A DNA stretch of 64,000 nt, taken from Blastocladiella emersonii ATCC 22665 (taxonomy: Eukaryota; Fungi; Blastocladiomycota). The stretch is taken from contig JANHCV010000014.1 in NCBI GenBank assembly GCA_025594325.1, positions 1,054,001-1,118,000 of the forward strand, written 5' to 3'. Positions 1 through 64,000 of the stretch are shown here, in pieces (the stretch's first letter is position 1; each line of letters opens with the position of its first letter). A program made the position numbers and the translations under genes. Below the pieces are notes generated by a model. That model saw only the letters and a list, made by a program, of their open reading frames with translations. It was not told where the DNA came from and did not search any database.

Positions 1-1309
1 TTCCGCACGGGAGGTTTGACAAGTGACGGGCTTGCACGGGTCGTACCTCGTCAAGGCAGCGACTGAAGCATACCTGCAAGCTCGAGACCACCCACTTGCT
101 CAACATATTATTGCGATGAAGTCTCAAGGTGACGGCATGCTTCACATCATAAGCACGACAGCGCTACCCGCCAACGTGGTTCACTCGATCCTGGCAGTTC
201 ACCACGCTTCAACCCCAAGCGACGCTTCCAACGCGCAAGTTATCAGTTCGGACACAGGATCGACTGGTCACGGCACTTCTTCCTCGCGACCGAGCTCGCC
301 AACATCTCCATCTCCTTCCCAATCAAGCGCCTCACCGCCGCAAGTCCCGCCTTGGCCAATGGATCTGAACCGGGAGCACCTGGAAGGTCTTCTCGGCGAG
401 GCCTTGCACGCGCTACAAGACGAAGCTTTACTTCACTCGGCTTGCGCAGTTTGCGGTCAGCTCTCGCCAAAGTCGACGTGCTCAACGACACTGATAGCCA
501 ACTTCCTCGCGGCTCACGGCGAATTCCTTGCTGAAAAGGCGGATCACATGTGGAAGAAGTTCTGCGCGGGAAAGGAGGGATTCACGCGACCTCCAATCCG
601 CGAAGAATTCCGTAGTGTTCCCCTCTGTGAGGACGGAGTTGATGGCGAGAGTATGTGCTGGTGTATCTTGCCAAAAACAACTCTGACAGTTGATCCGCTT
701 CCTTGTAGACGTCACCGTGTGCTCAACCTGCCTCACGCATCTCAATTCGACTGACCCAAAGAAACGTTTGCCCGTTTCTTCGCTCATGAACTACGGCAAT
801 CCCGGAAAGAAACCGACTCCGCTCGAAAATCTCACCTTCAGCGAATCCCAAAACTCGACGGAATTGACGAGTTGGGTGACATCCCCATCAAGCGCGAGAC
901 AATTAGCAAGATGGTCACCATTGACGGCAAGCGGTGGACCTTTTGGCGATCGCAGTTCCCCATTGAGCTGAGCTACGCGATCACGGCGCACAAGGCGCAG
1001 GGGATGACCCTGAACAAGGTCATTGCCGACTTCGGCGACCCCAAGCTCCCGCATCGTTTTCCTGCCCGGTACCCGTACATGGTCCTCTCTCGAGCGCGCA
1101 GGACCGAGGACATCCTCATCATCCGGTTCAACAGTCGGGTTCTCGTGCAGAAGGCATTACAGCACGTGGCGAAGGACATGGAGCGACTGTCCCCGCTGAG
1201 CAGGAGTGAGAATTGATAAACTACTTCACTTTCACCAACTGAAACAGTCTCAAGAAGCCAAGTAAAGCTACAGCTGAGACCCAAGTGTGTGCGCAGCACA
1301 CACACCTAG
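1..1309 (+). mobile_element. Helitron 3' portion (internally deleted, non-autonomous); 5' end lies outside the window
   Basis: Perfect 8-bp hairpin gtgtgtgc-gca-gcacacac (1285-1303) followed by CTAG (1306-1309) and T (1310), the canonical Helitron 3' terminus. Upstream sequence encodes Helitron RepHel N-terminal and PIF1 helicase C-terminal motifs. Confidence 0.85.
23..1216 (+). pseudogene. Deleted Helitron RepHel gene: Cys-rich N-terminus / start of DUF6570-like region joined out of frame to PIF1 helicase C-terminus
   Basis: Exon 23-650 has WP...CAVCG. Intron 651-708 (GTATGT..CTGAC..TAG) restores frame into VTVCSTCL..SLMNYGNPGKKPTPLENLTFSE. Near 845-850 the sequence switches frame to IPKLDGIDELGDIPI...RSQFPIELSYAITAHKAQGMTL...YMVLSRAR (PIF1 C-terminal motifs). 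Rep domain and most of the helicase are missing. Confidence 0.8.
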
Positions 1310-1366
1310 TTGACACCATATGAAATTCGCGTACCTGCCTGGAGTGAGCCGGCGGTGGGGGACAAG

Positions 1367-2452
1367 ATGAGCGCGCTGTGGCGCGACGCGTTCCTGAACG
1401 CGTCCAACCGAATTTCCATGCTCCCACCCACACACGATACACTACACGGAAAGCAAATGAACTCGGCGGGACCTAGCGCAACGCGTGGCAAGCCGCTGCC
1501 CAAGACCAAGGGGCCGGGCAAGGGCGTCCGCCGTCCCAAGAAGCCAGCGCAGGCCAGCGGCGGCGGCCGCAAGGTGACCATGGACGGGTTTGGCGACAAC
1601 TGGCAGCTCGCGATCCAGGCGGGCCTGAGCCAGTTCGCGCGCGGGCCCGAGCTGCAGCCCGAGGTCCTCGGGTTTGTCAACCGCTGTCTCAAGCGGTACG
1701 CGGACGACGCCGAGTGGGACCGCGTGTTCGCGCCGCTCGCGCACGTCAACCACAGTATTTGGGCGAACCTCATGGAGCTGGCGACCTGGGACGAGTTTGA
1801 TGCTGTACTGGCGAGCGCGGTCGCCACGGGCGACAATGTAGCCAAGTCAATCTACTTCAACCCGTGCGAGAAGGGGAAAATGGGCAACCTAAACTTTATC
1901 AACCTTTGCATTATCACCGGCGCCGTGCCGCTTATTCGTCGTGGCTCGTTCACGGTGGAGACGGACGAGGGGGGCGTCGAAGCGCAAAACCTGCTCACTC
2001 TGACCATCCACCACCTGCTCATCCTACTCATGCGCAGCCGGCTCCGCGCGACGCTCCGCAAGCACAAGGTGCTCCGCGGCCTCGACGCGCTGGCCGCCGC
2101 GCGCGCGGCGAGCACCGTCACGGACGCGGTCCTGCACGTTGTCGCGCGCCACTCGCAGTCCCCCGCGGCGGGCAACTGGGCCCACTTCAATCACCAGGTG
2201 GTCCTCCAGAGCACGACTTCGCACGGCCAGCTCGCGCGCGCCATGCACCGCGTCAAGCTCCCGCCCGAGTTCATTGACCTCTACTTCAAGACCATGGTCC
2301 CAGAGCTCCTGCTCAAGGTCATCAAGCCTGGGCACGGGGTCGTCCCGCCGCTCGGCGTCGGCGAGGAGGAGTGGTCCATCTTCTACGACGCGGCGCTGTG
2401 CGAGATCCACTCGCTTGCGGGCGAGGTCGTCGCGGCGCGCGGCCAGGTCTAG
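1367..2452 (+). CDS. Hypothetical protein (~360 aa; frame open from 1310)
   Basis: Long ORF with host-like G/C third-position codon bias; no recognisable domain; a small intron near 1930-2036 cannot be excluded. Confidence 0.6.
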   Translation: MSALWRDAFLNASNRISMLPPTHDTLHGKQMNSAGPSATRGKPLPKTKGPGKGVRRPKKPAQASGGGRKVTMDGFGDNWQLAIQAGLSQFARGPELQPEVLGFVNRCLKRYADDAEWDRVFAPLAHVNHSIWANLMELATWDEFDAVLASAVATGDNVAKSIYFNPCEKGKMGNLNFINLCIITGAVPLIRRGSFTVETDEGGVEAQNLLTLTIHHLLILLMRSRLRATLRKHKVLRGLDALAAARAASTVTDAVLHVVARHSQSPAAGNWAHFNHQVVLQSTTSHGQLARAMHRVKLPPEFIDLYFKTMVPELLLKVIKPGHGVVPPLGVGEEEWSIFYDAALCEIHSLAGEVVAARGQV

Positions 2453-2738
2453 AGTTTGGAACGGTTGTGAATTGACTTGCAGTTTGCTTTATTCAAAGTT
2501 TTACTACTATCGTATCGGGAATGAGATTTCGGTTTGCCGAGCGCGCAGGGGTTCGATCAAGCGCACCGAACCAGATAGTACCTCTGACCGAACCCGAAGC
2601 GGGAACGCGGCGCGTAACTTTGACGCGGCTGACGGGCTGATCAGCTGATCAATCGTCCGGCGGCCACAACCGTTTCAGGTCTGCTTGGTCTCGCTCACCC
2701 TTCCCGCTCCCCGTTGACGACAAATTCCAACCACCACC

Positions 2739-4112
2739 ATGATGCAAACGAATGAATACTTGATGCAATGGATTATACGACCCATTCCGCGCTTGCCTAC
2801 CGAAATCGTCGAGCGAATCATTTTGATCGCGCTTGGCAGCTGCAGTGCCGAGACCCCCGAGTCGTGCGAACCCGCGTTGAACCTGCTCCGAGCCTTGTCT
2901 TGGCCTATTTCACGCTTGCGCAAGTTTATCTCCTGCGACCCGCTGGCGGCGCGGCTTCGGCATGGTGCGTTGCAGCCTGTAAACAATGAGCTCCGCAACG
3001 CGCTGCTTGAGTTTTTCGTCCCGCCTCCTCCTCCGCGCAACGAGCTCGAGTGTGCCTTGTACATCAAGATGGCTTCCTGCGCGGGTCAGACTAAAGTTCT
3101 TGACGCTTGGCGCAAAGCCGTCAATCGAGCTTGCAACGTTTCCTTTTCGGTCGAGGCTTTCGAACTTGCTATTGCCGCGGGCCAGTGCGACGCATTCAAG
3201 TGGTGGTGGCATCACGGCAAATTCGAGGTCGACCACGACCGCGCGTTCCAAATTGCTTTTGACAATGATCGGGGCGAGGTCTTACATTGGATCGCGTACT
3301 GCTACCGCCCTCCTCGAACCCAAACCGGCAGCAGCGATAGCGATAGCGACGACGAAGAAGATTACGATGGTGACTTTGATTACGTTTTTGACTACCCGCT
3401 TGATAATCAGCAAATGCGAGCGCGCAAAGACTTCTTGAGTCGAAAGTGCCACAACTTGGTTGACCAAGCGATTGAACGCGGGCTCACAGACGTTCTCGAC
3501 CATTATCCCCTGGATTACATGTACAACGAGGAGTTCTCTTCTTACGACGACTGGGCTCACCAGGTTGACTGGATCCAGGTCATTTTTGACTGCATCGACA
3601 AGGACTGCCCGCGTATGCTCAAATGGATTGCTTTGAGTTGTCACGCCTTTCACTACACCTTCTTCAACTCTTTCCAGCATACCTCCTACAGCGAGAACCC
3701 CACCATTACGCCGTTCCATGAACTTGCCCGCCAGGGCGTCGTGTTCCTTGACGAAGCCACCAAGGCAGGTGCCGTTCGTTGCTTGGAGTGGATTCAACAG
3801 TTTAACGACAATCCTGCCAAGCCGCTGATTGGAACTGATGACTATGACTTTGAGGTCATCCTTGAGGCCGCGCGCCAAGGCCATATCGAGACTGTTGAAT
3901 GGTGGCTCAAGTCGCCCCACCTCAACAAGCGCGGCCGGCGGGAGGTCCTGCGAGCGCTTGATGCCGCTGGATTCACCACAGAGCTTCACGAGTCGGACCT
4001 GGGTTCTCAGTCCGGGTCTGAGGTGTGGACCGAGGATGAGGAGGACGAGGAGGACGCGGATGAGGATGACGAGGAGGACGCGGATGAGGAAGACGAGGAT
4101 CGCGAGGATTGA
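2739..4112 (+). CDS. F-box-like N-terminus plus degenerate ankyrin-like repeat protein with acidic tail (457 aa)
   Basis: RLPTEIVERIILIA (F-box-like); repeated AS..GQ..VL.WW helices (ASCAGQTKVLDAW, AIAAGQCDAFKWW, ATKAGAVRCLEWI, AARQGHIETVEWW); D/E-rich C-terminus. Confidence 0.65.
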   Translation: MMQTNEYLMQWIIRPIPRLPTEIVERIILIALGSCSAETPESCEPALNLLRALSWPISRLRKFISCDPLAARLRHGALQPVNNELRNALLEFFVPPPPPRNELECALYIKMASCAGQTKVLDAWRKAVNRACNVSFSVEAFELAIAAGQCDAFKWWWHHGKFEVDHDRAFQIAFDNDRGEVLHWIAYCYRPPRTQTGSSDSDSDDEEDYDGDFDYVFDYPLDNQQMRARKDFLSRKCHNLVDQAIERGLTDVLDHYPLDYMYNEEFSSYDDWAHQVDWIQVIFDCIDKDCPRMLKWIALSCHAFHYTFFNSFQHTSYSENPTITPFHELARQGVVFLDEATKAGAVRCLEWIQQFNDNPAKPLIGTDDYDFEVILEAARQGHIETVEWWLKSPHLNKRGRREVLRALDAAGFTTELHESDLGSQSGSEVWTEDEEDEEDADEDDEEDADEEDEDRED

Positions 4113-4360
4113 CATCGCATTTGATAAATTTGACGATTTTTTCCCCCAAACATTCATTTGCTCAGGCTATCGTTCTGCGCAGTGGATGTTCGAGCTTGGA
4201 GAGCTGTTTTGTAAACGTGAAAGACCAGCCCCTGACACGAACGCGACTGACAGACAACTACTCACCGATCTCGCGTCAGGAGGCGCCCACGGAATATTTC
4301 AGGCGCGTCGGCCCCGCTCGCCTTGCTCACTCCCACAAGTAAAAAACCCCGATCACCACC

Positions 4361-4972
4361 ATGAATCAACCAATGGACGACTTGGCGCATTCGCCTCAGC
4401 GACCTCTCCCGCGCTTACCTTTCGAAATTGCCGAGACCATTATCTTGACTGCGGTTGACCACTGCACTTGCGAGTCCCTCGAGTCGTGTGAGAATGTCTT
4501 GAACCTGCTCTGCGCCTTGCCTTGGCCCGCTTCACGCTTGCGCACGTTTATTTCGTGCGACCTGCGCTGCGAGCGGTTCCGGGACCGCGTATTGCAGCCC
4601 ACGAACGACGAGCTCCACGCAGAGCTTCTCGAGCTTTTTGTTCCGCCTCCCCCTCTCATCAACGACTTCGAGTGCGAGTTTTACATCACACTTGCGTCGG
4701 CAGCGGGCGAAATCAAGCTCCTCAGCAAGTGGTGGAATGCTGGCGGCAATGCAAGCGAGGCCCACTTTGCGTCCGAGGCGTTTGAAGCTGCCGCTGCGAA
4801 TGGCCAGCTCAAGTCGATGAAATGGTGGCGCACAACGGGACTCGAGCTTGACTACGATCGCGCCTTCGACCTTGCTTTTTCTCACGACGAAGGGTACATC
4901 CTTACTTGGATCGCTTCCTCCTACCGCCATCAAGCTGCGAGTGCTGCTCGCGTCACCGTGCAGCCTCACTGA
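4361..4972 (+). CDS. Tandem, C-terminally truncated paralog of the 2739-4112 gene (203 aa; possibly a pseudogene)
   Basis: Colinear similarity: RLPFEIAETIILTA / SCENVLNLLCALPWPASRLRTFISCD / LLELFVPPPP / LDYDRAFDLAF..WIA. Same caccaccATGA start context. Stops about 15 codons after the alignment ends. Confidence 0.65.
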   Translation: MNQPMDDLAHSPQRPLPRLPFEIAETIILTAVDHCTCESLESCENVLNLLCALPWPASRLRTFISCDLRCERFRDRVLQPTNDELHAELLELFVPPPPLINDFECEFYITLASAAGEIKLLSKWWNAGGNASEAHFASEAFEAAAANGQLKSMKWWRTTGLELDYDRAFDLAFSHDEGYILTWIASSYRHQAASAARVTVQPH

Positions 4973-5161
4973 GCCGAGCTGGTCGTGGTCGGGCGGGAGA
5001 ATCAACGCTGGTTCGGATTACACGTGAGCTATAAATGCGCAAGGGATACGGGTGGAGGGTGAAGTGGCACACAAGGGTTTCGGAGGGAGGAGAGGGTATC
5101 ACACACGGCACGAGCAGTAGGCCACCATGGCCATCGACGAGGCAATAGTGCCATGGCCACG

Positions 5162-5925
5162 TTACCCGCTCGCCGGCGCCGTGGCGGGCTTGTGCAGGAG
5201 CAGGACCGTGTGCTGGGCGCCGCACGCGGTGGCGATGCCCGTGGCGCCCGACTTGGAGAAGTCGAAGGCGAGGGGCGAGGGCAGGTCGTCAGTCGCGTCG
5301 TCGGGCTTGAACGGGGCCGACCCGGTGCCGAGCTGGCCCATGTCGTTGGTGCCCCACCGGTACACCTTGCCGTCCTCGGTGATGGCGACGTTGTGGTGCG
5401 CGCCCACCGCGGTCTTGCGCACCGCGGCCGAGAACGCGGGCAGGGCCGTCGGGTTGTCGACCGACAGGATGGACCCGCTCTCGGCGCCGAGGCCGAGCTC
5501 ACACCCGTTGGCGCGGCCGAACGCGAGCACTCGGCCGTCGTCGAGCAGCGCGAACGTGTGGTGCTCGCCGCCGGCCGCCGCGACGACCGACGTCTCCGGC
5601 GGCAGCGTGATGAAGTCCGGCCCGTAGCACGGGTTGAGGAACGTGGGGCGACCGCACTGGCCCCAGTTGTTGAGCCCGAACATCCACAGGTCGCCGTCTA
5701 CACGAACGAGAGCAGCGTGAGCTGCTGACCGAGCGAGGACCGCAGTGCGACGGGTCCGTACCAGTCGCCGGGCGCGTGTTGGCAGCAACCATCTTACCGG
5801 AAATCGACGAGGGAGTGGCTACACGATCGATGCGGGGCGGGACGCCGTGAGTCGCGCGCGGAACGTGCGAGTGCGCCGCGCGACGGGTCCGTACCAGCCG
5901 CCGCGGGGCGAGCCTTGGGGAGCAT
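5162..5925 (-). CDS. RCC1-repeat protein comprising only the C-terminal ~3.5 blades of RCC1/Pim1
   Basis: Main exon 5697-5162: WMFGLNNWGQCG, AAGGEHHT..DGRVLAFGR..LGLG, GAHHNVAITEDGKVYRWG..GQLGTG, ACGAQHTVLLL. Intron acceptor at 5698. Two candidate 31-nt first coding exons (5792-5762 and 5925-5895) both splice in frame. Confidence 0.75.
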
Positions 5926-6513
5926 GCGCTTGCGGGTACCCGCGGCCGACGCCGAGGTAGTCGCTACACGGACGGTGCGTGAGTCGTAGGACGCTCGAAT
6001 CCTTCGCGCGATGCGGATGCGTACTGCGGGCGGCGGCGGTGTTGTTGCGGGCGGGGGCGTGCTTGGGCATGCTGATGTGGAAAGTCGGTTGGGGGGTGGT
6101 TGCAGCGGGTTCGTAGTGATAGCGAGCAAGGTTGCGAGCGTTGATGGTGTCGAGAGAGAGAGAGCGCGCGGAGAGCGCAAGGAGAGCGCGAGGGGCGAGC
6201 GCCCCGCCCACGCCTGCCGCCGCCCGGCGCGCGGAATCGGGCTCGCAGAGGGTGCCGGCGATAAACTTCGTCAGGGGGAGGGGGCGGTGTCACGCAGCCC
6301 CCCTGGCTTTCGCGGTGCGAGACGCGCCGTGAGACGCGTCGCAAACGGAGCTGCCACTTCCCTCAGCAACCGCGTGACTATAGGTCAGGTGACCCGGCCG
6401 AGTGTCTCCGCTCTTGTCTCCCCGCCGACGCCGATCTTTTCTCCCCGTGCGACTCCCCGCAATCCATGTATCTGTCGCGTGCGCGCACGTTCGCCACGTA
6501 CCCGACCGTGAGA

Positions 6514-7924
6514 ATGGCCAAGAGCAAGTATGAATACGTCAAGGAGTTTGAGACCAACGCCGTGATGCTGCGGAATACGTGGGTCGTGGTGCGCGTCGAC
6601 GGCAAGGGGTTCCACAAGTACGGCTCCGTTAGGCATTTGTACCTGCCGGATCGTTGACCCCGAAGGTGTAGGTTCAGCAAGAACAATGATTTCGTGAAGC
6701 CCAACGACGAGGCGGCGCTGCGGCTCATGAACTACGCCGCGACCAAGGTCATGGAGGAGTTTGACGACCTGACGCTCGCGTACGGCCAGAGCGACGAGTA
6801 CTCGTTCCTGTTCCGCCGCTCGACCGAGCTGTACAACCGCCGCGAGAGGTACGCGCTCTTCTTACTCTGGTCGCTCGGTGGCGGGTGGCCCTGCCTGTCG
6901 CTCCAGACGGTCGCCGTGCAGTTCGACGGAATCCCGCAGTGGCACTCGCGCGGGCAGTTTGCCGACCCGGAGCAGCAGCAGCTCTCCCGGGGCCCGTTCG
7001 CTCTGCGGCAGCGGCCGTAGTCACTGCCTCTCGCACCAGGTGGCCGCCATACCGCAGCTACAACTGCCGCGCGGTCCATCGGTGACGGAGCCCCGGCCCG
7101 ACGCTCGCGCGAGGAGTTGCCGATCCTGGACTGCCGCCGTCCTCGGATCGTGGGCGGGCAGCCGCAGTCTCGGCGAAAGTGCGAGCTGTTTGCTGTACGA
7201 GCAACACGGCCGCTCTCTTCAAGCCCAGTCACTCGGCGAGGGGTCCCTCGATCTCACTTGCGACCACGCCCGTCGAACTGTGACCGCGCCCTCCCGCCGC
7301 CGCTCGCTACCCGCCCCGCGTCCCCCGCCCGCTCGCACTCACCACTCACCCCACCCCGTTTCCGCGTGTAGCAAGCTCGCGACCGTCCTGGGCTCCATGT
7401 TCACCGCGTACTACGTGCACGGCTGGCCGCAATTCTTCCCCTCCAAACCGCTGCTCACCCCGCCCGCCTTCGACTCGCGCGCCGTCTCGTACCCCTCCAC
7501 GCAGAACGTGCGCGACTACTTCTCCTGGCGGCAGGCCGACTGCCACATCAACAACCTGAACAACACCGTGTACTGGTCTTTGGTCCTCCGCGGCGGGCTG
7601 GACGAGCGCGCGGCGACGAAACGACTCCAGGGGACGCAGGCCAAGGACAAGAACGAGATCCTGTTCAGCGAGTTCGGGATCAACTACGCGAAAGAGCCCG
7701 AGATGTTCCGCAAGGGGACCACGCTGTTCAAGCAGGAGGTGCAGGTCACGAAAGAGTCGCGGATCCCGGCGAAGCACGCGCGGGCGGATTTCGAAACGGT
7801 GCGGGTCGAGGGGGAGATGGTGGTGCAGATGGTGACGCGGATGAAGATGGCGGTCTGTGAGACGACCGAGGATATCATTGGCGACGAGTTTTGGGCGGCG
7901 CACCCGGACGCGATTCGCGACTAG
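6514..7924 (+). CDS. THG1: tRNA(His) guanylyltransferase Thg1
   Basis: Exons 6514-6617, 6672-6848, 7372-7924. MAKSKYEYVKEFE, VRVDGKGFH, KPND, AYGQSDEYSFLF, PAFDSRAV, DYFSWRQADCHINNL, FRKGT are Thg1 signature motifs. Confidence 0.95.
6849..7371 (+). other. Unusually long (523 nt) hairpin-rich intron 2 of THG1; candidate intron-hosted structured RNA
   Basis: GT at 6849 and AG at 7370-7371 restore RE-S-KL. Other coding-gene introns here are 51-70 nt. Several stems are visible by eye (see findings). Not assignable to a known RNA family. Confidence 0.45.
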
Positions 7925-7957
7925 TTAGTTATACATTCATTCCACGTTGCATTACAT

Positions 7958-9780
7958 TCAAATATCCGAAATGTCGCGTCCAAACACCTTGGTCTTGACC
8001 CAGTCCGCGGCCAGGAGGAACCGCGTGCGCATCGCGACCTGCTCCGAGAAATATGCCCCGCGCCAGAGCCACGCGGCCGCCGCGCCGCCCGTCGCCATGC
8101 CCGCGCCGAAATCCGCGACCCCCTCCTCGCCGCCGACGTACGCGAGCGACCCGAGGTGGCGGTACCGGAACAGCTGCCGCGCGGCCGCCTCGGACCCCAC
8201 CCGCCGCAGCGCGCTGAGCTTGTGCCCGAGATACTTGCCCTGCTGCGCGGCGACCTGGGCGGTCGCGGGGAGCGACTTGAGCCGGGTATCCACATCCGCG
8301 AGGAGGGCGCGGAACTCGGCCGCGCTGAGCGTCTGTGATCCGTCGGCGTCGAACGTGTCGAACGCGACGTCGACGGCGGCCAGGTGCGTCTCAGCCGTCG
8401 GGTGGCGCTGCGCGAGCGCGTGCGCGAACCGCTTGTACTCGTCGCGCGTCAGGGCGCCGTCGCCGTCGGTGTCGGCTTCGGCGAACAGGGCGGCGAGGCG
8501 GTCGAGGAACCGCGGGTTGGCGATGGCCGCGCAGTCGCCGACCGCGTACACGTCCTGGGCGCCGAGGACGGCGAGCCCGTCGTCGACGGCCAGCATGCGC
8601 GCGTGGGTCTGCGCGTCGATGGCGTCGGCGAACTTGCGCACGATCGGGCGCATCCCGACGCCGGCGGCCCACAGGCAGAACCCGTGCTTGATCGTCTCCT
8701 GGGTCTTGCGGCCGTCGGGGTGCGCGAGCGTGTACCCGATCTCGTCGGCCGAAACGCGGTTGACGCGAGCGTGGGTCACGACGTTGATCCCGGCGCGGCG
8801 GAACTTGGCGGCGGCGTACTCGGAGATGCGCTTGTCGAAGGTGTTGAGGATGTGCTCGCCCGACTGGACGAGGTGCACCGAGACGAGCGGGACGAGCGCC
8901 GGGTAGTACCGCGCGAGATCCTCCCCCAAAAGATCGTGGAACTCGCCGGCAAACTCGGACCCTGTGGGCCCAGCGCCGCAGATGACGAACGTCAGCAGCC
9001 GCTTCTGCTCGTCGGGCGGCGTCGTCGGGAGCGCGGCGCGCTCAAAGTTGGCGAGAATGTGTTTCCGGATGGCGCGCGCGTCGGCGACCGATTTCAAAAA
9101 GTGGCAGTGCTCCTTGACGCCCGGGAGGCCGAAGGTGCTGCTCTCGCTGCCGACGGCGACGACCAGCACGTCGTAGTGCAGCACGACGTCGGCGCCGTCG
9201 ACGGCGCGCACGTGCACGTGCTTGTCGTGCACGTCAATGTCCTCGGCGGCGCCGTACACGAAGCGCGCGGACGGGATGGAGGTGGACAGGATGCGGCGCA
9301 CGGGCTCGACGAGCGACCGGTCCTCGACGGTCCCGACGCACGCCGAGGGGAGGAGCGGCGTGTAGTAGAAGTTGTTGGTCGGCGAGACGACCGTCACGTC
9401 GTACGGGTCCGCGTCGAGCGAGCGCAGAAGGCTGGTCGCGCCCCATCCGCTGCCTGTACGCACGAGCGGGTCAGTCTTCGCTGCGGGACGCGAAGAGGGT
9501 GCAGCGTACCGAGCACAACGAGCCGCGGCTTCTCCACCTTGACCGCCGCATCCGCAAGCACGGCGCCCGAGCCCAGACTTGGCCCAACCCACCGCTTCGC
9601 CGCGGCCGCGAGAGGCGCCAGAGACGACGGAAGCAGATCGGCGTCGTCGTCGTCCTTGGCGGCAACCCACACGGCAGCGGCGGTCGCGGCGGTCGCAGTC
9701 ACCGCGACGACGGCGCGGCGACGAACGGCGGGCGACGCGGAGGCAACGTGGGCCCGGGCGGCGGCGCGGAAGGCATGCAT
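7958..9780 (-). CDS. Mitochondrial type II (alternative, external-type) NADH dehydrogenase with EF-hand insert
   Basis: Exons 9780-9510 and 9453-7958 (56-nt intron). VVLGSGWGA, YTPLLPSACVGT, GAGPTGSEFAGE, ATAQVAAQQGKY; EF-hand loops DTDGDGALTRDE and DADGSQTLSAAE; Arg/Ala-rich presequence. Confidence 0.92.
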
Positions 9781-10007
9781 GGCGGTGGTTGATTCGTTCG
9801 TATTCAGGAACGCTCGTTGGGTTGGGTTGGGTTGGGGGAAGAGAGGAAGCGGCGGCGAAGGCCCCCGTTCAAGGAGCGCCACCGGATCTTCTCTCGAAGG
9901 TGGCCCCACGCGGCCCGCCATGAACGCGCGGCGCCGCCCACGTGTGGTCGAAACGCGACGCGTCTCTCCTCCTCCCTCCCCTCGCTTCAACACCTAACGC
10001 AAAGCAA

Positions 10008-12153
10008 ATGGAAGACTACCCACCGCAGCCGCCCGAGTCGCGCGCGGGGACCACCCGCTCCGCCGCGACGCAGCGCGGGGAAGAGCACGTCCGCGTCGTC
10101 GTGCGCGTGCGGCCCTTGAACGCGCGCGAGGTCGATGCGCAGCACGCGCGCGGCGTCGTGGTCGCGGACGACGACACGGACCCGCGCACCGTGACCGTCG
10201 TCGGCGCCGACTCGGCCGCACCCCCGAAGAACATGTCGTACGACCGCGTGTACGCGGAGCCCACGTCGCAGGCGGACCTGTTCGAGGACTGCGGCGTGAT
10301 CCCGCTGCTCAACCGCGCGCTCGCCGGGTACTCGGCGACCGTGTTCGCGTTCGGGCAGACGGGGTCGGGCAAGACGTTCACGATGACGGGCCCGCCTCCC
10401 CCCGCTGCGTCGCCCGATGCCGTCGGCCTGATCCCGCGCGCGTTGCGGCACCTGTTCGAGGTGATCGCGGCGACGCCGGGCACGCGGTTCACGGTGCGCG
10501 CCGCGTACCTCGAGATCTACAACGAGCAGGTCCAGGATCTCCTGAACCCGTCGGCCGCCGCGTTGCCCGTCCGGTGGAAGCGCGATCGCGGGTTCTACGT
10601 CGAGAATCTTTTCGTGGTGGAGTGCGAGGTGCTGGATGACTGTCTCGCCGTCCTCGAGGAGGGGCTGAGGAATCGGACGACGGGCGCGCACGCGTTGAAC
10701 GAGCGGTCGTCCCGCTCGCACTCGATTCTGACGGTCTACATTGAGGCCGAGGACGAGAGCCCGCCGGGCGACGACGATGATGGGCGGCCTGCACAGCGGT
10801 TTGGCAAGATCAGTTTTGTTGATCTCGCCGGTACGCACGCTCTCTGTGGCCTACCACCCGACGCTAACATCAAGACGGTAGGCAGCGAGCGCGTCAAGGA
10901 CAGCAAGACCACGGGCGAGGCCCTCAACGAGACCTTCAACATCAACCGCAGCCTGCTGGTCCTCGGCAACTGCATCTCGGCGCTCTCCGACCCGAAGCGC
11001 AAGCCCGGTCACGTCCCGTACCGCGACTCGAAGCTCACCAAGCTGCTCATGGATAGTTTGGGGGGCAACGGCGTTGCGCTCATGGTACCTTTCCCTTCTC
11101 TCCTCTTATCCACCCTCGCTGACGACCCTTTCGTTAGATCGCCTGCGTCTCGCCCTCGGCTCACGCGATCCAGGAAACCGTGCAGACGCTGCGCTACGCG
11201 TCGCGCGCGAAACGCATCCGCAACCGGCCGTACGTGAACGTCGACCCGCGCGAGCAGCTGATTGCGCGGCTCAAGCGCGAGGTCGACGCGCTCAAGACGG
11301 AGAACGCGCAGCTCAAGGTCCTCGCGCAGCGCGGCACGCCATCCGCGGCGGTGGTCTCGACGGGTGGAGGGAACGGGAACGCGGTCGCCCAGCTCGCGCA
11401 GACGTACGGCGTCGAGATCGATTCGCTCAAGTACGAGAACGTACATCTGTCTCCCCCGCGCGGTCTGTGAACCGCGGACTCATGACCCCGCGACGTGTGT
11501 AGGCGCAACTCGTCGCCGCGAAACAGCGCACCGAGCACATGTACGGCAACCTGATGCGCGAGAACGAGGCCCTGCGCGACGAGCTCGACCGGCTCCGCTC
11601 CGGCGGTGCGATGCCGTCGCAGATCCCGCAGCCGCAGTGGGCTGCGCCCAACTTTTACCCCGCCGCCGCTGCCGCGAGACGACAACCGGCGTACCCGCCT
11701 CAACCGCCGGTGACGGTGCAGCGTGGCGGCGGTGGCCCGTCCGCGCCCGCGCCCACGGTCGCGTCGCCAAGAAACGGCCAGCAGCAACAACCGGGCCGCG
11801 CGTCACGACACGGCAGCACCACGCCCGCGGGGGCCACGGCGGCGGCGGGGCGGCGGTCGTCGGGTCCACCACCCCCACAACAGCGCGGGTCGCGGTCGCC
11901 ACAGCAACAGCAGCAGGCGGTGGCCGAGTACCAGCAGCAGGCTTCGCGGTCGCCACAGCAGCAGGGGTCCGAGTACCAGCCGTCGCCGCGTCCTCCACCA
12001 CAGCAAGAGCACGCGTACCCGCCGCCGGCGCAAGCGAGATCGCCGCCAAGCAAACCTCCAGCGGGGGGTGTGCCGGACCTGCACTCGCTGCGTCAGGACG
12101 TGAGCCGGCTCGATGCAGAGATTGCGCGGTACACTGGTGGAGCGGGCATGTAG
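10008..12153 (+). CDS. KIF12: Kinesin motor, KIF12/kinesin-16-like
   Basis: Introns 10831-10881, 11085-11137, 11441-11502 restore DLAGSE and IACVSP..ETVQTLRYA. Motifs VRVRP, GQTGSGKT, YLEIYNE, SSRSH, HVPYRDSKLT. LPVRWKRDRGFYVENL resembles KIF12. Coiled coil and P/Q-rich tail. Confidence 0.8.
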
Positions 12154-12205
12154 ATCGAGACGAGTATTTATACATTTACCTAATTCATCTTCCCCATTGC
12201 TAATA

Positions 12206-13243
12206 CTATTCCGCGACCCACTCATCCAGCGCGCGCGCGAGCCGCTCGTACGTGAACAGCGTGATCGCGGACGCCGGCAGCGTGCGGAACAGGTTCGTCC
12301 CGAGCCCGCGGTAGAAGGCGCGGTACCCTTCCTCCTGCGCGATCCGGGTGACGCAGTGCCGCAGACCGTTGTACTTGGCGGGGTCCGTCTGATTCTGCAG
12401 CCGCGTGCGGATCACCTCGTGCGGGTACGTGATCATGCTCGCGAACATCTTGGACATGACGCTCGCGGCCAGGATGTGGTGCATGGCGACGGCCTCGCGG
12501 TGGTGGTTCAAGGGTTGACGAGGGGTGGAAAGCGAGCCCGTGTGGAACGCGAACTTGAGCTTCTCGTACAACGGGAACTGGACGGCGGCGTGGGTCACGC
12601 CGAGGAGCGACGTGCCCAGCCCCTTGTAGAACCCGCGGAGCCCTTCCTTGCGCAGGATCTGCGTGAACGCATCCGCGATCGACGTGTACCGGTACGCGGT
12701 GGTCTCGCTCTGCGTCATGAGCCGCGACTTGACGACCCACAGCGGATTCGTCGCGGACGTCGACACCACGCCCGCGCTCATGGCCGACAGGATGTTGATC
12801 ACACCCGGCGTCATCCACGGATGCGGCGAGGGTTCCCCGAAAGATGGCGGGTCCGCGATGCGGTACAGCGCGCGCTTGGCCTCCTCGTACGCGGTGAAGT
12901 AGATGGCCCACGAGGGCAGGTACCCGAGCATGGTCGCGCTCAGGCCGCGGTACCACCCGCGGTACCCCTCGGTGCGCAGGATCGTGACCAGGCCGTCGAC
13001 GGTGCCGCGGTACCGCGGCGGCGACGAGTTTTGGAGACGTGTCTTGACCACGTCCAGCGGGCACGTCAGGAACGACGCGCCTGCACCCGCGGCGGCGCCG
13101 GCGACCGAGTTGCGGAAGGTTTCGCGCTCCCTGGCGATGGCGATGGTGGGTGTGAGATCGGGTTGGAAGGGAGGAAGGGTGAGGGGGTGGGCGCACCTCA
13201 AGAAGACCTTGGGCGACCACACTTCGGTGACGGCGTGCACCAT
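12206..13243 (-). CDS. Mitochondrial carrier (SLC25), NAD+/folate/pyrimidine-nucleotide subgroup, NDT1-like
   Basis: Three Px[DE]xx[KR] signatures (PLDVVKTRLQ, PLWVVKSRL, PHEVIRTRLQ); GYLPSWAIYF typical of NAD carriers; in-frame 66-nt intron 13196-13131. Confidence 0.85.
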   Translation of the reverse strand: MVHAVTEVWSPKVFLRCAHPLTLPPFQPDLTPTIAIARERETFRNSVAGAAAGAGASFLTCPLDVVKTRLQNSSPPRYRGTVDGLVTILRTEGYRGWYRGLSATMLGYLPSWAIYFTAYEEAKRALYRIADPPSFGEPSPHPWMTPGVINILSAMSAGVVSTSATNPLWVVKSRLMTQSETTAYRYTSIADAFTQILRKEGLRGFYKGLGTSLLGVTHAAVQFPLYEKLKFAFHTGSLSTPRQPLNHHREAVAMHHILAASVMSKMFASMITYPHEVIRTRLQNQTDPAKYNGLRHCVTRIAQEEGYRAFYRGLGTNLFRTLPASAITLFTYERLARALDEWVAE

Positions 13244-13979
13244 GATTTGTGACAGTAGCTGACCGATAAGCGCAAGATTCAAGTGTGTGTCGTGGTGTCG
13301 TAGGGGAGCGTCACGCGCCCGCTCTCACTTTCTCTCACACTCCGTCACGGTCGCTCGATGCGTGGTGGTTGATACGTTGCAATGCAGGTGGTCGCAACTG
13401 CGCGATCGTGTTGGCGGATGGAGGAGAAGGAGAGGCGGGAGTGGGCAGGGCGGCAGGCAGGGCGGGGTTCCCGGTCAGTCCGGCCGGCCAGCCCGTGTGG
13501 CGCAACCCGCTCGCAACTTGACTGGGCGATCGGATCGCGGGCGCGAACGCACAGCGAGTCCTGCGGCCATGCACCTATGCAAGGGAGATGGCAGGGCCTG
13601 ATGATGATGGCGTTGCTCTGTGTGTGAATCGTGAGAGGACTCAAGGAAGGTGACGTCGATTGGGACCAACTCAGCGACGAAGGGGGCCCGCACGGCGACC
13701 CTGGTCGGCGCGGCAGCTCAACCCCCGAGCTCTCCCAGCGAGGATCGGCCACCCTCAGACGTGGAAGGGGAGGAGAAAGCATCGGAGACAGAAAAGGCGA
13801 GAGAAAAGCGCGTCGCGGCGGTCACGTTGGCGTCACCTGATGCGGTTGCCTCGCCCCTTGCGCCCTGCGTTCTTTCGCCTTCGTGTTCCGCGCGTCTCTC
13901 CGCCGCCATCATCATCCCCCCCGAACCCGCAACCCGACGCGCTGCAGCGCCTGCGACTGACTGCAACGTTTCTGGGAAA

Positions 13980-16718
13980 ATGGCGCAGACCGCGACGCCG
14001 CTGTTCCTCGGCATCCGCGCCGACGACGAGGTCTTCTCGGACGACGACGTCGACATGGACGCGCCCGCCACCAAGTACATTTTCAAGGCCGGCATCTCGC
14101 CCGACACCGAGATCGTGAGCGACGAGGACGACGATGAGGCGGACCGTCACGACGCGCCGCCCGTTACCGACGACCCGCTGCGTCTCGCCGACCTCGGCGC
14201 CAGCGTGCAGAGCACTCGCCACCACATGCCCGCCGCCGCGCCCACCCCCGCCCCCGTGGCCGCCGCGGCCGCCGCCTTCTCGCCCGCGCGCGCCCTCGTC
14301 GTCAACCCGAGCCACGCCGGCACGATTCCCATCCGCAAGCTGCAGGAGTTCAAGCGCACCTTCAGCGTCGCGTCGCCGCACCGCAGCTCGCCCGTGGGCC
14401 CCTCGGCGGCTGCCGTGGCTGCTGCCGCCGCCGCCTCCGCCTCGGAGAGCCCGAGCAAGCGCATCAAGCTTTCTGGTGATGATGCCGCGCCCCTCTCGCG
14501 CGCCCTCGGCGCCGTCGACCTCGGGTCGCAGGACTCGATGTCTTCCTCGATCGCCGCCACGCCGTCGGTCGCCACCTTCAAGCTCCCGCCGCCGCCCTTT
14601 TCGGGAACCCCGCGGCGCCCGCTTCTGGCAACCGAGCCCGGCCACGTCACGGACCCGGCGCTCCTCAAGTCGCACGGCGTGCGCCCGATCCTCGGCCCGC
14701 GCGGCGTCCGCGCCATCCTCGCCGAGGGCGGCCGCCGCCTGCGTATCGCCCGCTACGCCGCCAACCTCACCGCGACCGCTGCCGTCGACCCCGCGCGCCT
14801 GCTCGCGGATACCCTGGTCCCCGCCGTCACGTACGAGCCCGCATCGGGTGCGGCGGCGACGCCCGTCTCCGCGACGGTCCCGCAGAACGGTAACGGTAAC
14901 GGCAAGCAGCCGCGCCAGGTCATCTCCGGCGTGTCGCGCATCGTTTTCGCCGACGTCGCCGCCTTGTTCCCGCCGCGCTCCGACCCGCGCGTCCTGTGCG
15001 AGCTGCTTGCCGTCCTGTTCGACCCGATGGCCGACCCCGCCGCGGGCACCGCCGTCCCGCCCGTCGTCGCCATGCTCGCCACCAAGACCCGCCTGCAGTC
15101 CTGGCTGCACGCGCATCTCGAGGGGGACGCGCGCGACGCCGCGACGCGCGCGGTTGCCGACGGAAACGTGGTGGCGGCCGTCCTCGCCCTCGTCGAGGCG
15201 CGCCACCTCGCCGACGCCGCGCATATCGCGATGCATAACGGCGCCCCCGGGCTCGCCGCGTACATTGCGTGCGCCGCCGCCGCGCCCGACATGATGCGCG
15301 CCAAGGCGGCCGCGCTGCGGAACGCGCCCGCGGGGGTGGAGGTTGACCCGGACCTCGTGCGGATCTTTGACCTTTTGGGGCTTGGCCCCGAGGACGTTGA
15401 CGGAAACAACGACCTCCCCGTCTCCCGCACGGGCATCGCCGCGCTGCAGGGCCTCGGGTTCGCCCGCGCCATGGCGCACCTCCTCGACGCGTTCCCGAAG
15501 CTCGGCATCGACGACGCCTACGCCCTGTACACGCAGCTCGAGCCGCACTTCGCCACCCCCGCTCTTGGGGGTGATAACGCGCACGTCCTCCGCGCCGTCC
15601 TCAACCTGTACGCCTCGCCGACGGCCGCGGATCACCTGCGCGCCGTCGTGCACCTCGCCGTCGACGCCGCCGCGGGCTCGGCGATGCCCGACTACACGCC
15701 GGCCGTCGTCGTCGCCGTCGGCCTCCGTGCCGCGGGCATCGCGCTCCCGGCCCCCAACGCTACGCGGCTCCTCACGCGTGCGGCCGCGGCCCTCGAGACC
15801 GCGGGCGAGTGGCCCGCCGCCGTCTTCTGCCTCCAGCTCATGCACCTGTGGCAGGACGGCGACAAGGCGGAGTGCGCCGCGCGCGAGGCGTATATCCTCG
15901 AGGTCGTCTCGCGCAACGTGTCGGCGGATTTGGTCGACGGGGTCGAGGGATGGGACGAGGAGAGCAAGCTCGCGCGGCTTCCTGCGAATGAGCGCGAGTG
16001 CGTCACCACGTTCCGCGTCCCGCTCCGCGTGCTCGCGCAGGCTAAGGTGCTCCGGATCGGGTACGTCGTCGACTCGTCGCGGCGCATGTTCGGGTCGCCG
16101 ACCGCGGGTGTGGGGGCCGCGGCGAGCCCGAACGTGATGGCGGCGGCGTCGTGCCAGCCCGCGTCGCTCGCCGAGTCCGTCGCCAAGTCGATCCGCGCGA
16201 CGCCCCTCTCCCCCTCGGCCTCCGCCGCCTCCCCGCTCCTCGGCAACGTGCGGCCACGCGTCTCCAGCACCGCCATCTACCCGCGCGCCCTGCCCCCCAA
16301 ATCCCCCGCCGACCGCGCCCGCGAAACGCGCCGCCGCCTCACCGCGGCCCTCCTCGCGCCCGACCGCCGCATGCTCCTCCCCGTCGCGTCCGCGGCGCTC
16401 CGCGCCGTCGTCGCCCGCGCGGTGGTCGAGCACCGCATCGCCGACGCGCGCGAGGCTGTCGAAGAGTTTTGTGACGCCACGGCGGCGTTCTTTGGCAGGG
16501 AGCCCGCGGAGCTCCCGCTCGTCGCGGCGGCGGTCGTCGAGGTCGCCAAGGTCGTCGACTACTTTGCGGCCGAGGTCGTGCCCAATGGGGATGCCGCCAA
16601 GCGCGAGATCCTGCGCGGGATGGCGACGGACGTCGCGGAGGCGGTCATGCGCCGTGCCCGCGCGGAGGGCGGGTTGAGTATGGATGAAGTGTACGTTTCC
16701 GCTTTGCCGCCTCGCTGA
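13980..16718 (+). CDS. NUP96: Nucleoporin Nup96/Nup145C-like protein encoded without a Nup98 part (frame open from 13650)
   Basis: Colinear Nup96 motifs: ELLAVLFD, KTRLQSWL, AAVLALVEARHLADAAHIAMHNG..LA, VDPDLVRIFDLL, AALETAGEWPAAVFCL, REAYILEVVSR, FRVP..LAQAKVLR. No FG/GLFG repeats or HF-S cleavage site upstream. Confidence 0.8.
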   Translation: MAQTATPLFLGIRADDEVFSDDDVDMDAPATKYIFKAGISPDTEIVSDEDDDEADRHDAPPVTDDPLRLADLGASVQSTRHHMPAAAPTPAPVAAAAAAFSPARALVVNPSHAGTIPIRKLQEFKRTFSVASPHRSSPVGPSAAAVAAAAAASASESPSKRIKLSGDDAAPLSRALGAVDLGSQDSMSSSIAATPSVATFKLPPPPFSGTPRRPLLATEPGHVTDPALLKSHGVRPILGPRGVRAILAEGGRRLRIARYAANLTATAAVDPARLLADTLVPAVTYEPASGAAATPVSATVPQNGNGNGKQPRQVISGVSRIVFADVAALFPPRSDPRVLCELLAVLFDPMADPAAGTAVPPVVAMLATKTRLQSWLHAHLEGDARDAATRAVADGNVVAAVLALVEARHLADAAHIAMHNGAPGLAAYIACAAAAPDMMRAKAAALRNAPAGVEVDPDLVRIFDLLGLGPEDVDGNNDLPVSRTGIAALQGLGFARAMAHLLDAFPKLGIDDAYALYTQLEPHFATPALGGDNAHVLRAVLNLYASPTAADHLRAVVHLAVDAAAGSAMPDYTPAVVVAVGLRAAGIALPAPNATRLLTRAAAALETAGEWPAAVFCLQLMHLWQDGDKAECAAREAYILEVVSRNVSADLVDGVEGWDEESKLARLPANERECVTTFRVPLRVLAQAKVLRIGYVVDSSRRMFGSPTAGVGAAASPNVMAAASCQPASLAESVAKSIRATPLSPSASAASPLLGNVRPRVSSTAIYPRALPPKSPADRARETRRRLTAALLAPDRRMLLPVASAALRAVVARAVVEHRIADAREAVEEFCDATAAFFGREPAELPLVAAAVVEVAKVVDYFAAEVVPNGDAAKREILRGMATDVAEAVMRRARAEGGLSMDEVYVSALPPR

Positions 16719-18660
16719 CCGGTGGTGGATCCCGAACTAACGATGCGACGAACGTGTAGCGCGGCCCTCGAACTCATCCCGCACCTGCTGCACGAAAAGT
16801 ACGGCGCCACCGTCGTCAGCCCGCTGGCGGGGTACGACCGCGCGTGGCCGACGAACCTGCTCGCGCGCGACTGATGTGTGGAAGTGGTGGTGGTTGATGT
16901 TATGCTCTAATATTGACAGTTTGTTTGCTTGCAACAAACGATGTATTATTCATGAGAGATCGAGATGACGGCCCGCGGCCCAAAGTGTTTCGATGCGGAC
17001 GACCGAGACGGCGACCCGCGGCCCCGCACACACACACACATGGCCGAGTCGGAGCGGCGGGGCCAGCGAGAAGAGGAGCAAGTCGCGTGCTCGTCCTCAT
17101 AGCGACGGCGGAACGCGATCCGCACGCCGTCTCGCTGGCCACCGCGCACGCGTTGTTGGCTGCCGGGTGCGCGGGGCCGCGGGCCGGGATCGCGGTCGAT
17201 TCGCGGTGAGTGGTTGAAGTTGCGCGAGCGATTGATAGGTAGTAGGATTGTGCGGCCATGTGAGGCTCGACGGTAACCTTTGCGGCTGAGGATGTCGAGG
17301 AAAACTGGATCGAGACGGACAATTCAGTGATAGTGGCGAGGCACACCGGGCGAGCCTGGAACGGTAGTGCGAAATTCCCGACCATATGTAGCGCTTGGAG
17401 CCTGCGCTCCGTTGTGATTTCGGCGGCCGGGCTCCTGTCACCAGCGGACCCTCTGCGAGCGACGTCGGTAACTGCACCAGGGTATCGCGGCAAGCGTAAT
17501 GGAGAGCAAGGACCGACAGCACAAGGAGCAAGGGACTGGGACGATTGCGAGCACGCTTCGATTGCCGAGATGCGTCATGATGAGCGAAAAGGGAGTGACG
17601 GCAATGACGTTACCGTCGCTTTATGGTACTCACGGTCTCTTCATCCGCGCACCGCCCATTGCTACCGCCGCTGCCGTCGTCACATCAGTCGTGATCGGGA
17701 AGCGCACAGTCAATTGTGCATGCTTGATTTGGCAGAGCGGGATCGCGGAGACATGAGAAACCAGCGCGACAAGTCCGCGGCTACCTCGAGCGCGACCGCC
17801 AACGAACGTGCTACTTCTAAGCAGTCCGAAACGACAATCTTCCTTCTCTACCCACTCGACCAAGCGTTGGCGAGTCGGACAACACGCTGCGCTTGTCCCG
17901 ACGGTGGCAGCGAGCCGAAGTCGAGCGACGTGCGAATTGCAGCCCGCGGTTGGATTGGTCTCGCAAAGCAGAATGCAGCAAGTCTAAGTGAGCGTTTCAT
18001 TGCAAGGAGGCGAGGGTGAGGGGAGCAAAGGGAGAGGTGGGGAGGCAAACGACAAGGAGCAGGCGGGGTGGCTGGTGGCTTGTGGCGCTCGCCGCCCCGT
18101 GTGGGCACGCTGTGGCGCGACGCGTCCGCGCGGTTTTGAGGTAACACGGTAATCTCGGCTGCAAATTGCAGCTTGCACAGAAATCTTGCACTGTAAATGC
18201 TTGTTTTCCTGTTCTAGTTGCGTGCGGATCAGTCAACTCAGGGAGAAGCGTGTCAACATCGTGGCCAACGCCTACGCGCACGTTGACCAAGATCGCTCAG
18301 GCAAAGTAGGCGACACGTTCAACTTGAGCCCGGCCCAAGGCAACCATTTCGATACCTATCATGTTACGAGAAGTCAGTCGCGAGCGGGGTGGTGAGTGAG
18401 GAGTGTCACCCGCAGCCGCCGCCGTCTCCCGCGCGTACACGCGCGCCGCCGCCCTTTTAGTCTACTAAAAATCTTAAGCGTGTATTAGGAGTGTTAACCG
18501 ACGTGTGTGGCAACCAGCCACCTGGTCGCATGTAACCGACCGCGTGATGCGGAACGGAGCCAGCCAATATACCAGATAGTGTATCAATGGTGGAGGAGAG
18601 GAAGCTACCGACCATTGAATGGTGTTGGGCTGATATACATACTCGGTTCAGAACACGTGG

Positions 18661-20295
18661 TCACGGGTCACGCGAACTGACATCCGACCAATCCGCATAG
18701 GCTATTCGCCTGTCGCGGATCAGCCACCTCCGGCCGGGAAGCCCGCGCGACGCGTCGTAGGTGCCGAGCAGATCGGACTGGAAGACGCGGAGGATGTGGC
18801 GGATGCCGAAGGGTACGCCGTGCGTGGTCTTGAGCGCGTACGCGATGCGCTTGGTGATCACCTTGAGCAGCGACGTGGCCATGTCCATGGTCGTTGAACT
18901 TGACGATGATGGCCGACGCGTCGAACTGGTGGTGGCCTTGATGGACGGCGGACCGAGCGTGTGCTTGAGGGTCGACTCGCACTTGTGCTGGACCGCAGGG
19001 ACAATGTCGATCCAGGTCGTCGGCAGGATGCTGCAGATGTTGACGGACGAGTGTCGATCATGGTGGTTGAAGAGACCATGGATGCGAACGAGTGCGGCGA
19101 TGGTCGGCGGGATCTCGGCCGAGTAAGAGACGCGTGGCGCGAGCGGGTCGAGGTGGTTGATGAAGGCCGAAATCGTGTGCCACCCCCCGGGGGCCATTTT
19201 CGTCGTGTCGTCGACGAAACACGAATCGAGGAAGGCGGCTGCTGGGCCAGGATCATCGAGTGCGACCGCGAGCGGGCGCGGAGCGACGACAGGAAGCTCG
19301 ACTTGAGCAGCGCGAGCGTCGCGATGACCGTAGTGCGTGTCGTCGGTCGTGCGGTTGACGAGGACTGTGAGCGCCGGCGTGTGCGTGTGCGTGATGATGA
19401 CGGCCGAAGCGTCACCGTGCGTGTGCGACGAGTCGTACATCGAGATGCGGTCGTACCTGGTCGCGGTAGTGTCGCGGCACACGGGCGTCGTGGTGTTGCT
19501 GTGCACGAGCATGGTGTCGCCGTTGTAGGCGATCGTTCGGGGTGCCGTAGAAGGCGGACGTCGTGGTGTTGTTGATGACGGACGTCGTGGTGTTGGCGAC
19601 CGTGGACGTCGTGGCGCTGTCGCACGAGGGCGACGAGGTGTTGATGCGCTCACACGACTCGGTGACAGTGCCGAAGTTGTTCTGGCCGTCGAAGATGGGT
19701 TTCGCTTCGGGGCGGATATTGAACGACGCGTGCTGCGCGTCGAGGTGATGTAAATCGTTGAGATCGTGAAATGCGACGAGGTCGCGGTCGAGCTGGAGGA
19801 ACTGCGGCTCGAAGATGTGCTCCAGCGAGACGTTCTGGACGGCGACGTGAGCGCGCAGCGGATCACCTTGGTCGACGACGGGAGCGTGCAGCAGGTCGTC
19901 TTGGTCGATGACGGGAACGCGCGGCCGGCGCGTCTCACCCAGCTCGGCGAGGAGCCCGTACGGCGGGTCGTCGCTGTCCGACGAGGTGCCCAATCCACCC
20001 GGCTCGGCGAGGAGGCCGTGCTGCGGGTAGTTGCCCGACTCGAAGAAGGACTCGTGCGGCGGATGGTCGCCAGGATCGATGGCCCGACGTGCGATCCACC
20101 CGGCTCGGCGGGCGAGATGCGCGGGACGGCAGCAGGCTCAGGCTGCGCGTGGTCCACCCACCCGGGCGCGAGAACGTCGGTCTTGTCCGTGTGGATCGAC
20201 GTGTACGAGATGGAGGTCGGCTCGATCATCGACCGCATGGTACCCATCGCGAAAGAATCAGGCGCGGTGATGGTGTTCGGAGCGGGCTGCTCCAT
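18661..20295 (-). pseudogene. Unknown gene whose 544-aa ORF seems to contain two compensating frameshifts
   Basis: Host-like codon usage follows the long frame at 20295-~20085 and ~19545-18661, but the frame of ORF 19412-19993 in between (DHPPHESFFESGNYPQHGLLAEPGG...). Internal repeat (L/P)AEPGG/LAELG recurs across the shift. Confidence 0.5.
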
Positions 20296-20431
20296 TTCGA
20301 TCTCGAAGCCCTCGGTCAGTCCATGAGTTGCATCTTGCGGGAAGTCCGAGCGAGTAGAGGCTGATCCGAGTGAGGGCGAGGAAGAGGCGACGGTTCCGAG
20401 GCGGCAGTCTCGGACGCAGTGCGGGTCGCGC

Positions 20432-20482
20432 CAGCGGGGTCAGCGACGGCAGGGTCGGCGACGGCAGGATCAGCGACGGGCG
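20432..20482. repeat. 15-bp tandem repeat (~3 copies; ADPAV x3 on the minus strand)
   Basis: cagcgacggcagggt / cggcgacggcaggat / cagcgacgggcgt. Confidence 0.8.
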
Positions 20483-20759
20483 TCGAGCAGGACACGGTGA
20501 GGGCGGACGGCGTAGGCGCTGCCCTCGAAATCCACCGAATCGCGCCAACGATGGTCTTTGAATCAAATCTATGCAATGAAGCGAGCCCGCGAGCACTCCA
20601 TGACGACTCGTGACACGACACAAAATCATCAACAACCGGCAGAACGCGGCAGCACACTCGACCACCAGAGCTCGTCAATATTGACCGGCCCACGGCCTTG
20701 CGCACGCGCCCGTGGGCAATTCACTCAACAGAAAAAGTCACGGAGCCGACAACAGCGCG

Positions 20760-20965
20760 CGCGCCGTGGCCTCAGTAGTCGCGCATGAGAGAGCAAGCGT
20801 CTCGCCCGCCCGGGTTATCAGGGCATTCGCGCGTAGCAGGCGGGCGAGACTTTCGATTCGCAGGTGCTTCGACACGAGGACTGATTTGGCAGGCGCGCGC
20901 GATGCGGTGCAGACACGACAGCGGCGGTCAAGGACGAAGCCGACGCGTGCGCAAGACCATGGGTC
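20760..20965. repeat. Dispersed degenerate repeat, related to 50790-50990 and 52220-52400
   Basis: cgcccgggttatcagggc identical at ~20806 and ~52283; gcgggcgagact and gccgacgcgtgcgc shared in the same order. Confidence 0.65.
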
Positions 20966-22294
20966 GAACTTGAACGAGGTTCAGGTGGTTGAGGCTAGAC
21001 AGGAAGATCACTGTGAGTTGGAGAACAGGCGAAACTTTTGATCGAGAACAACCCGTACGGCTGCAATCGGGTGGGTTGCTGCTTGAGATTGTTGTGGACA
21101 CCCAGAGACCTCAGTAAATATTGGGAGCTCGAGTGGAAGTCGGCGAGGACGTACCATTGGTCCACGATGTGATCAACTGTGCGAGAATAACCGAAGTGCC
21201 AGGTTGATGTGTGGCACAAGTCCAGTGTAAGCGAACCCTACAGGATGCAGGTTGATTGTCGATAAAAAATTGCGTAGCGGATCTGGGCTTTAACTGGGGG
21301 ATCTCTCGTAAGCTAGGCAAACCACCCGGCGAGTCGTGCGAGAGTATGTAGGTTGAGTTGGGCCGAGGTGCGACGCATGGAAAAGTTGATGACCAAGCCG
21401 ACATTCTGCGCTGAGCGACGAGTACTACGCACGTCCTTTCGTCGTCAACGCGTCCTCCTTGTCGCATTTGAACGCGCGAGTCTCGCGGCTCTAAGAGCCA
21501 ACAACTACGTCTCGGTGTACGTCGCATCAGGACACGTTGTCGCCTTCCATCGCGAGACTTGACGCATGAACTCTCGTCAAGCTTGTGCACCGTGCGCATC
21601 TGCAGAATCGTGCGAGATAACAGAAGTGGTGGGCCCAGCAAGGAGTTCAGTCTTTAAAGCGGCCGCGCTGTCACAGATTCGGGCCGACACCGTGTGCCCA
21701 CTCGATTGAGGCGACAGGGCGCGCGGACGCATGCGAGAGGGTGACGCGAGCGGCGCGACGCGAGGCTGGCACAAAGATATAGCGTCGCCAGATGACGGGC
21801 GATAGCAATGCATGAGCTTTTTTGCAGTGGTTACGTGCTAGGGGAGCAGGCGGGGAGAGCGGGGACGACTCGCGACTCGAGCGTGGCGCTACGCGTCGCG
21901 AACGCGCTCTCACTTCCGGCCAGCGTGGACCGAGGCTAGGCTCGAGTCCTCACTAATTTCCTTCCGGGCTCGCCTACGGCTCGCCCGTGTCAACCATGGA
22001 ACATGTTGCGTCCTTATACTGCAAGTCGGCCCGCAGGCTATCAACTCGTCCCTCACCTAGGCTTCATACAGCTGCTCGCCCGCGTTCCGCTTGAGCCACC
22101 CCTCAAGTGTCCTCTCACGCAGGCTCGAGTGCTGGCGCCAGCAAGTAACTCGTACGCGAGGGGCACGCGTGCATCCATCTCAGCTCGCTGAGCTCGTCCC
22201 ATGGAAGCTCTCGCTCTCAGCAAGCTTAACACCAGCGCAGCGCCGAACTGGTTGTGCTCCACGTAGAGTCGCAGACGGCGTTGCTGCACTCGCC

Positions 22295-22867
22295 TTAAGC
22301 TCCGGCAACATGACGGGGTGCCAACGCATCGATCGCGCCGAGAAACCGCAGCGCGCGACGGCATACCCTCCGATTCTCGGCGCAAAACCTGCGCACCGCG
22401 GCCGTGACCTCGATCGGCTCCCTAAAAAAACCCAGCGACCGGCGCACGGTCAACAACGGCACCGATTCCGGGTCCTCAAACGGCGAATTAACCCTGTATC
22501 CGTGGCGGTCAAGCCAGTCGTCCAGTTCCTTGAACCGATTGCCGAGCGCCGCGAGCTTGGCGTGCTGGGCGCGCGCGAGTGGGTAGAGGTTAGGCTGATT
22601 GCCGTCGTAGAAGCGGAGGAGGGAACGGGTGGACCCAAGGCGCGCAATCGCGCCAGCAAGTAGCGCGGATGACTTGACGAGCTGGTCCGAAGGGGCCTTG
22701 CCCGCGCGCAGAATCCAGCGGAAAACCTCATCTGCGTCCTCGCCCATGGCCGGGTCGGCGAGTTCAAGCTCACGCAGGGTACGCGCCGACGAGGGCGCGT
22801 GCAAGCACGAGTCGACCAGAGGCGTTGAGAGCCGGCCTTCACTCGCGCAACTCATGCGCCACCGCAA
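22295..22867 (-). CDS. Hypothetical protein or gene fragment (190 aa)
   Basis: ORF with globular-looking composition (EVFRWIL, LLRFYDGNQPNLYP, ELDDWLDRHGY); no domain recognised. Confidence 0.35.
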   Translation of the reverse strand: MRWRMSCASEGRLSTPLVDSCLHAPSSARTLRELELADPAMGEDADEVFRWILRAGKAPSDQLVKSSALLAGAIARLGSTRSLLRFYDGNQPNLYPLARAQHAKLAALGNRFKELDDWLDRHGYRVNSPFEDPESVPLLTVRRSLGFFREPIEVTAAVRRFCAENRRVCRRALRFLGAIDALAPRHVAGA

Positions 22868-23226
22868 GCAGCCGAACCGTGCAAGTGGGCTTAAGGTTTA
22901 TGAAAGCTCTGTATTGCATATAGTCGTTTGGAGAGCGGGGACCGGCTCCGCCGAAAAATGCAGCTTCAAAGCTCCCATTTCGATCGGCAAAGCACGCGCG
23001 TGACCGGCCGAGTCGGGGTGATGGGAGTGGCAGCGATCGGCACCAACAGCCCCGCGCCGCCGACTTCTTTCCTCTACCCTCGTCCCCTCACCTCGGCCGA
23101 TCCTGTACCCGCACTCCCCTGCAACGAATCAACCTCGCGGACTACGTGCATAGGCGCCGCCTCGCCGTCCCCTCGCCCGATCCGCCCGTGTTGAGCCGAT
23201 GCAGCAGCAACCCGCGGACATGAACG

Positions 23227-25522
23227 ATGCGCTACCATGGCAGTAGACCGCACCTCGCCGCTGCTGCAGCCCGGCCCCTGCTGTTTGTGCCGAACCGGCC
23301 ACCACCACCACTGTTCCGGGTCGCGATCGCGCCCGTCGCTACCGCCGCCGCGCCGCTCTTTCGGATACCCTGCACAGCCCTGCGTGGCGCACTCGGCGGC
23401 GCGAGATTGTTACCCGTTACCCACCACCAACACCTGCTCTCCCGCCACCTGCACACGACGCCGGTCCAGATCCCGCCCGCCAAGGCGTCGGACGAGCCCG
23501 CCGCCGCTCGATCCCCCTCCTCCGACCCCGCACCACCATCTCCTCCCACCTTCGCCCCCGCGGCCATGTCTTCGGATGACCAGCGCACGCGCCCACCACG
23601 ACCCAATCATCCTCGCCCACCGCGCCCGCCCCCGTCCTCCAAGAAACCGAAACCGCAACCCGCCGACGCCGCGACCGTGTCCGCGCTCATCGCCGACCTC
23701 GCCGCGTCCATCGAGTCTAGTTCCCCCGCAACCGCGTGGGAGCGTTACCTCGCGCTCCGCGCCGCGCGCGCCGTGTCCGCGATCCCGCTGCCAACCTTCC
23801 GCGCGCTGGCCAAGCGGCTACACCTCGCGCACTCGCGTCCCTCCTCCCCCACCCCTACCGCCCCTTCCCCCGAAACGTACGCGTCGTGGCTGCGCCAGCT
23901 CGCGCTCGACCTCGTCACGTACCACTTCGCGGTCCCGTGGGCGTACGAGGAGTACCAGCTGGTGTTCATGCACCGGACGCGGCGCGGGTCGGCGAACGCG
24001 GGCAAGGCCAAGCGGCTCGCGCGCATGTGGGCCAAGCTGCTGGCCGATCCGCCGTCGCCGGATCCGAGGCCGTTTCACTTGTTTCTGCAGCACGCGCTCG
24101 AGGAGCCCGCAGGCGCGGGCCCGCCGCTGGCGGACGTCGTCAGCGCGGTGCTCCAGCGCGACGACCTGGTCATGGACGCGACGACGTACGCGCTCGTGGT
24201 GCGGACCGTCGCGCGGTCGGCCGACTGCGGGCAGGCGCACGGCGTACTCGAGGCGCTCGTCCAGCGCGGCGCGCGGCCCGACCCGCAGGTCCTGTGCGCG
24301 GCGTTCCAGGACCTTGCGCGCGCCGACGCGGCCGACTCGTGCGCGCTGATCTGGGCCACGTGGAAGGGCGCGTTGCTCGGTCGCCGACGCGGGAGCGGGA
24401 GCGGGAGCGGGGGTAGGAACGGCCCGCGGCTCGTCCAGGAGGCGATCCGGCTGTCGGGCGCGCACGCGCTCGTGGTCGAGATGGCGCACGCGGTGGTCGC
24501 GGGCATGGACGGTGCGTTTTCGCTCGCTCGGTCGTTCCCAACACGCAAACTGACATTTTGTGGGACGTGTAGACCCGGTGCACCTCGCGCGCAACCTCAA
24601 CTCATGGCTTGCGCTCGCGTGCGACCTCGGCCCGACGCGCCGCACGACCGTCTCCTCCTTCCTCCATCTCCTCGCGCAGCAGCCCCTCGGGACGCAGGAC
24701 CTGGCGTGGAGCATGCTCGCGTCGGGGTTCGCCAACTCCCAAAAACCCGACCCGGCAGCCACCCGCCGGTTCGCGCGCGGTCTCCTGCGCGGGATCGACG
24801 ACGCGGCGCGCGTCTCGCCCACGCACCCGCTCGACGGCGTGTCGGGCATGACGCTCGCGCGCGTGCTCGCGCAGCTGCACGCGGCCGCGGGTCCCGCGCC
24901 CGTCGCCGCCCTGGTCCGGTCCCTGGCCGTGCGCGGGGTTCCGGCCGTCTTCGCGGTGCCCGCCGCCAACGCGGCACTCGCGGCGTGCGTCGCGGCGGGC
25001 GACACCGAGACCGTCACCACGCACGTGTGGCCGGGGATCCAGACCGCGCGGTCGGCGGACACGCAGACGCTCAACTACCTCCTCCAAGCGGGGGCCACCT
25101 CCCCCTCCGACGCGACCGCGTACATGGACGCCGTGACGCGGTCGCTCGGCGCGCTCGGCGTGCAGGCGAACGGCGTGACGTGGTCGGTCCTCGCGCAGTG
25201 GACCGCGCGCGCGCTCCGGTCGCCGCCCGGCGTGTTCGCGCTGCTGGGCAAAGCCGCGGCAGCGCGGCAGGGGTCTGCGCCGCTCCTCCACGCGGCGCTC
25301 GCGTGTGCGACGACGCAGGAGCAGGTGCTGGCCGTCGCGCGGTTCCTTGCCGCGCACGAGCCGCGGGACGCGAGGCGGTGGGTCCGCGACGACGCGCGGA
25401 ACTGGGAGCTCTGGCTCGCCAAGCTGCGCGCGGCGGATGTCGGCGTCGAGGTGGTCGAGGCCGAGATGGGCGCGGACGTGTACAGGGCGATACTCGGTGA
25501 TGGTCAGGTTGATGGTGAATAG
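23227..25522 (+). CDS. Mitochondrially targeted PPR-like (pentatricopeptide repeat) protein
   Basis: Exons 23227-24511 and 24573-25522 (61-nt intron, CTGAC branch). Presequence-like N-terminus (..LSRHLHTT). PPR-like helices MDATTYALVVRTVARSADCGQAHGVLEALVQRGARPD, ADTQTLNYLL, ANGVTWSVL. Confidence 0.7.
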
Positions 25523-26102
25523 ACGCGCGGGTAATTCATGTCGGCAGCGCACGTGAGGTCATGGCGCGCGCGGACCCACTCGCGTCGAGGGGCGCGGCAG
25601 CAGCGGGAGGATAAGCCACTCGCCGCGCCGCCTCGTTCGGGCACAGGTTCGGGCGAGGGCGAGTGCAGCGTGCATGCAGCGCGGATCGGCCTCCGCGAAG
25701 GAGAGCGCCACCGTTCGTTCGCTTCTCCTCTCTCTTCCCTCAACGCTGCTGACGGCGCGCCGACGGAACTCTCACTCGCTCTTCTTTGCACTCACCAACC
25801 GTGCCCGCTTTGACAGCGAGCACCCTCTCCCCCGCACCGCCGCCGCCGTGTCGCACCTCATCCTGTCCTGCCTGGCTGCCGGGCCGTGCACCACCGCCCC
25901 CGCCCCTGCCGCCGCGCCTACGCCCGCCGCACCTGCACCTTCAGCCAACGGAGCCGGTCTCCCCTCGCCCCCGCTCACGCACTCGCACTCGCGCCGCGCG
26001 TCGCTCATCGTCACGCACCCGCCGACCGCGGCGCTGCTCCCGCCGTCGCCGACGTCGCCCTCGCTCTCTCGCTTGCGCGCCCCTCGCCCCAACCCCGCCA
26101 AC

Positions 26103-28653
26103 ATGTCGAACGACCTCCCGCCGCGCTCGTCGTCGGCGCGCGCCACCGCCGAGAACGGCCACTCCTCCTCGGGCACCTCGGTAACCCCGCCGCCGCGCTC
26201 GGGCTCGTCGGCCGGGTCCGCCTTCGCCGTCAACCACGACCGGTCGTCGCTCGGCACACAGCTGTCGTCGCCCGGCGGGCTCAACCTGCAGTACCTGCCC
26301 GGCGCCGCGCCCGCACCTGCGATGCCGCCGCCGCGCCGCGCCGGGTCGCCCGCTACCTTCAACAACAACAACGGGTCCGTGTACCCGCCGCCCCGCGGGC
26401 CGGCCACGCAGCAGGGGCGCTATGCGCAGCCGCAGCGGTCCGGGACCGTCCAGGACTACTACCCGCACCACCAGCACCAACAGCCCCGCGAGGAGCAGCA
26501 GCAGGTGTCCGTCGAGGAAGAGGCGGCGCCGCCGCCGCGCCCGCGCACCAACCCGAACCGGTACTCGACGTACCTCCCGGCGCCCTCGTCGCCTCCCCCG
26601 GCCTCCTCCTCGTCGCGCGCGGGGAACGGGTCGTCGCGGCGCCGCGGCGCGCCCGGCGGTGGCGCGTCGCGCGGGTACTACAACGCCGGCAACGGGTCCG
26701 ACTACGCGACCCATGACGCCCACCCGGCCTCGCCGCCGCAGCCGCCGCCGGCCGTCCTCGTGTACACGACGTCGCACGGCGGGCGGCAAGAGTACCCGGT
26801 GCGCGCGGACGCGGCGACCACGATCGGGCGGCGCGAGGGCAACGACATCATGCTGCAGTGCGCCAAGATCTCCAAGTTCCACGCGTACGTGCAGCCGCAG
26901 CTGGCCGAGGACGTCGGGTATGGCCACGCCGGCGCCGGCGCCGGCGCTGACGGCGGCGGCGGGTTCCGCTACTTTCTCGTCGACAACAAGTCGTCCAACG
27001 GCACCCGCCTCAACGACGTGTTCATCTCCCAGCACGTGCCGCTGAACGACGGCGACCGGATCCAGATCGGCACCGTCGACCTCGCCTTCTATTACACGGA
27101 CGGGCCGGCGTACGCGGCGCGGAACGGGGTGGCGGTGCCGCCCGAAGAGGCGGGTCGGTTCCGCGCGAACGGCAACGGCAGCGGCGGCGGCGGCGCGGGC
27201 GGCCCGAAGCCGCCGGCCAAGAACATTGACCTGGTCATGATCCTGCCGCCCGAGGAGCAGTACGAGGAGACGGTGGCGATCCGCGCCGAGCTCGACGGCG
27301 AGTCGCCGCAGACCGACTTCCCGCCCGCGTCCGAGATCGAGGACGTGGACACGCTCAAGGAGGATTACGAGAAGCTGCGGCTCGCCTACGAGCTGTCCAA
27401 GCTCAGCTACGCGTCCAGTATCCACGACCACCTCGCCAAGATGGTCGACCTCATGTTCTCGGTGCTCCCCGTCGACCGCGGCGTGGTCCTCCTCGTCGAC
27501 AACGCCACCAACCTGCTCGTCACCAACCTCGTGCACCTGCGCCCCGGCGCCGGGTACGAGGGCCGCGAGATTTTGCTCAGCTCGACGATCCTCCAGCGCG
27601 TCTACAAGACGCGCAAGTGCCTCGTGACCTCGGACGCGTCCGAGGACCCGGACCTCGGCAACTCCAAGTCGATTGCCAAGGGCCAGATCCGCAGCGTGCT
27701 GTGCGTCCCCATCATCGCCCACGAGGAGGTGCTCGGGATCCTGCACCTCGACTCGCGCAACCGCATCAACACGTTCCTCGAAAAGGATGTCGCGCTCGTC
27801 CAGACCATCATCAACCAGACGGCGATCCAGATCGAAAACTCGGTCCTGTTCGAGCAGCTCCAGACCGAGGTGCGCGTCACGGAGCAGCTGAAGCGGTTCC
27901 TCCCGCCCCAGGCCGTCGAGCGCATGGCCAAGAAGAAGGAGGGCGCGATCAAGAAGGGCGGGCACGAGATGACGGCGACCATCGTGTTTGCGGATATCCG
28001 CGGGTTCACGAACCTGGTACGCTCTGTTTTCGTCGTGGTTGGTTGTGAGCGACGTGCTAACACCCAAACGTGTGTAGTCGGAACGCTGCTCGCCGTCCGA
28101 GGTGTTCGACCTGCTCAACGACTACTTTGAGCGGCTCGTGCAGGTGGTGTTCAAGTACAACGGCGTGGTCGACAAGTTCATTGGCGACGCGCTCATGGCC
28201 GTGTTCGGGACGCTCGACGGCGAGGCCGAGGCCGGGCCGACCTTCTCAGTCCTCAACTCGGTCATGGCGGCGCTCGAGTTCCAGAAGGCCATCGAGGAGA
28301 TGAACGAGGAGCGCGCGCGCCAGGGCAAGGAGCCCATCTCGATCGGCATCGGGCTCAACACGGGGCGGCTCATCACCGGGTTCATGGGCGCCCAGGCCCG
28401 ACTCGAGTACACGTGTATCGGCGACACGGTCAACCTGGCGTCGCGCATCTGCGGGTTCGCGTCGCATAACCAGGTGCTCATGTCCGAGGAGACGCTCAAG
28501 TACGTCAAGGGCCGCGTCGACGTCCGGTTCCAGTCCCGCCAGCAGTTCAAGGGCAAGGAGCGCGAGTGTACCGTGTACGAGGCGCTCGGCCTGCTCGAGG
28601 ACGGGCTCCTCGAGAACGCGTCCGAGGTGTCGGGCATGTCGTCGCAGTCGTGA
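26103..28653 (+). CDS. FHA-GAF-class III adenylyl cyclase
   Basis: Exons 26103-28016 and 28078-28653 (61-nt intron, GCTAAC branch). FHA: TIGRREGNDI..ISKFHA..DNKSSNGTRLN. GAF: IRSVLCVPI..VLGILHLD. Cyclase: VFADIRGFT, VDKFIGDALMA, GIGLNTG, EYTCIGDTVNLASR. Confidence 0.9.
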
Positions 28654-28713
28654 TGGGTTGTGGGAGGAGGTGAGGATGTTATATATATTCGCGTACATGA
28701 TGTGTAATCCGGT

Positions 28714-29083
28714 TCAGAAATCTACACCCACCCGCACTCGCTCTCGTCAGCGCACACTCTCCTCCACAACATCGCGAAGCCGTAGTAGTACCGTAGACGC
28801 GCCCCTTGCGCTCCCAATCGCCGTACCGCGTCGGCTCGGGCCCCTTGGGCCCGTTGATCTCGCCCGTGGTCTGGTTCACGCCGCCCGGGTGCGCGGCCAG
28901 CGGCTCCTGCTCCGCGTCCGGGTGGGTCTCGGGCGTCGCGTACTCGGCCCGCGCCTGCGCTGCGCGGATCGTCTCCTCCATCTCGCGCTGCGCCTTGGCG
29001 TCGCCCAGCGGCAGCGGGCCAGGGGAGCGTTTCAGGGAGAAGTCGGCGAAGGTGCGCCGTGCGAGGAGGGTGAAGCGGTTCAT
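28714..29083 (-). CDS. SDH8: Succinate dehydrogenase assembly factor 4 (Sdh8/SDHAF4, DUF1674)
   Basis: TGEINGPKGPEPTRYGDWERKGRV; a 70-nt intron (28791-28722) completes Y-D-F-stop; mitochondrial presequence MNRFTLLARRTFA. Confidence 0.92.
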
Positions 29084-29326
29084 GGTGGGGTGGGTGAGGG
29101 GAGGGGAGGGAGAGGGGGATCGGCGAGCGAGGCCATGAGGTGGAGACGTGCGTGTCTCGCCGATGGGCGTGGCAGGCGCCATCGCGAAGTGGCGACTTGC
29201 CCCCAGTGGTGCGCCACTCCTCCTCACTCTCATCATCTCCTCCCTCCTTGCTCTCGCCTCATGCGCTCCCGCTCTCCCGCCCACGAACGCACTATACGAT
29301 AGCAGACGCAATCCCCCGAACGGACC

Positions 29327-32300
29327 ATGTCCGCCACCGCCGCGCTCGCGCAGCAGCAAAAGACGTTCACCAAGTGGGTCAACGCCAAGCTGCGCACGCT
29401 CGGTTCTTCCTCGCCTCCCCCCATCGCCAACCTCTCGCGCGACCTGCGCGACGGCCTGGCCCTGCTCGCCCTCGTCCGCACCCTCGCCCCGCCCGCGACC
29501 CCCGCCGACGCCGCCGCGCTCAGCCCGGAGCGCCACACGGTCCTCCGCATCCACCAGATCCTGAATGTCGGCAAGGCGCTCAACTACGTCGCCCGCGTCT
29601 CCGGCGCGCCGCTCCCGAGTATCGGCGCCGAGGATATCGTCGACGGGAACGCCAAGCTCACGCTCGGGCTCGTGTGGGTCCTGATTCTCAGGTTTCAGCT
29701 CGCGTCGGTGCGTCCTTTGCCTTGGTTGCGGGTAATGGTCGAGGCTGACGTCTCCTGGGTGTAGATTGCCGTCGCCGTCGACGAGACCATCCCGGACGCC
29801 GCCAAGTCGCCCGTCGCGCACCCGCTCGCGCTCTCGCCCGAGCCCGCCGATGCGCCTGCGACGGCGCCCGCGGCCGAGGGCGACGACGGCTCCTCCGAGG
29901 ACCGCGCCAGCACGCCTGTCAACATGACCAACGACCCGCCCCCCACCGCCTCCGAGTCCTCGCCCAAACCCAAGGCCGGCGGCGACGTGTCGCTCAACGA
30001 GGCGCAGCAATCGCTCCTGCGGTGGGTCGCGTCGCAGCTCGCTGCACCCTGCTACGCCGCCGTCACCGCCGCGCACCCGCCCACCAACTTCAACGCCGCG
30101 TGGCGGTCCGGCGCACTGTTCCTCGCCCTCGTCCACTCGTCCAACCCGGCGCTGTTTGATGCTGCGGAGCTGGCGGCTGGGGAGGGGGCCGATGCGCACG
30201 CGACGCTCGCCCGCGCGTTCGCCCTCGCCGAGGACGAGCTGGGCATCCCCGCGCTCCTCGACCCCGAGGACCTGGATGTGCCCGACGACAAGTCGGTCAT
30301 GACCTACGTCTCGTCGTTCTACGTCGCCCTGCACTCGCCGCGCGCGTCGCCGACCCCGCCCGCCGACTCGGCCACCACCCCGCCCGCCGACTCGGCCACC
30401 ACCCCGGCCGCTGCCGCGAGCCTCCGCTCCCGCGGCTCCATCGCCTCGCTCGCATCGACCACGGGCACCGCGCCCTCGACGCCCCTGCTGGGGACGGTGA
30501 ACCCCGCCGACATGTCGCCCGCGCACCGCGACCTGCGCCACGTCGCCGGCGAGCTCGCCGCGCTGCGCCGTGCCGCGAAACGCGTCGCTATCGATTACCC
30601 GGACCTCGACGCCCGCGAGGCCGCGCTCGCGAATGCGGGCACCCGGCTCGCGGGGCTCAAGGAGGAGCTCAAGGAGACGGCGGACCGGTACGCGGATGAG
30701 GTCGCCGCCGGCGGTGGGGATGTGCCCGCCCAGGCGGCGCTGGCCAAGGCGACCGGGTATGTGGATGACGTGACGCTGATTGTTAAGCGGCAGACGCACG
30801 GGCTCGCGCTCGAGCGGTTGATCCGGGTACGCACGGACGGGTTGTGCGGGAGGATCGATCGGTTGCTGACGACTTTCGCGGGGGCGTGTAGGACTTTTAC
30901 GAGGACTGCGACTCGTGCCACAAGTGGATCGCCGACTCGTCCCTGTCGCTCCTCCTGCAGACGCAGAAGACCGAGGCCCTCCGCATCCCCGCCGACACCT
31001 CCCCGCCATCGCCCAAAACCCTCGCCGATTTCGCCGCGCAGATCCGCGAGGTGCGCCACTGGTGCGACGTCATGGACGCGCACCTCGGCGAGTTTTCCGC
31101 CACCCTCGACGCGCTCCGCGCCACGGCTAAAAATATCGTCGCGCACGTCGGCGACTCGGCCAAGTTCGCCGATGTGGCGGCTACGGTGCATACGCGCGAG
31201 AGCGACGTCATGGCCGCGTGGAACACGTTCAATGACGGGTACACCAAGCTCCGCGCTGCCATCGAGCCGCGCAACGCGCAGGCCGAGTTGGTGGCGGCGG
31301 TCCTCGCGGCGGGCGTCGAGGTGGATGCCGTCGCGAGCGATTTGAACCTCGTCCTCGAGTCGGCGCCCGCGCCCGCTGAGCCCGCCGAGCCCGAAGCGGG
31401 GCGACCGGTCTCGCTCATATCCGACTCGGGCAAACCGGGTGGCGGCGACGCGGCGCTCTCGACGATCGTGCAGGCCGTCGACCGACTCCAACCCAAACTC
31501 GACGCCGTGCAGCGCCAGGTCGCCGCGTGGCGCGACCGGTACGCCGCTCTCCTCGGCCAGGGCACCAACGACGCGCGGCTCCTCGCCGCCGCCGTCGCGC
31601 ACGTCGAGTCCGCCGCCGAGGCCGCGACCGAGCGCCTCCTCACCGCGTACCGCGCCGCCCGCGCCGCCTCGCTCGCCCGCGACTGGGCCACCGCAGCGCA
31701 CTACGTCCGCCAGGTCCGCGACTCGCTCCCGCAGCTCGCGTGGGCGAGCCCCGCGGATACGGACGCGGAAGCTGTCGCGGCGCTCGTCTCCGCGGCAGCC
31801 GCGGTCGCGTCCACCGGGTCCACGCTCGCGTCGTACGAGGCGCGCGTGCTGCGCAAGCTCGAGGAGAAGACGGACAAGCACGCGGCCGAGCTCGATGACG
31901 CGCAGGCGGCCGCCGCGAAGAAGGCCGCCGCGGACGTTTTGGGAGTGTGGGCCGAGGCCATGGCACAGTACAACGCGATCAAGGCCGAGCACGCCGACCA
32001 GGCGTGGGTCGTCGACGCCGCGCGCGCGCTGGGGCGCGTCGAGTTCCGGCTCGTCCAGATCACGGACGCGATCCCCGCGCATGCCGGGAAGCGGCGGTCG
32101 ATGCTATCGCTCCTCGGCGCCACGGAGGCCGCTGACGGTGAGACGCCCGCTGCGACGCCGACGACGGACCTCGTCGCGGCCCGCACCGCCCTCGACGACC
32201 TGCGCGTCGACATCGACACGCTGCCGACCGAGTTCCCGCGGCTCGAGGAGCTCGAGATTTTGGGGGTGCAGCTCGCGCGCCTCGCCGAGAAACGCGACAA

Positions 32301-35300
32301 GGCCGCGCGCATCGTCGACACCCTCGAGCAGCGCCGCGCGGCCTCGGCCAAATCGGACGAGTGCAACCGCACCCTCGCCGCCGTCGTCGACGACATGCAG
32401 CACACCATGGCCCGCGTCGCCATGGCCCGCGCCGAGCTCGCGGCGGTCCCCGACCCGCGGACCGCGACCGTCGATACGTCCGAGGCCGCGGCGGCCGTCC
32501 GCGAGACGTTGGCCGCGGCCCGCGCGGAATTGCGTGCGGCGCAGGACCGCCTTGCCGCGGTGCATGCTGCGGTTGATGCCGACGACCTCGTCCGCGTCGA
32601 CTCGACCGCCGCCGAGGCCCGCGTCGACGCCGTCGCCGACGAGCTCGCCGCGTGCACCGCGCAGCTCGACGCCGTCGCCGGCGCGCAGGACGCCGTCAAG
32701 GCCGCGTCCGACCAGCTCGACGACGTCGAGCGCGCGCTGCGCGCCGTCGATATCGCCGCCGACGCCGTCGAGGACGGCGCCGATGCCGCCGACCGCAACG
32801 CCGCGCGGCTCGCGAAAGCCCGCGCCCTGCTCGACCCGCACTCCGAGGCCTCGGTCCCGCCCGCGCTCCACGCGCGGCTCCGCGGGCTCGCACACGTGCA
32901 CCGGTTGCTGAGCACGTACCTGGGCGTCGCGGCGGATCTCGTGGACCTCGCGCGCGTCCCGCAGCTCGTCTCGCTCGACGAGGGCGGGAACACGCGGGTG
33001 CCGACGGCCGACGACCATGCCGCGTTTTTGGGAGAGGCCGACGCCGCGGCTGCCCGGTTCGCCAAAGTCTCGGAATCCGTCGCGGCGTGGGTCGCGGAAA
33101 TCAACGCATTCACGGCGACCGACGCCGACGAGGCGCGCATCTTCGCGCCCGTCCTCATGAACGCCAAGGCCCGCGCCATGCGCGCCGCCATGGACGTCTC
33201 GGACGCCCTCGACGCGCGCGCCGCGGCCATCGGCCTCGTGCTCCGGGTTGCTGAGACGCACGAGGCCGGGCGCGGGGTGCTCGCGGGGGTCAAGGCGGCG
33301 TTTGCGAATGTGGAAGATGATGAGAACGAGGAAGACGAGGAGGACGCCGTCGCCGCGTCCGCGACCGCGTGGACCGAGCAGGCCGCCGACCTGGTCCCGC
33401 TGTTCGTGCCCTTGCAGTCGCTCGCCCTTGACCTCGACGCCGCCGTCACGTCGATGCGCGGCCGCGCCGCCGCCGCCCGCGACCGCAAGGCCGCCGCTGC
33501 CCGCGTCACCGAGATCACGACCGGCGTCCTCCCCGCCCTCCGCGCCGCCCTCGCCCAGGCCGCCGCCGCGACCCCGCGCGACATGTTCGCCGTCGAGCCC
33601 GCCACCGTCGCCCTCCTCGACAAGGTCGCGCGCGACGTCGCGGAGCAGATCGAGCCGGTCCAGGTCGAGCTCGTCGACGCCCGGTTCCACGCCGTCCGCG
33701 CGGCTGCGGCGGCGGCGCGCGCTGAGGTCGAGGCGGTTGCCCAGGAGCTCGAGTCGCTCTTGGGGGTTGCGGCCCGCGCGCAGACGTTCCTCGCGGCCGC
33801 CGCCGACGTGCACGCCCTCAAGACCCGCGTCCAGGCCGCCGCCGACGCCGTGTCCCCCGCGCCCGAGTGTTCGGTCGGACAGCGCGACCTCGACGCGATC
33901 GACCGCGACGTCGCCGCGTTCGCGGCCGCGCACGCCGCGCACACGGACGAGTCGGCCAAGCTCGCGGCTGCGCTCGATGCGGTCCGGTCCGCGCTCGCCC
34001 ACGCGCGCGACCTTTTGCGGGTGGCGGAACACACGCGCGAGGTCAAGGCGCTCCAGGCCGCGTTCGAGGCGCGCGCCGCCGAGATCGTCAACGACATGGA
34101 CGGGATGCAGGCGGCGCTCACGGCGCTGCTCGACGCGCGGCAGTCCGGTGCCTCCGCCTCGGGCGCAACGGCCGCCGAGCTCGCGGTCTTGGAGGAGCTC
34201 GGCGAGCAGCTGGCCCGCGCCAAGGCCGACGCCGACGCGCTCCCCGAGCTCGGGTCCGCGCACCCGGTGCTCGCCGCGTCGCACGTCGCGGGCGACGTCC
34301 GCGAGCGCGAAAAGTCGGTCCAGCTCTCCCTCGCGGCGCTCGCCGACCTGCACGCGACGGCCACGTCCGCGAAGCAGCAGGAGCGCCGCGTCGAGGCGTG
34401 GCACGTCAAGTGCTCGGCGCTCACGGCCACGCTGTCGTCCCTGCTCGACAAGTTCAAGCGCCAGGACGTGCACCTCGACGCCGTCGACGAGGCCGACGGC
34501 CAGGTCGCCGCGCTCCAGGACCAGCTCGATGCCGCGCTCGCCGAGTTTGCGGTGCTCAAGAAAGAGGGGCTCGGGGATGTCGCGACCCTCTCGACGCTCG
34601 CGCTCCTGCTCAACCGCAAGGCCGCCCAGGTCCACCAGGCGCTCGCCGAGTGCAAGCGCATCCGCGAGCTCGCGGTCCGCGCCGGCGAGCTCACGGAGCA
34701 GATCGAGGGGTGCGCCGCGGACGTGCCCAAGCTCGACGATCTCGCGGGGATGGAGACGGCGCTCGGCGAGGTGGCCGATTTCGAAGAGTCCCTGAAAACG
34801 CTCATCGAGGCCGAGGCCATGCACGTCATCGCCAGCGACGCGAACCAGGACCTCGTGTCGTCGCTCTTCAACGAGCTGCAGCGGTCGCTCAACGCCCTGC
34901 ACCTCGCCATCGACACGCGCCGCAAGACGCTCGAGCAGCGCGTCGCCATGCAGGAGCTGCGCACCGCCGTCGACGCGTTCCTCGACCAGATCCGCGACGC
35001 CGTCACGCTCGACGCCGCCGAGCCCATGACCCCGGACACCCACGCGGCCGCCGTCGAGCAGTTTGCCGCGCGCGTCAAGGCGGCTACCGCCGCGTTCGAC
35101 GGTCTCCGCGACCGGTACGACGCCATCACGGCGCAGGCCAACGCGGCCCTCGACAAGATCCAGAACGTCGCGCCCCTGCACGTCCTGCTCACCGAGGTGT
35201 CGACCGAGTGGACGCGCGCCCGCGACTCGCTCAAGCAGCACACCGAGGCCCTCGGCGCCCAGACGTCCCTGTCCGAGCTGTTCACCCGGCTCGCGCGCGT

Positions 35301-37638
35301 CGCCGGCTCGATCGCCCAGATCCGCACCGTCCTCGACGAGGTCCAGAGCACCACGTCCGAGGCGGGGATGGCGACCGTCCAGCAGGCCGCGCGCGACTTT
35401 GCGCCGCTGCGGGATGACCTCGCCGTGACCAACTCGGTGTTCGCCAAGCTGCGCGAGTCGAACCCGCGCGCGGTCGCGCCGCACGCGGCCGGGTTCGAGG
35501 CCGCGCACGCGCGCGTCGCGGGCGACGTCGAGGTCACGCACACGGACCTGACGGCGACGCAGACGGCGCTGTTCAAGGCGTCGCAGCTGCTGGCCACGTG
35601 CGCCGAGCTCATGCAGCAGTGCGAGGCGATCCTCGAAACGGCCGAGGAGCGCCAGGCCACGCTCGCCAACGACCTCTTCTTCTCCATGGAGCTCGTCGAC
35701 GCCGAGCTGTTCGTCAAGGCCGCGCTCACCGTGCACCAGAACGCCCACGGCGACGCGGTCCGGCTCCGCGGCGCACGCGACCGCCTGCCCCTCGACGAGG
35801 TCCGCGCGCTCACCCACGTCGCGGCCGCGTTCAAGGACCGCATCGAGAAGGCCGTCGCCGACCTCGACTCGGCCCTCGACCGGCTCAAGGCGTCCGCCGA
35901 CAAGGAGCTCGCGCAGATCGATGTCCTGAAGCGCGTCTACTCGCACATGCGCGCCACGACGCAGATCCTCGTGTGGCTCACCGCCGCCAAGGGCGCCATG
36001 GCCACGCTGTCGAACCTGACGCAGGTCGCGGCGATCGACGAGATCCGCGGGAAAATGGCCAACTTCTCGGCGACCATCGACATGTACGCCACCATGTCGC
36101 GCGACCTCGTGGCGGCGGTCGGCGGGCACGCGGTGATCCAGGAACGGACCGACCGCGTGCTCGGCGAGTGGGCCGAGCTCAACTCGCGCGTCGAGCACCT
36201 CGCGCACCAGGCGGTCCAGGAGTCGCTGGTCATGGAGTTCCACGCGCTGTGCGACGAGATGGAGGACGTGATGCACATGTACCGGCGCGAGGTCCAGAAC
36301 GTGTCGCGCGACGCCGAGCAGGTCGAGAACGAGGACGACCACGACGACATGACCCGCCAGCTCCGGAAATACGCCACGGCCGTCGCCGAGGCCCTCGACC
36401 CGCAGGTCGCCCGCCTCGAGGAGATTCTCGGCTCGGACCAGGTCACCCCCGACATGGTCGAGCAGGAGGCGCTCCAGTCGCGCCACGACTTTATCACGGC
36501 GCAGGTCGCCTCGCTCCAGGAGCTCATCGTGCAGCGGCTCGACCTGATCCAGGTGACGCAGCAGACGCGCGCGGCCTTCGAGATCTTTGCCGAGATCAAC
36601 AAGCTCATGGCCAGCACGCAGTCGCTGCTCGACGAGATCCGCGTCGACCAGGTCGCGCTCCTCGACATTGACCGGTCCGTCGCGGCGCTGCAGCAGCGGC
36701 AGTCGCACTACGCCAACAACATCGAGCGGCTGTTTGACCTCGTCGCCAAAATGAACCTGCGCGACCAGGTCGCTGCGCGCCGCGACCTCCTCGCGCAGCA
36801 GTGGAACTACGTCAGCCAGGACGTGGCACAGACGGTCCGCGACCTCGAGCTCCGCAAGAAGCTCCTCCTCGCCCGCATGGAGCGCGAGCGCGAGGACATG
36901 CAGTCGCGCGCGTCCAACATGGGCGGAGGCGGCAGCAGCGGGTCGATGCTCCCGCAGCCCGGCAACGGGTCCAAGTCGCCCCACCTCGCCGTCCGCTCGT
37001 TCCTCCCGCGACCCAACTCGCCCGGCCAGCCCCTGCGCAACGCCAACGCCGTCGCGTCCGGGCTCCCGACCCCGGGCGGCTCGTCGCGCCTGCCCACGCC
37101 CGGTCCCCCGAACGGCGGCATGGCGTCGGGGCTCCGCCCCAAGACCCCGCCCGCGTCGCGGATCCAGCGGTCGGCGCTCCGCACCCCGCCGCCGCCCATG
37201 CCCGCGATGCCGTCGCGGCTGCCCGCCGGCGGAAGCAGCGGCTCGTCGGGTCTCCCGCGGCCGGGCGCCATGGCGCTGCGGTCGACCACGCCGACGCCGA
37301 GCGCCGGGTACCTCGTGTCGTCGCGGCGGCCGACCGCCGCGCCGCGCAGCATCGCGTACCGCGCGGACCCGAGCGACGCGATTGACGTCCGGCTCGCGGA
37401 CCTCGTCAACGACCTCGGCGTGTTCGTCAAGATCAAGCGGCTCGGGCCCGGCAAGTACGCGTTCGGCGACATCGAGGGCAAGGTCATCAACTGCAAGCTC
37501 GTCAACCACAACCTCCTGGTCCGCGTCGGCGGCGGGTGGAAGGACTTTCGCGAGTATGTCCTGGAGCTCGATATGGCGGGCCTGATTGTCAAGTCCGAGA
37601 CGGTCATGGCGTCGCGGATCAATTACGCGGCCGAGTAG
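29327..37638 (+). CDS. Giant spectraplakin-like cytolinker: tandem CH actin-binding domain, long helical spectrin-like rod, S/P-rich linker, GAR (GAS2) domain (~2,729 aa)
   Basis: Exons 29327-29707, 29765-30826, 30892-37638 (8,190 nt). CH1: [50 protein letters not shown]. CH2: LLRWV..NFNAAWRSGALFLALVH..LGIPALLDPED..PDDKSVMTYVSSFY. Rod starts DFYEDCDSCHKWIAD. GAR: YRADPSDAID..LGPGKYAFG..LLVRVGGGWKDFREYV. Confidence 0.88.
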
Positions 37639-37888
37639 ATGGAGAGAGGTGTATCAACGCACAGTCACGGTCATTGTAAGTTTCTTAGAGTATCATTATA
37701 TGTAATCACGATCATCAATTTCACACAATTTTCGTGAGTGTTCCGGCACCAACGAGCAACAGTGAGACGCGTTGCGCCACTCGAGTGAGGTGGCGTGCGT
37801 GCCGCGTGTCTCGTTTGCTCGAAAATCTAATACGGAAGCGCGCCACTCGATCGGCCCGCTCTCCCTGCATACGCACGAATTGAGCACC

Positions 37889-40635
37889 ATGGAAGCCAAT
37901 GAACTACATGCAATGCGCTTTTCAGACCTTCCCGCCGAGCTGGTCGCAACCATCTTGCGGCTTGCGGTGCCTCGCCTCATTGTACCACTGGCGACCGCTG
38001 GCTTCGCGGCCGTGACGTCGGAGCCGAACACCCAGCGGATCTTGCGCTGCACTCTTGCGCTTCACCCAGAGCGTTGCTGGCCGCTGGATCAGGTCGTGGT
38101 GTCCCCTCAGCTTTGCGCCACGTTCCCGTTTGCGCCCTACCTTTTTTGCCTCAAGCGTTGCGAATCAACTGCTGCTCGCACGAGAAGTCGAGACCAATCC
38201 CGCTGGCTAACCAGCGCCGATGTCTTTGACGACGCTGCTACGCTTCATAGTCTCATCGCCTGGTCTACGCGCGGCTTGCTTGATCTTCCCGTCTGCCCGC
38301 AAACCGACGAACTGGACTCCAACAGCTACCACTGCCATTCCTTTGATTCCGCATCACCCGTCGGCTTTTTCGCGCTGCGTCAACTCGCCCTGATGTTTGC
38401 AGCCCAGGGTCGGCGCGACCAGCTCCGCGCCATTCTCGATGCTCTTGTGCCCATCCATCTGTCATGCCACCAAGCGCCGCTCTCATCTTGGATCCAGCTC
38501 CGCGTCGAATGGCGGGATGCCATTGCCAGCAAAATCAAAGCCCACGCGGAAAACGTGGACGACACTTTTGGAGATGAAGACCGTGACCATTGGCTCACGT
38601 TCACCGAATACCTTGCGCTCGTGGCGCTCATGTGGTGGCGACCCGAGATTCTTCCGTTACTCGAATCGCCCGAGTACCGGCTTGACAAGCTGCGATTCCT
38701 CCGCGTTTTCTATCAGTGTGGCCATCTCCAAATCGCCGTCGATGCGTGCGATGCCTCGCTACCTACGAAGCTTGTTGTGGACACGCTCGAGTGGTTCACT
38801 GAGCGACATGGATCTCTCGTCCACCGAGACACTTGCCCGTCTGTCGCTGCCCTGTTCATTGACGTGAGCAGCACCGATTGCACCCTGGAGATTTTGCGCC
38901 GACTGGACACCTACGGCGGGTTCCTGCAACTCGATTCGGATATTCAGGACTCGCTCGTTGCTGCGGCCTTGAGCGAGACTTCCATTGACGCCCTCTTCAG
39001 CTCGCGCGGAAACGACCAGGTCGCTAACGTTGGGCAATTCGGCCTGGCAGACGCGGACCGGCTGGCCAAAGCTCTCCTCTCTCTCATCCAATCCAAGTCG
39101 GACAGCCTTCACCGCTATGCTAGCTATGCACATCAGGCCCACGGCTGCCATGTCTTCACGAAGGGTACGCCATGTCACACTTGTCAAGTCGTCCAACGTA
39201 CTCACCGTAATTTGCTCTTGTCGATGTAGCGATCCACCTCTCAATCTGGATCGACGAACATGGGCGCCTCGAACCACTTGAAATCGAGGCAGCGGAATCT
39301 GCGGTGCTCCTCGACCCCGACAGAGTCCACGCGGATAACGACACCGATTCTGTTTGCGGCGATCTCTTGCCTACGCGGGACTCGATCGAGGAGTATCTCG
39401 CGAACCGCAACATTGATGAAGTTGTTCGCGAAGTCACTGCTATTATCGAGCAGGGTATGCGGCAGGGGCTTGACGAACACGAATACCTCGATTACGCCGC
39501 GCTGTCCGCTCTCGCCCACCTCGGTGCTCTCAACGATGTGATTGATTTCATTGACAAGTACTGCGGTGCGGCCCACGTCTTTGTGGGCTACCACCACGCG
39601 CTTTTGCAGTCCGCCGAGACCTCGCATGTCCACCATGGGCCGCACCTAGCTATTCCTTACGGCCGCTTGCTGGTCGCACTGCTGTGCGATCAGTATAAGT
39701 CCGCCGACACTCTCGCGTTCCTTGACCATGCAGCCGACAAACACAATCTATCGCGCGCTCACTGGCACTTTTATAAACTGCTGCTGCCCGATGTTCGGTG
39801 TGGGGCGGGACCCTTGCCCCGCTGGAGCTCAAGCGCGGCAGCGTACGTGTCCTCGCTGCCGCTTAAATACTTTACGCAGCAGTACCTGCGCTCGACTCCG
39901 CCCTCAATTTTTGGCGAGATTTCGGATTGCTACGATAGCAAGGAGTCTGATGAAGCGTGCGGCAGCGAGGAGAGCGAGGCGGAGGAGGACCAGGACACTG
40001 GCGACGACGAGGCCGAAATTCAGAGCTCAGCTGCCTCCTCGCTTCCCGAACCGCCTCTGCGCTCGAACTCGAAGGTCGTCGCGAGCCAACCAGCTCCTTG
40101 GCCTGCCGACCGCCCTGATCCTTTGTGGGCGCCGTGGCAGTACGCAATTTTCGCGGTACTGACCAAGGTCCCCAGCTTCACTCTCACGGCCGAAGCGATC
40201 CCAGCGCAGCTTCGCGAGTCCTTGTTTTCGCTCGAGTCGTTTTGCCGCGCTGACTTCCTCCGCCGCGGCGAGGCGGTAAGCGGCGTGTCTGGCCCAGGAA
40301 CCGAGACGGCGTGGATCATTGAGCAGATTCACCGCCATGCATCCACGGTCCTGATCAACGACTTGATGCGGGTCAGCGTGACGAGTCCCGCGTTCGTTTG
40401 GCGCATGCTTCCGCGCGGCGCACTGGACGGGCTGCGCTCGCCCAAGTGGTTGCTCGCAGCCGTGTCAATCATTTTCGATCGCCATCGCGGCAAGGGCGAG
40501 GTCCTGCGCAACAACTTGGCTGCTCTGCTCGCTGCTGCAACTGAGACAACCAAGTCGGACGAGTTTCGAGCCATGCTTGGTCCCGAGTGCGAGTTCCGGA
40601 ATGTTGATGCTGTACAGTTGTTGAGTTTCGCTTGA
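37889..40635 (+). CDS. F-box-like N-terminus hypothetical protein (~893 aa, two exons)
   Basis: RFSDLPAELVATILRLAV at the N-terminus. Intron 39165-39229 (GTACGC..TAG, 65 nt) joins ORFs 37772-39229 and 39304-40635 in frame. Confidence 0.65.
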
Positions 40636-41879
40636 GGACAGCGTCTCGAAGAATCATCATCAAGTCTTCATTTAAGTTTTATACACGGTCTTTTCTTATC
40701 GGCACAACTAGAGGATCAAGGCGAAACGAGGACGTTTGTTCAATGAGGTGCACCCGTGCCTGAGGACCAGGTTGTTGGCTTGAAGGAAGATGTTAGCCGA
40801 AGGACGTATCGTCATTGAGCTCTGAGGATCAAGTTTCTTTTGCCGCATGAAAGGCGCGATCTTGACGTCCATCGCGTCAACGACGTACATGTGCGCCTCG
40901 CCCTTAACCTTATCAACGACGCGTTGGAGCGAGACAGAATTGTGTCGCGCAGGTTGACCCGCACGACGCGGTACGCGGTGTCGAGCACGATTCGCGGCTG
41001 ACTACTTTCAGTATGATGCAGTGGGCGCGTACACGCCTGACGCTGCTGAGCCTTCTTCTTCATCGCCAGGCTAGGCTCGGTTAGCTGGCGTGATCCAGTC
41101 GTGGTCGTGGATCCTCGGAGTCGTTCTCGCCGCCTGAAACAAATGTTTCGGGCTCGCGTCGCACCGTTCTCGCCTTGCTGCGTGCATGTTGAGCTTTCTC
41201 CAGTCAATGTGTACGTCACGTCATCGCTACCCCTCAGTAATCGCTATGTAGACGCTACCCATCGCCAACAATGAAATCATTTACTTGCGAACGATGACCC
41301 AGATCCATGACCTTGTACTATCACGGCAACTAGGCGATTCACGAACTCTAGACTTTTTTTGCGCCTAAAGCGAAAGACAAAGGCGGATCGACGCGCGGAA
41401 GTTCGGGCGGCCAGATTAAAGACAGTTAAGGGAACCAGCGGAAATAGAGGACCTATATTTTGTGCCGGGTGTTTCAAAATGATTTTTGCGCGACCTTGAT
41501 GCTGCGCTGATTGTTGTTCGAAAGCGGTCGTAACGGTTGGCAGGCGGGGTCGGAGAGCGGTGGCTCAGCGGGTGGCTCAGCAGTGGGAGACAGCACCGAC
41601 CAACTGTCACTCCAGGTTGACGCACATTTGAAGACTTTCAAGTAGGTCGCCTCGTCAAATAAGCAGTGTCAGAATTTTTATTACACAGAGCTGAGGCCAA
41701 TGCGGGGAGTTGGGGACTTGGAATGAGAGCTAGACCAAGAGAGTTGGGGTCGGGGGCCAGAACTGCAGACGAAGCTTGGTTCACGTGCAGGTTGATGTCT
41801 CTGATAGGTTCCAATTGCTCAAACAGAAACTCAGCTTCGCTAAAGCTACAGCTGAGAACTCAGCCTGCTGCTGAGAACG

Positions 41880-42290
41880 TGATGCGCTCGTCGTCGTTCT
41901 CGTCGTCCTCCTGCTCGAGCTCGCGTTCATCGTCGACTGCCGCGGCGCCGTCCTCGCCGACGCGCTGCGCGTCAGTTGTGTTGCCTGATGCGTCCGAGCC
42001 CGCCGCGTTTGTGACCATGCGCAGGAACTGGTAGAGCGGGCCGTGGGCGAAGATGTACGTCGTGGAGACCCACGTCTCCTCGCCCTTGCGGATCAGGTCA
42101 AGCGCGATCTGCTGCCCATTGATCTCACGCGACGTGGTCGAGCGGTTGACGAGGCCGCGCAGAATGGAGCTGACGGAGAGCTGGAGCGTAACTTCTTGGC
42201 GCGCTCGAGGGGGGCGTACGTGCTGTAAGAGTACGGCGGCACCTTGGCGACGTAGTTGGTGATGTGGTACATGACATTTGCGGGGTTGAA
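41880..42290 (-). mobile_element. Degenerate Helitron Rep-region coding fragment
   Basis: Minus-strand peptides VMYHITNYVAK..STYAPLERAKKL and (after a frameshift) ILRGLVNRSTTSREINGQQIALDLI..WVSTTY match the YYIT.Y.TK and .E.S.QQVA.YL motifs that follow the Rep catalytic region in fungal Helitrons. Confidence 0.6.
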
Positions 42291-42844
42291 GCCAAGAAGC
42301 AGAAAACCAGATCTCAGGATTCCTTCAGAGCTCCATGTAACGCGAAGAAAATGGACACAGAGGGCTTCAAGAGAAGGATATCTGAGCAAAAAAAAAACAG
42401 TCAAAGAAGTGAATTCACGATTGTGATGAACACGGGGGTAGGGAAGAAGGCGAAAGACAGAAGTGGATCAAATCGGTCATGACTCCGCTAGATGATGCTT
42501 TCTATGGTGCCAACCTTGTTGCAGAGAGTTACAGGATAGATTGTATCAGAGTATTTAGAGAAAAGTGAGGAGAAGATAATTCGAGCGCGACCGAGACGCG
42601 TCGCGACGCGTGTTGATGGGAGTGGCAGAAAAGTCAGGCGTGCCAAATGGCCCAGCTTGAGCGCGAATTCAGCTCCACAGAAACTCAGCCTACTGCTGAG
42701 AACTACGGACGGGACGGAGCAAACTGAAGGTTGCCAACCGGATCGCTTTTTACTTCCTTCACTTAGCGCGCGCCTCCAGCGACTCAACTTCCCCGTGGTC
42801 TCCTGCAACGCGATGAGCTTTCATTGAAGGAACCAGCCGACAAT

Positions 42845-42875
42845 GTGACCGTGTGCATCGCATACCACAATCTAG
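42845..42875 (+). mobile_element. Second Helitron-type 3' terminus
   Basis: gtgtgc-atc-gcatac hairpin (42851-42866, one G-T pair) then cacaat-CTAG (42872-42875) and T; resembles the terminus at 1285-1310. Confidence 0.55.
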
Positions 42876-42924
42876 TTTTAGACCTCGAGCAAGCTTGGTT
42901 TCTCAGAACCGGACCAAGAGCGCT

Positions 42925-44170
42925 CAGATGAAGCGGGCCTACTGTGGAACGGTTGCGCAAGGTCGACGCGCGATAGGGCGGACCACGGGATGACGTTTGT
43001 TGCGACGTGGGACGCGTCAGCGCTAACTAACTTCGTGTGCATCATGATGCACGCATGGGCGGAGCGCTTCGTCTCGTTCGTCCCCACCTGGCAAAACTTG
43101 CTCATGCAGCAATACTCGCTTCACGCGAAACCTCAAGAACGGGAGGACTGTCAAGCTCGTGCTGACGCACGCCTGTTGGTGAGAAGCTGGCATCAGCGGC
43201 CGCGACGGCCTGCTCAGCCGACTTTCGCTCGCCTTCAGCTGCGCGGTGGTCGACATGCACAAATTGCATGGGAAGCATATCAATGTCGAACGTCATGATG
43301 ATTCGCAGCGCGCATCAAATAGAGCTCGCCGACAAGGTGTTCTAGCGAGTCAATAGCGCGTTCCGCCACCGGCCAGGTTGCAGCGATCATGAACAAAAGC
43401 GGTGAGCAGCACAGCCGATGGAGCCGCGCATGCTTGCGCTGGAACGAAGTCAGCTGCGCGCTCTGCTCAGAACATAGCTCGCACCCCTCATACCGCCGAG
43501 AAGGAGATATCGAGTAGCTACTCGTCGTGAGGGTTCACGCGGCTGCGTCGCTCCGCGTCGCTCAGCGCAAAGTCCCGAGGCAAGTAACCAGGACGCGACG
43601 CGACGCGACGCGACGCTAGGCCTGGCGGGCATAACGGCAGTGTAGTAATAGCGGCGGCGGCGGCGGCGGCGCAGGAAGAGCGAGTCCATCAACAGCAGGG
43701 GAAGGATAAGGATACAATAAGCAAGAATTTCGAGCTTGGGTCACCTCAGCAGACAAGGCACTGCAAGCTCAGGCAACGTGAAAGCATCCCGCGGCATGCT
43801 TCTCCGCTCACGAGCTCGCTTAAGCAGCACTCGTGCACCTTGAAGAGGAAAGTGCGAAAGCGATGCCAATGGAACTCTCAAGCCAACGGTCGAACGAAGC
43901 ACAGCACAGCACTTCGCTGCGCGGGCTCCACCCGAAGGAAGCGCCGAGGGGAGACGGGACCAGCCTGCGGTCGAGTTCATGAATTATGAGATCCATTGCA
44001 TAGAGTAATTCAGCTTCATCGATTAAGGGGAGCATATGGGAGGGGAGCAGTGCGGAAGCGAGAGCTGAAGCGAAGTGGCGCAGCGCGACACGGGGAGTGA
44101 TGTCATTGAGAAAAGTGTGACTGGAACGTGACGAAATTGCCAGTACCTCCACCACTCACTCCGTTCGGGT
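42925..44170. repeat. Copy 1 of a diverged ~1.2-kb direct duplication (decayed minus-strand gene)
   Basis: Colinear with 44955-46080 at an offset of about 1.9-2.0 kb, e.g. cgacacggggagtgatgtcattgagaaaagtgtgac and ccattgcatagagtaa are shared. Confidence 0.85.
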
Positions 44171-44954
44171 GTCAACTGTGCGGGGCTTTGCCAAAGTGCC
44201 CTCTCTCCGCGATCACACGGCACTCCGGACGCGTCGTAGACGCGCGATGCAAGGAACTGCATGATTTGTGAACTGAGAGACACGGAACTCGCTTCAGACG
44301 TAGTGCAGACTGAGATCATGCTTCTGACTCGCATTCCTCAAAGGGGCTCGAAAGAAAGAGTCGCGACGCGTCAGAACCACGCGTTGGGGCCGTCGCAACA
44401 CGCCTTCTTTGCGCTTTTGTGCGTCTTCCTGCTCTTGAGGTGGATCAAGTCGACTACGGACGTGGCGGAGATAGCTGAAGGTCGCTGAATGGATAGCTGT
44501 TCAAGTTGCGTGAGCGACTCCTTGTGCAGCGAGTTGCGATCAAGCGCGCACAAACACGAACTGACTCGAGTGATGGTGGCTTTAATCGAGCGCTAGCGCG
44601 ACTTGATTGTGGGCGCCGATTACTCTCAACATCGCCTCAATGCAGCATACGCGCACGTAGCGCGTAGTTCCAGCGCGCTCAAGGCAACCGAGGTAGGACT
44701 TGTGACAGACGCGTCAAGGCGAGCCACTCGCTCATAACAGCATGCTGGTGTTCTGAATGAGCCGAAAATAAAGCAGTCGGCGATCGTGAACTAACAGAAT
44801 GTATCATGCACAACGAATGCACGCGAAGACTCGATCTGGACTACGCGTCGATTTTCCGCTCAGAACGCGACCAACGATGATTCCGTTCGCGTCGCACGCT
44901 ATGAGCCAGCTCGAGACCTCGCGTGAGCTCGCCTCCTTGGGCACGGAACAACAG

Positions 44955-46080
44955 AGCTCGGATGAAGCGGATCTATGGTGGAAGGATCACGAAAGGTCGA
45001 CGCGAGTTAGGGTGCCACGGAATGTTGTTGACAGCGACACGAGACACTAAAGCGCAGATGGATGGATATCGTGTACGTCTTGATGCGCGCATGAGCGGAG
45101 CGCTTTGTCTCGCTCTTGTTCGCCTGATGAAAGTTGCTGACGGAGCGATCCTCATCGTCGTGCGAAACCCCGGAGAACGTGAAGATTGTCAAAATTGTAC
45201 TGACGCACGCCCGTCGGTGGAAAGCCAGCATCAACGGTTCCAACCGCGGTCGCGACGGTTTGCTCAGCCGACTTTCTCTCGCCTCCAGTTGCTCGGTAGA
45301 CCTTGACAAGGAGTTTTCAGTGAATCCATAACACGTTTCGCCGCTGTGCAGGTAGCAGGGGTCGAGGTAAGAAGCGGCCAGCAGCGCAGCAGATGAGCCG
45401 CGGGTGATTGCGCTGGAGCAAAGCCAGATGCGCGCTTCGCTCGTGATGAAGTTCGCATCCCAGGCCGCCGAAGCAGAGATACCACGTAACCGCTCGTCGC
45501 GAGGGTTTAAGCGACTTCGTTGCACAACCCTCGCTTGGCACGACGTCCCTTGGCAAGTGAACAGGACGCGAGGGGTCGCCGGGCGGGCACAACGGCGGTA
45601 TAGTGGCGGCAACGGCGGTCAAGAAAAACGAGTTTTACGACACAAGGGGAAGAACTAGAACACAAATAGCATCGCCTTTGAGCCTGGGTCACCACGGGAA
45701 ACAAGGCACTGAAAGGCCCAGGTACCGTGAAAACATCCCACAACACGCTGCTCCACTCGGCGAGCTCGCCTAAGCAGCACTTGTGCAGTAGCAAGAGCAG
45801 AGTGCGAAAGCCATGCTAAAGGAACACTCAAGTCACCGGTCGAGTCGAGCACAGCACGTCGCCGTGCGAGCGCCACCCAAAGGCGCCGAGGTGGGACAGG
45901 ACCGACGTGTCGTCGATTTCATGATTTATGGAATCCATTGCATAGAGTAAATTAGCTTCATTGATTAAGGAGAGCAAACGGGAGGGGAGCGGAGCGGAAG
46001 CGAGAGCCGAAGCGAAGTGGCGCAACGCGACACGGGGAGTGATGTCATTGAGAAAAGTGTGACGGCCACGTGACGAGCGT
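44955..46080. repeat. Copy 2 of the diverged direct duplication
   Basis: Both copies read LRHFASALASA.LPS..L.LI.EA.LLYAMD.I.HE.D on the minus strand, with frameshifts and stops elsewhere. Confidence 0.85.
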
Positions 46081-46327
46081 TAGCCACGAAATCGCGGTCA
46101 CTATTTGCCGTCACACAGCCTTCGGCTGGCACCGGCGCAGGGCTTTGCCCTTTCGCCCTCATCCAACCTCGCGCCGCGCATGCTTTCGTACTCTCTGACC
46201 AAATCGTGCGACCACCTCCCGGCATACAAACGCTCGCTTGCCAACCCTGCGCTTCGCCGCGCGAACGAACACGCCGATGTTCAGGTTCCGCGTGATGGCA
46301 AGATCAAGGAAACTTCTTAAAGGCGGC

Positions 46328-46357
46328 CAGCGTCGCCTCGTTGCGTTGATGATCAGC
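46328..46357 (+). repeat. Solitary near-consensus copy of the 26-bp minisatellite unit
   Basis: cagcgtcgcctcgttgcgttgatgat-cagc. Confidence 0.9.
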
Positions 46358-46392
46358 ACAGGGCTAGCGGGCCCACTTTGTTCAGGGCCGGC

Positions 46393-46405
46393 CAGCCAAT
46401 CAGCG
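46393..46405 (+). promoter_or_regulatory. CCAAT box (CAGCCAATCAG), mirrored in inverted orientation at 48590-48602
   Basis: cagccaatcagcg here and cgctgattggctg at 48590-48602; matches the NF-Y/HAP consensus. Confidence 0.4.
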
Positions 46406-47801
46406 CGCGCGGAGCTGCAGGCGTTGCGCCACATCGCTCCACCGCACCGCTGCGGTGAGCTGGGCGCCAGCTGGGCGCGGGCTGAAAATCGATTTTCTTT
46501 TTTTCCTCGCCCCCTGTTTCCCTTGAGGGCGGGCTGCTGCAGTGCTTTTCAGGACTTCGCGTTTTTCGCGCTGCCCGGCGGCCGCCGTCCCTGCCCGCTC
46601 CCCCTCTCTCGTTTCCCCCGCGCTCCCTATCTTGTTCGCACACGCTTCGTCGACACAGCTCCACACTCTATACACTCGCATGTATTGCTGCCGCCGAGCC
46701 CGGCCCTCGCCCGGCGCGGGGCGGTCGCCGTCTCGCCGCGCAAGCTGGCGGCCGCGGCCCACGCTCGCGAAGCGCAAGCAATATACGAAGCCCTTCATCA
46801 CCCACACGAGTCTATCCTGCCTCCGTGAGCTCGACGCGTCTGTTGCGTCAGGCGGGAGCCATCGTTCCGCCCAAGGCGGCCGTCGCTGAGTGCGCCGCGC
46901 GCGGCGACGGGCGACGGGCGAAGACGACGCAGGGAGCCCGACGCTTGACGCGGCCCCCGCGCCGCTAGCCCGCCACCGTGAGACATACTCAGGGCGCCCG
47001 CTCGCACTCTCAACGCGCACGCACACCGCCGCGGTCGAGCCGGACTAGGACGCGGCTGCTGTCCGTGCCCGTGGCGAGACGACGGGGTGAGCTCCGTACC
47101 GCACACGACTCCCTGAGAGGGTGGTAGCCTGTTGGCGAACGCGCGCTGCTGTGCGCCCTCGCCGTGGCGGCCGACTCGGGCCGCTCCAAACCACGCATCG
47201 CGGCGGCGAAGCGGGTCGCGGCCGCGGCGCGCGACCAGCGCTGGCGCAGGACTGCGGCGGCTTGGACGTCCCTTAGTATCTCTTGACGGTCGCGAAGCAG
47301 CGGGGCGACGCCGTGCCTTGCGCCGAGCGCGTGGCGGGTGGACCGCGGCCGCGACCATGGCCATGGACATGGCCCGCACGCGCAGCGAGCTCTAATCCGC
47401 CGAGAAGCTCACCACCGCGACACACACACTATCGAACGCGAGAGACGGACCGTCTACACCGTCCACCCGCCGCCGCCCGCCCCGCGCCCGGGGGCGCGGC
47501 CGCGTCGCGGGCGGGCGGCCTGGAGCCCGCCTCACCGCGCGCGACTGGCCGCTGGGCGCGCCGGACACCGCCGCGGGGCTCGGGATCCGGTCACGCTCGT
47601 CAGTGAGAGTATTATCTGAGCCGTCGGCGTCGAGGCTGCGAGGATACGAGGGGTATTGAGGCGAGTGAGGTGAGCGACGGCGGCGGTCGGTGCACACGGC
47701 GAGGCGCAATATGGGGCTATCCACCCCCGCCGCGCGACCCTGACCGCTGCGCCGCTACGCCGGGCACCGACCCCCGCCCCGCCCGCCCGCCGGCCGCCGG
47801 C

Positions 47802-48377
47802 TATAAAGAGAGGGCCGCCGCCGCCTCCACATTCTTCTCCTCACAGCGGCCTTCGCCGGCCGTTCATCATCACCATGTATGCCTCGCGCGTCCCCACCTG
47901 CCTCGCCCGAGCCGCCACGCGCTCCACGCTGATGCTGACGTTCATCCTCCCGCCCGCTCGCACCGCGTAGATCTCAACCATGCCCGCACCGCTTCCCTGA
48001 CCGTCGGCCGCTGCAGGTACGTCGTACACGCCCACCGCGCCACCACGACGCACGCTGACATCGCCCTTACGCGCCTGTAGCTCGGGCTGACCAGCAACCC
48101 GCCGTCGTCGTTGCCCGCTGATGCACGTCCTGGTATGCTCTCCTCGCTCGCTCACCCGCTCCTCGCACGCAGGACTCGATCACTAACGACTGCGCCTCGC
48201 GCCTCCCACTCCTAGGCAACAACGACCTCTGCACCAACAGCAACACGGCGTCGGCTCAGTCTCGCCCGCGCGCCTCGTGTTCTGCACGGCGCCGCCGTCT
48301 TGGCCGGCGGCCTCGTCGCTCGCTCGGCGATCGCCTTCGCGCTGACGGCGGCGGCGCTCGGGCCGGTGCCTGACTAA
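47802..48377 (+). ncRNA. Putative spliced transcript with three canonical introns and no convincing ORF (lncRNA or decayed gene)
   Basis: TATAAA 47802-47807. Introns 47877-47970 (GTATGC..GCTGAC..TAG), 48017-48080 (GTACGT..GCTGAC..TAG), 48133-48215 (GTATGC..ACTAAC..TAG). Internal exons 46 and 52 nt. The first spliced ATG gives only MPAPLP*. 3' end uncertain. Confidence 0.45.
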
Positions 48378-48641
48378 GGTTCCGGCGCCGAAAACGTGTT
48401 CGTGCAGCGGCGGGTCGGCGGGTCGGGCCGGATCGGGGGTGGGGCGGGTTGGGGCGGTGGGGTGGGCTGGTGGATGCTATATTCGGACGAACCGGGCGCG
48501 CGCGCGTGCGCGTGCGGCGCGGCGCGTCGGGCGGGTCATGGGGTCAGTTGTGGCGCAAGCCGACCAATAAACTGCTTGACGAACAAGAACGCTGATTGGC
48601 TGAGCACCCCGCTCCAAAGTTGCAGAGCGGGCGTAGTGGAT

Positions 48642-49188
48642 CAGCGTTGCCTCGTTGCATTGATTGTCAGCGTCGCCTCCTTACGTCAATGTTCAGCGTC
48701 GCCTCGTTGAGTTGAAGTTCAGCGTCACCTCGTTGCGTTCATGATCAGCGTCGGCTCGTTGCATCGATGACCAGCGTCGCCTTGTTATATTGAAGTTCAG
48801 CGCCGCCTTGTTGCGTCAATGAACAGCGTCGCCTTGTTGGGTCGTGATCAACGTCGCCTTGTTGCATTAATCATCAGCGTCAGCCCGTTGTGTCGATGAC
48901 TAGCGTCGCCTCGTTGCGTTGATGGTGAGCGTCGCCTTGTTGCGTCAATGACCAGCGTCGCCTCGTTGCGTCAATGACCAGCGTCGCCTCATTGCCTTGC
49001 GTTGATGATCAACGTTGCCTTATTGGGTTGACAATCAGCGCCGCGTTGTGTCTATGACCAGCATCGCCTTGTTGAGTTCGTAATCAACGTCGCCTCGTTG
49101 CGTTCATGATCAGTGTTGCCTCGTTGCTTTCATGATCAGCGTTGCCTCGTTGCGTTGATTGCCAGCGTCGCCTCGTTCCGTCGCTGAG
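48642..49188. repeat. 26-bp minisatellite, ~21 diverged tandem units
   Basis: Consensus cagcgtcgcctcgttgcgttgatgat. Units start at 48642, 48668, 48694, 48720, 48746, 48772 ... 49163; three units are 25, 31 and 23 bp. No unique spacers. Confidence 0.95.
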
Positions 49189-49689
49189 TGACGCCGCGCC
49201 GCGCAACAGTGATTTAAGCCAAGATGAATCTCGAGTGCTGCGCTTGAGAGTCGACTAACGAACGAGTTGAGTTAGCTCAGACTACGCTGAAGTCGTCATA
49301 GCGAAACTATTGCGTTATTGTCGAGTTTCTGCCCCAGGATATGGTTGCTCATCTCCATCGCGACACGATCAAGGCAAGGATCAGGGGCTGCGACTCAACT
49401 CAGCCGCGCTGCTGCTGCTGTTGCCGCCTAACATGCTGCGCAGAGCGACAGTGACAAGGTAACACGTAAGGTGAACCGAAAAATTAACTGTGCAAGGAAA
49501 GCTAAATGAGGTACAGGGGCCAACTTGGCGCGGATGCGGCTAAAGTCGCACAGCAACCAAGAAACGTCATTGACACATCAAGTAGCAACAACAGAGTACA
49601 TTTTTGTTGCGGGTTGACTTTGATTCAGCGAGGGCGCGCGAGGGAGAAAGGGCGAGGGGACGCGTTCAGCCACTCACGTGACATGTATC

Positions 49690-50217
49690 AGCCTGATGAG
49701 GCAAGCCCAAATGTGACAATCAACGCCAGACCCGGTGGCGGAGCAGGTGGAGGTACGGTTGCAGATGCGGCAGGCGGAGGCGCAGAACCAGAAGCCGAAA
49801 GCGAGCTGGGTGCGACCGTTGAGGACAAGGTGGTTGAAGTAAGTGCATTGCTTACATGCGCGTTGAACGGTGGCACACGTGTTGAAAGTTCAGCGCGGTC
49901 GTTGGATCGTTGTTGATGAGAGCGAGCCGCAGGGCTGAGAGAGAGGACGGGTCGCGCAGATCTGCGGCGGACAGCGACAGCGACGCGAGCAGTCCATGGT
50001 ATGCGTCGATCAGCTCATGGAGCTTCTTGCCGACGGGCTCAGGGGCGCGTGTATGAGCAGAATGCTGAGCGAGCCAGGCGGCAGCGTGTCGAGCGGCAGC
50101 AGCGCGGTGGCCGCGCGACGCGAAGGTGGCGTCGTTGCTCGAGTCGAGGCACAGCCAGTCGACGAGGCGGTCACACTCCTCCGCGGTCCACCTTGGCCGA
50201 CTGTCGTGTTGCGGCAT
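49690..50217 (-). pseudogene. Frameshifted Myb/SANT-like DNA-binding protein gene
   Basis: MPQHDSRPRWTAEECDRLVDWL..VGKKLHELIDAY; a 1-nt deletion near 49876 breaks HVC-PPFNA before an S/P-rich tail. Confidence 0.5.
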
Positions 50218-50789
50218 GTTACAGCCGCTCAAGCTTTCGTTTCGTGGAGGAGAAGTGGAGTGCGCAACGTCGCCCGAGCCAAAGTCGCGAGCAAGCCGCA
50301 AAACGCGTTCAGCCACAGTCACGTGACATGTACGACGTGATGAAACCAAGTGAAATCCGCCAAAAGCACGTGACGCAGACCGAGACTTTCGAAGGGGCCA
50401 CCCAATATTTCAGGGCAAAGCCCTTCATTTCAGGGCAAAGCCCTGCAATGTCTCGCGGCTCACCCCGCATTGCTTTGGCCGTTTGGGACGCGTCGCGATT
50501 CATTCACGAGTGCGACGGGCGACGGGCGACGGGCGGGATGCCGTCTGTGAGCCGGACGCAGGTAGGCCTCAGCGGCGCCGTGCCCGCTCCATCACCCACC
50601 AAGCATCCGAGCCTTCCTTCCTTCCTTCAGGATCGGGAGAAACACGTCAAGGAAGACGAGAGAGGCTGTATGTAGGAATGATTTCCTCGTCACATGCATC
50701 CCATCGACCGATACTGGCCGAGTCGACACGCAGCGGCCACGCGTTTGCCGAAACCGGGGATGAATCACTCGTGGTTGAGCGATCCGTGA

Positions 50790-51830
50790 CCAGTGCGCAC
50801 GCGTGCCCGTTGGCCGCCGTCGTCTCGACTCGAGGGCATGGCGCCGTCGGATCTCGCCTGAGGTTAACAGGTGCTCGTGAGCGCATAGCGGGCGAGGCCG
50901 ACGAAGCAGACGCGGTCGAGGCAGAGTGGATCAGAGTGCCGGCGCGTGCGCGAGATCGCGGGCCGCTCTCGTACAAAAAGTTCGGGGAGGGTGTCTAGCA
51001 GCGGCGAGTGGGGGCAGAGCGAGAGTTAGGCCGGGGGCGTCGCATGCCGCGGCGACGCGAGGCGGGTCATCAAAGTACCGATGAGCTGCTGACCCAGACG
51101 GGCCGGGTACAGCGTTTTTTTTCGTCCAAGCCTGGTTCTGGGATAAGCTGATTGAAGAGCCGGGGCGCGCGCTTTAGTGATTGAAAAAGCTCGAGCCGAG
51201 TCACATCGAACATGGATGGGGGATGGCCAGAGGGATCGATTCAATGCGTGCGAGCCGTGAGCGGAAGCGAGGGCCTTCTGAGGCATGTTGTACAAGAACT
51301 CGAGAGAAAGCCATTGGCCGGTAGCCGAAGGGGCTTCTGCTGAAGGTAAGGAGCATCACGGTCCTTGCGAGCAAGCACCTGACGAGAATGACGATGGCGC
51401 GCAGTTGAATGTCGGCATCCTTGAGTGGAGCCCATGCAATGTCAGTGACCACCAACGTCACTTTGCAAATTCGGACCTCGGAGCCGAAAGTTTCGAGTCG
51501 AATTTCGTCCATGAGCTTGCTCTCGCGGGTCTTGAGCATGACGATGACCGCGATTGCCCAGAGCGTATTCGCCTCGACAGCCGCATTGTACAGCTAGGGG
51601 TACATGGCCGGATCGAGAGGCATATTGCCGCCGGTCCACGCGCGCAAAGTGTCGACCATGTCGCGTCGTCATCGTCGTCGCCGATATTGTGTAAGACAAG
51701 CGCGAGAGCGACCGCGTAGTAGACCTGTCGAGATTGACTTTGCGGCCCAACTCGTCCCCGCAGGAGCAATTTCGAGGGAGCGCTTGGGGTCGCGACTTGC
51801 GAGAGCAAAGAGCAAAGAGCAAAGAGCAAA
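50790..51830 (-). pseudogene. Decayed member of an unknown gene family (tandem paralog of 52220-53033)
   Basis: Frameshifted peptides ALVLHNIGDDDDDATW, LYNAAVEANTLWAIAVIVMLK and SASTASASSASPAMRS..VETTAANG align with the neighbouring copy. Confidence 0.55.
51803..51830. repeat. (GAGCAAA)4 microsatellite
   Basis: Four perfect 7-mers. Confidence 0.9.
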
Positions 51831-52219
51831 GTCCTCCATAGCTGGCCGCGCCAGAAGTTCTCGAGTCTGAGATTGAATGCTAAGTCGCGCCTAGGGCGGC
51901 GGCGTCGCGCACCGTGAGGTGCAAAGCGATATTTAGCTGCAGCGCGGGCGCGAGCGCGAGAGCACGTTGTGCGCGCGGCATGAGTAATCTATTGCGTGGA
52001 GTCATTCATCTGCGCGGCCATATCGTTGGAGGGAGGCGGTGGTGGCGATAAACCCGAAGCTTAACCGTTCCCGTTCCTACTCGTGCGCCCGCTGACGCGT
52101 ACTGCTATCACCGATCGCCCGAGTCTATGCGCAAAGACCATGATGGTCGCTTTCACAATCGCTTCGTGAACATTGAGAGGCAAGGGCCGCCGAAACCCAG
52201 CAAGCTTGGTCGATCCGTA

Positions 52220-53033
52220 ACCTCGCGCACGCGTCCGTTGGCCGCCGTCGTCTCAACCTGACGACACGGCGCCGTCAGTCTCGCCCGGGTTATCAGGGCT
52301 TGTGAGCGCATAGCGGGCGAGACTGACGAGGCATACGCGGTCGAGGCAGAGAGAAATCGGAGTGCCGACGCGTGCGCGAGATCACGGACCGTTCCTGTAT
52401 GAGGTGACGGGGAGTGTGTCGATCAGCAGAGCGTTCAGCTTGGCGAGCGTAACACGAAAGGCGTGGCGATGGCCAGAAAGCGCTTGGTGTCGCGGCGGGA
52501 AGGCTGAGCGGGGAAAACTTGATCGCCGCTGTAAAGAGATGCCGAAACAATTTAACCGCGTGCGGGCCGCGAGAAGGCGGGAGCTCAGTCGGCACATCGA
52601 GTAAGACATGCAGAAGAACTTGGACAGGCTGCCGCGCCAGTTGCAGCATCAGCTCGTCGCCTACGCGGACAGATGATGCATAAAAGACGGCGCGAAAAAG
52701 CACGGCGGCATCGCCAACCGTGGGTATCGGCATATCCAAAAGGGTTGGCATCCTGGAAGGAACACGGTTCTGCACTGCGGGGTCGTCGACGCATAGAAAA
52801 TACAGCAGCCTGCTCGTCTGAGCCTTGAGCCGGACAAGGACTGCGAGGGCCTGCACCGCATTTGCCCGGATGGCCGCGTGTACAAGGGTCGCGTACGCGT
52901 GAGGATCGATCGGTATCTGGTTGTCGGTCCACGTGCACCAGGCCGGGCCGTCGTCGTCGCCTACGTTGCGGCGGACCAGCGTGAGAATGAGGTCGCAGTG
53001 GAGCTGCTTGGCCGCTGCGTGGACGAGAATCAC
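52220..53033 (-). pseudogene. Decayed or truncated member of the same family (246-aa ORF plus frameshifted tail)
   Basis: LTLVRRNVGDDDGPAW, LVHAAIRANAVQALAVLVRLK; 52225-52390 is clearly similar at DNA level to 50797-50965. Confidence 0.55.
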
Positions 53034-53313
53034 CTTGACGGTGCGAAATTGTGGCAGAGCAAGGGTCTAGCGAGGAGTTGCATCAAGTTTCATGGTCTAG
53101 TATTCATGGATGGTGGCGATACAAGAGGGAGAAGCTGCTCAGCAGGCGATCAGCGCCGGCTGGCTCGCTCGCGTCACGCGCCCGTGTCCCTCGCGCGGCG
53201 CCCTCCCGCTTCCCGGCACCACCCCTGCCGGCACAGCCGACCGGCCACGCGCGGCAAGCCCGAGGCCCGATCACCTGCGAATTGCGATCCAAAAAGGTTG
53301 ATATACTCCCACA

Positions 53314-53338
53314 AGTCCAGTCCAGTCCAGTCCAGTCC
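53314..53338. repeat. (AGTCC)5 microsatellite
   Basis: Five perfect 5-mers just past the 3' end of the adjacent gene. Confidence 0.9.
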
Positions 53339-53355
53339 ACCGCTCCCGCGTCCGT

Positions 53356-56008
53356 CTAACCGAGCGCTTCTGACACCGTCGGCGGGTCGCTGCTGCTGCT
53401 CGATGACGTCAGCAGGTCGGCGAGACCCAGCACCGGACCCGCTACTGGCGCCGCCTCCGCTGCCGCGGGTGGTGGTGGTGGCGGTATCGTCGCGGCCGAG
53501 CCGTACCCGACGTCCTCGGCCATGGGCTGCGGCGGTAACGGGAGCGGGACCATGAGGTGAGCCGGGGCCGCGTCGATGCCGGCGAGCGGCGCGGTCGGTG
53601 GTAGTGGTATCCCGGCGGGCGTGACCTGGACCGACAGCGTCGCCGTCGCCGCCGCGTCTGGGACTAGTGGCGGCGGTGGTCCGTTCTGCTGTTGCTGCTG
53701 GGGCAACCCGGCCAGACCAGGACCCACAGCCGCCGGCTGCTGCTGTTGCTGCGGCGGTAGCTGGCTCGGCGCCGGGATCCACGTCGGCGCAGGAGTCGCA
53801 GGCCCATTCCCCGCGGCCGCGCCAGGCGGCGGCGCGCTGCCGCTCGAGTTCATGAAGACGCGGATGAGGTTGTGCAGGTCCCCGATCTCGGGCGACGCGG
53901 TGGGCTCGGCGCCGTCGGACGCGGGCGCCGACTGCTTCTTCTTGCGCGGGTACACGATCTCGGACCGCGGGCGGCCGCGGCGCCACGGGGTCGAGCGGGA
54001 GGTGGCCGCGGTGGTGTTACCCGAGGTCGTTGAGGGTGTGGTTGAGTTGGAGGCGGCGGCGGGTGGTGGGTTCGAGCTGCCGGGGATGATCGGGACGGCG
54101 GGGAGGACAGGGTGCACGGGGAGGACGGGCGCGGGGATCACGGGTGCGGGTACGGCGGGTGCTGGCGCGGCTGCTGAGGATGGTGGGGCGGGGGCCGAAG
54201 GGACTGAAGCCGGAGCAGGTGCTACTGGCTGCGCAGGGAGCGGGATCTGTGCCGTTGCTGTCGTCGCAGGGACCGCGGCGACGGGCTGCTCAGGTGCTGG
54301 CATGACCGGCGCAGGAACAGCAGCAGCCGGTCGCGTAGTCGGCGCCGCCGCCGCGTTATTCCGGTTCTGTCCCGACTGCGCCTGCGCCGTCGACGCAGGA
54401 GCCGGAGCCGACGCGGCCGGCTGCTGCTGCTGCGTCTGGATCGGGTTCGAGACAGCCGTCGGCCCGAGATTGATCCCCGATGCCGCCGCCGTCGCCGCTG
54501 CCGCAGCCGCCGCGGCCGCGACGGCGTGGTAGAGGGTGACGGAGCTGGGGAGCGGGGTCGAGTAGGCGTTGGGCATGTGCGACATCATCATGGGCGGGCC
54601 GGGGGCAGGCGCGGGACTGGGGCCCGGGCCCGGGTCGGACGAGGTCGAGGACGCGTCGCGGCCGCCCGCGAGCGCGTGCTGGTGCTGGTGCTGCGGCATG
54701 GCGAAGGAAGAGGCGCGCGAGGTCGGGAACTCGGGGCCGGCGGACTGCGCGCGCGCGGTCGTCGCTGTCGTGGAACCCGCACCCGACGTCGACGGGTCAG
54801 CGGACGCGTGCGTTACCGATCCAGGCGCGGCCGAGAGCCCGAGCGCCGACTGCTGCTGCCCCTGCCCCTGCTGCGACGGCTGCTGCTGCTGCGGCATCGG
54901 AGTCCACGCGGACAGTGACGCGGTCCCCGTCGCAGCGCTGGCGGCCGTGTAGTCCGAGTTGAACTGGTAGGGCGAGAGGACGGCGGGGAGGTTGACCGAG
55001 TCCTGGGCGGCAGCGGCCGCAGCGGCGGCGTTGGCGCGGATCTGCGAGATGGCGCGGTACAGGCGCACGCTCGGCGGGGTGTCGTGCGACATGAGCGGGT
55101 CCTCGACGACGACGTGTTTCGCAGCGGCGGCTACGGCGGCAGCGGCAGCAGGAGGAGGCGGCGGTGCCGGGTTTGAGGGGGCGGGGAGGTCCTCGGCCAT
55201 GGGTTCCGGGACGAGGAAACCCATGTCGGCCGCGGGCTCGGGCGCCAGCTCGCGCGCCACGGGGATCCCGCCGAGCGAGTGCGTAGTCCGGTTCCCGCCG
55301 GGCAGCGTGGACGGCGGACCCATGGGCATGCCCGGCGCGATGGGCCCGCCGGCGCCGTTGACCTTGGGCACCGGCGCCGGCGCGGGGGCGGCGAGCGGGC
55401 GGTTGTTGGGCGCCGAGTAGACGACGACGTGGGGCGGGCTGGTGCGCCTGCGCTTGGCGGAGGCGGGGAGGATCTCGAACTCGACGGCGAACAGCGTGGC
55501 GCCCGTGTTGCCAGGCGGCAGCAGCGGGTGCAGCGAGGCGCGGCGGCGCTTGAAGGTGCTGCGCGGCGCCGCGGCGATGCGCGCATGCGCGGCCGAGAGC
55601 TGCGACTTGAGTTGCTTGGCAAGGGCAATCTACGTGTTGGGAGAAGGGTTAGCGCGCGCGCGTCGTTGGGTCGCGGGGGGTAGGACGGACCATCTCCCGC
55701 GACGGCGGGTTCGGACGTGGCGGATCCGGGGCGGCGACCGCGAGGACCGGCAATGGCGGTGCGGCGGGAGGCAGCAGCTGGTGGCGCGCGGCGTTGGCGA
55801 GCGAGATGAGGCGCGACGCGCACTCGTCCGTGTCGTCGAGGGCAGCCGACGCGGGCAGCATGCTGACGGGCGTGTCGGCGAGCGGCAGCGCCGGTGCGGG
55901 TGCGGGCGCGTCGACGGGGCGGGTCGAGGTCGGTCGCACGTCGGCGGTGGCGGCCGACGCGGTGGTGGTCGCGTCGGGTGGCGAGGGCAGGCGCACGGTG
56001 GTCGCCAT
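53356..56008 (-). CDS. Low-complexity P/A/Q-rich protein with an AT-hook (~863 aa), putative nuclear regulator
   Basis: Exons 56008-55691 and 55629-53356 (61-nt intron, GCTAAC branch) are in frame. WRRGRPRS AT-hook plus PRKKK near 53940-53990; KRRR basic motifs. Confidence 0.6.
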
Positions 56009-56420
56009 GGCGATGGGGGGCGTGTGCGACGCGGCGATGGCGGTCGGGGCGGGCGGGTTCGGAGGCGCGCGACGCGCAGGCAGCGAGGGCGTGCGAGACA
56101 GTGCGAGACACTTTTTCTCCCCTCCCACGCGTCGGTCGGTCGGCCGGGTCGCGTTGTTGACGACGAGAGGGACGCTACGCGATCGAGGGCACGAGCTAAA
56201 GGAGGGCGGAAGGAGCAGCGGAAAGTCCCAACGGGAACCCGAGAGACGGCGCAGGCCGGCCGCACGCGCCGAGAAAATGCGTGACCGCACGCATCACCTG
56301 CGATCCGCACCGCCCCACGTGCTGTCTCAACGCGCCCTCGAGACACTCGCCGAGCGCGCTCGCTTCTGCGGGCCGCCTCTCCTGCCCCAACACCACCAAA
56401 ACCATGCCCATGCAATTCCA

Positions 56421-57334
56421 ATGAAACTCGCTCACGCCGTCATCCACGCCCGCTCCGTCGCCACCACCCACGCCACCCCGCCGCGCCGACACCCGCTCGT
56501 CGTCCTGCACGGCCTGTTCGGGTCCAAGCAGAACTGGACGTCGCTGTCCAAGGCGCTGGCCCGCGCCACGGGTGCCACCGTGTGGTCGCTCGACCTGCGC
56601 AACCACGGCGAGTCGCCGCACCACCCGGCCATGACCTACGCCGCCATGGCCGACGACGTGCGCGGGTTCCTCGCCGCGCACCACCTCACGGCGCCCGTCG
56701 TCGTCGGCCACTCCATGGGCGGCAAGGTCGCGATGCGGCTCGCCCTCGACTCCCCCGACGCCGTCGCGGGCGTCATGAGCCTCGATATGGCGCCCCGCGC
56801 ATTCAACCTCTCGCTCGTGTTCCCGCTCTACATTGCCGCCATGCGCGAGGTCGAGGCCGCTGAGCCCGCCAAGCTCGCGGACGCGGACCGGCTGCTGCAG
56901 CGCTACGTTCCCGTACGTTTTCCTGTACCCACTACCCTTGCCGCGCCACCAACCCACCCGAATCCGTACGGTAGGACACGGGCGTGCGCCAGTTCCTGCT
57001 GACCAACCTGAAGCGCACCGCCGACCACAAACTCCGGTTCCGCGTCCCGCTCGACACGCTGCGGGGCGCGCTGCCCGAGCTCGGCGATTTCGTGCCGCCC
57101 GCAGCCGTCACGCCGTACGTGGGGCCGGTCGCGCTCGTCGGCGCCAGCAAGGCCGACTACGTCCACCCGCGCATGCTGGCGGACATTCGGCGCGATTACT
57201 TTCCTAACGCGACGCTCGATATGATGGACGCGGGGCACTGGCTGCACGCCGAGCGGCCGGCCGAGGTGATCAACCACATTGCGGCGTTCCTTGACCGCGT
57301 CAAGGGGACCTCGAGTAATAGACCGACTATGTAG
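56421..57334 (+). CDS. ABHD11: Alpha/beta hydrolase, ABHD11/YbfF family
   Basis: Exons 56421-56912 and 56975-57334. LHGLFGSKQNW, DLRNHGESPH, GHSMGGK, DMAP, RQFLLTNL, AGHWLHAERP. Confidence 0.9.
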
Positions 57335-57428
57335 ACGAATGAACGCGGCATCCATTTTCTCGTGAGCAAACAATCGACACAAACAGCACGGCGCCCGCAC
57401 CGGCGCCCACCTCCCCCAAACCCACACC

Positions 57429-59624
57429 TTACAGCTTGGCCTTGCCCATGACACCGACCTCCTGCTCGGCCGTCTTGCCCGCCGCGAGCTTGGCGTACAT
57501 GGCGTCGATCTCGCGCCGGTACGCGTCGGCCGCCTGCGGCCGCTTGAGCTTGAACGACGGCGTGAGCAGGTTGTTCTCGACCGAGAAGGGCTCGTGGATC
57601 AGGTGCACCGCCTTGACAAACTCGAACCCGCGCAGCTTCTTCTCCTTGCCGACCACCGTGAGCTCGTGCAGGAACGCCGCGGCCACGGCCGGGTCCGCGC
57701 ACAGCTCCTTGACCGTGGCCGTCGCCGGCTTGCCCAGCTGCTTCTGCGCCCACGGCAGGAACGCCTCGTCGTTGGGCACCGCCACGGCAACGAGCTCCGA
57801 CTGCAGCGAATCGCCGTGCACGAAGATCTGGCCGACCAGCGGGCAGAGGACCAGGATGTTTTCGATCCTACATGGTTCACGAGGCTCGTTAGAACTTACG
57901 ACCCGTAAATCACATGAAAATGATACGTACTTCTCTGGTGCGACATACTCGCCCTGAGCGAGCTTGAAGATATTCTTCTTCCGGTCGATGATGGCGAGGC
58001 AGCCCCGGTCCGTGATCAGTCCAATGTCGCCCGTGTGGAACCAGCCGTCGGCATCGAGCGCCTCCTTGGTCTTCCCGGGCTCCTTCCAGTACCCGGAGAA
58101 GACGGACGGGCCACGGACACAGATCTCGCCGCGCGGGAACGGCTTGTCCGTCGACAGGTAGTTCATCTCGGGCACGTCGACGAGGCAGATCTCGGCGCTC
58201 GGGAACGGCGCGCCGACGTTCCCCGCAATGTACTCGCCGGGGAGCTGGATGCAGGTGCCCGCGCACGTCTCGGTGGCGCCGTACCCCTCGACGATATAGG
58301 CGGCGAACGCGATGCGGAGGAACTGCAGCACGTCCTTGCCGATGGGCGCGGACCCCGTGATCATGAACCGCACGCGGCCGCCGAGGACCTGCTGCACCTT
58401 GGAGAAGAGCAGCTTGTCCCAGAAGGCGTGGGTGACGCCGCCGCCCGACTCGAGGCGGGCGAGCTTGTCGGCGACGGCGCGGCGGAACAGGACGCCGCGG
58501 ACGCCGGGCGCGTCGATGGTCGCGGAGCGCACCTTGAGGTAGATGCGGTTGAGCAGGCGCGGGACCGACGGGAACACGGTCGGGCGGAGCGCCTGGATGT
58601 CCTCGACGAGCAGGTTGACGTCGCCGCGCGAGAAGCCGACCTTGGCGCCGCCCGACAGCGCCTGCGAGACCACGGACCGCTCGAAGATGTGGGCGAGCGG
58701 GAGGTACGACAGGTGCACGTCGTCGTTGGTGATGGACTCGCCGTAGTACGCCAGCACGTTCTGCGCCGCCATGGCGCGGTGCGTCAGCATCACGCCCTTG
58801 GGCTCGCCCGTGGTCCCCGACGTGTAGCACAGCGTGCACAGGTCCGACGGCGTCGGCGGCGTGTGCTTGAGCGGCGCCGTCGCGCCCAGGTCCTCGATCT
58901 CGGCAAACGTGTACACCTTGAGGTCCTTTTCCTCGGCCCACAGCTTGAGGTACTGGCCCGAGGGGGTGTCGAGCGGGTCCATGGAGATGAGCACCGCGAG
59001 GTCCGGGCACAGGTGGCGCACCTTGATGAGGTTGACGAGCTTGTCGGCGGACGCGACCACGACGCGCAGCTCGGCGTGGTTGATGATGAACTGCAGCGTG
59101 TCGGGGCCCAGCGTGTCGTAGAGCGACACGGACGCCATGGCGTAGGCCGAGCACGCGCCGTCGGCGATCAGCCACTCGGGGCGATTGACCGAGTAGAGCC
59201 CGAGGTGGTGCAGGGCGGGCTTGCCGGGGGCGAAGGCCGTCTTGGGCGGGCCCGAGAGCGGGACGACCACGTCGTTGAGGACGCGGGTCAGGCCCGACCC
59301 GAAGTGCGTCATGCGCTCGGCGACGCGGCCGTACGACTCCCACTGGTAGTCGCTCCACACGCGCTTGGCCGGGTCAGGCGAGTCGGCGACCAGCTTGCGC
59401 ACGCCAAAGCAGTCGGCCTTGGGCCACGCCTTGGCCGCGAAGAAGAAGGACTCGTACAGCGTGCGCGGCTGCCCGTTGATCGGGCTGTGCTCGACCAGCG
59501 CCTCGGGCGCAACCGCGTTGCGGTACGCCGGCGTCGCCCCCGCGCGCGCGCTGCCCGGCACGGGCACCGACTGCTTGCGCAGGTTGAGGGGGCGAGGGGC
59601 GAACGGCTTCTCGGCGGTCGTCAT
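57429..59624 (-). CDS. Long-chain fatty acyl-CoA synthetase, probably peroxisomal (PTS1 -AKL)
   Basis: [64 protein letters not shown] after removing the in-frame 63-nt intron 57930-57868; C-terminal AKL. Confidence 0.93.
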   Translation of the reverse strand: [731 protein letters not shown]

Positions 59625-61104
59625 GGTGGTGTTTAGAGAGTGCTACGAATGGGAAGGGTCAGCAGTGCATCCATGTAACGGCCCGAGCATGAGTGCATAC
59701 CGCGGTCGTATCGGTATCGCTTACGAGCGGGCAGGGGCGGGACGGGAGAGAGAGGGGGCGACGGGCAGGCTTCACGTCTTGAGCGCCAGGGGGAGAGCAG
59801 GCAGGGAGAGCAGTCAGGCGGGAAGCGCGGGCCCGCACGACCCGACCCGAGCGAGCCGATCCGACCCGGCCGCGGCGAGCGAACGAACGCGTGCGTTTCA
59901 CGCCGCGTGACCGCCCCAACTGACGTCACTGACGCCACGATCGCCATTCAGCGGTCAGGTGAGTGGCGCGGCGCGTCCCCTCGTCGTTCGCCGCGGCCGT
60001 CAAGGGAGTTGGTCTCGCCAACCGCAGGAGATGATGAGCGGGGATGTGGGACACTCGAAGCGCTGCTGCTCACATAACGCGGTAACCTATGGCGCGAGCA
60101 AACACGCTGGCCGACCTACCCTCCGCTTGCGCTCGACTTTGCATCGACCGAGCCGCAACACATGATGTACATGGTCTCGGACTACGAAAGAGTGTCTCAA
60201 TGCAGTTAAGATAAGCCACTGGTCGATCGCTCCACTATACTGTGCTGCTCGTCCATCAAACATTGTGCTGACGGCGGCCCGCAAGGGTTCGGTGCGAGCT
60301 CGCTGGCAATCCCGTCATGCTTTCCAAACCGTAGTCTCGGCGTTATTATAGTTCCGACCTCTCAATGGTGGTCATTCTAGAGTTAGGTCCCTTGGACTTG
60401 TTTGGACGTCGTGTAACGTTGCGCGGAACTCCTGTATGCTCACCAGCGCATTCGCACCGTGCCGAAGGCGGTCGCGAAGTAGTAGATCTCATGCTGCGCA
60501 AAGATTTCCATCACTCAAGAGTTTATCGAGTATCGAGTATGGCCACAACCTTAGGAGCTGGACTTGGCAGCGGGCACGCCGTCGCGGGTCAGGAGCCGCC
60601 TCGTGCGCTGACCGAGCAAGCAGCCCGATCAGGGACGAGACCAAGTAAACTTTCTATGCTCATGTACAACCTTCCAATTACACCTTAATCACTAGACTCG
60701 CTCCGCGACGAGTACAGCCGTGCGGCCCGACCGGTAACGACCCGACCTGGTCGGGACGGCCGACCCACCACAACCAACTAGCGACCGACTCAAACAATGA
60801 TTGTCTCAATCCATCGCATCAAGCTGGATGCTCCTCGAGCAATACATTGAAGCGTACCGTAGAGAGGCTCGCGAAAGCAGCGCGACCGGCGGCCTCCCGA
60901 TCAAGCATCAGCTGATGCGTGGCGTCGGCCCCAGATTGCTCGAAACCGCCCTCAGATGCCCCGGCCCTTCTCGACACCTCGCTGTTCGCGTTCGAAGCGC
61001 AAGACCCGCTCTCGCACAACCCTGGCCTCTCCATGCAACTAGCGACGCATCGCGCGCCTACTTGATCTCTTGCACTTCTGCCGCGCCGCCTTGCTTCAGC
61101 GACC

Positions 61105-63944
61105 ATGGAGTTCGCCCTGGCCGGCTTCGCCATCAGCGTGGGCCTCAAGGACATTGGGAGCCTTCTTTCGAAGCTCAAGGACCTGGTCGAGGCCATCAAC
61201 ACGGCGCGCGAGTTCCTTGAACTCAGCCGGGTCCCTCTGCGCCGGTGCACGCACCTGTACGATGCGCTCAACTCGGCGCCGCTTGACGCCGACGGCGAGC
61301 CGCCGGCCGCGCTGGCGAAACCGACGATGCTGCTCCGCGACACGCTGGCCAAGATTGTGTAGACGGCGACCAAGCTGGCCAAGGCCCCGCTGCTCAAGCG
61401 CGTCATGTTTGCGCAGCAGCACCGCGACACGCTCGTCGAGGCGGGCAACACGCTGACGCAGCTCGCCGGCGATCTCCAGCTCGCGGTGCAGCTCAGCTTC
61501 TCGCCGCTGGAGATGACGGCCGAGATCAAGCTTGCGACCGAGGCCGCGAATGCGTCGCTGCTGGGATCGATGGAGGAGCTGCTTGCCATGCACCACTCGG
61601 AGCTATACCGCGACCTCGCGCTCAACAACAAGGACGTGCCCGAGGCGCTCGCGGCGCTGCAGAGCCGGCTCAACGCGTCCGAGGTGCAGAACGACAAGAT
61701 GATGCATATGATGCAGCAAATGTTCAAGAACTTGCACGGCACGATCGTGCGCCACTCAACGATCCACATTGAGCGCACCGACAGCGAGAAGGCGCTCGAC
61801 CGCTTAGCCGTGACCTCGTTTGATTTCACCGAGTCGGACATCGTTTTGGGCCGCGGCGGCTTTGGCGAGGTCGTATCCGCGACGTGGATCAAGTCCAAGA
61901 CCGAGGTCGCCATCAAACGCCTACTCCCGCTCGAGGGCCGGCTGCAAGCCGACCGCCCCGTCATGGACATGGTCGCCAAGGAGGCGCTGATCTGGAGCAA
62001 CCTGCACCACCCGCACATCCTGCCGCTGCTCGGCGTCTCGCTTACGTGCAACACGCCGTTCCTCGTGATGCCGCTCATGGAGGGCGGCGACCTGTCCAAA
62101 TACGCCGCGGGCCGGCCGCGCGAGCACCTCCGGCTGCTGCACGAGACGGCGCAGGGCATGGCGTACCTGCACGGCGAGCGGATCCTGCACGGCGATCTCA
62201 AGGCCAACAACGTGCTCGTCGACGGGTACGGCCGCGCCCAGGTGTGCGACTTTGGCCAGTCGCGCGCGCTCTCGCAGGCCAGCCGCGCGTCCACGTTCAA
62301 GAGCGGGTCCGTCGGCAACGTGCGCTGGATGGCGCCCGAGCGGTACAAGCGCGGCGCCAAGTACGACTTACACCCGGACTTGTTTGCTTTCGCAATGCTT
62401 GCGTACGAGGTGGTTGCGGGGAACATTCCGTTCCACGACGAGCACGATGTCGAAGTGGTCAAGGACTGGATCAAGGAGGGCGAGCGCCCGGACCCGCCGA
62501 CGGACGCGGCCAGTTACTCGCCCGAGCTTTGGGCGCTGGTCGTCAAGTGCTGGGCGCACGATTGGACGACGCGGCCGACCTTTGCGGCCGTCGTGACCGA
62601 GCTTAGTGTTCTGCGACCTCCTACTGCTTCTGCTTCTGATCTGCCCACTGTCACCGTCGTCAACCAGCTGACCGCTTTGAAGCTTTCTCCTGCCTCCTTG
62701 TCGCCCTCGTCGTCGGTCGAACTGCCTGTCGCGGCATCCGCAGATGGTTTCGAGGTCCATTCCTACCACTCGCTCCTGTCGCTACTCGTCCAGACTCACA
62801 CCACGTTTGACACGTTTTGTAGGGACTCGTCGTTCCGACCGAGCTCGACGGCGACCGCTTTATTTGGGAGCAGCGCCACAAGCTGGCCAGCGGCGCCCGG
62901 TCCTCGCTCAACGTGACCGAGCTGGCCGTAGGCCCGTACGGCCTGGACGTCATCGAGCGCGTGCGCGACTTTCCGCAGCAGCGGATGACGGAGCTGATCC
63001 TGGACGGCTGCGCGCTGGGCCCGAACGACGCGCGCACGCTCGCCACCAGCTTCCCGCGGACGCTGCGCGTGCTGAACCTGAACAACAACCCGCTCGGCGA
63101 CCGCGGCGTCAAGGCGATCGCGTACACGCTGCCCGAGGGCTTGGCTGAGCTGTACTTGTTCAACACCCAGATCACGGACATTGGCGTGTACGAGATTGTG
63201 GCGATGCTGCCGCGCACCATGACCGCGCTGTCGCTCGCGTGCAACCAGATCTCGGACAACGGCGCGATCGCGATCGCCGCGCGGATGCCGAGCATGCTCG
63301 ACGAGCTGTACCTCGGCGGCAACCAGTTCACCGACGAGGGCGCGATCGTGCTCGCGCCGTCGCTGCCGCGCAACCTGGCCCGGCTCTCGCTCGAGGTCAA
63401 CCGGATCGGCTACGCGGGCGCGGTCGCGATCGCGGCCCGGATGCCGCCGTCGCTGCGCGAGCTATCGCTGTACACCAACCAGATCACGTCCGCGGGCGCC
63501 GAGGCGCTCGCGTTCCAGTTCCCGCCCACGCTGAGGAAACTCAACCTGTCCAACAATCCGCTCGGCGACGCGGGCGCCGTCGCGATCGCGGCCCGGATGC
63601 CGCGCATGCTGTGCGAGCTGTACCTCGGCGGGACTGGGATCACGGATAGGGGCGCCGGGTACCTCGGCACGGCGCTCCCGCCGACGCTCATGAACCTCGG
63701 GCTCGAGAACAACCAGATCGGCGACTCCGGCGCGGGCGCTATTGCCGGAAACTTTCCGATGGCGCTGCGCATGCTGTTCTTGTCGGACAACCAGATTGGC
63801 GACGCGGGCGCCGAGGAGATTGCAAGGTACTTGCCCCAGTCGCTCGCGTCGCTGTACCTGCACGGGAACAAGGTTGGGTTCACGGGCCGCCGGGCGCTCA
63901 AGACGGTGCGGCACTATGATCTGTTGACGCTTTTTGAGATGTGA
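61105..63944 (+). CDS. MLKL-like four-helix-bundle + TKL-type protein kinase + LRR protein, with in-frame TAG at 61360-61362
   Basis: 61105-61362 and 61405-62916 share a frame separated by one TAG. Kinase: LGRGGFGEV, VAIK, HGDLKANNV, DFG, WMAPE, D.FAFA. A predicted intron 62755-62822 joins in phase to ~11 26-aa RI-type LRRs ending at 63944. Confidence 0.72.
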
Positions 63945-64000
63945 GCGAGTGTTGAACTTTGCGACTGTGCGACGGGCGCGGTTGCGTTCGGTTTTTGAGG

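What the first reader, a model, noticed from the sequence alone, without database searches (positions are those of the whole stretch)
61105..63944. MLKL-like death domain + active kinase + LRR sensor in one gene: candidate self-contained immune receptor
Seen: an N-terminal ~130-aa amphipathic helical domain with the pattern of MLKL-type four-helix bundles (hydrophobic start, ..KRVMFAQQHRDTL..LT...DLQL), a helical brace region, a TKL-type kinase with intact VAIK/HGD/DFG, and ~11 RI-type LRRs joined by a predicted intron. Established: MLKL four-helix bundles and related HeLo/RPW8-like domains execute membrane-disrupting cell death; animal MLKL has a pseudokinase and no LRR, and fungal NLRs use NACHT/NB-ARC cores. 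Inference: a sensor-kinase-executioner fusion without an NTPase, a possibly undescribed innate-immunity or allorecognition architecture in early-diverging fungi.
Basis: partly seen in the sequence, partly recalled or inferred. Interest (0 to 1): 0.75.

Follow-up and report, generated by a model that had tools for sequence, protein, structure and literature searches.

The report
Broken MLKL-like kinase-LRR fungal gene
This Blastocladiella emersonii gene joins a helix bundle related to the cell-killing head of MLKL, an intact-looking kinase and leucine-rich repeats in one protein. This copy has a stop codon inside the bundle and is probably dead, while its family, found only in blastoclad fungi, is undescribed and could be a one-chain sensor and killer.

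Summary
Window 61105-63944 (+) is a two-exon gene of Blastocladiella emersonii ATCC 22665, already in GenBank as hypothetical protein H9P43_009479.

- **Layout:** an N-terminal helical bundle plus brace, a TKL kinase with every catalytic motif (GRGGFG, VAIK, HGD, DFG, APE), a 68-nt GT-AG intron (62755-62822), and twelve 26-residue LRRs.
- **Kinship of the bundle:** it is a diverged MLKL_N domain. An Allomyces relative passes Pfam's MLKL_N cut-off and aligns end to end with this family's N-domain (hhalign 99.9%). AlphaFold models match the MLKL N-terminal domain at Z 10.5-11.7. Protein-language-model neighbours are MLKL_N clusters.
- **Distribution:** the N-domain family has 11 representatives among 1.84 billion, and all named ones are Blastocladiomycota. 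I found no paper describing it.
- **This copy is broken:** an in-frame TAG (61360-61362) cuts helix 3. The GenBank model hides it with a 60-nt "intron" that is conserved coding sequence in all relatives. Its two closest paralogs carry frameshifts.
- **Function:** a sensor, switch and executioner role is inference only.
- **Earlier scan notes:** the scan had already flagged this same family on other DNA of this genome.

The parts
61105..62754 (+). Exon 1: N-terminal bundle, brace, kinase and Ser/Pro-rich linker (550 codons including the internal TAG)
   Evidence: One reading frame. The start Met aligns with the start of paralogs L014 and L016-L019. The exon ends ..DGFE|GT, matching ..DVFE|GT in paralog L015.
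61105..61488 (+). MLKL_N-like four-helix bundle (helices 1-4 by homology to the L014 model)
   Evidence: AF2 model of the closest paralog: pLDDT 87.6, helices 3-30, 37-55, 67-92, 95-100 and 102-127. VIA-align to the human MLKL N-terminal domain 6ux8: Z 11.7, 140 of 152 residues. Pfam MLKL_N hits 5 of 9 family members below threshold and relative P0017 above threshold.
61360..61362 (+). In-frame TAG (codon 86) in the middle of helix 3
   Evidence: It aligns without any gap to Glu in L014, Gln in L015 and Lys/Ala in the other paralogs.
61357..61416 (+). 60-nt in-frame 'intron' of GenBank model H9P43_009479 that removes the TAG; most likely an annotation artefact
   Evidence: P0014 maps with this gap. 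The segment codes for residues conserved in all paralogs and orthologs. Its GC is 0.65, equal to the exon mean, against 0.39-0.53 in five family introns. The annotation was ab initio.
61489..61842 (+). Brace-like helical region between the bundle and the kinase
   Evidence: Helices 133-159 and 123-206. This is the best-conserved N-terminal stretch. It aligns to P0017 residues 87-247 at 34% identity, E 5e-27.
61843..62604 (+). TKL (ccin-type) protein kinase domain, non-RD (HGD), all catalytic motifs present
   Evidence: Pfam PF07714, E 6e-48. Motif positions. PDB best matches are ZAP-70, Roco4 and RIPK4. Relative P0017 is named TKL-CCIN by its source.
62755..62822 (+). Intron (GTCCAT..branch-like GACTCAC..TTTTGTAG), 68 nt
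   Evidence: Frame change from 1 to 3 with conserved protein on both sides. The position is shared with L015 and L020. The GenBank model uses the same junction. GC is 0.53 against 0.65-0.68 in the exons.
62823..63944 (+). Exon 2: conserved cap (..GDRFIWEQR..), LRR domain and stop
   Evidence: ORF and translation. Paralog L015 shares the cap motif.
62985..63920 (+). Twelve tandem 26-residue LRRs (LxxLxLxxNxIGdxGaxaIAxxLP)
   Evidence: Repeat segmentation. 78-bp DNA period. Pfam LRR_6. PDB: ribonuclease inhibitor E 3.8e-25, GALA, NLRP5 and NLRP3 LRRs.

Best explanation
This is a real two-exon gene of Blastocladiella emersonii. It belongs to a family found only in Blastocladiomycota. The family's proteins run, from N to C, as follows: a diverged MLKL_N four-helix bundle, a helical brace, a catalytically complete non-RD TKL kinase, and C-terminal RI/NLR-class leucine-rich repeats. 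There is no signal peptide, no transmembrane segment and no NTPase. The window copy has one nonsense codon (TAG, codon 86) inside helix 3 of the bundle. It is therefore most likely a recently inactivated pseudogene or null allele, and the GenBank model hides the stop with an artificial 60-nt intron. For intact members, the most likely mechanism (inferred, not shown) is as follows. The LRRs hold the protein in an inactive state and bind a ligand. Binding triggers kinase activation and autophosphorylation. That releases the brace and bundle, which oligomerise and act on a membrane as the MLKL, HeLo and CC-R domains do.
For: Architecture: Pfam kinase and LRR hits, intact motifs, and an intron at a position shared by paralogs and used by the GenBank model. 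Single gene models with N-domain, kinase and LRR also exist in Allomyces javanicus (P0005, P0015) and B. britannica (P0011). MLKL_N kinship: Pfam MLKL_N is the top hit in 5 of 9 family N-domains, best E 3.3e-5 and 23.9 bits. Relative P0017 scores 31.3 bits against a cut-off of 27 over profile positions 2-134 of 142. P0017 aligns with the family N-domain profile at hhalign probability 99.87%, E 1.8e-31, columns 8-241 to residues 9-248. In AF2 models, MLKL chains score Z 10.4-11.7 and cover 140 of 152 residues, start to start. The nearest ESM Atlas clusters carry MLKL_N, score 0.92. Narrow range: 11 hits among 1.84 billion representatives, and all named ones are blastoclads. Broken copy: the TAG aligns to sense codons in every paralog with no gap. 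The assembly is HiFi plus Pilon. The nearest paralogs L014 and L015 carry frameshifts. No transmembrane segment was found; the highest Kyte-Doolittle 19-mer is 1.54.
Against: Structural matches are not specific: HIP1R THATCH (Z 13.0) and HHM (Z 12.5) score as high as or higher than MLKL, and Foldseek gives nothing at E<=0.001. The window's own two N-terminal pieces give no Pfam hit. Direct hhalign to the genome's clear MLKL_N genes is weak (P 0.01-0.08). Apart from the TAG the gene is flawless: 837 downstream codons are open and all kinase motifs are intact. So it could still be expressed from Met101 or through the annotated 60-nt splice, or the TAG could be one allele of a heterozygote. No transcript, phosphorylation, oligomerisation or cell-death data exist for any member.
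Confidence: 0.62

Rival explanations
1. The gene is alive exactly as annotated (H9P43_009479, 903 aa). A real 60-nt intron (61357-61416) removes the TAG, and the protein works with a shortened N-domain.
For: The segment starts with GT, ends with AG, is in frame, and was chosen by the annotation pipeline. The rest of the gene has no defect.
Against: The 20 removed codons align residue by residue with coding sequence in every paralog and ortholog, at the same identity as the flanks. They include the family's conserved LLKR-type motif. The segment's GC is 0.65, equal to the exon mean, while five family introns are 63-74 nt with GC 0.39-0.53. The annotation was ab initio without RNA-seq. Removal would delete the end of helix 3, the short linker helix and the start of helix 4.
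Confidence: 0.13
2. The TAG is not fixed in the organism. It is an assembly or polishing error, or one allele of a heterozygous locus whose other haplotig was purged, so the strain still makes a full-length protein.
For: There is a single lesion in an otherwise perfect 923-codon gene. The assembly workflow removed haplotigs with purge_dups.
Against: HiFi reads polished with Illumina rarely give substitution errors. Both closest paralogs are also disrupted, which suggests this subfamily is decaying in this strain.
Confidence: 0.15
3. The family has nothing to do with cell death or immunity. The MLKL_N-like bundle is only an oligomerisation or membrane-tethering module of an ordinary signalling kinase, regulated by its LRRs as in ROCO or LRRK-type kinases.
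For: The kinase is active-looking, whereas the executioner MLKLs are pseudokinases. Similar helical bundles occur in non-death proteins such as THATCH and talin R13. The kinase domain evolves under strong constraint, dN/dS 0.08 against L015. The subfamily is conserved between Allomyces and Blastocladiella rather than turning over quickly.
Against: The homologous domains MLKL_N, HeLo and CC-R are, where tested, membrane-permeabilising death domains (reviews PMC12881547 and PMC9815663). Several features fit conflict genes better than housekeeping signalling: many paralogs, frequent pseudogenisation, LRRs as the most diverged domain (36-43% identity against 70% for the kinase), and a non-RD kinase.
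Confidence: 0.35
4. The N-terminal domain is an unrelated helical bundle, and its resemblance to MLKL is convergent or due to chance.
For: B. emersonii copies stay below Pfam's cut-off. PDB profile E-values are about 0.6. Foldseek is not significant.
Against: There is a transitive link through P0017, which is above Pfam's cut-off and aligns with the family at 99.87%. Sub-threshold hits fall in the same register in independent members P0008, P0010 and P0012. The alignment to Cladochytrium MLKL_N protein P0026 is collinear. The ten best family-bearing ESM Atlas hits all share MLKL_N or its clan.
Confidence: 0.1

Closest known systems
Animal MLKL (necroptosis executioner; PDB 4BTF, 6UX8)
   Same: The N-terminal four-helix bundle, then brace helix, then kinase fold, come in the same order. 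The paralog model covers 140 of 152 residues of the human N-terminal domain at Z 11.7. Pfam MLKL_N kinship holds at family level.
   Different: The kinase keeps VAIK, HGD and DFG and should be active, whereas MLKL is a pseudokinase. A C-terminal LRR domain is added. No RIPK3-type upstream kinase is implied. This copy is truncated by a stop.
Plant MLKLs (AtMLKL1-3, PDB 6KA4/6LBA; wheat Pm13)
   Same: A HeLo/MLKL_N-type bundle, brace and kinase-like domain with a role in immunity. AtMLKL3 matches the model at Z 10.5 over 149 residues.
   Different: Plant MLKLs carry a pseudokinase or an atypical kinase and a serine-rich C-terminal region, not LRRs.
Fungal HeLo / HeLo-like / 'BaMLKL' domains (HET-S, HELLP, NLR N-termini; PMC9815663)
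   Same: They belong to the same superfamily of membrane-targeting helical bundles, with a hydrophobic N-terminal start.
   Different: They are triggered by amyloid templating or fused to NACHT/NB-ARC, and fungal NLRs are reported to lack LRRs (PMC12881547). No HeLo (PF14479), Helo_like_N or RPW8 Pfam hit appeared here at E<=10.
Plant helper NLRs with an RPW8-like CC domain (NRG1/ADR1)
   Same: One chain carries an MLKL-like bundle at the N-terminus and LRRs at the C-terminus. NRG1.1 CC-R matches at Z 7.8 and 17% identity.
   Different: The central switch there is an NB-ARC NTPase. Here it is a protein kinase, and no NTPase domain was found.
TKL-ccin fungal kinases and ROCO/LRRK kinases
   Same: The kinase domain is of TKL type. 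The Allomyces relative is named TKL-CCIN, and Roco4 is among the best PDB matches. LRRs occur in the same chain as a TKL kinase.
   Different: ROCO proteins place the LRRs N-terminal to a ROC-COR GTPase, which is absent here. Described TKL-ccin kinases are not known to carry MLKL_N plus LRR.

Membership tests
Pfam MLKL_N (PF22215) | Score at or above the curated cut-off (27 bits) for the N-terminal domain | tested here: inconclusive
   The window's two pieces give no hit. Paralog L015 scores 23.9 bits and 24.3 bits in the genome scan. Family relative P0017 scores 31.3 bits and Cladochytrium P0026 29.0 bits. P0017 aligns with the family N-domain at hhalign 99.87%. The feature is therefore met by transitive homology, not by this copy alone.
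MLKL (animal/plant) proteins | Four-helix bundle followed by brace helices, N-terminal to the kinase fold | tested here: met
   AF2 models of paralogs L014 and L015. MLKL chains match at Z 10.4-11.7 start to start. The match is not unique, since THATCH and HHM score equally. In the window copy the bundle is cut by the TAG.
MLKL (animal/plant) proteins | Catalytically dead pseudokinase domain | tested here: not met
   GRGGFG, VAIK, HGDLKANN, DFG and APE are all present. One paralog (L019) has HGG instead of HGD.
MLKL (animal/plant) proteins | Membrane permeabilisation and cell death on activation | not testable with these tools
   No experimental data for any family member were found.
NLR / STAND receptors | Central NACHT or NB-ARC NTPase | tested here: not met
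   No NTPase family appears in Pfam scans of the exon pieces or of annotated protein P0014.
NLR / STAND receptors | C-terminal ligand-sensing repeats (LRR) | tested here: met
   Twelve LRRs. The best PDB matches are ribonuclease inhibitor and the NLRP5 and NLRP3 LRRs.
Receptor-like LRR kinases (plant RLK type) | Signal peptide, extracellular LRRs and a transmembrane helix N-terminal to the kinase | tested here: not met
   The LRRs are C-terminal to the kinase. No 19-residue window reaches Kyte-Doolittle 1.6.
HeLo / HeLo-like / RPW8 Pfam families | Profile match | tested here: not met
   None is listed at E<=10 for any of 9 N-domains. RPW8 clusters appear only as weak ESM Atlas neighbours, 0.85-0.91.
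ROCO / LRRK | ROC GTPase and COR domains | tested here: not met
   Absent from Pfam results.

The most novel reading that the evidence does not exclude
Intact members of this blastoclad family are one-chain innate-immune or allorecognition receptors without an NTPase. LRR ligand binding switches on a non-RD kinase, and its autophosphorylation releases an MLKL-type bundle that permeabilises the membrane. That would fuse sensor, RIPK3-like activator and MLKL-like executioner in a single polypeptide. It would also show that the kinase and 4HB logic of necroptosis predates animals.
Probability: 0.2. Interest if true: 0.8.

Novelty: new variant of a known kind. Interest (0 to 1): 0.5.

Why it matters
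MLKL-type bundles are known fused to pseudokinases in animals and plants, or to NTPase switches in plant helper NLRs and fungal NLRs. Fungal NLRs are reported to lack LRRs. A family that couples the bundle to an apparently active kinase and to NLR-class LRRs, in early-diverging fungi, would be a third way of wiring sensor, switch and executioner. It would also give a tractable test of whether phosphorylation-gated 4HB release is ancient. For this particular locus the practical point is smaller. It is probably a dead copy, and the GenBank model masks the stop with an artificial intron.

Tried and rejected
- **Foldseek against the PDB** with both models gave nothing at E<=0.001. Helical bundles are poorly discriminated there, so I relied on VIA-align, which is itself non-specific (THATCH and HHM are on top).
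- **hhalign of the family profile** against the genome's two clear MLKL_N genes on C15 was weak: P 0.027 and 0.083 for single sequences, and 0.01 over 97 collinear columns for the pair. This was not used as proof.
- **PDB profile search with alignment A2** was swamped by kinase and LRR columns, so it was uninformative for the N-domain. With A1, MLKL chains reached only E about 0.6.
- **The chytrid kinase-LRR protein P0030** has no detectable N-domain similarity. The architecture outside blastoclads therefore remains open.
- **dN/dS** could not date the inactivation, because dS to every paralog is saturated.
I could not check whether the Allomyces and B. britannica genes have kinase and LRR in one continuous ORF.
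- **An intron that removes the TAG** was considered and rejected.
- Exons and pieces were searched separately by reference, and intact paralogs were used for folding.
Full report
**What is there**

The window is C6:1054001-1118000 of a 32.65-Mb, 21-contig genome. Paralogs of the gene are annotated in GenBank as Blastocladiella emersonii ATCC 22665 proteins on contigs of identical lengths. An earlier scan note named this organism, and I confirmed it that way.

On the + strand, one frame runs from ATG 61105 to 62754, with a single in-frame TAG at 61360-61362. A second frame runs from 62823 to the stop at 63942-63944.

Pfam finds a Tyr/Ser-Thr kinase domain (E 6e-48) in the first frame and LRR_6 repeats (E 2.6e-50) in the second. 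No NTPase domain is present, and no hydrophobic 19-mer qualifies as a transmembrane helix.

**Kinase and LRR**

GRGGFG, VAIK, HGDLKANN, DFG and APE are all present. The kinase should therefore be active, and it is of the non-RD type (HGD). Best solved relatives are generic TK/TKL kinases: ZAP-70, Roco4, RIPK4, TNNI3K and MLK4. An Allomyces relative is labelled TKL-CCIN by its source.

Exon 2 holds twelve repeats of exactly 26 residues, with a 78-bp DNA period. The closest solved matches are ribonuclease inhibitor (E 3.8e-25), GALA proteins and the LRRs of NLRP5 and NLRP3.

**Splice junction**

The 68 nt at 62755-62822 begin with GT and end with TTTTGTAG, contain a branch-like GACTCAC, and change the frame from 1 to 3.
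- Exon 1 ends ..DGFE|GT. Paralog L015 ends ..DVFE|GT and L020 ends ..LLFD|GT at the homologous place.
- Conserved protein (..GDxxIWEQR..) resumes right after the AG.
- The intron has GC 0.53, against 0.65-0.68 in the exons.
- The GenBank model of this locus (P0014 = H9P43_009479, 903 aa) uses the same junction.
- Single gene models with N-domain, kinase and LRR exist in Allomyces javanicus (P0005 of 883 aa, and P0015) and B. britannica (P0011).

There is no transcript evidence. Each exon was searched by reference.

**The N-terminal domain**

Pfam gives nothing for the window's two pieces. Evidence from the family is as follows.
- **Sub-threshold Pfam hits.** In an alignment of the window pieces with seven paralog N-domains (A1), MLKL_N (PF22215) is the top family for 5 of 9 members. 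The best is E 3.3e-5 at 23.9 bits against a cut-off of 27, with residues 55-120 on profile positions 50-115. Allomyces members P0008, P0010 and P0012 give the same sub-threshold hit in the same register.
- **Transitive link, the decisive evidence.** Allomyces macrogynus P0017 (576 aa) is 34% identical to the window's post-TAG piece over its residues 87-247, E 5e-27. It passes the Pfam cut-off at 31.3 bits over profile positions 2-134 of 142. It aligns with profile A1 at hhalign probability 99.87%, E 1.8e-31, columns 8-241 on residues 9-248.
- **Chytrid relative.** Cladochytrium protein P0026, with MLKL_N above threshold, aligns collinearly but weakly, P 0.003.
- **Structure.** AlphaFold2 models of the two closest paralogs are confident over the bundle. 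L014 residues 1-160 give pLDDT 87.6 and pTM 0.82, with helices 3-30, 37-55, 67-92, a short 95-100, 102-127 and a brace helix 133-159. L015 is shown.
- **Fold comparison.** VIA-align against 48,161 PDB representatives gives these scores (similar):

| Chain | Z | rmsd / aligned |
|---|---|---|
| Human MLKL N-terminal domain (6ux8_A) | 11.7 | 3.3 Å, 140 of 152 residues, 16% identity |
| Mouse MLKL (4btf_A) | 11.6 | 2.8 Å, 126 aligned |
| AtMLKL3 (6ka4_A) | 10.5 | 3.0 Å, 149 aligned |
| NRG1.1 CC-R (7l7v_A) | 7.8 | 3.2 Å, 108 aligned |
| HIP1R THATCH (1r0d_A) | 13.0 | 3.2 Å, 159 aligned |
| HHM (3ay5_A) | 12.5 | 3.6 Å, 147 aligned |

- **Limits of the fold evidence.** THATCH and HHM score as high as MLKL, and Foldseek finds nothing significant. 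The fold is compatible with MLKL but structure alone does not decide.
- **Protein-language-model neighbours.** The nearest ESM Atlas clusters carry MLKL_N (0.92), followed by RPW8 and MCAfunc clusters.

Taken together, I regard the domain as a diverged member of the MLKL_N superfamily, at about 0.85.

**Range of the family**

A full HMMER scan of 1.84 billion cluster representatives with A1 found only 11 proteins at E<=0.001. All named ones come from B. emersonii, B. britannica, Allomyces javanicus, A. macrogynus or A. arbusculus. The word search found only B. emersonii proteins.

Within the genome there are at least eight copies with this N-domain and 13 kinase matches at E<=1e-40. Two further genes on C15 carry a clear MLKL_N (58 and 49 bits), an active HRD kinase and a long non-LRR tail.

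In a maximum-likelihood tree, the window copy pairs with L015 (96/94). That pair sits next to the two Allomyces javanicus N-kinase-LRR proteins (89/85, below the strict threshold). They are apart from the clade of the other five B. emersonii copies (100/99). L014 was left out of the tree because of its frameshifts.

**This copy is broken**

The TAG aligns, with no gap on either side, to Glu in L014, Gln in L015 and Lys or Ala in the other copies. It falls in the middle of helix 3. Translation would stop after 85 residues. Re-initiation at Met101 (61405) would give a protein without helices 1-3.

The GenBank model bypasses the stop with a 60-nt in-frame intron, 61357-61416, GTGTAG..GCGCAG. That segment encodes 20 residues conserved in all relatives. 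Its GC is 0.65, equal to the exon mean, whereas five introns of the family are 63-74 nt with GC 0.39-0.53. I read it as an artefact of ab initio prediction.

The assembly is HiFi polished with Illumina reads, so a substitution error is unlikely. Haplotigs were purged, however, so a heterozygous null allele cannot be excluded.

The two closest paralogs, which lie 11 kb apart on C5, are also damaged. L014 changes frame twice within exon 1, and L015 has a 1-nt insertion in the kinase.

Everything downstream of the TAG in the window copy is intact, so the inactivation is recent or incomplete. dS to all paralogs is saturated and cannot date it. dN/dS against L015 is 0.08 for the kinase, 0.18 for the LRRs and 0.40 for the N-terminal piece.

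**Mechanism (inference)**

The argument is by analogy with three kinds of protein:
- MLKL, where phosphorylation of the kinase-like domain releases the bundle.
- Plant CC-R helper NLRs.
- Fungal HeLo proteins (reviews PMC12881547 and PMC9815663).

On that basis, an intact family member would be a cytosolic protein in which the LRRs autoinhibit and sense. The kinase would act as the switch, and the bundle plus brace would oligomerise and attack a membrane. The non-RD kinase, the many paralogs, the frequent decay and the LRRs being the most diverged domain (36-43% identity against about 70% for the kinase) all fit a conflict gene. None of this has been tested, and an ordinary signalling role remains a serious rival.

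**Novelty**

The locus is already in GenBank as a hypothetical protein. I found no paper that links MLKL-like domains with Blastocladiella or Allomyces, or that describes an MLKL_N, active kinase and LRR chain. The reviews state that fungal NLRs lack LRRs.

Earlier notes of this scan had already flagged the same family at other places in this genome, including other broken copies. I re-derived the key points independently here.

Noticed in passing
G000:C15:1437357-1437647 (-) and C15:1556081-1556395 (+); loci L022, L023: Two paralogous genes carry a clear Pfam MLKL_N (58.3 and 48.8 bits) in a first exon. A brace, an active HRD/DFG kinase and a long proline-rich, non-LRR C-terminal region follow. 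This is a second MLKL_N-kinase architecture in the same genome.
   Followed up: partly
G000:C5:238227-239489 (-) and C5:249640-251107 (-); loci L015, L014: The window gene's two closest paralogs lie 11 kb apart and are both disrupted. L014 has two frame changes in exon 1, and L015 has a 1-nt insertion in the kinase. L015 also has three short introns in the kinase-LRR linker where the window copy has one.
   Followed up: partly
Paralog gene models P0001-P0004 (loci L017-L020): GenBank models of the paralogs are inconsistent. Two stop inside the kinase C-lobe. One (P0002) is fused to a downstream RanBP1-domain gene. One (P0004) uses a 445-nt intron that removes the end of the kinase domain. The family is poorly annotated.
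   Followed up: partly
L019 (G000:C20:1332148-1333395, -): This paralog has HGG instead of HGD in the catalytic loop, so the catalytic Asp is lost. The family therefore contains at least one pseudokinase member.
   Followed up: no
L016, L017 (G000:C20:1180578.. and C20:1375456..): No LRR exon was found within about 4 kb downstream of the kinase in these two nearly identical copies.
   Followed up: no
window 60819-62474 (-): A 551-codon ORF lies antisense to exon 1. It has low-complexity Ser/Arg/Ala-rich content and is the kind of shadow ORF expected opposite a 65% GC coding region.
   Followed up: no
Here only ankyrin repeats hit Pfam, and its first ORF shows no similarity to this family's N-domain (hhalign P 0.38).
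   Followed up: partly
P0030 (Polyrhizophydium stewartii, 884 aa): A chytrid protein has an unassigned 236-residue N-terminus, a related TKL kinase (32% identity) and a different class of LRRs (LRR_14/LRR_8). It may be an analogous architecture outside Blastocladiomycota, but no N-domain similarity was detected.
   Followed up: partly
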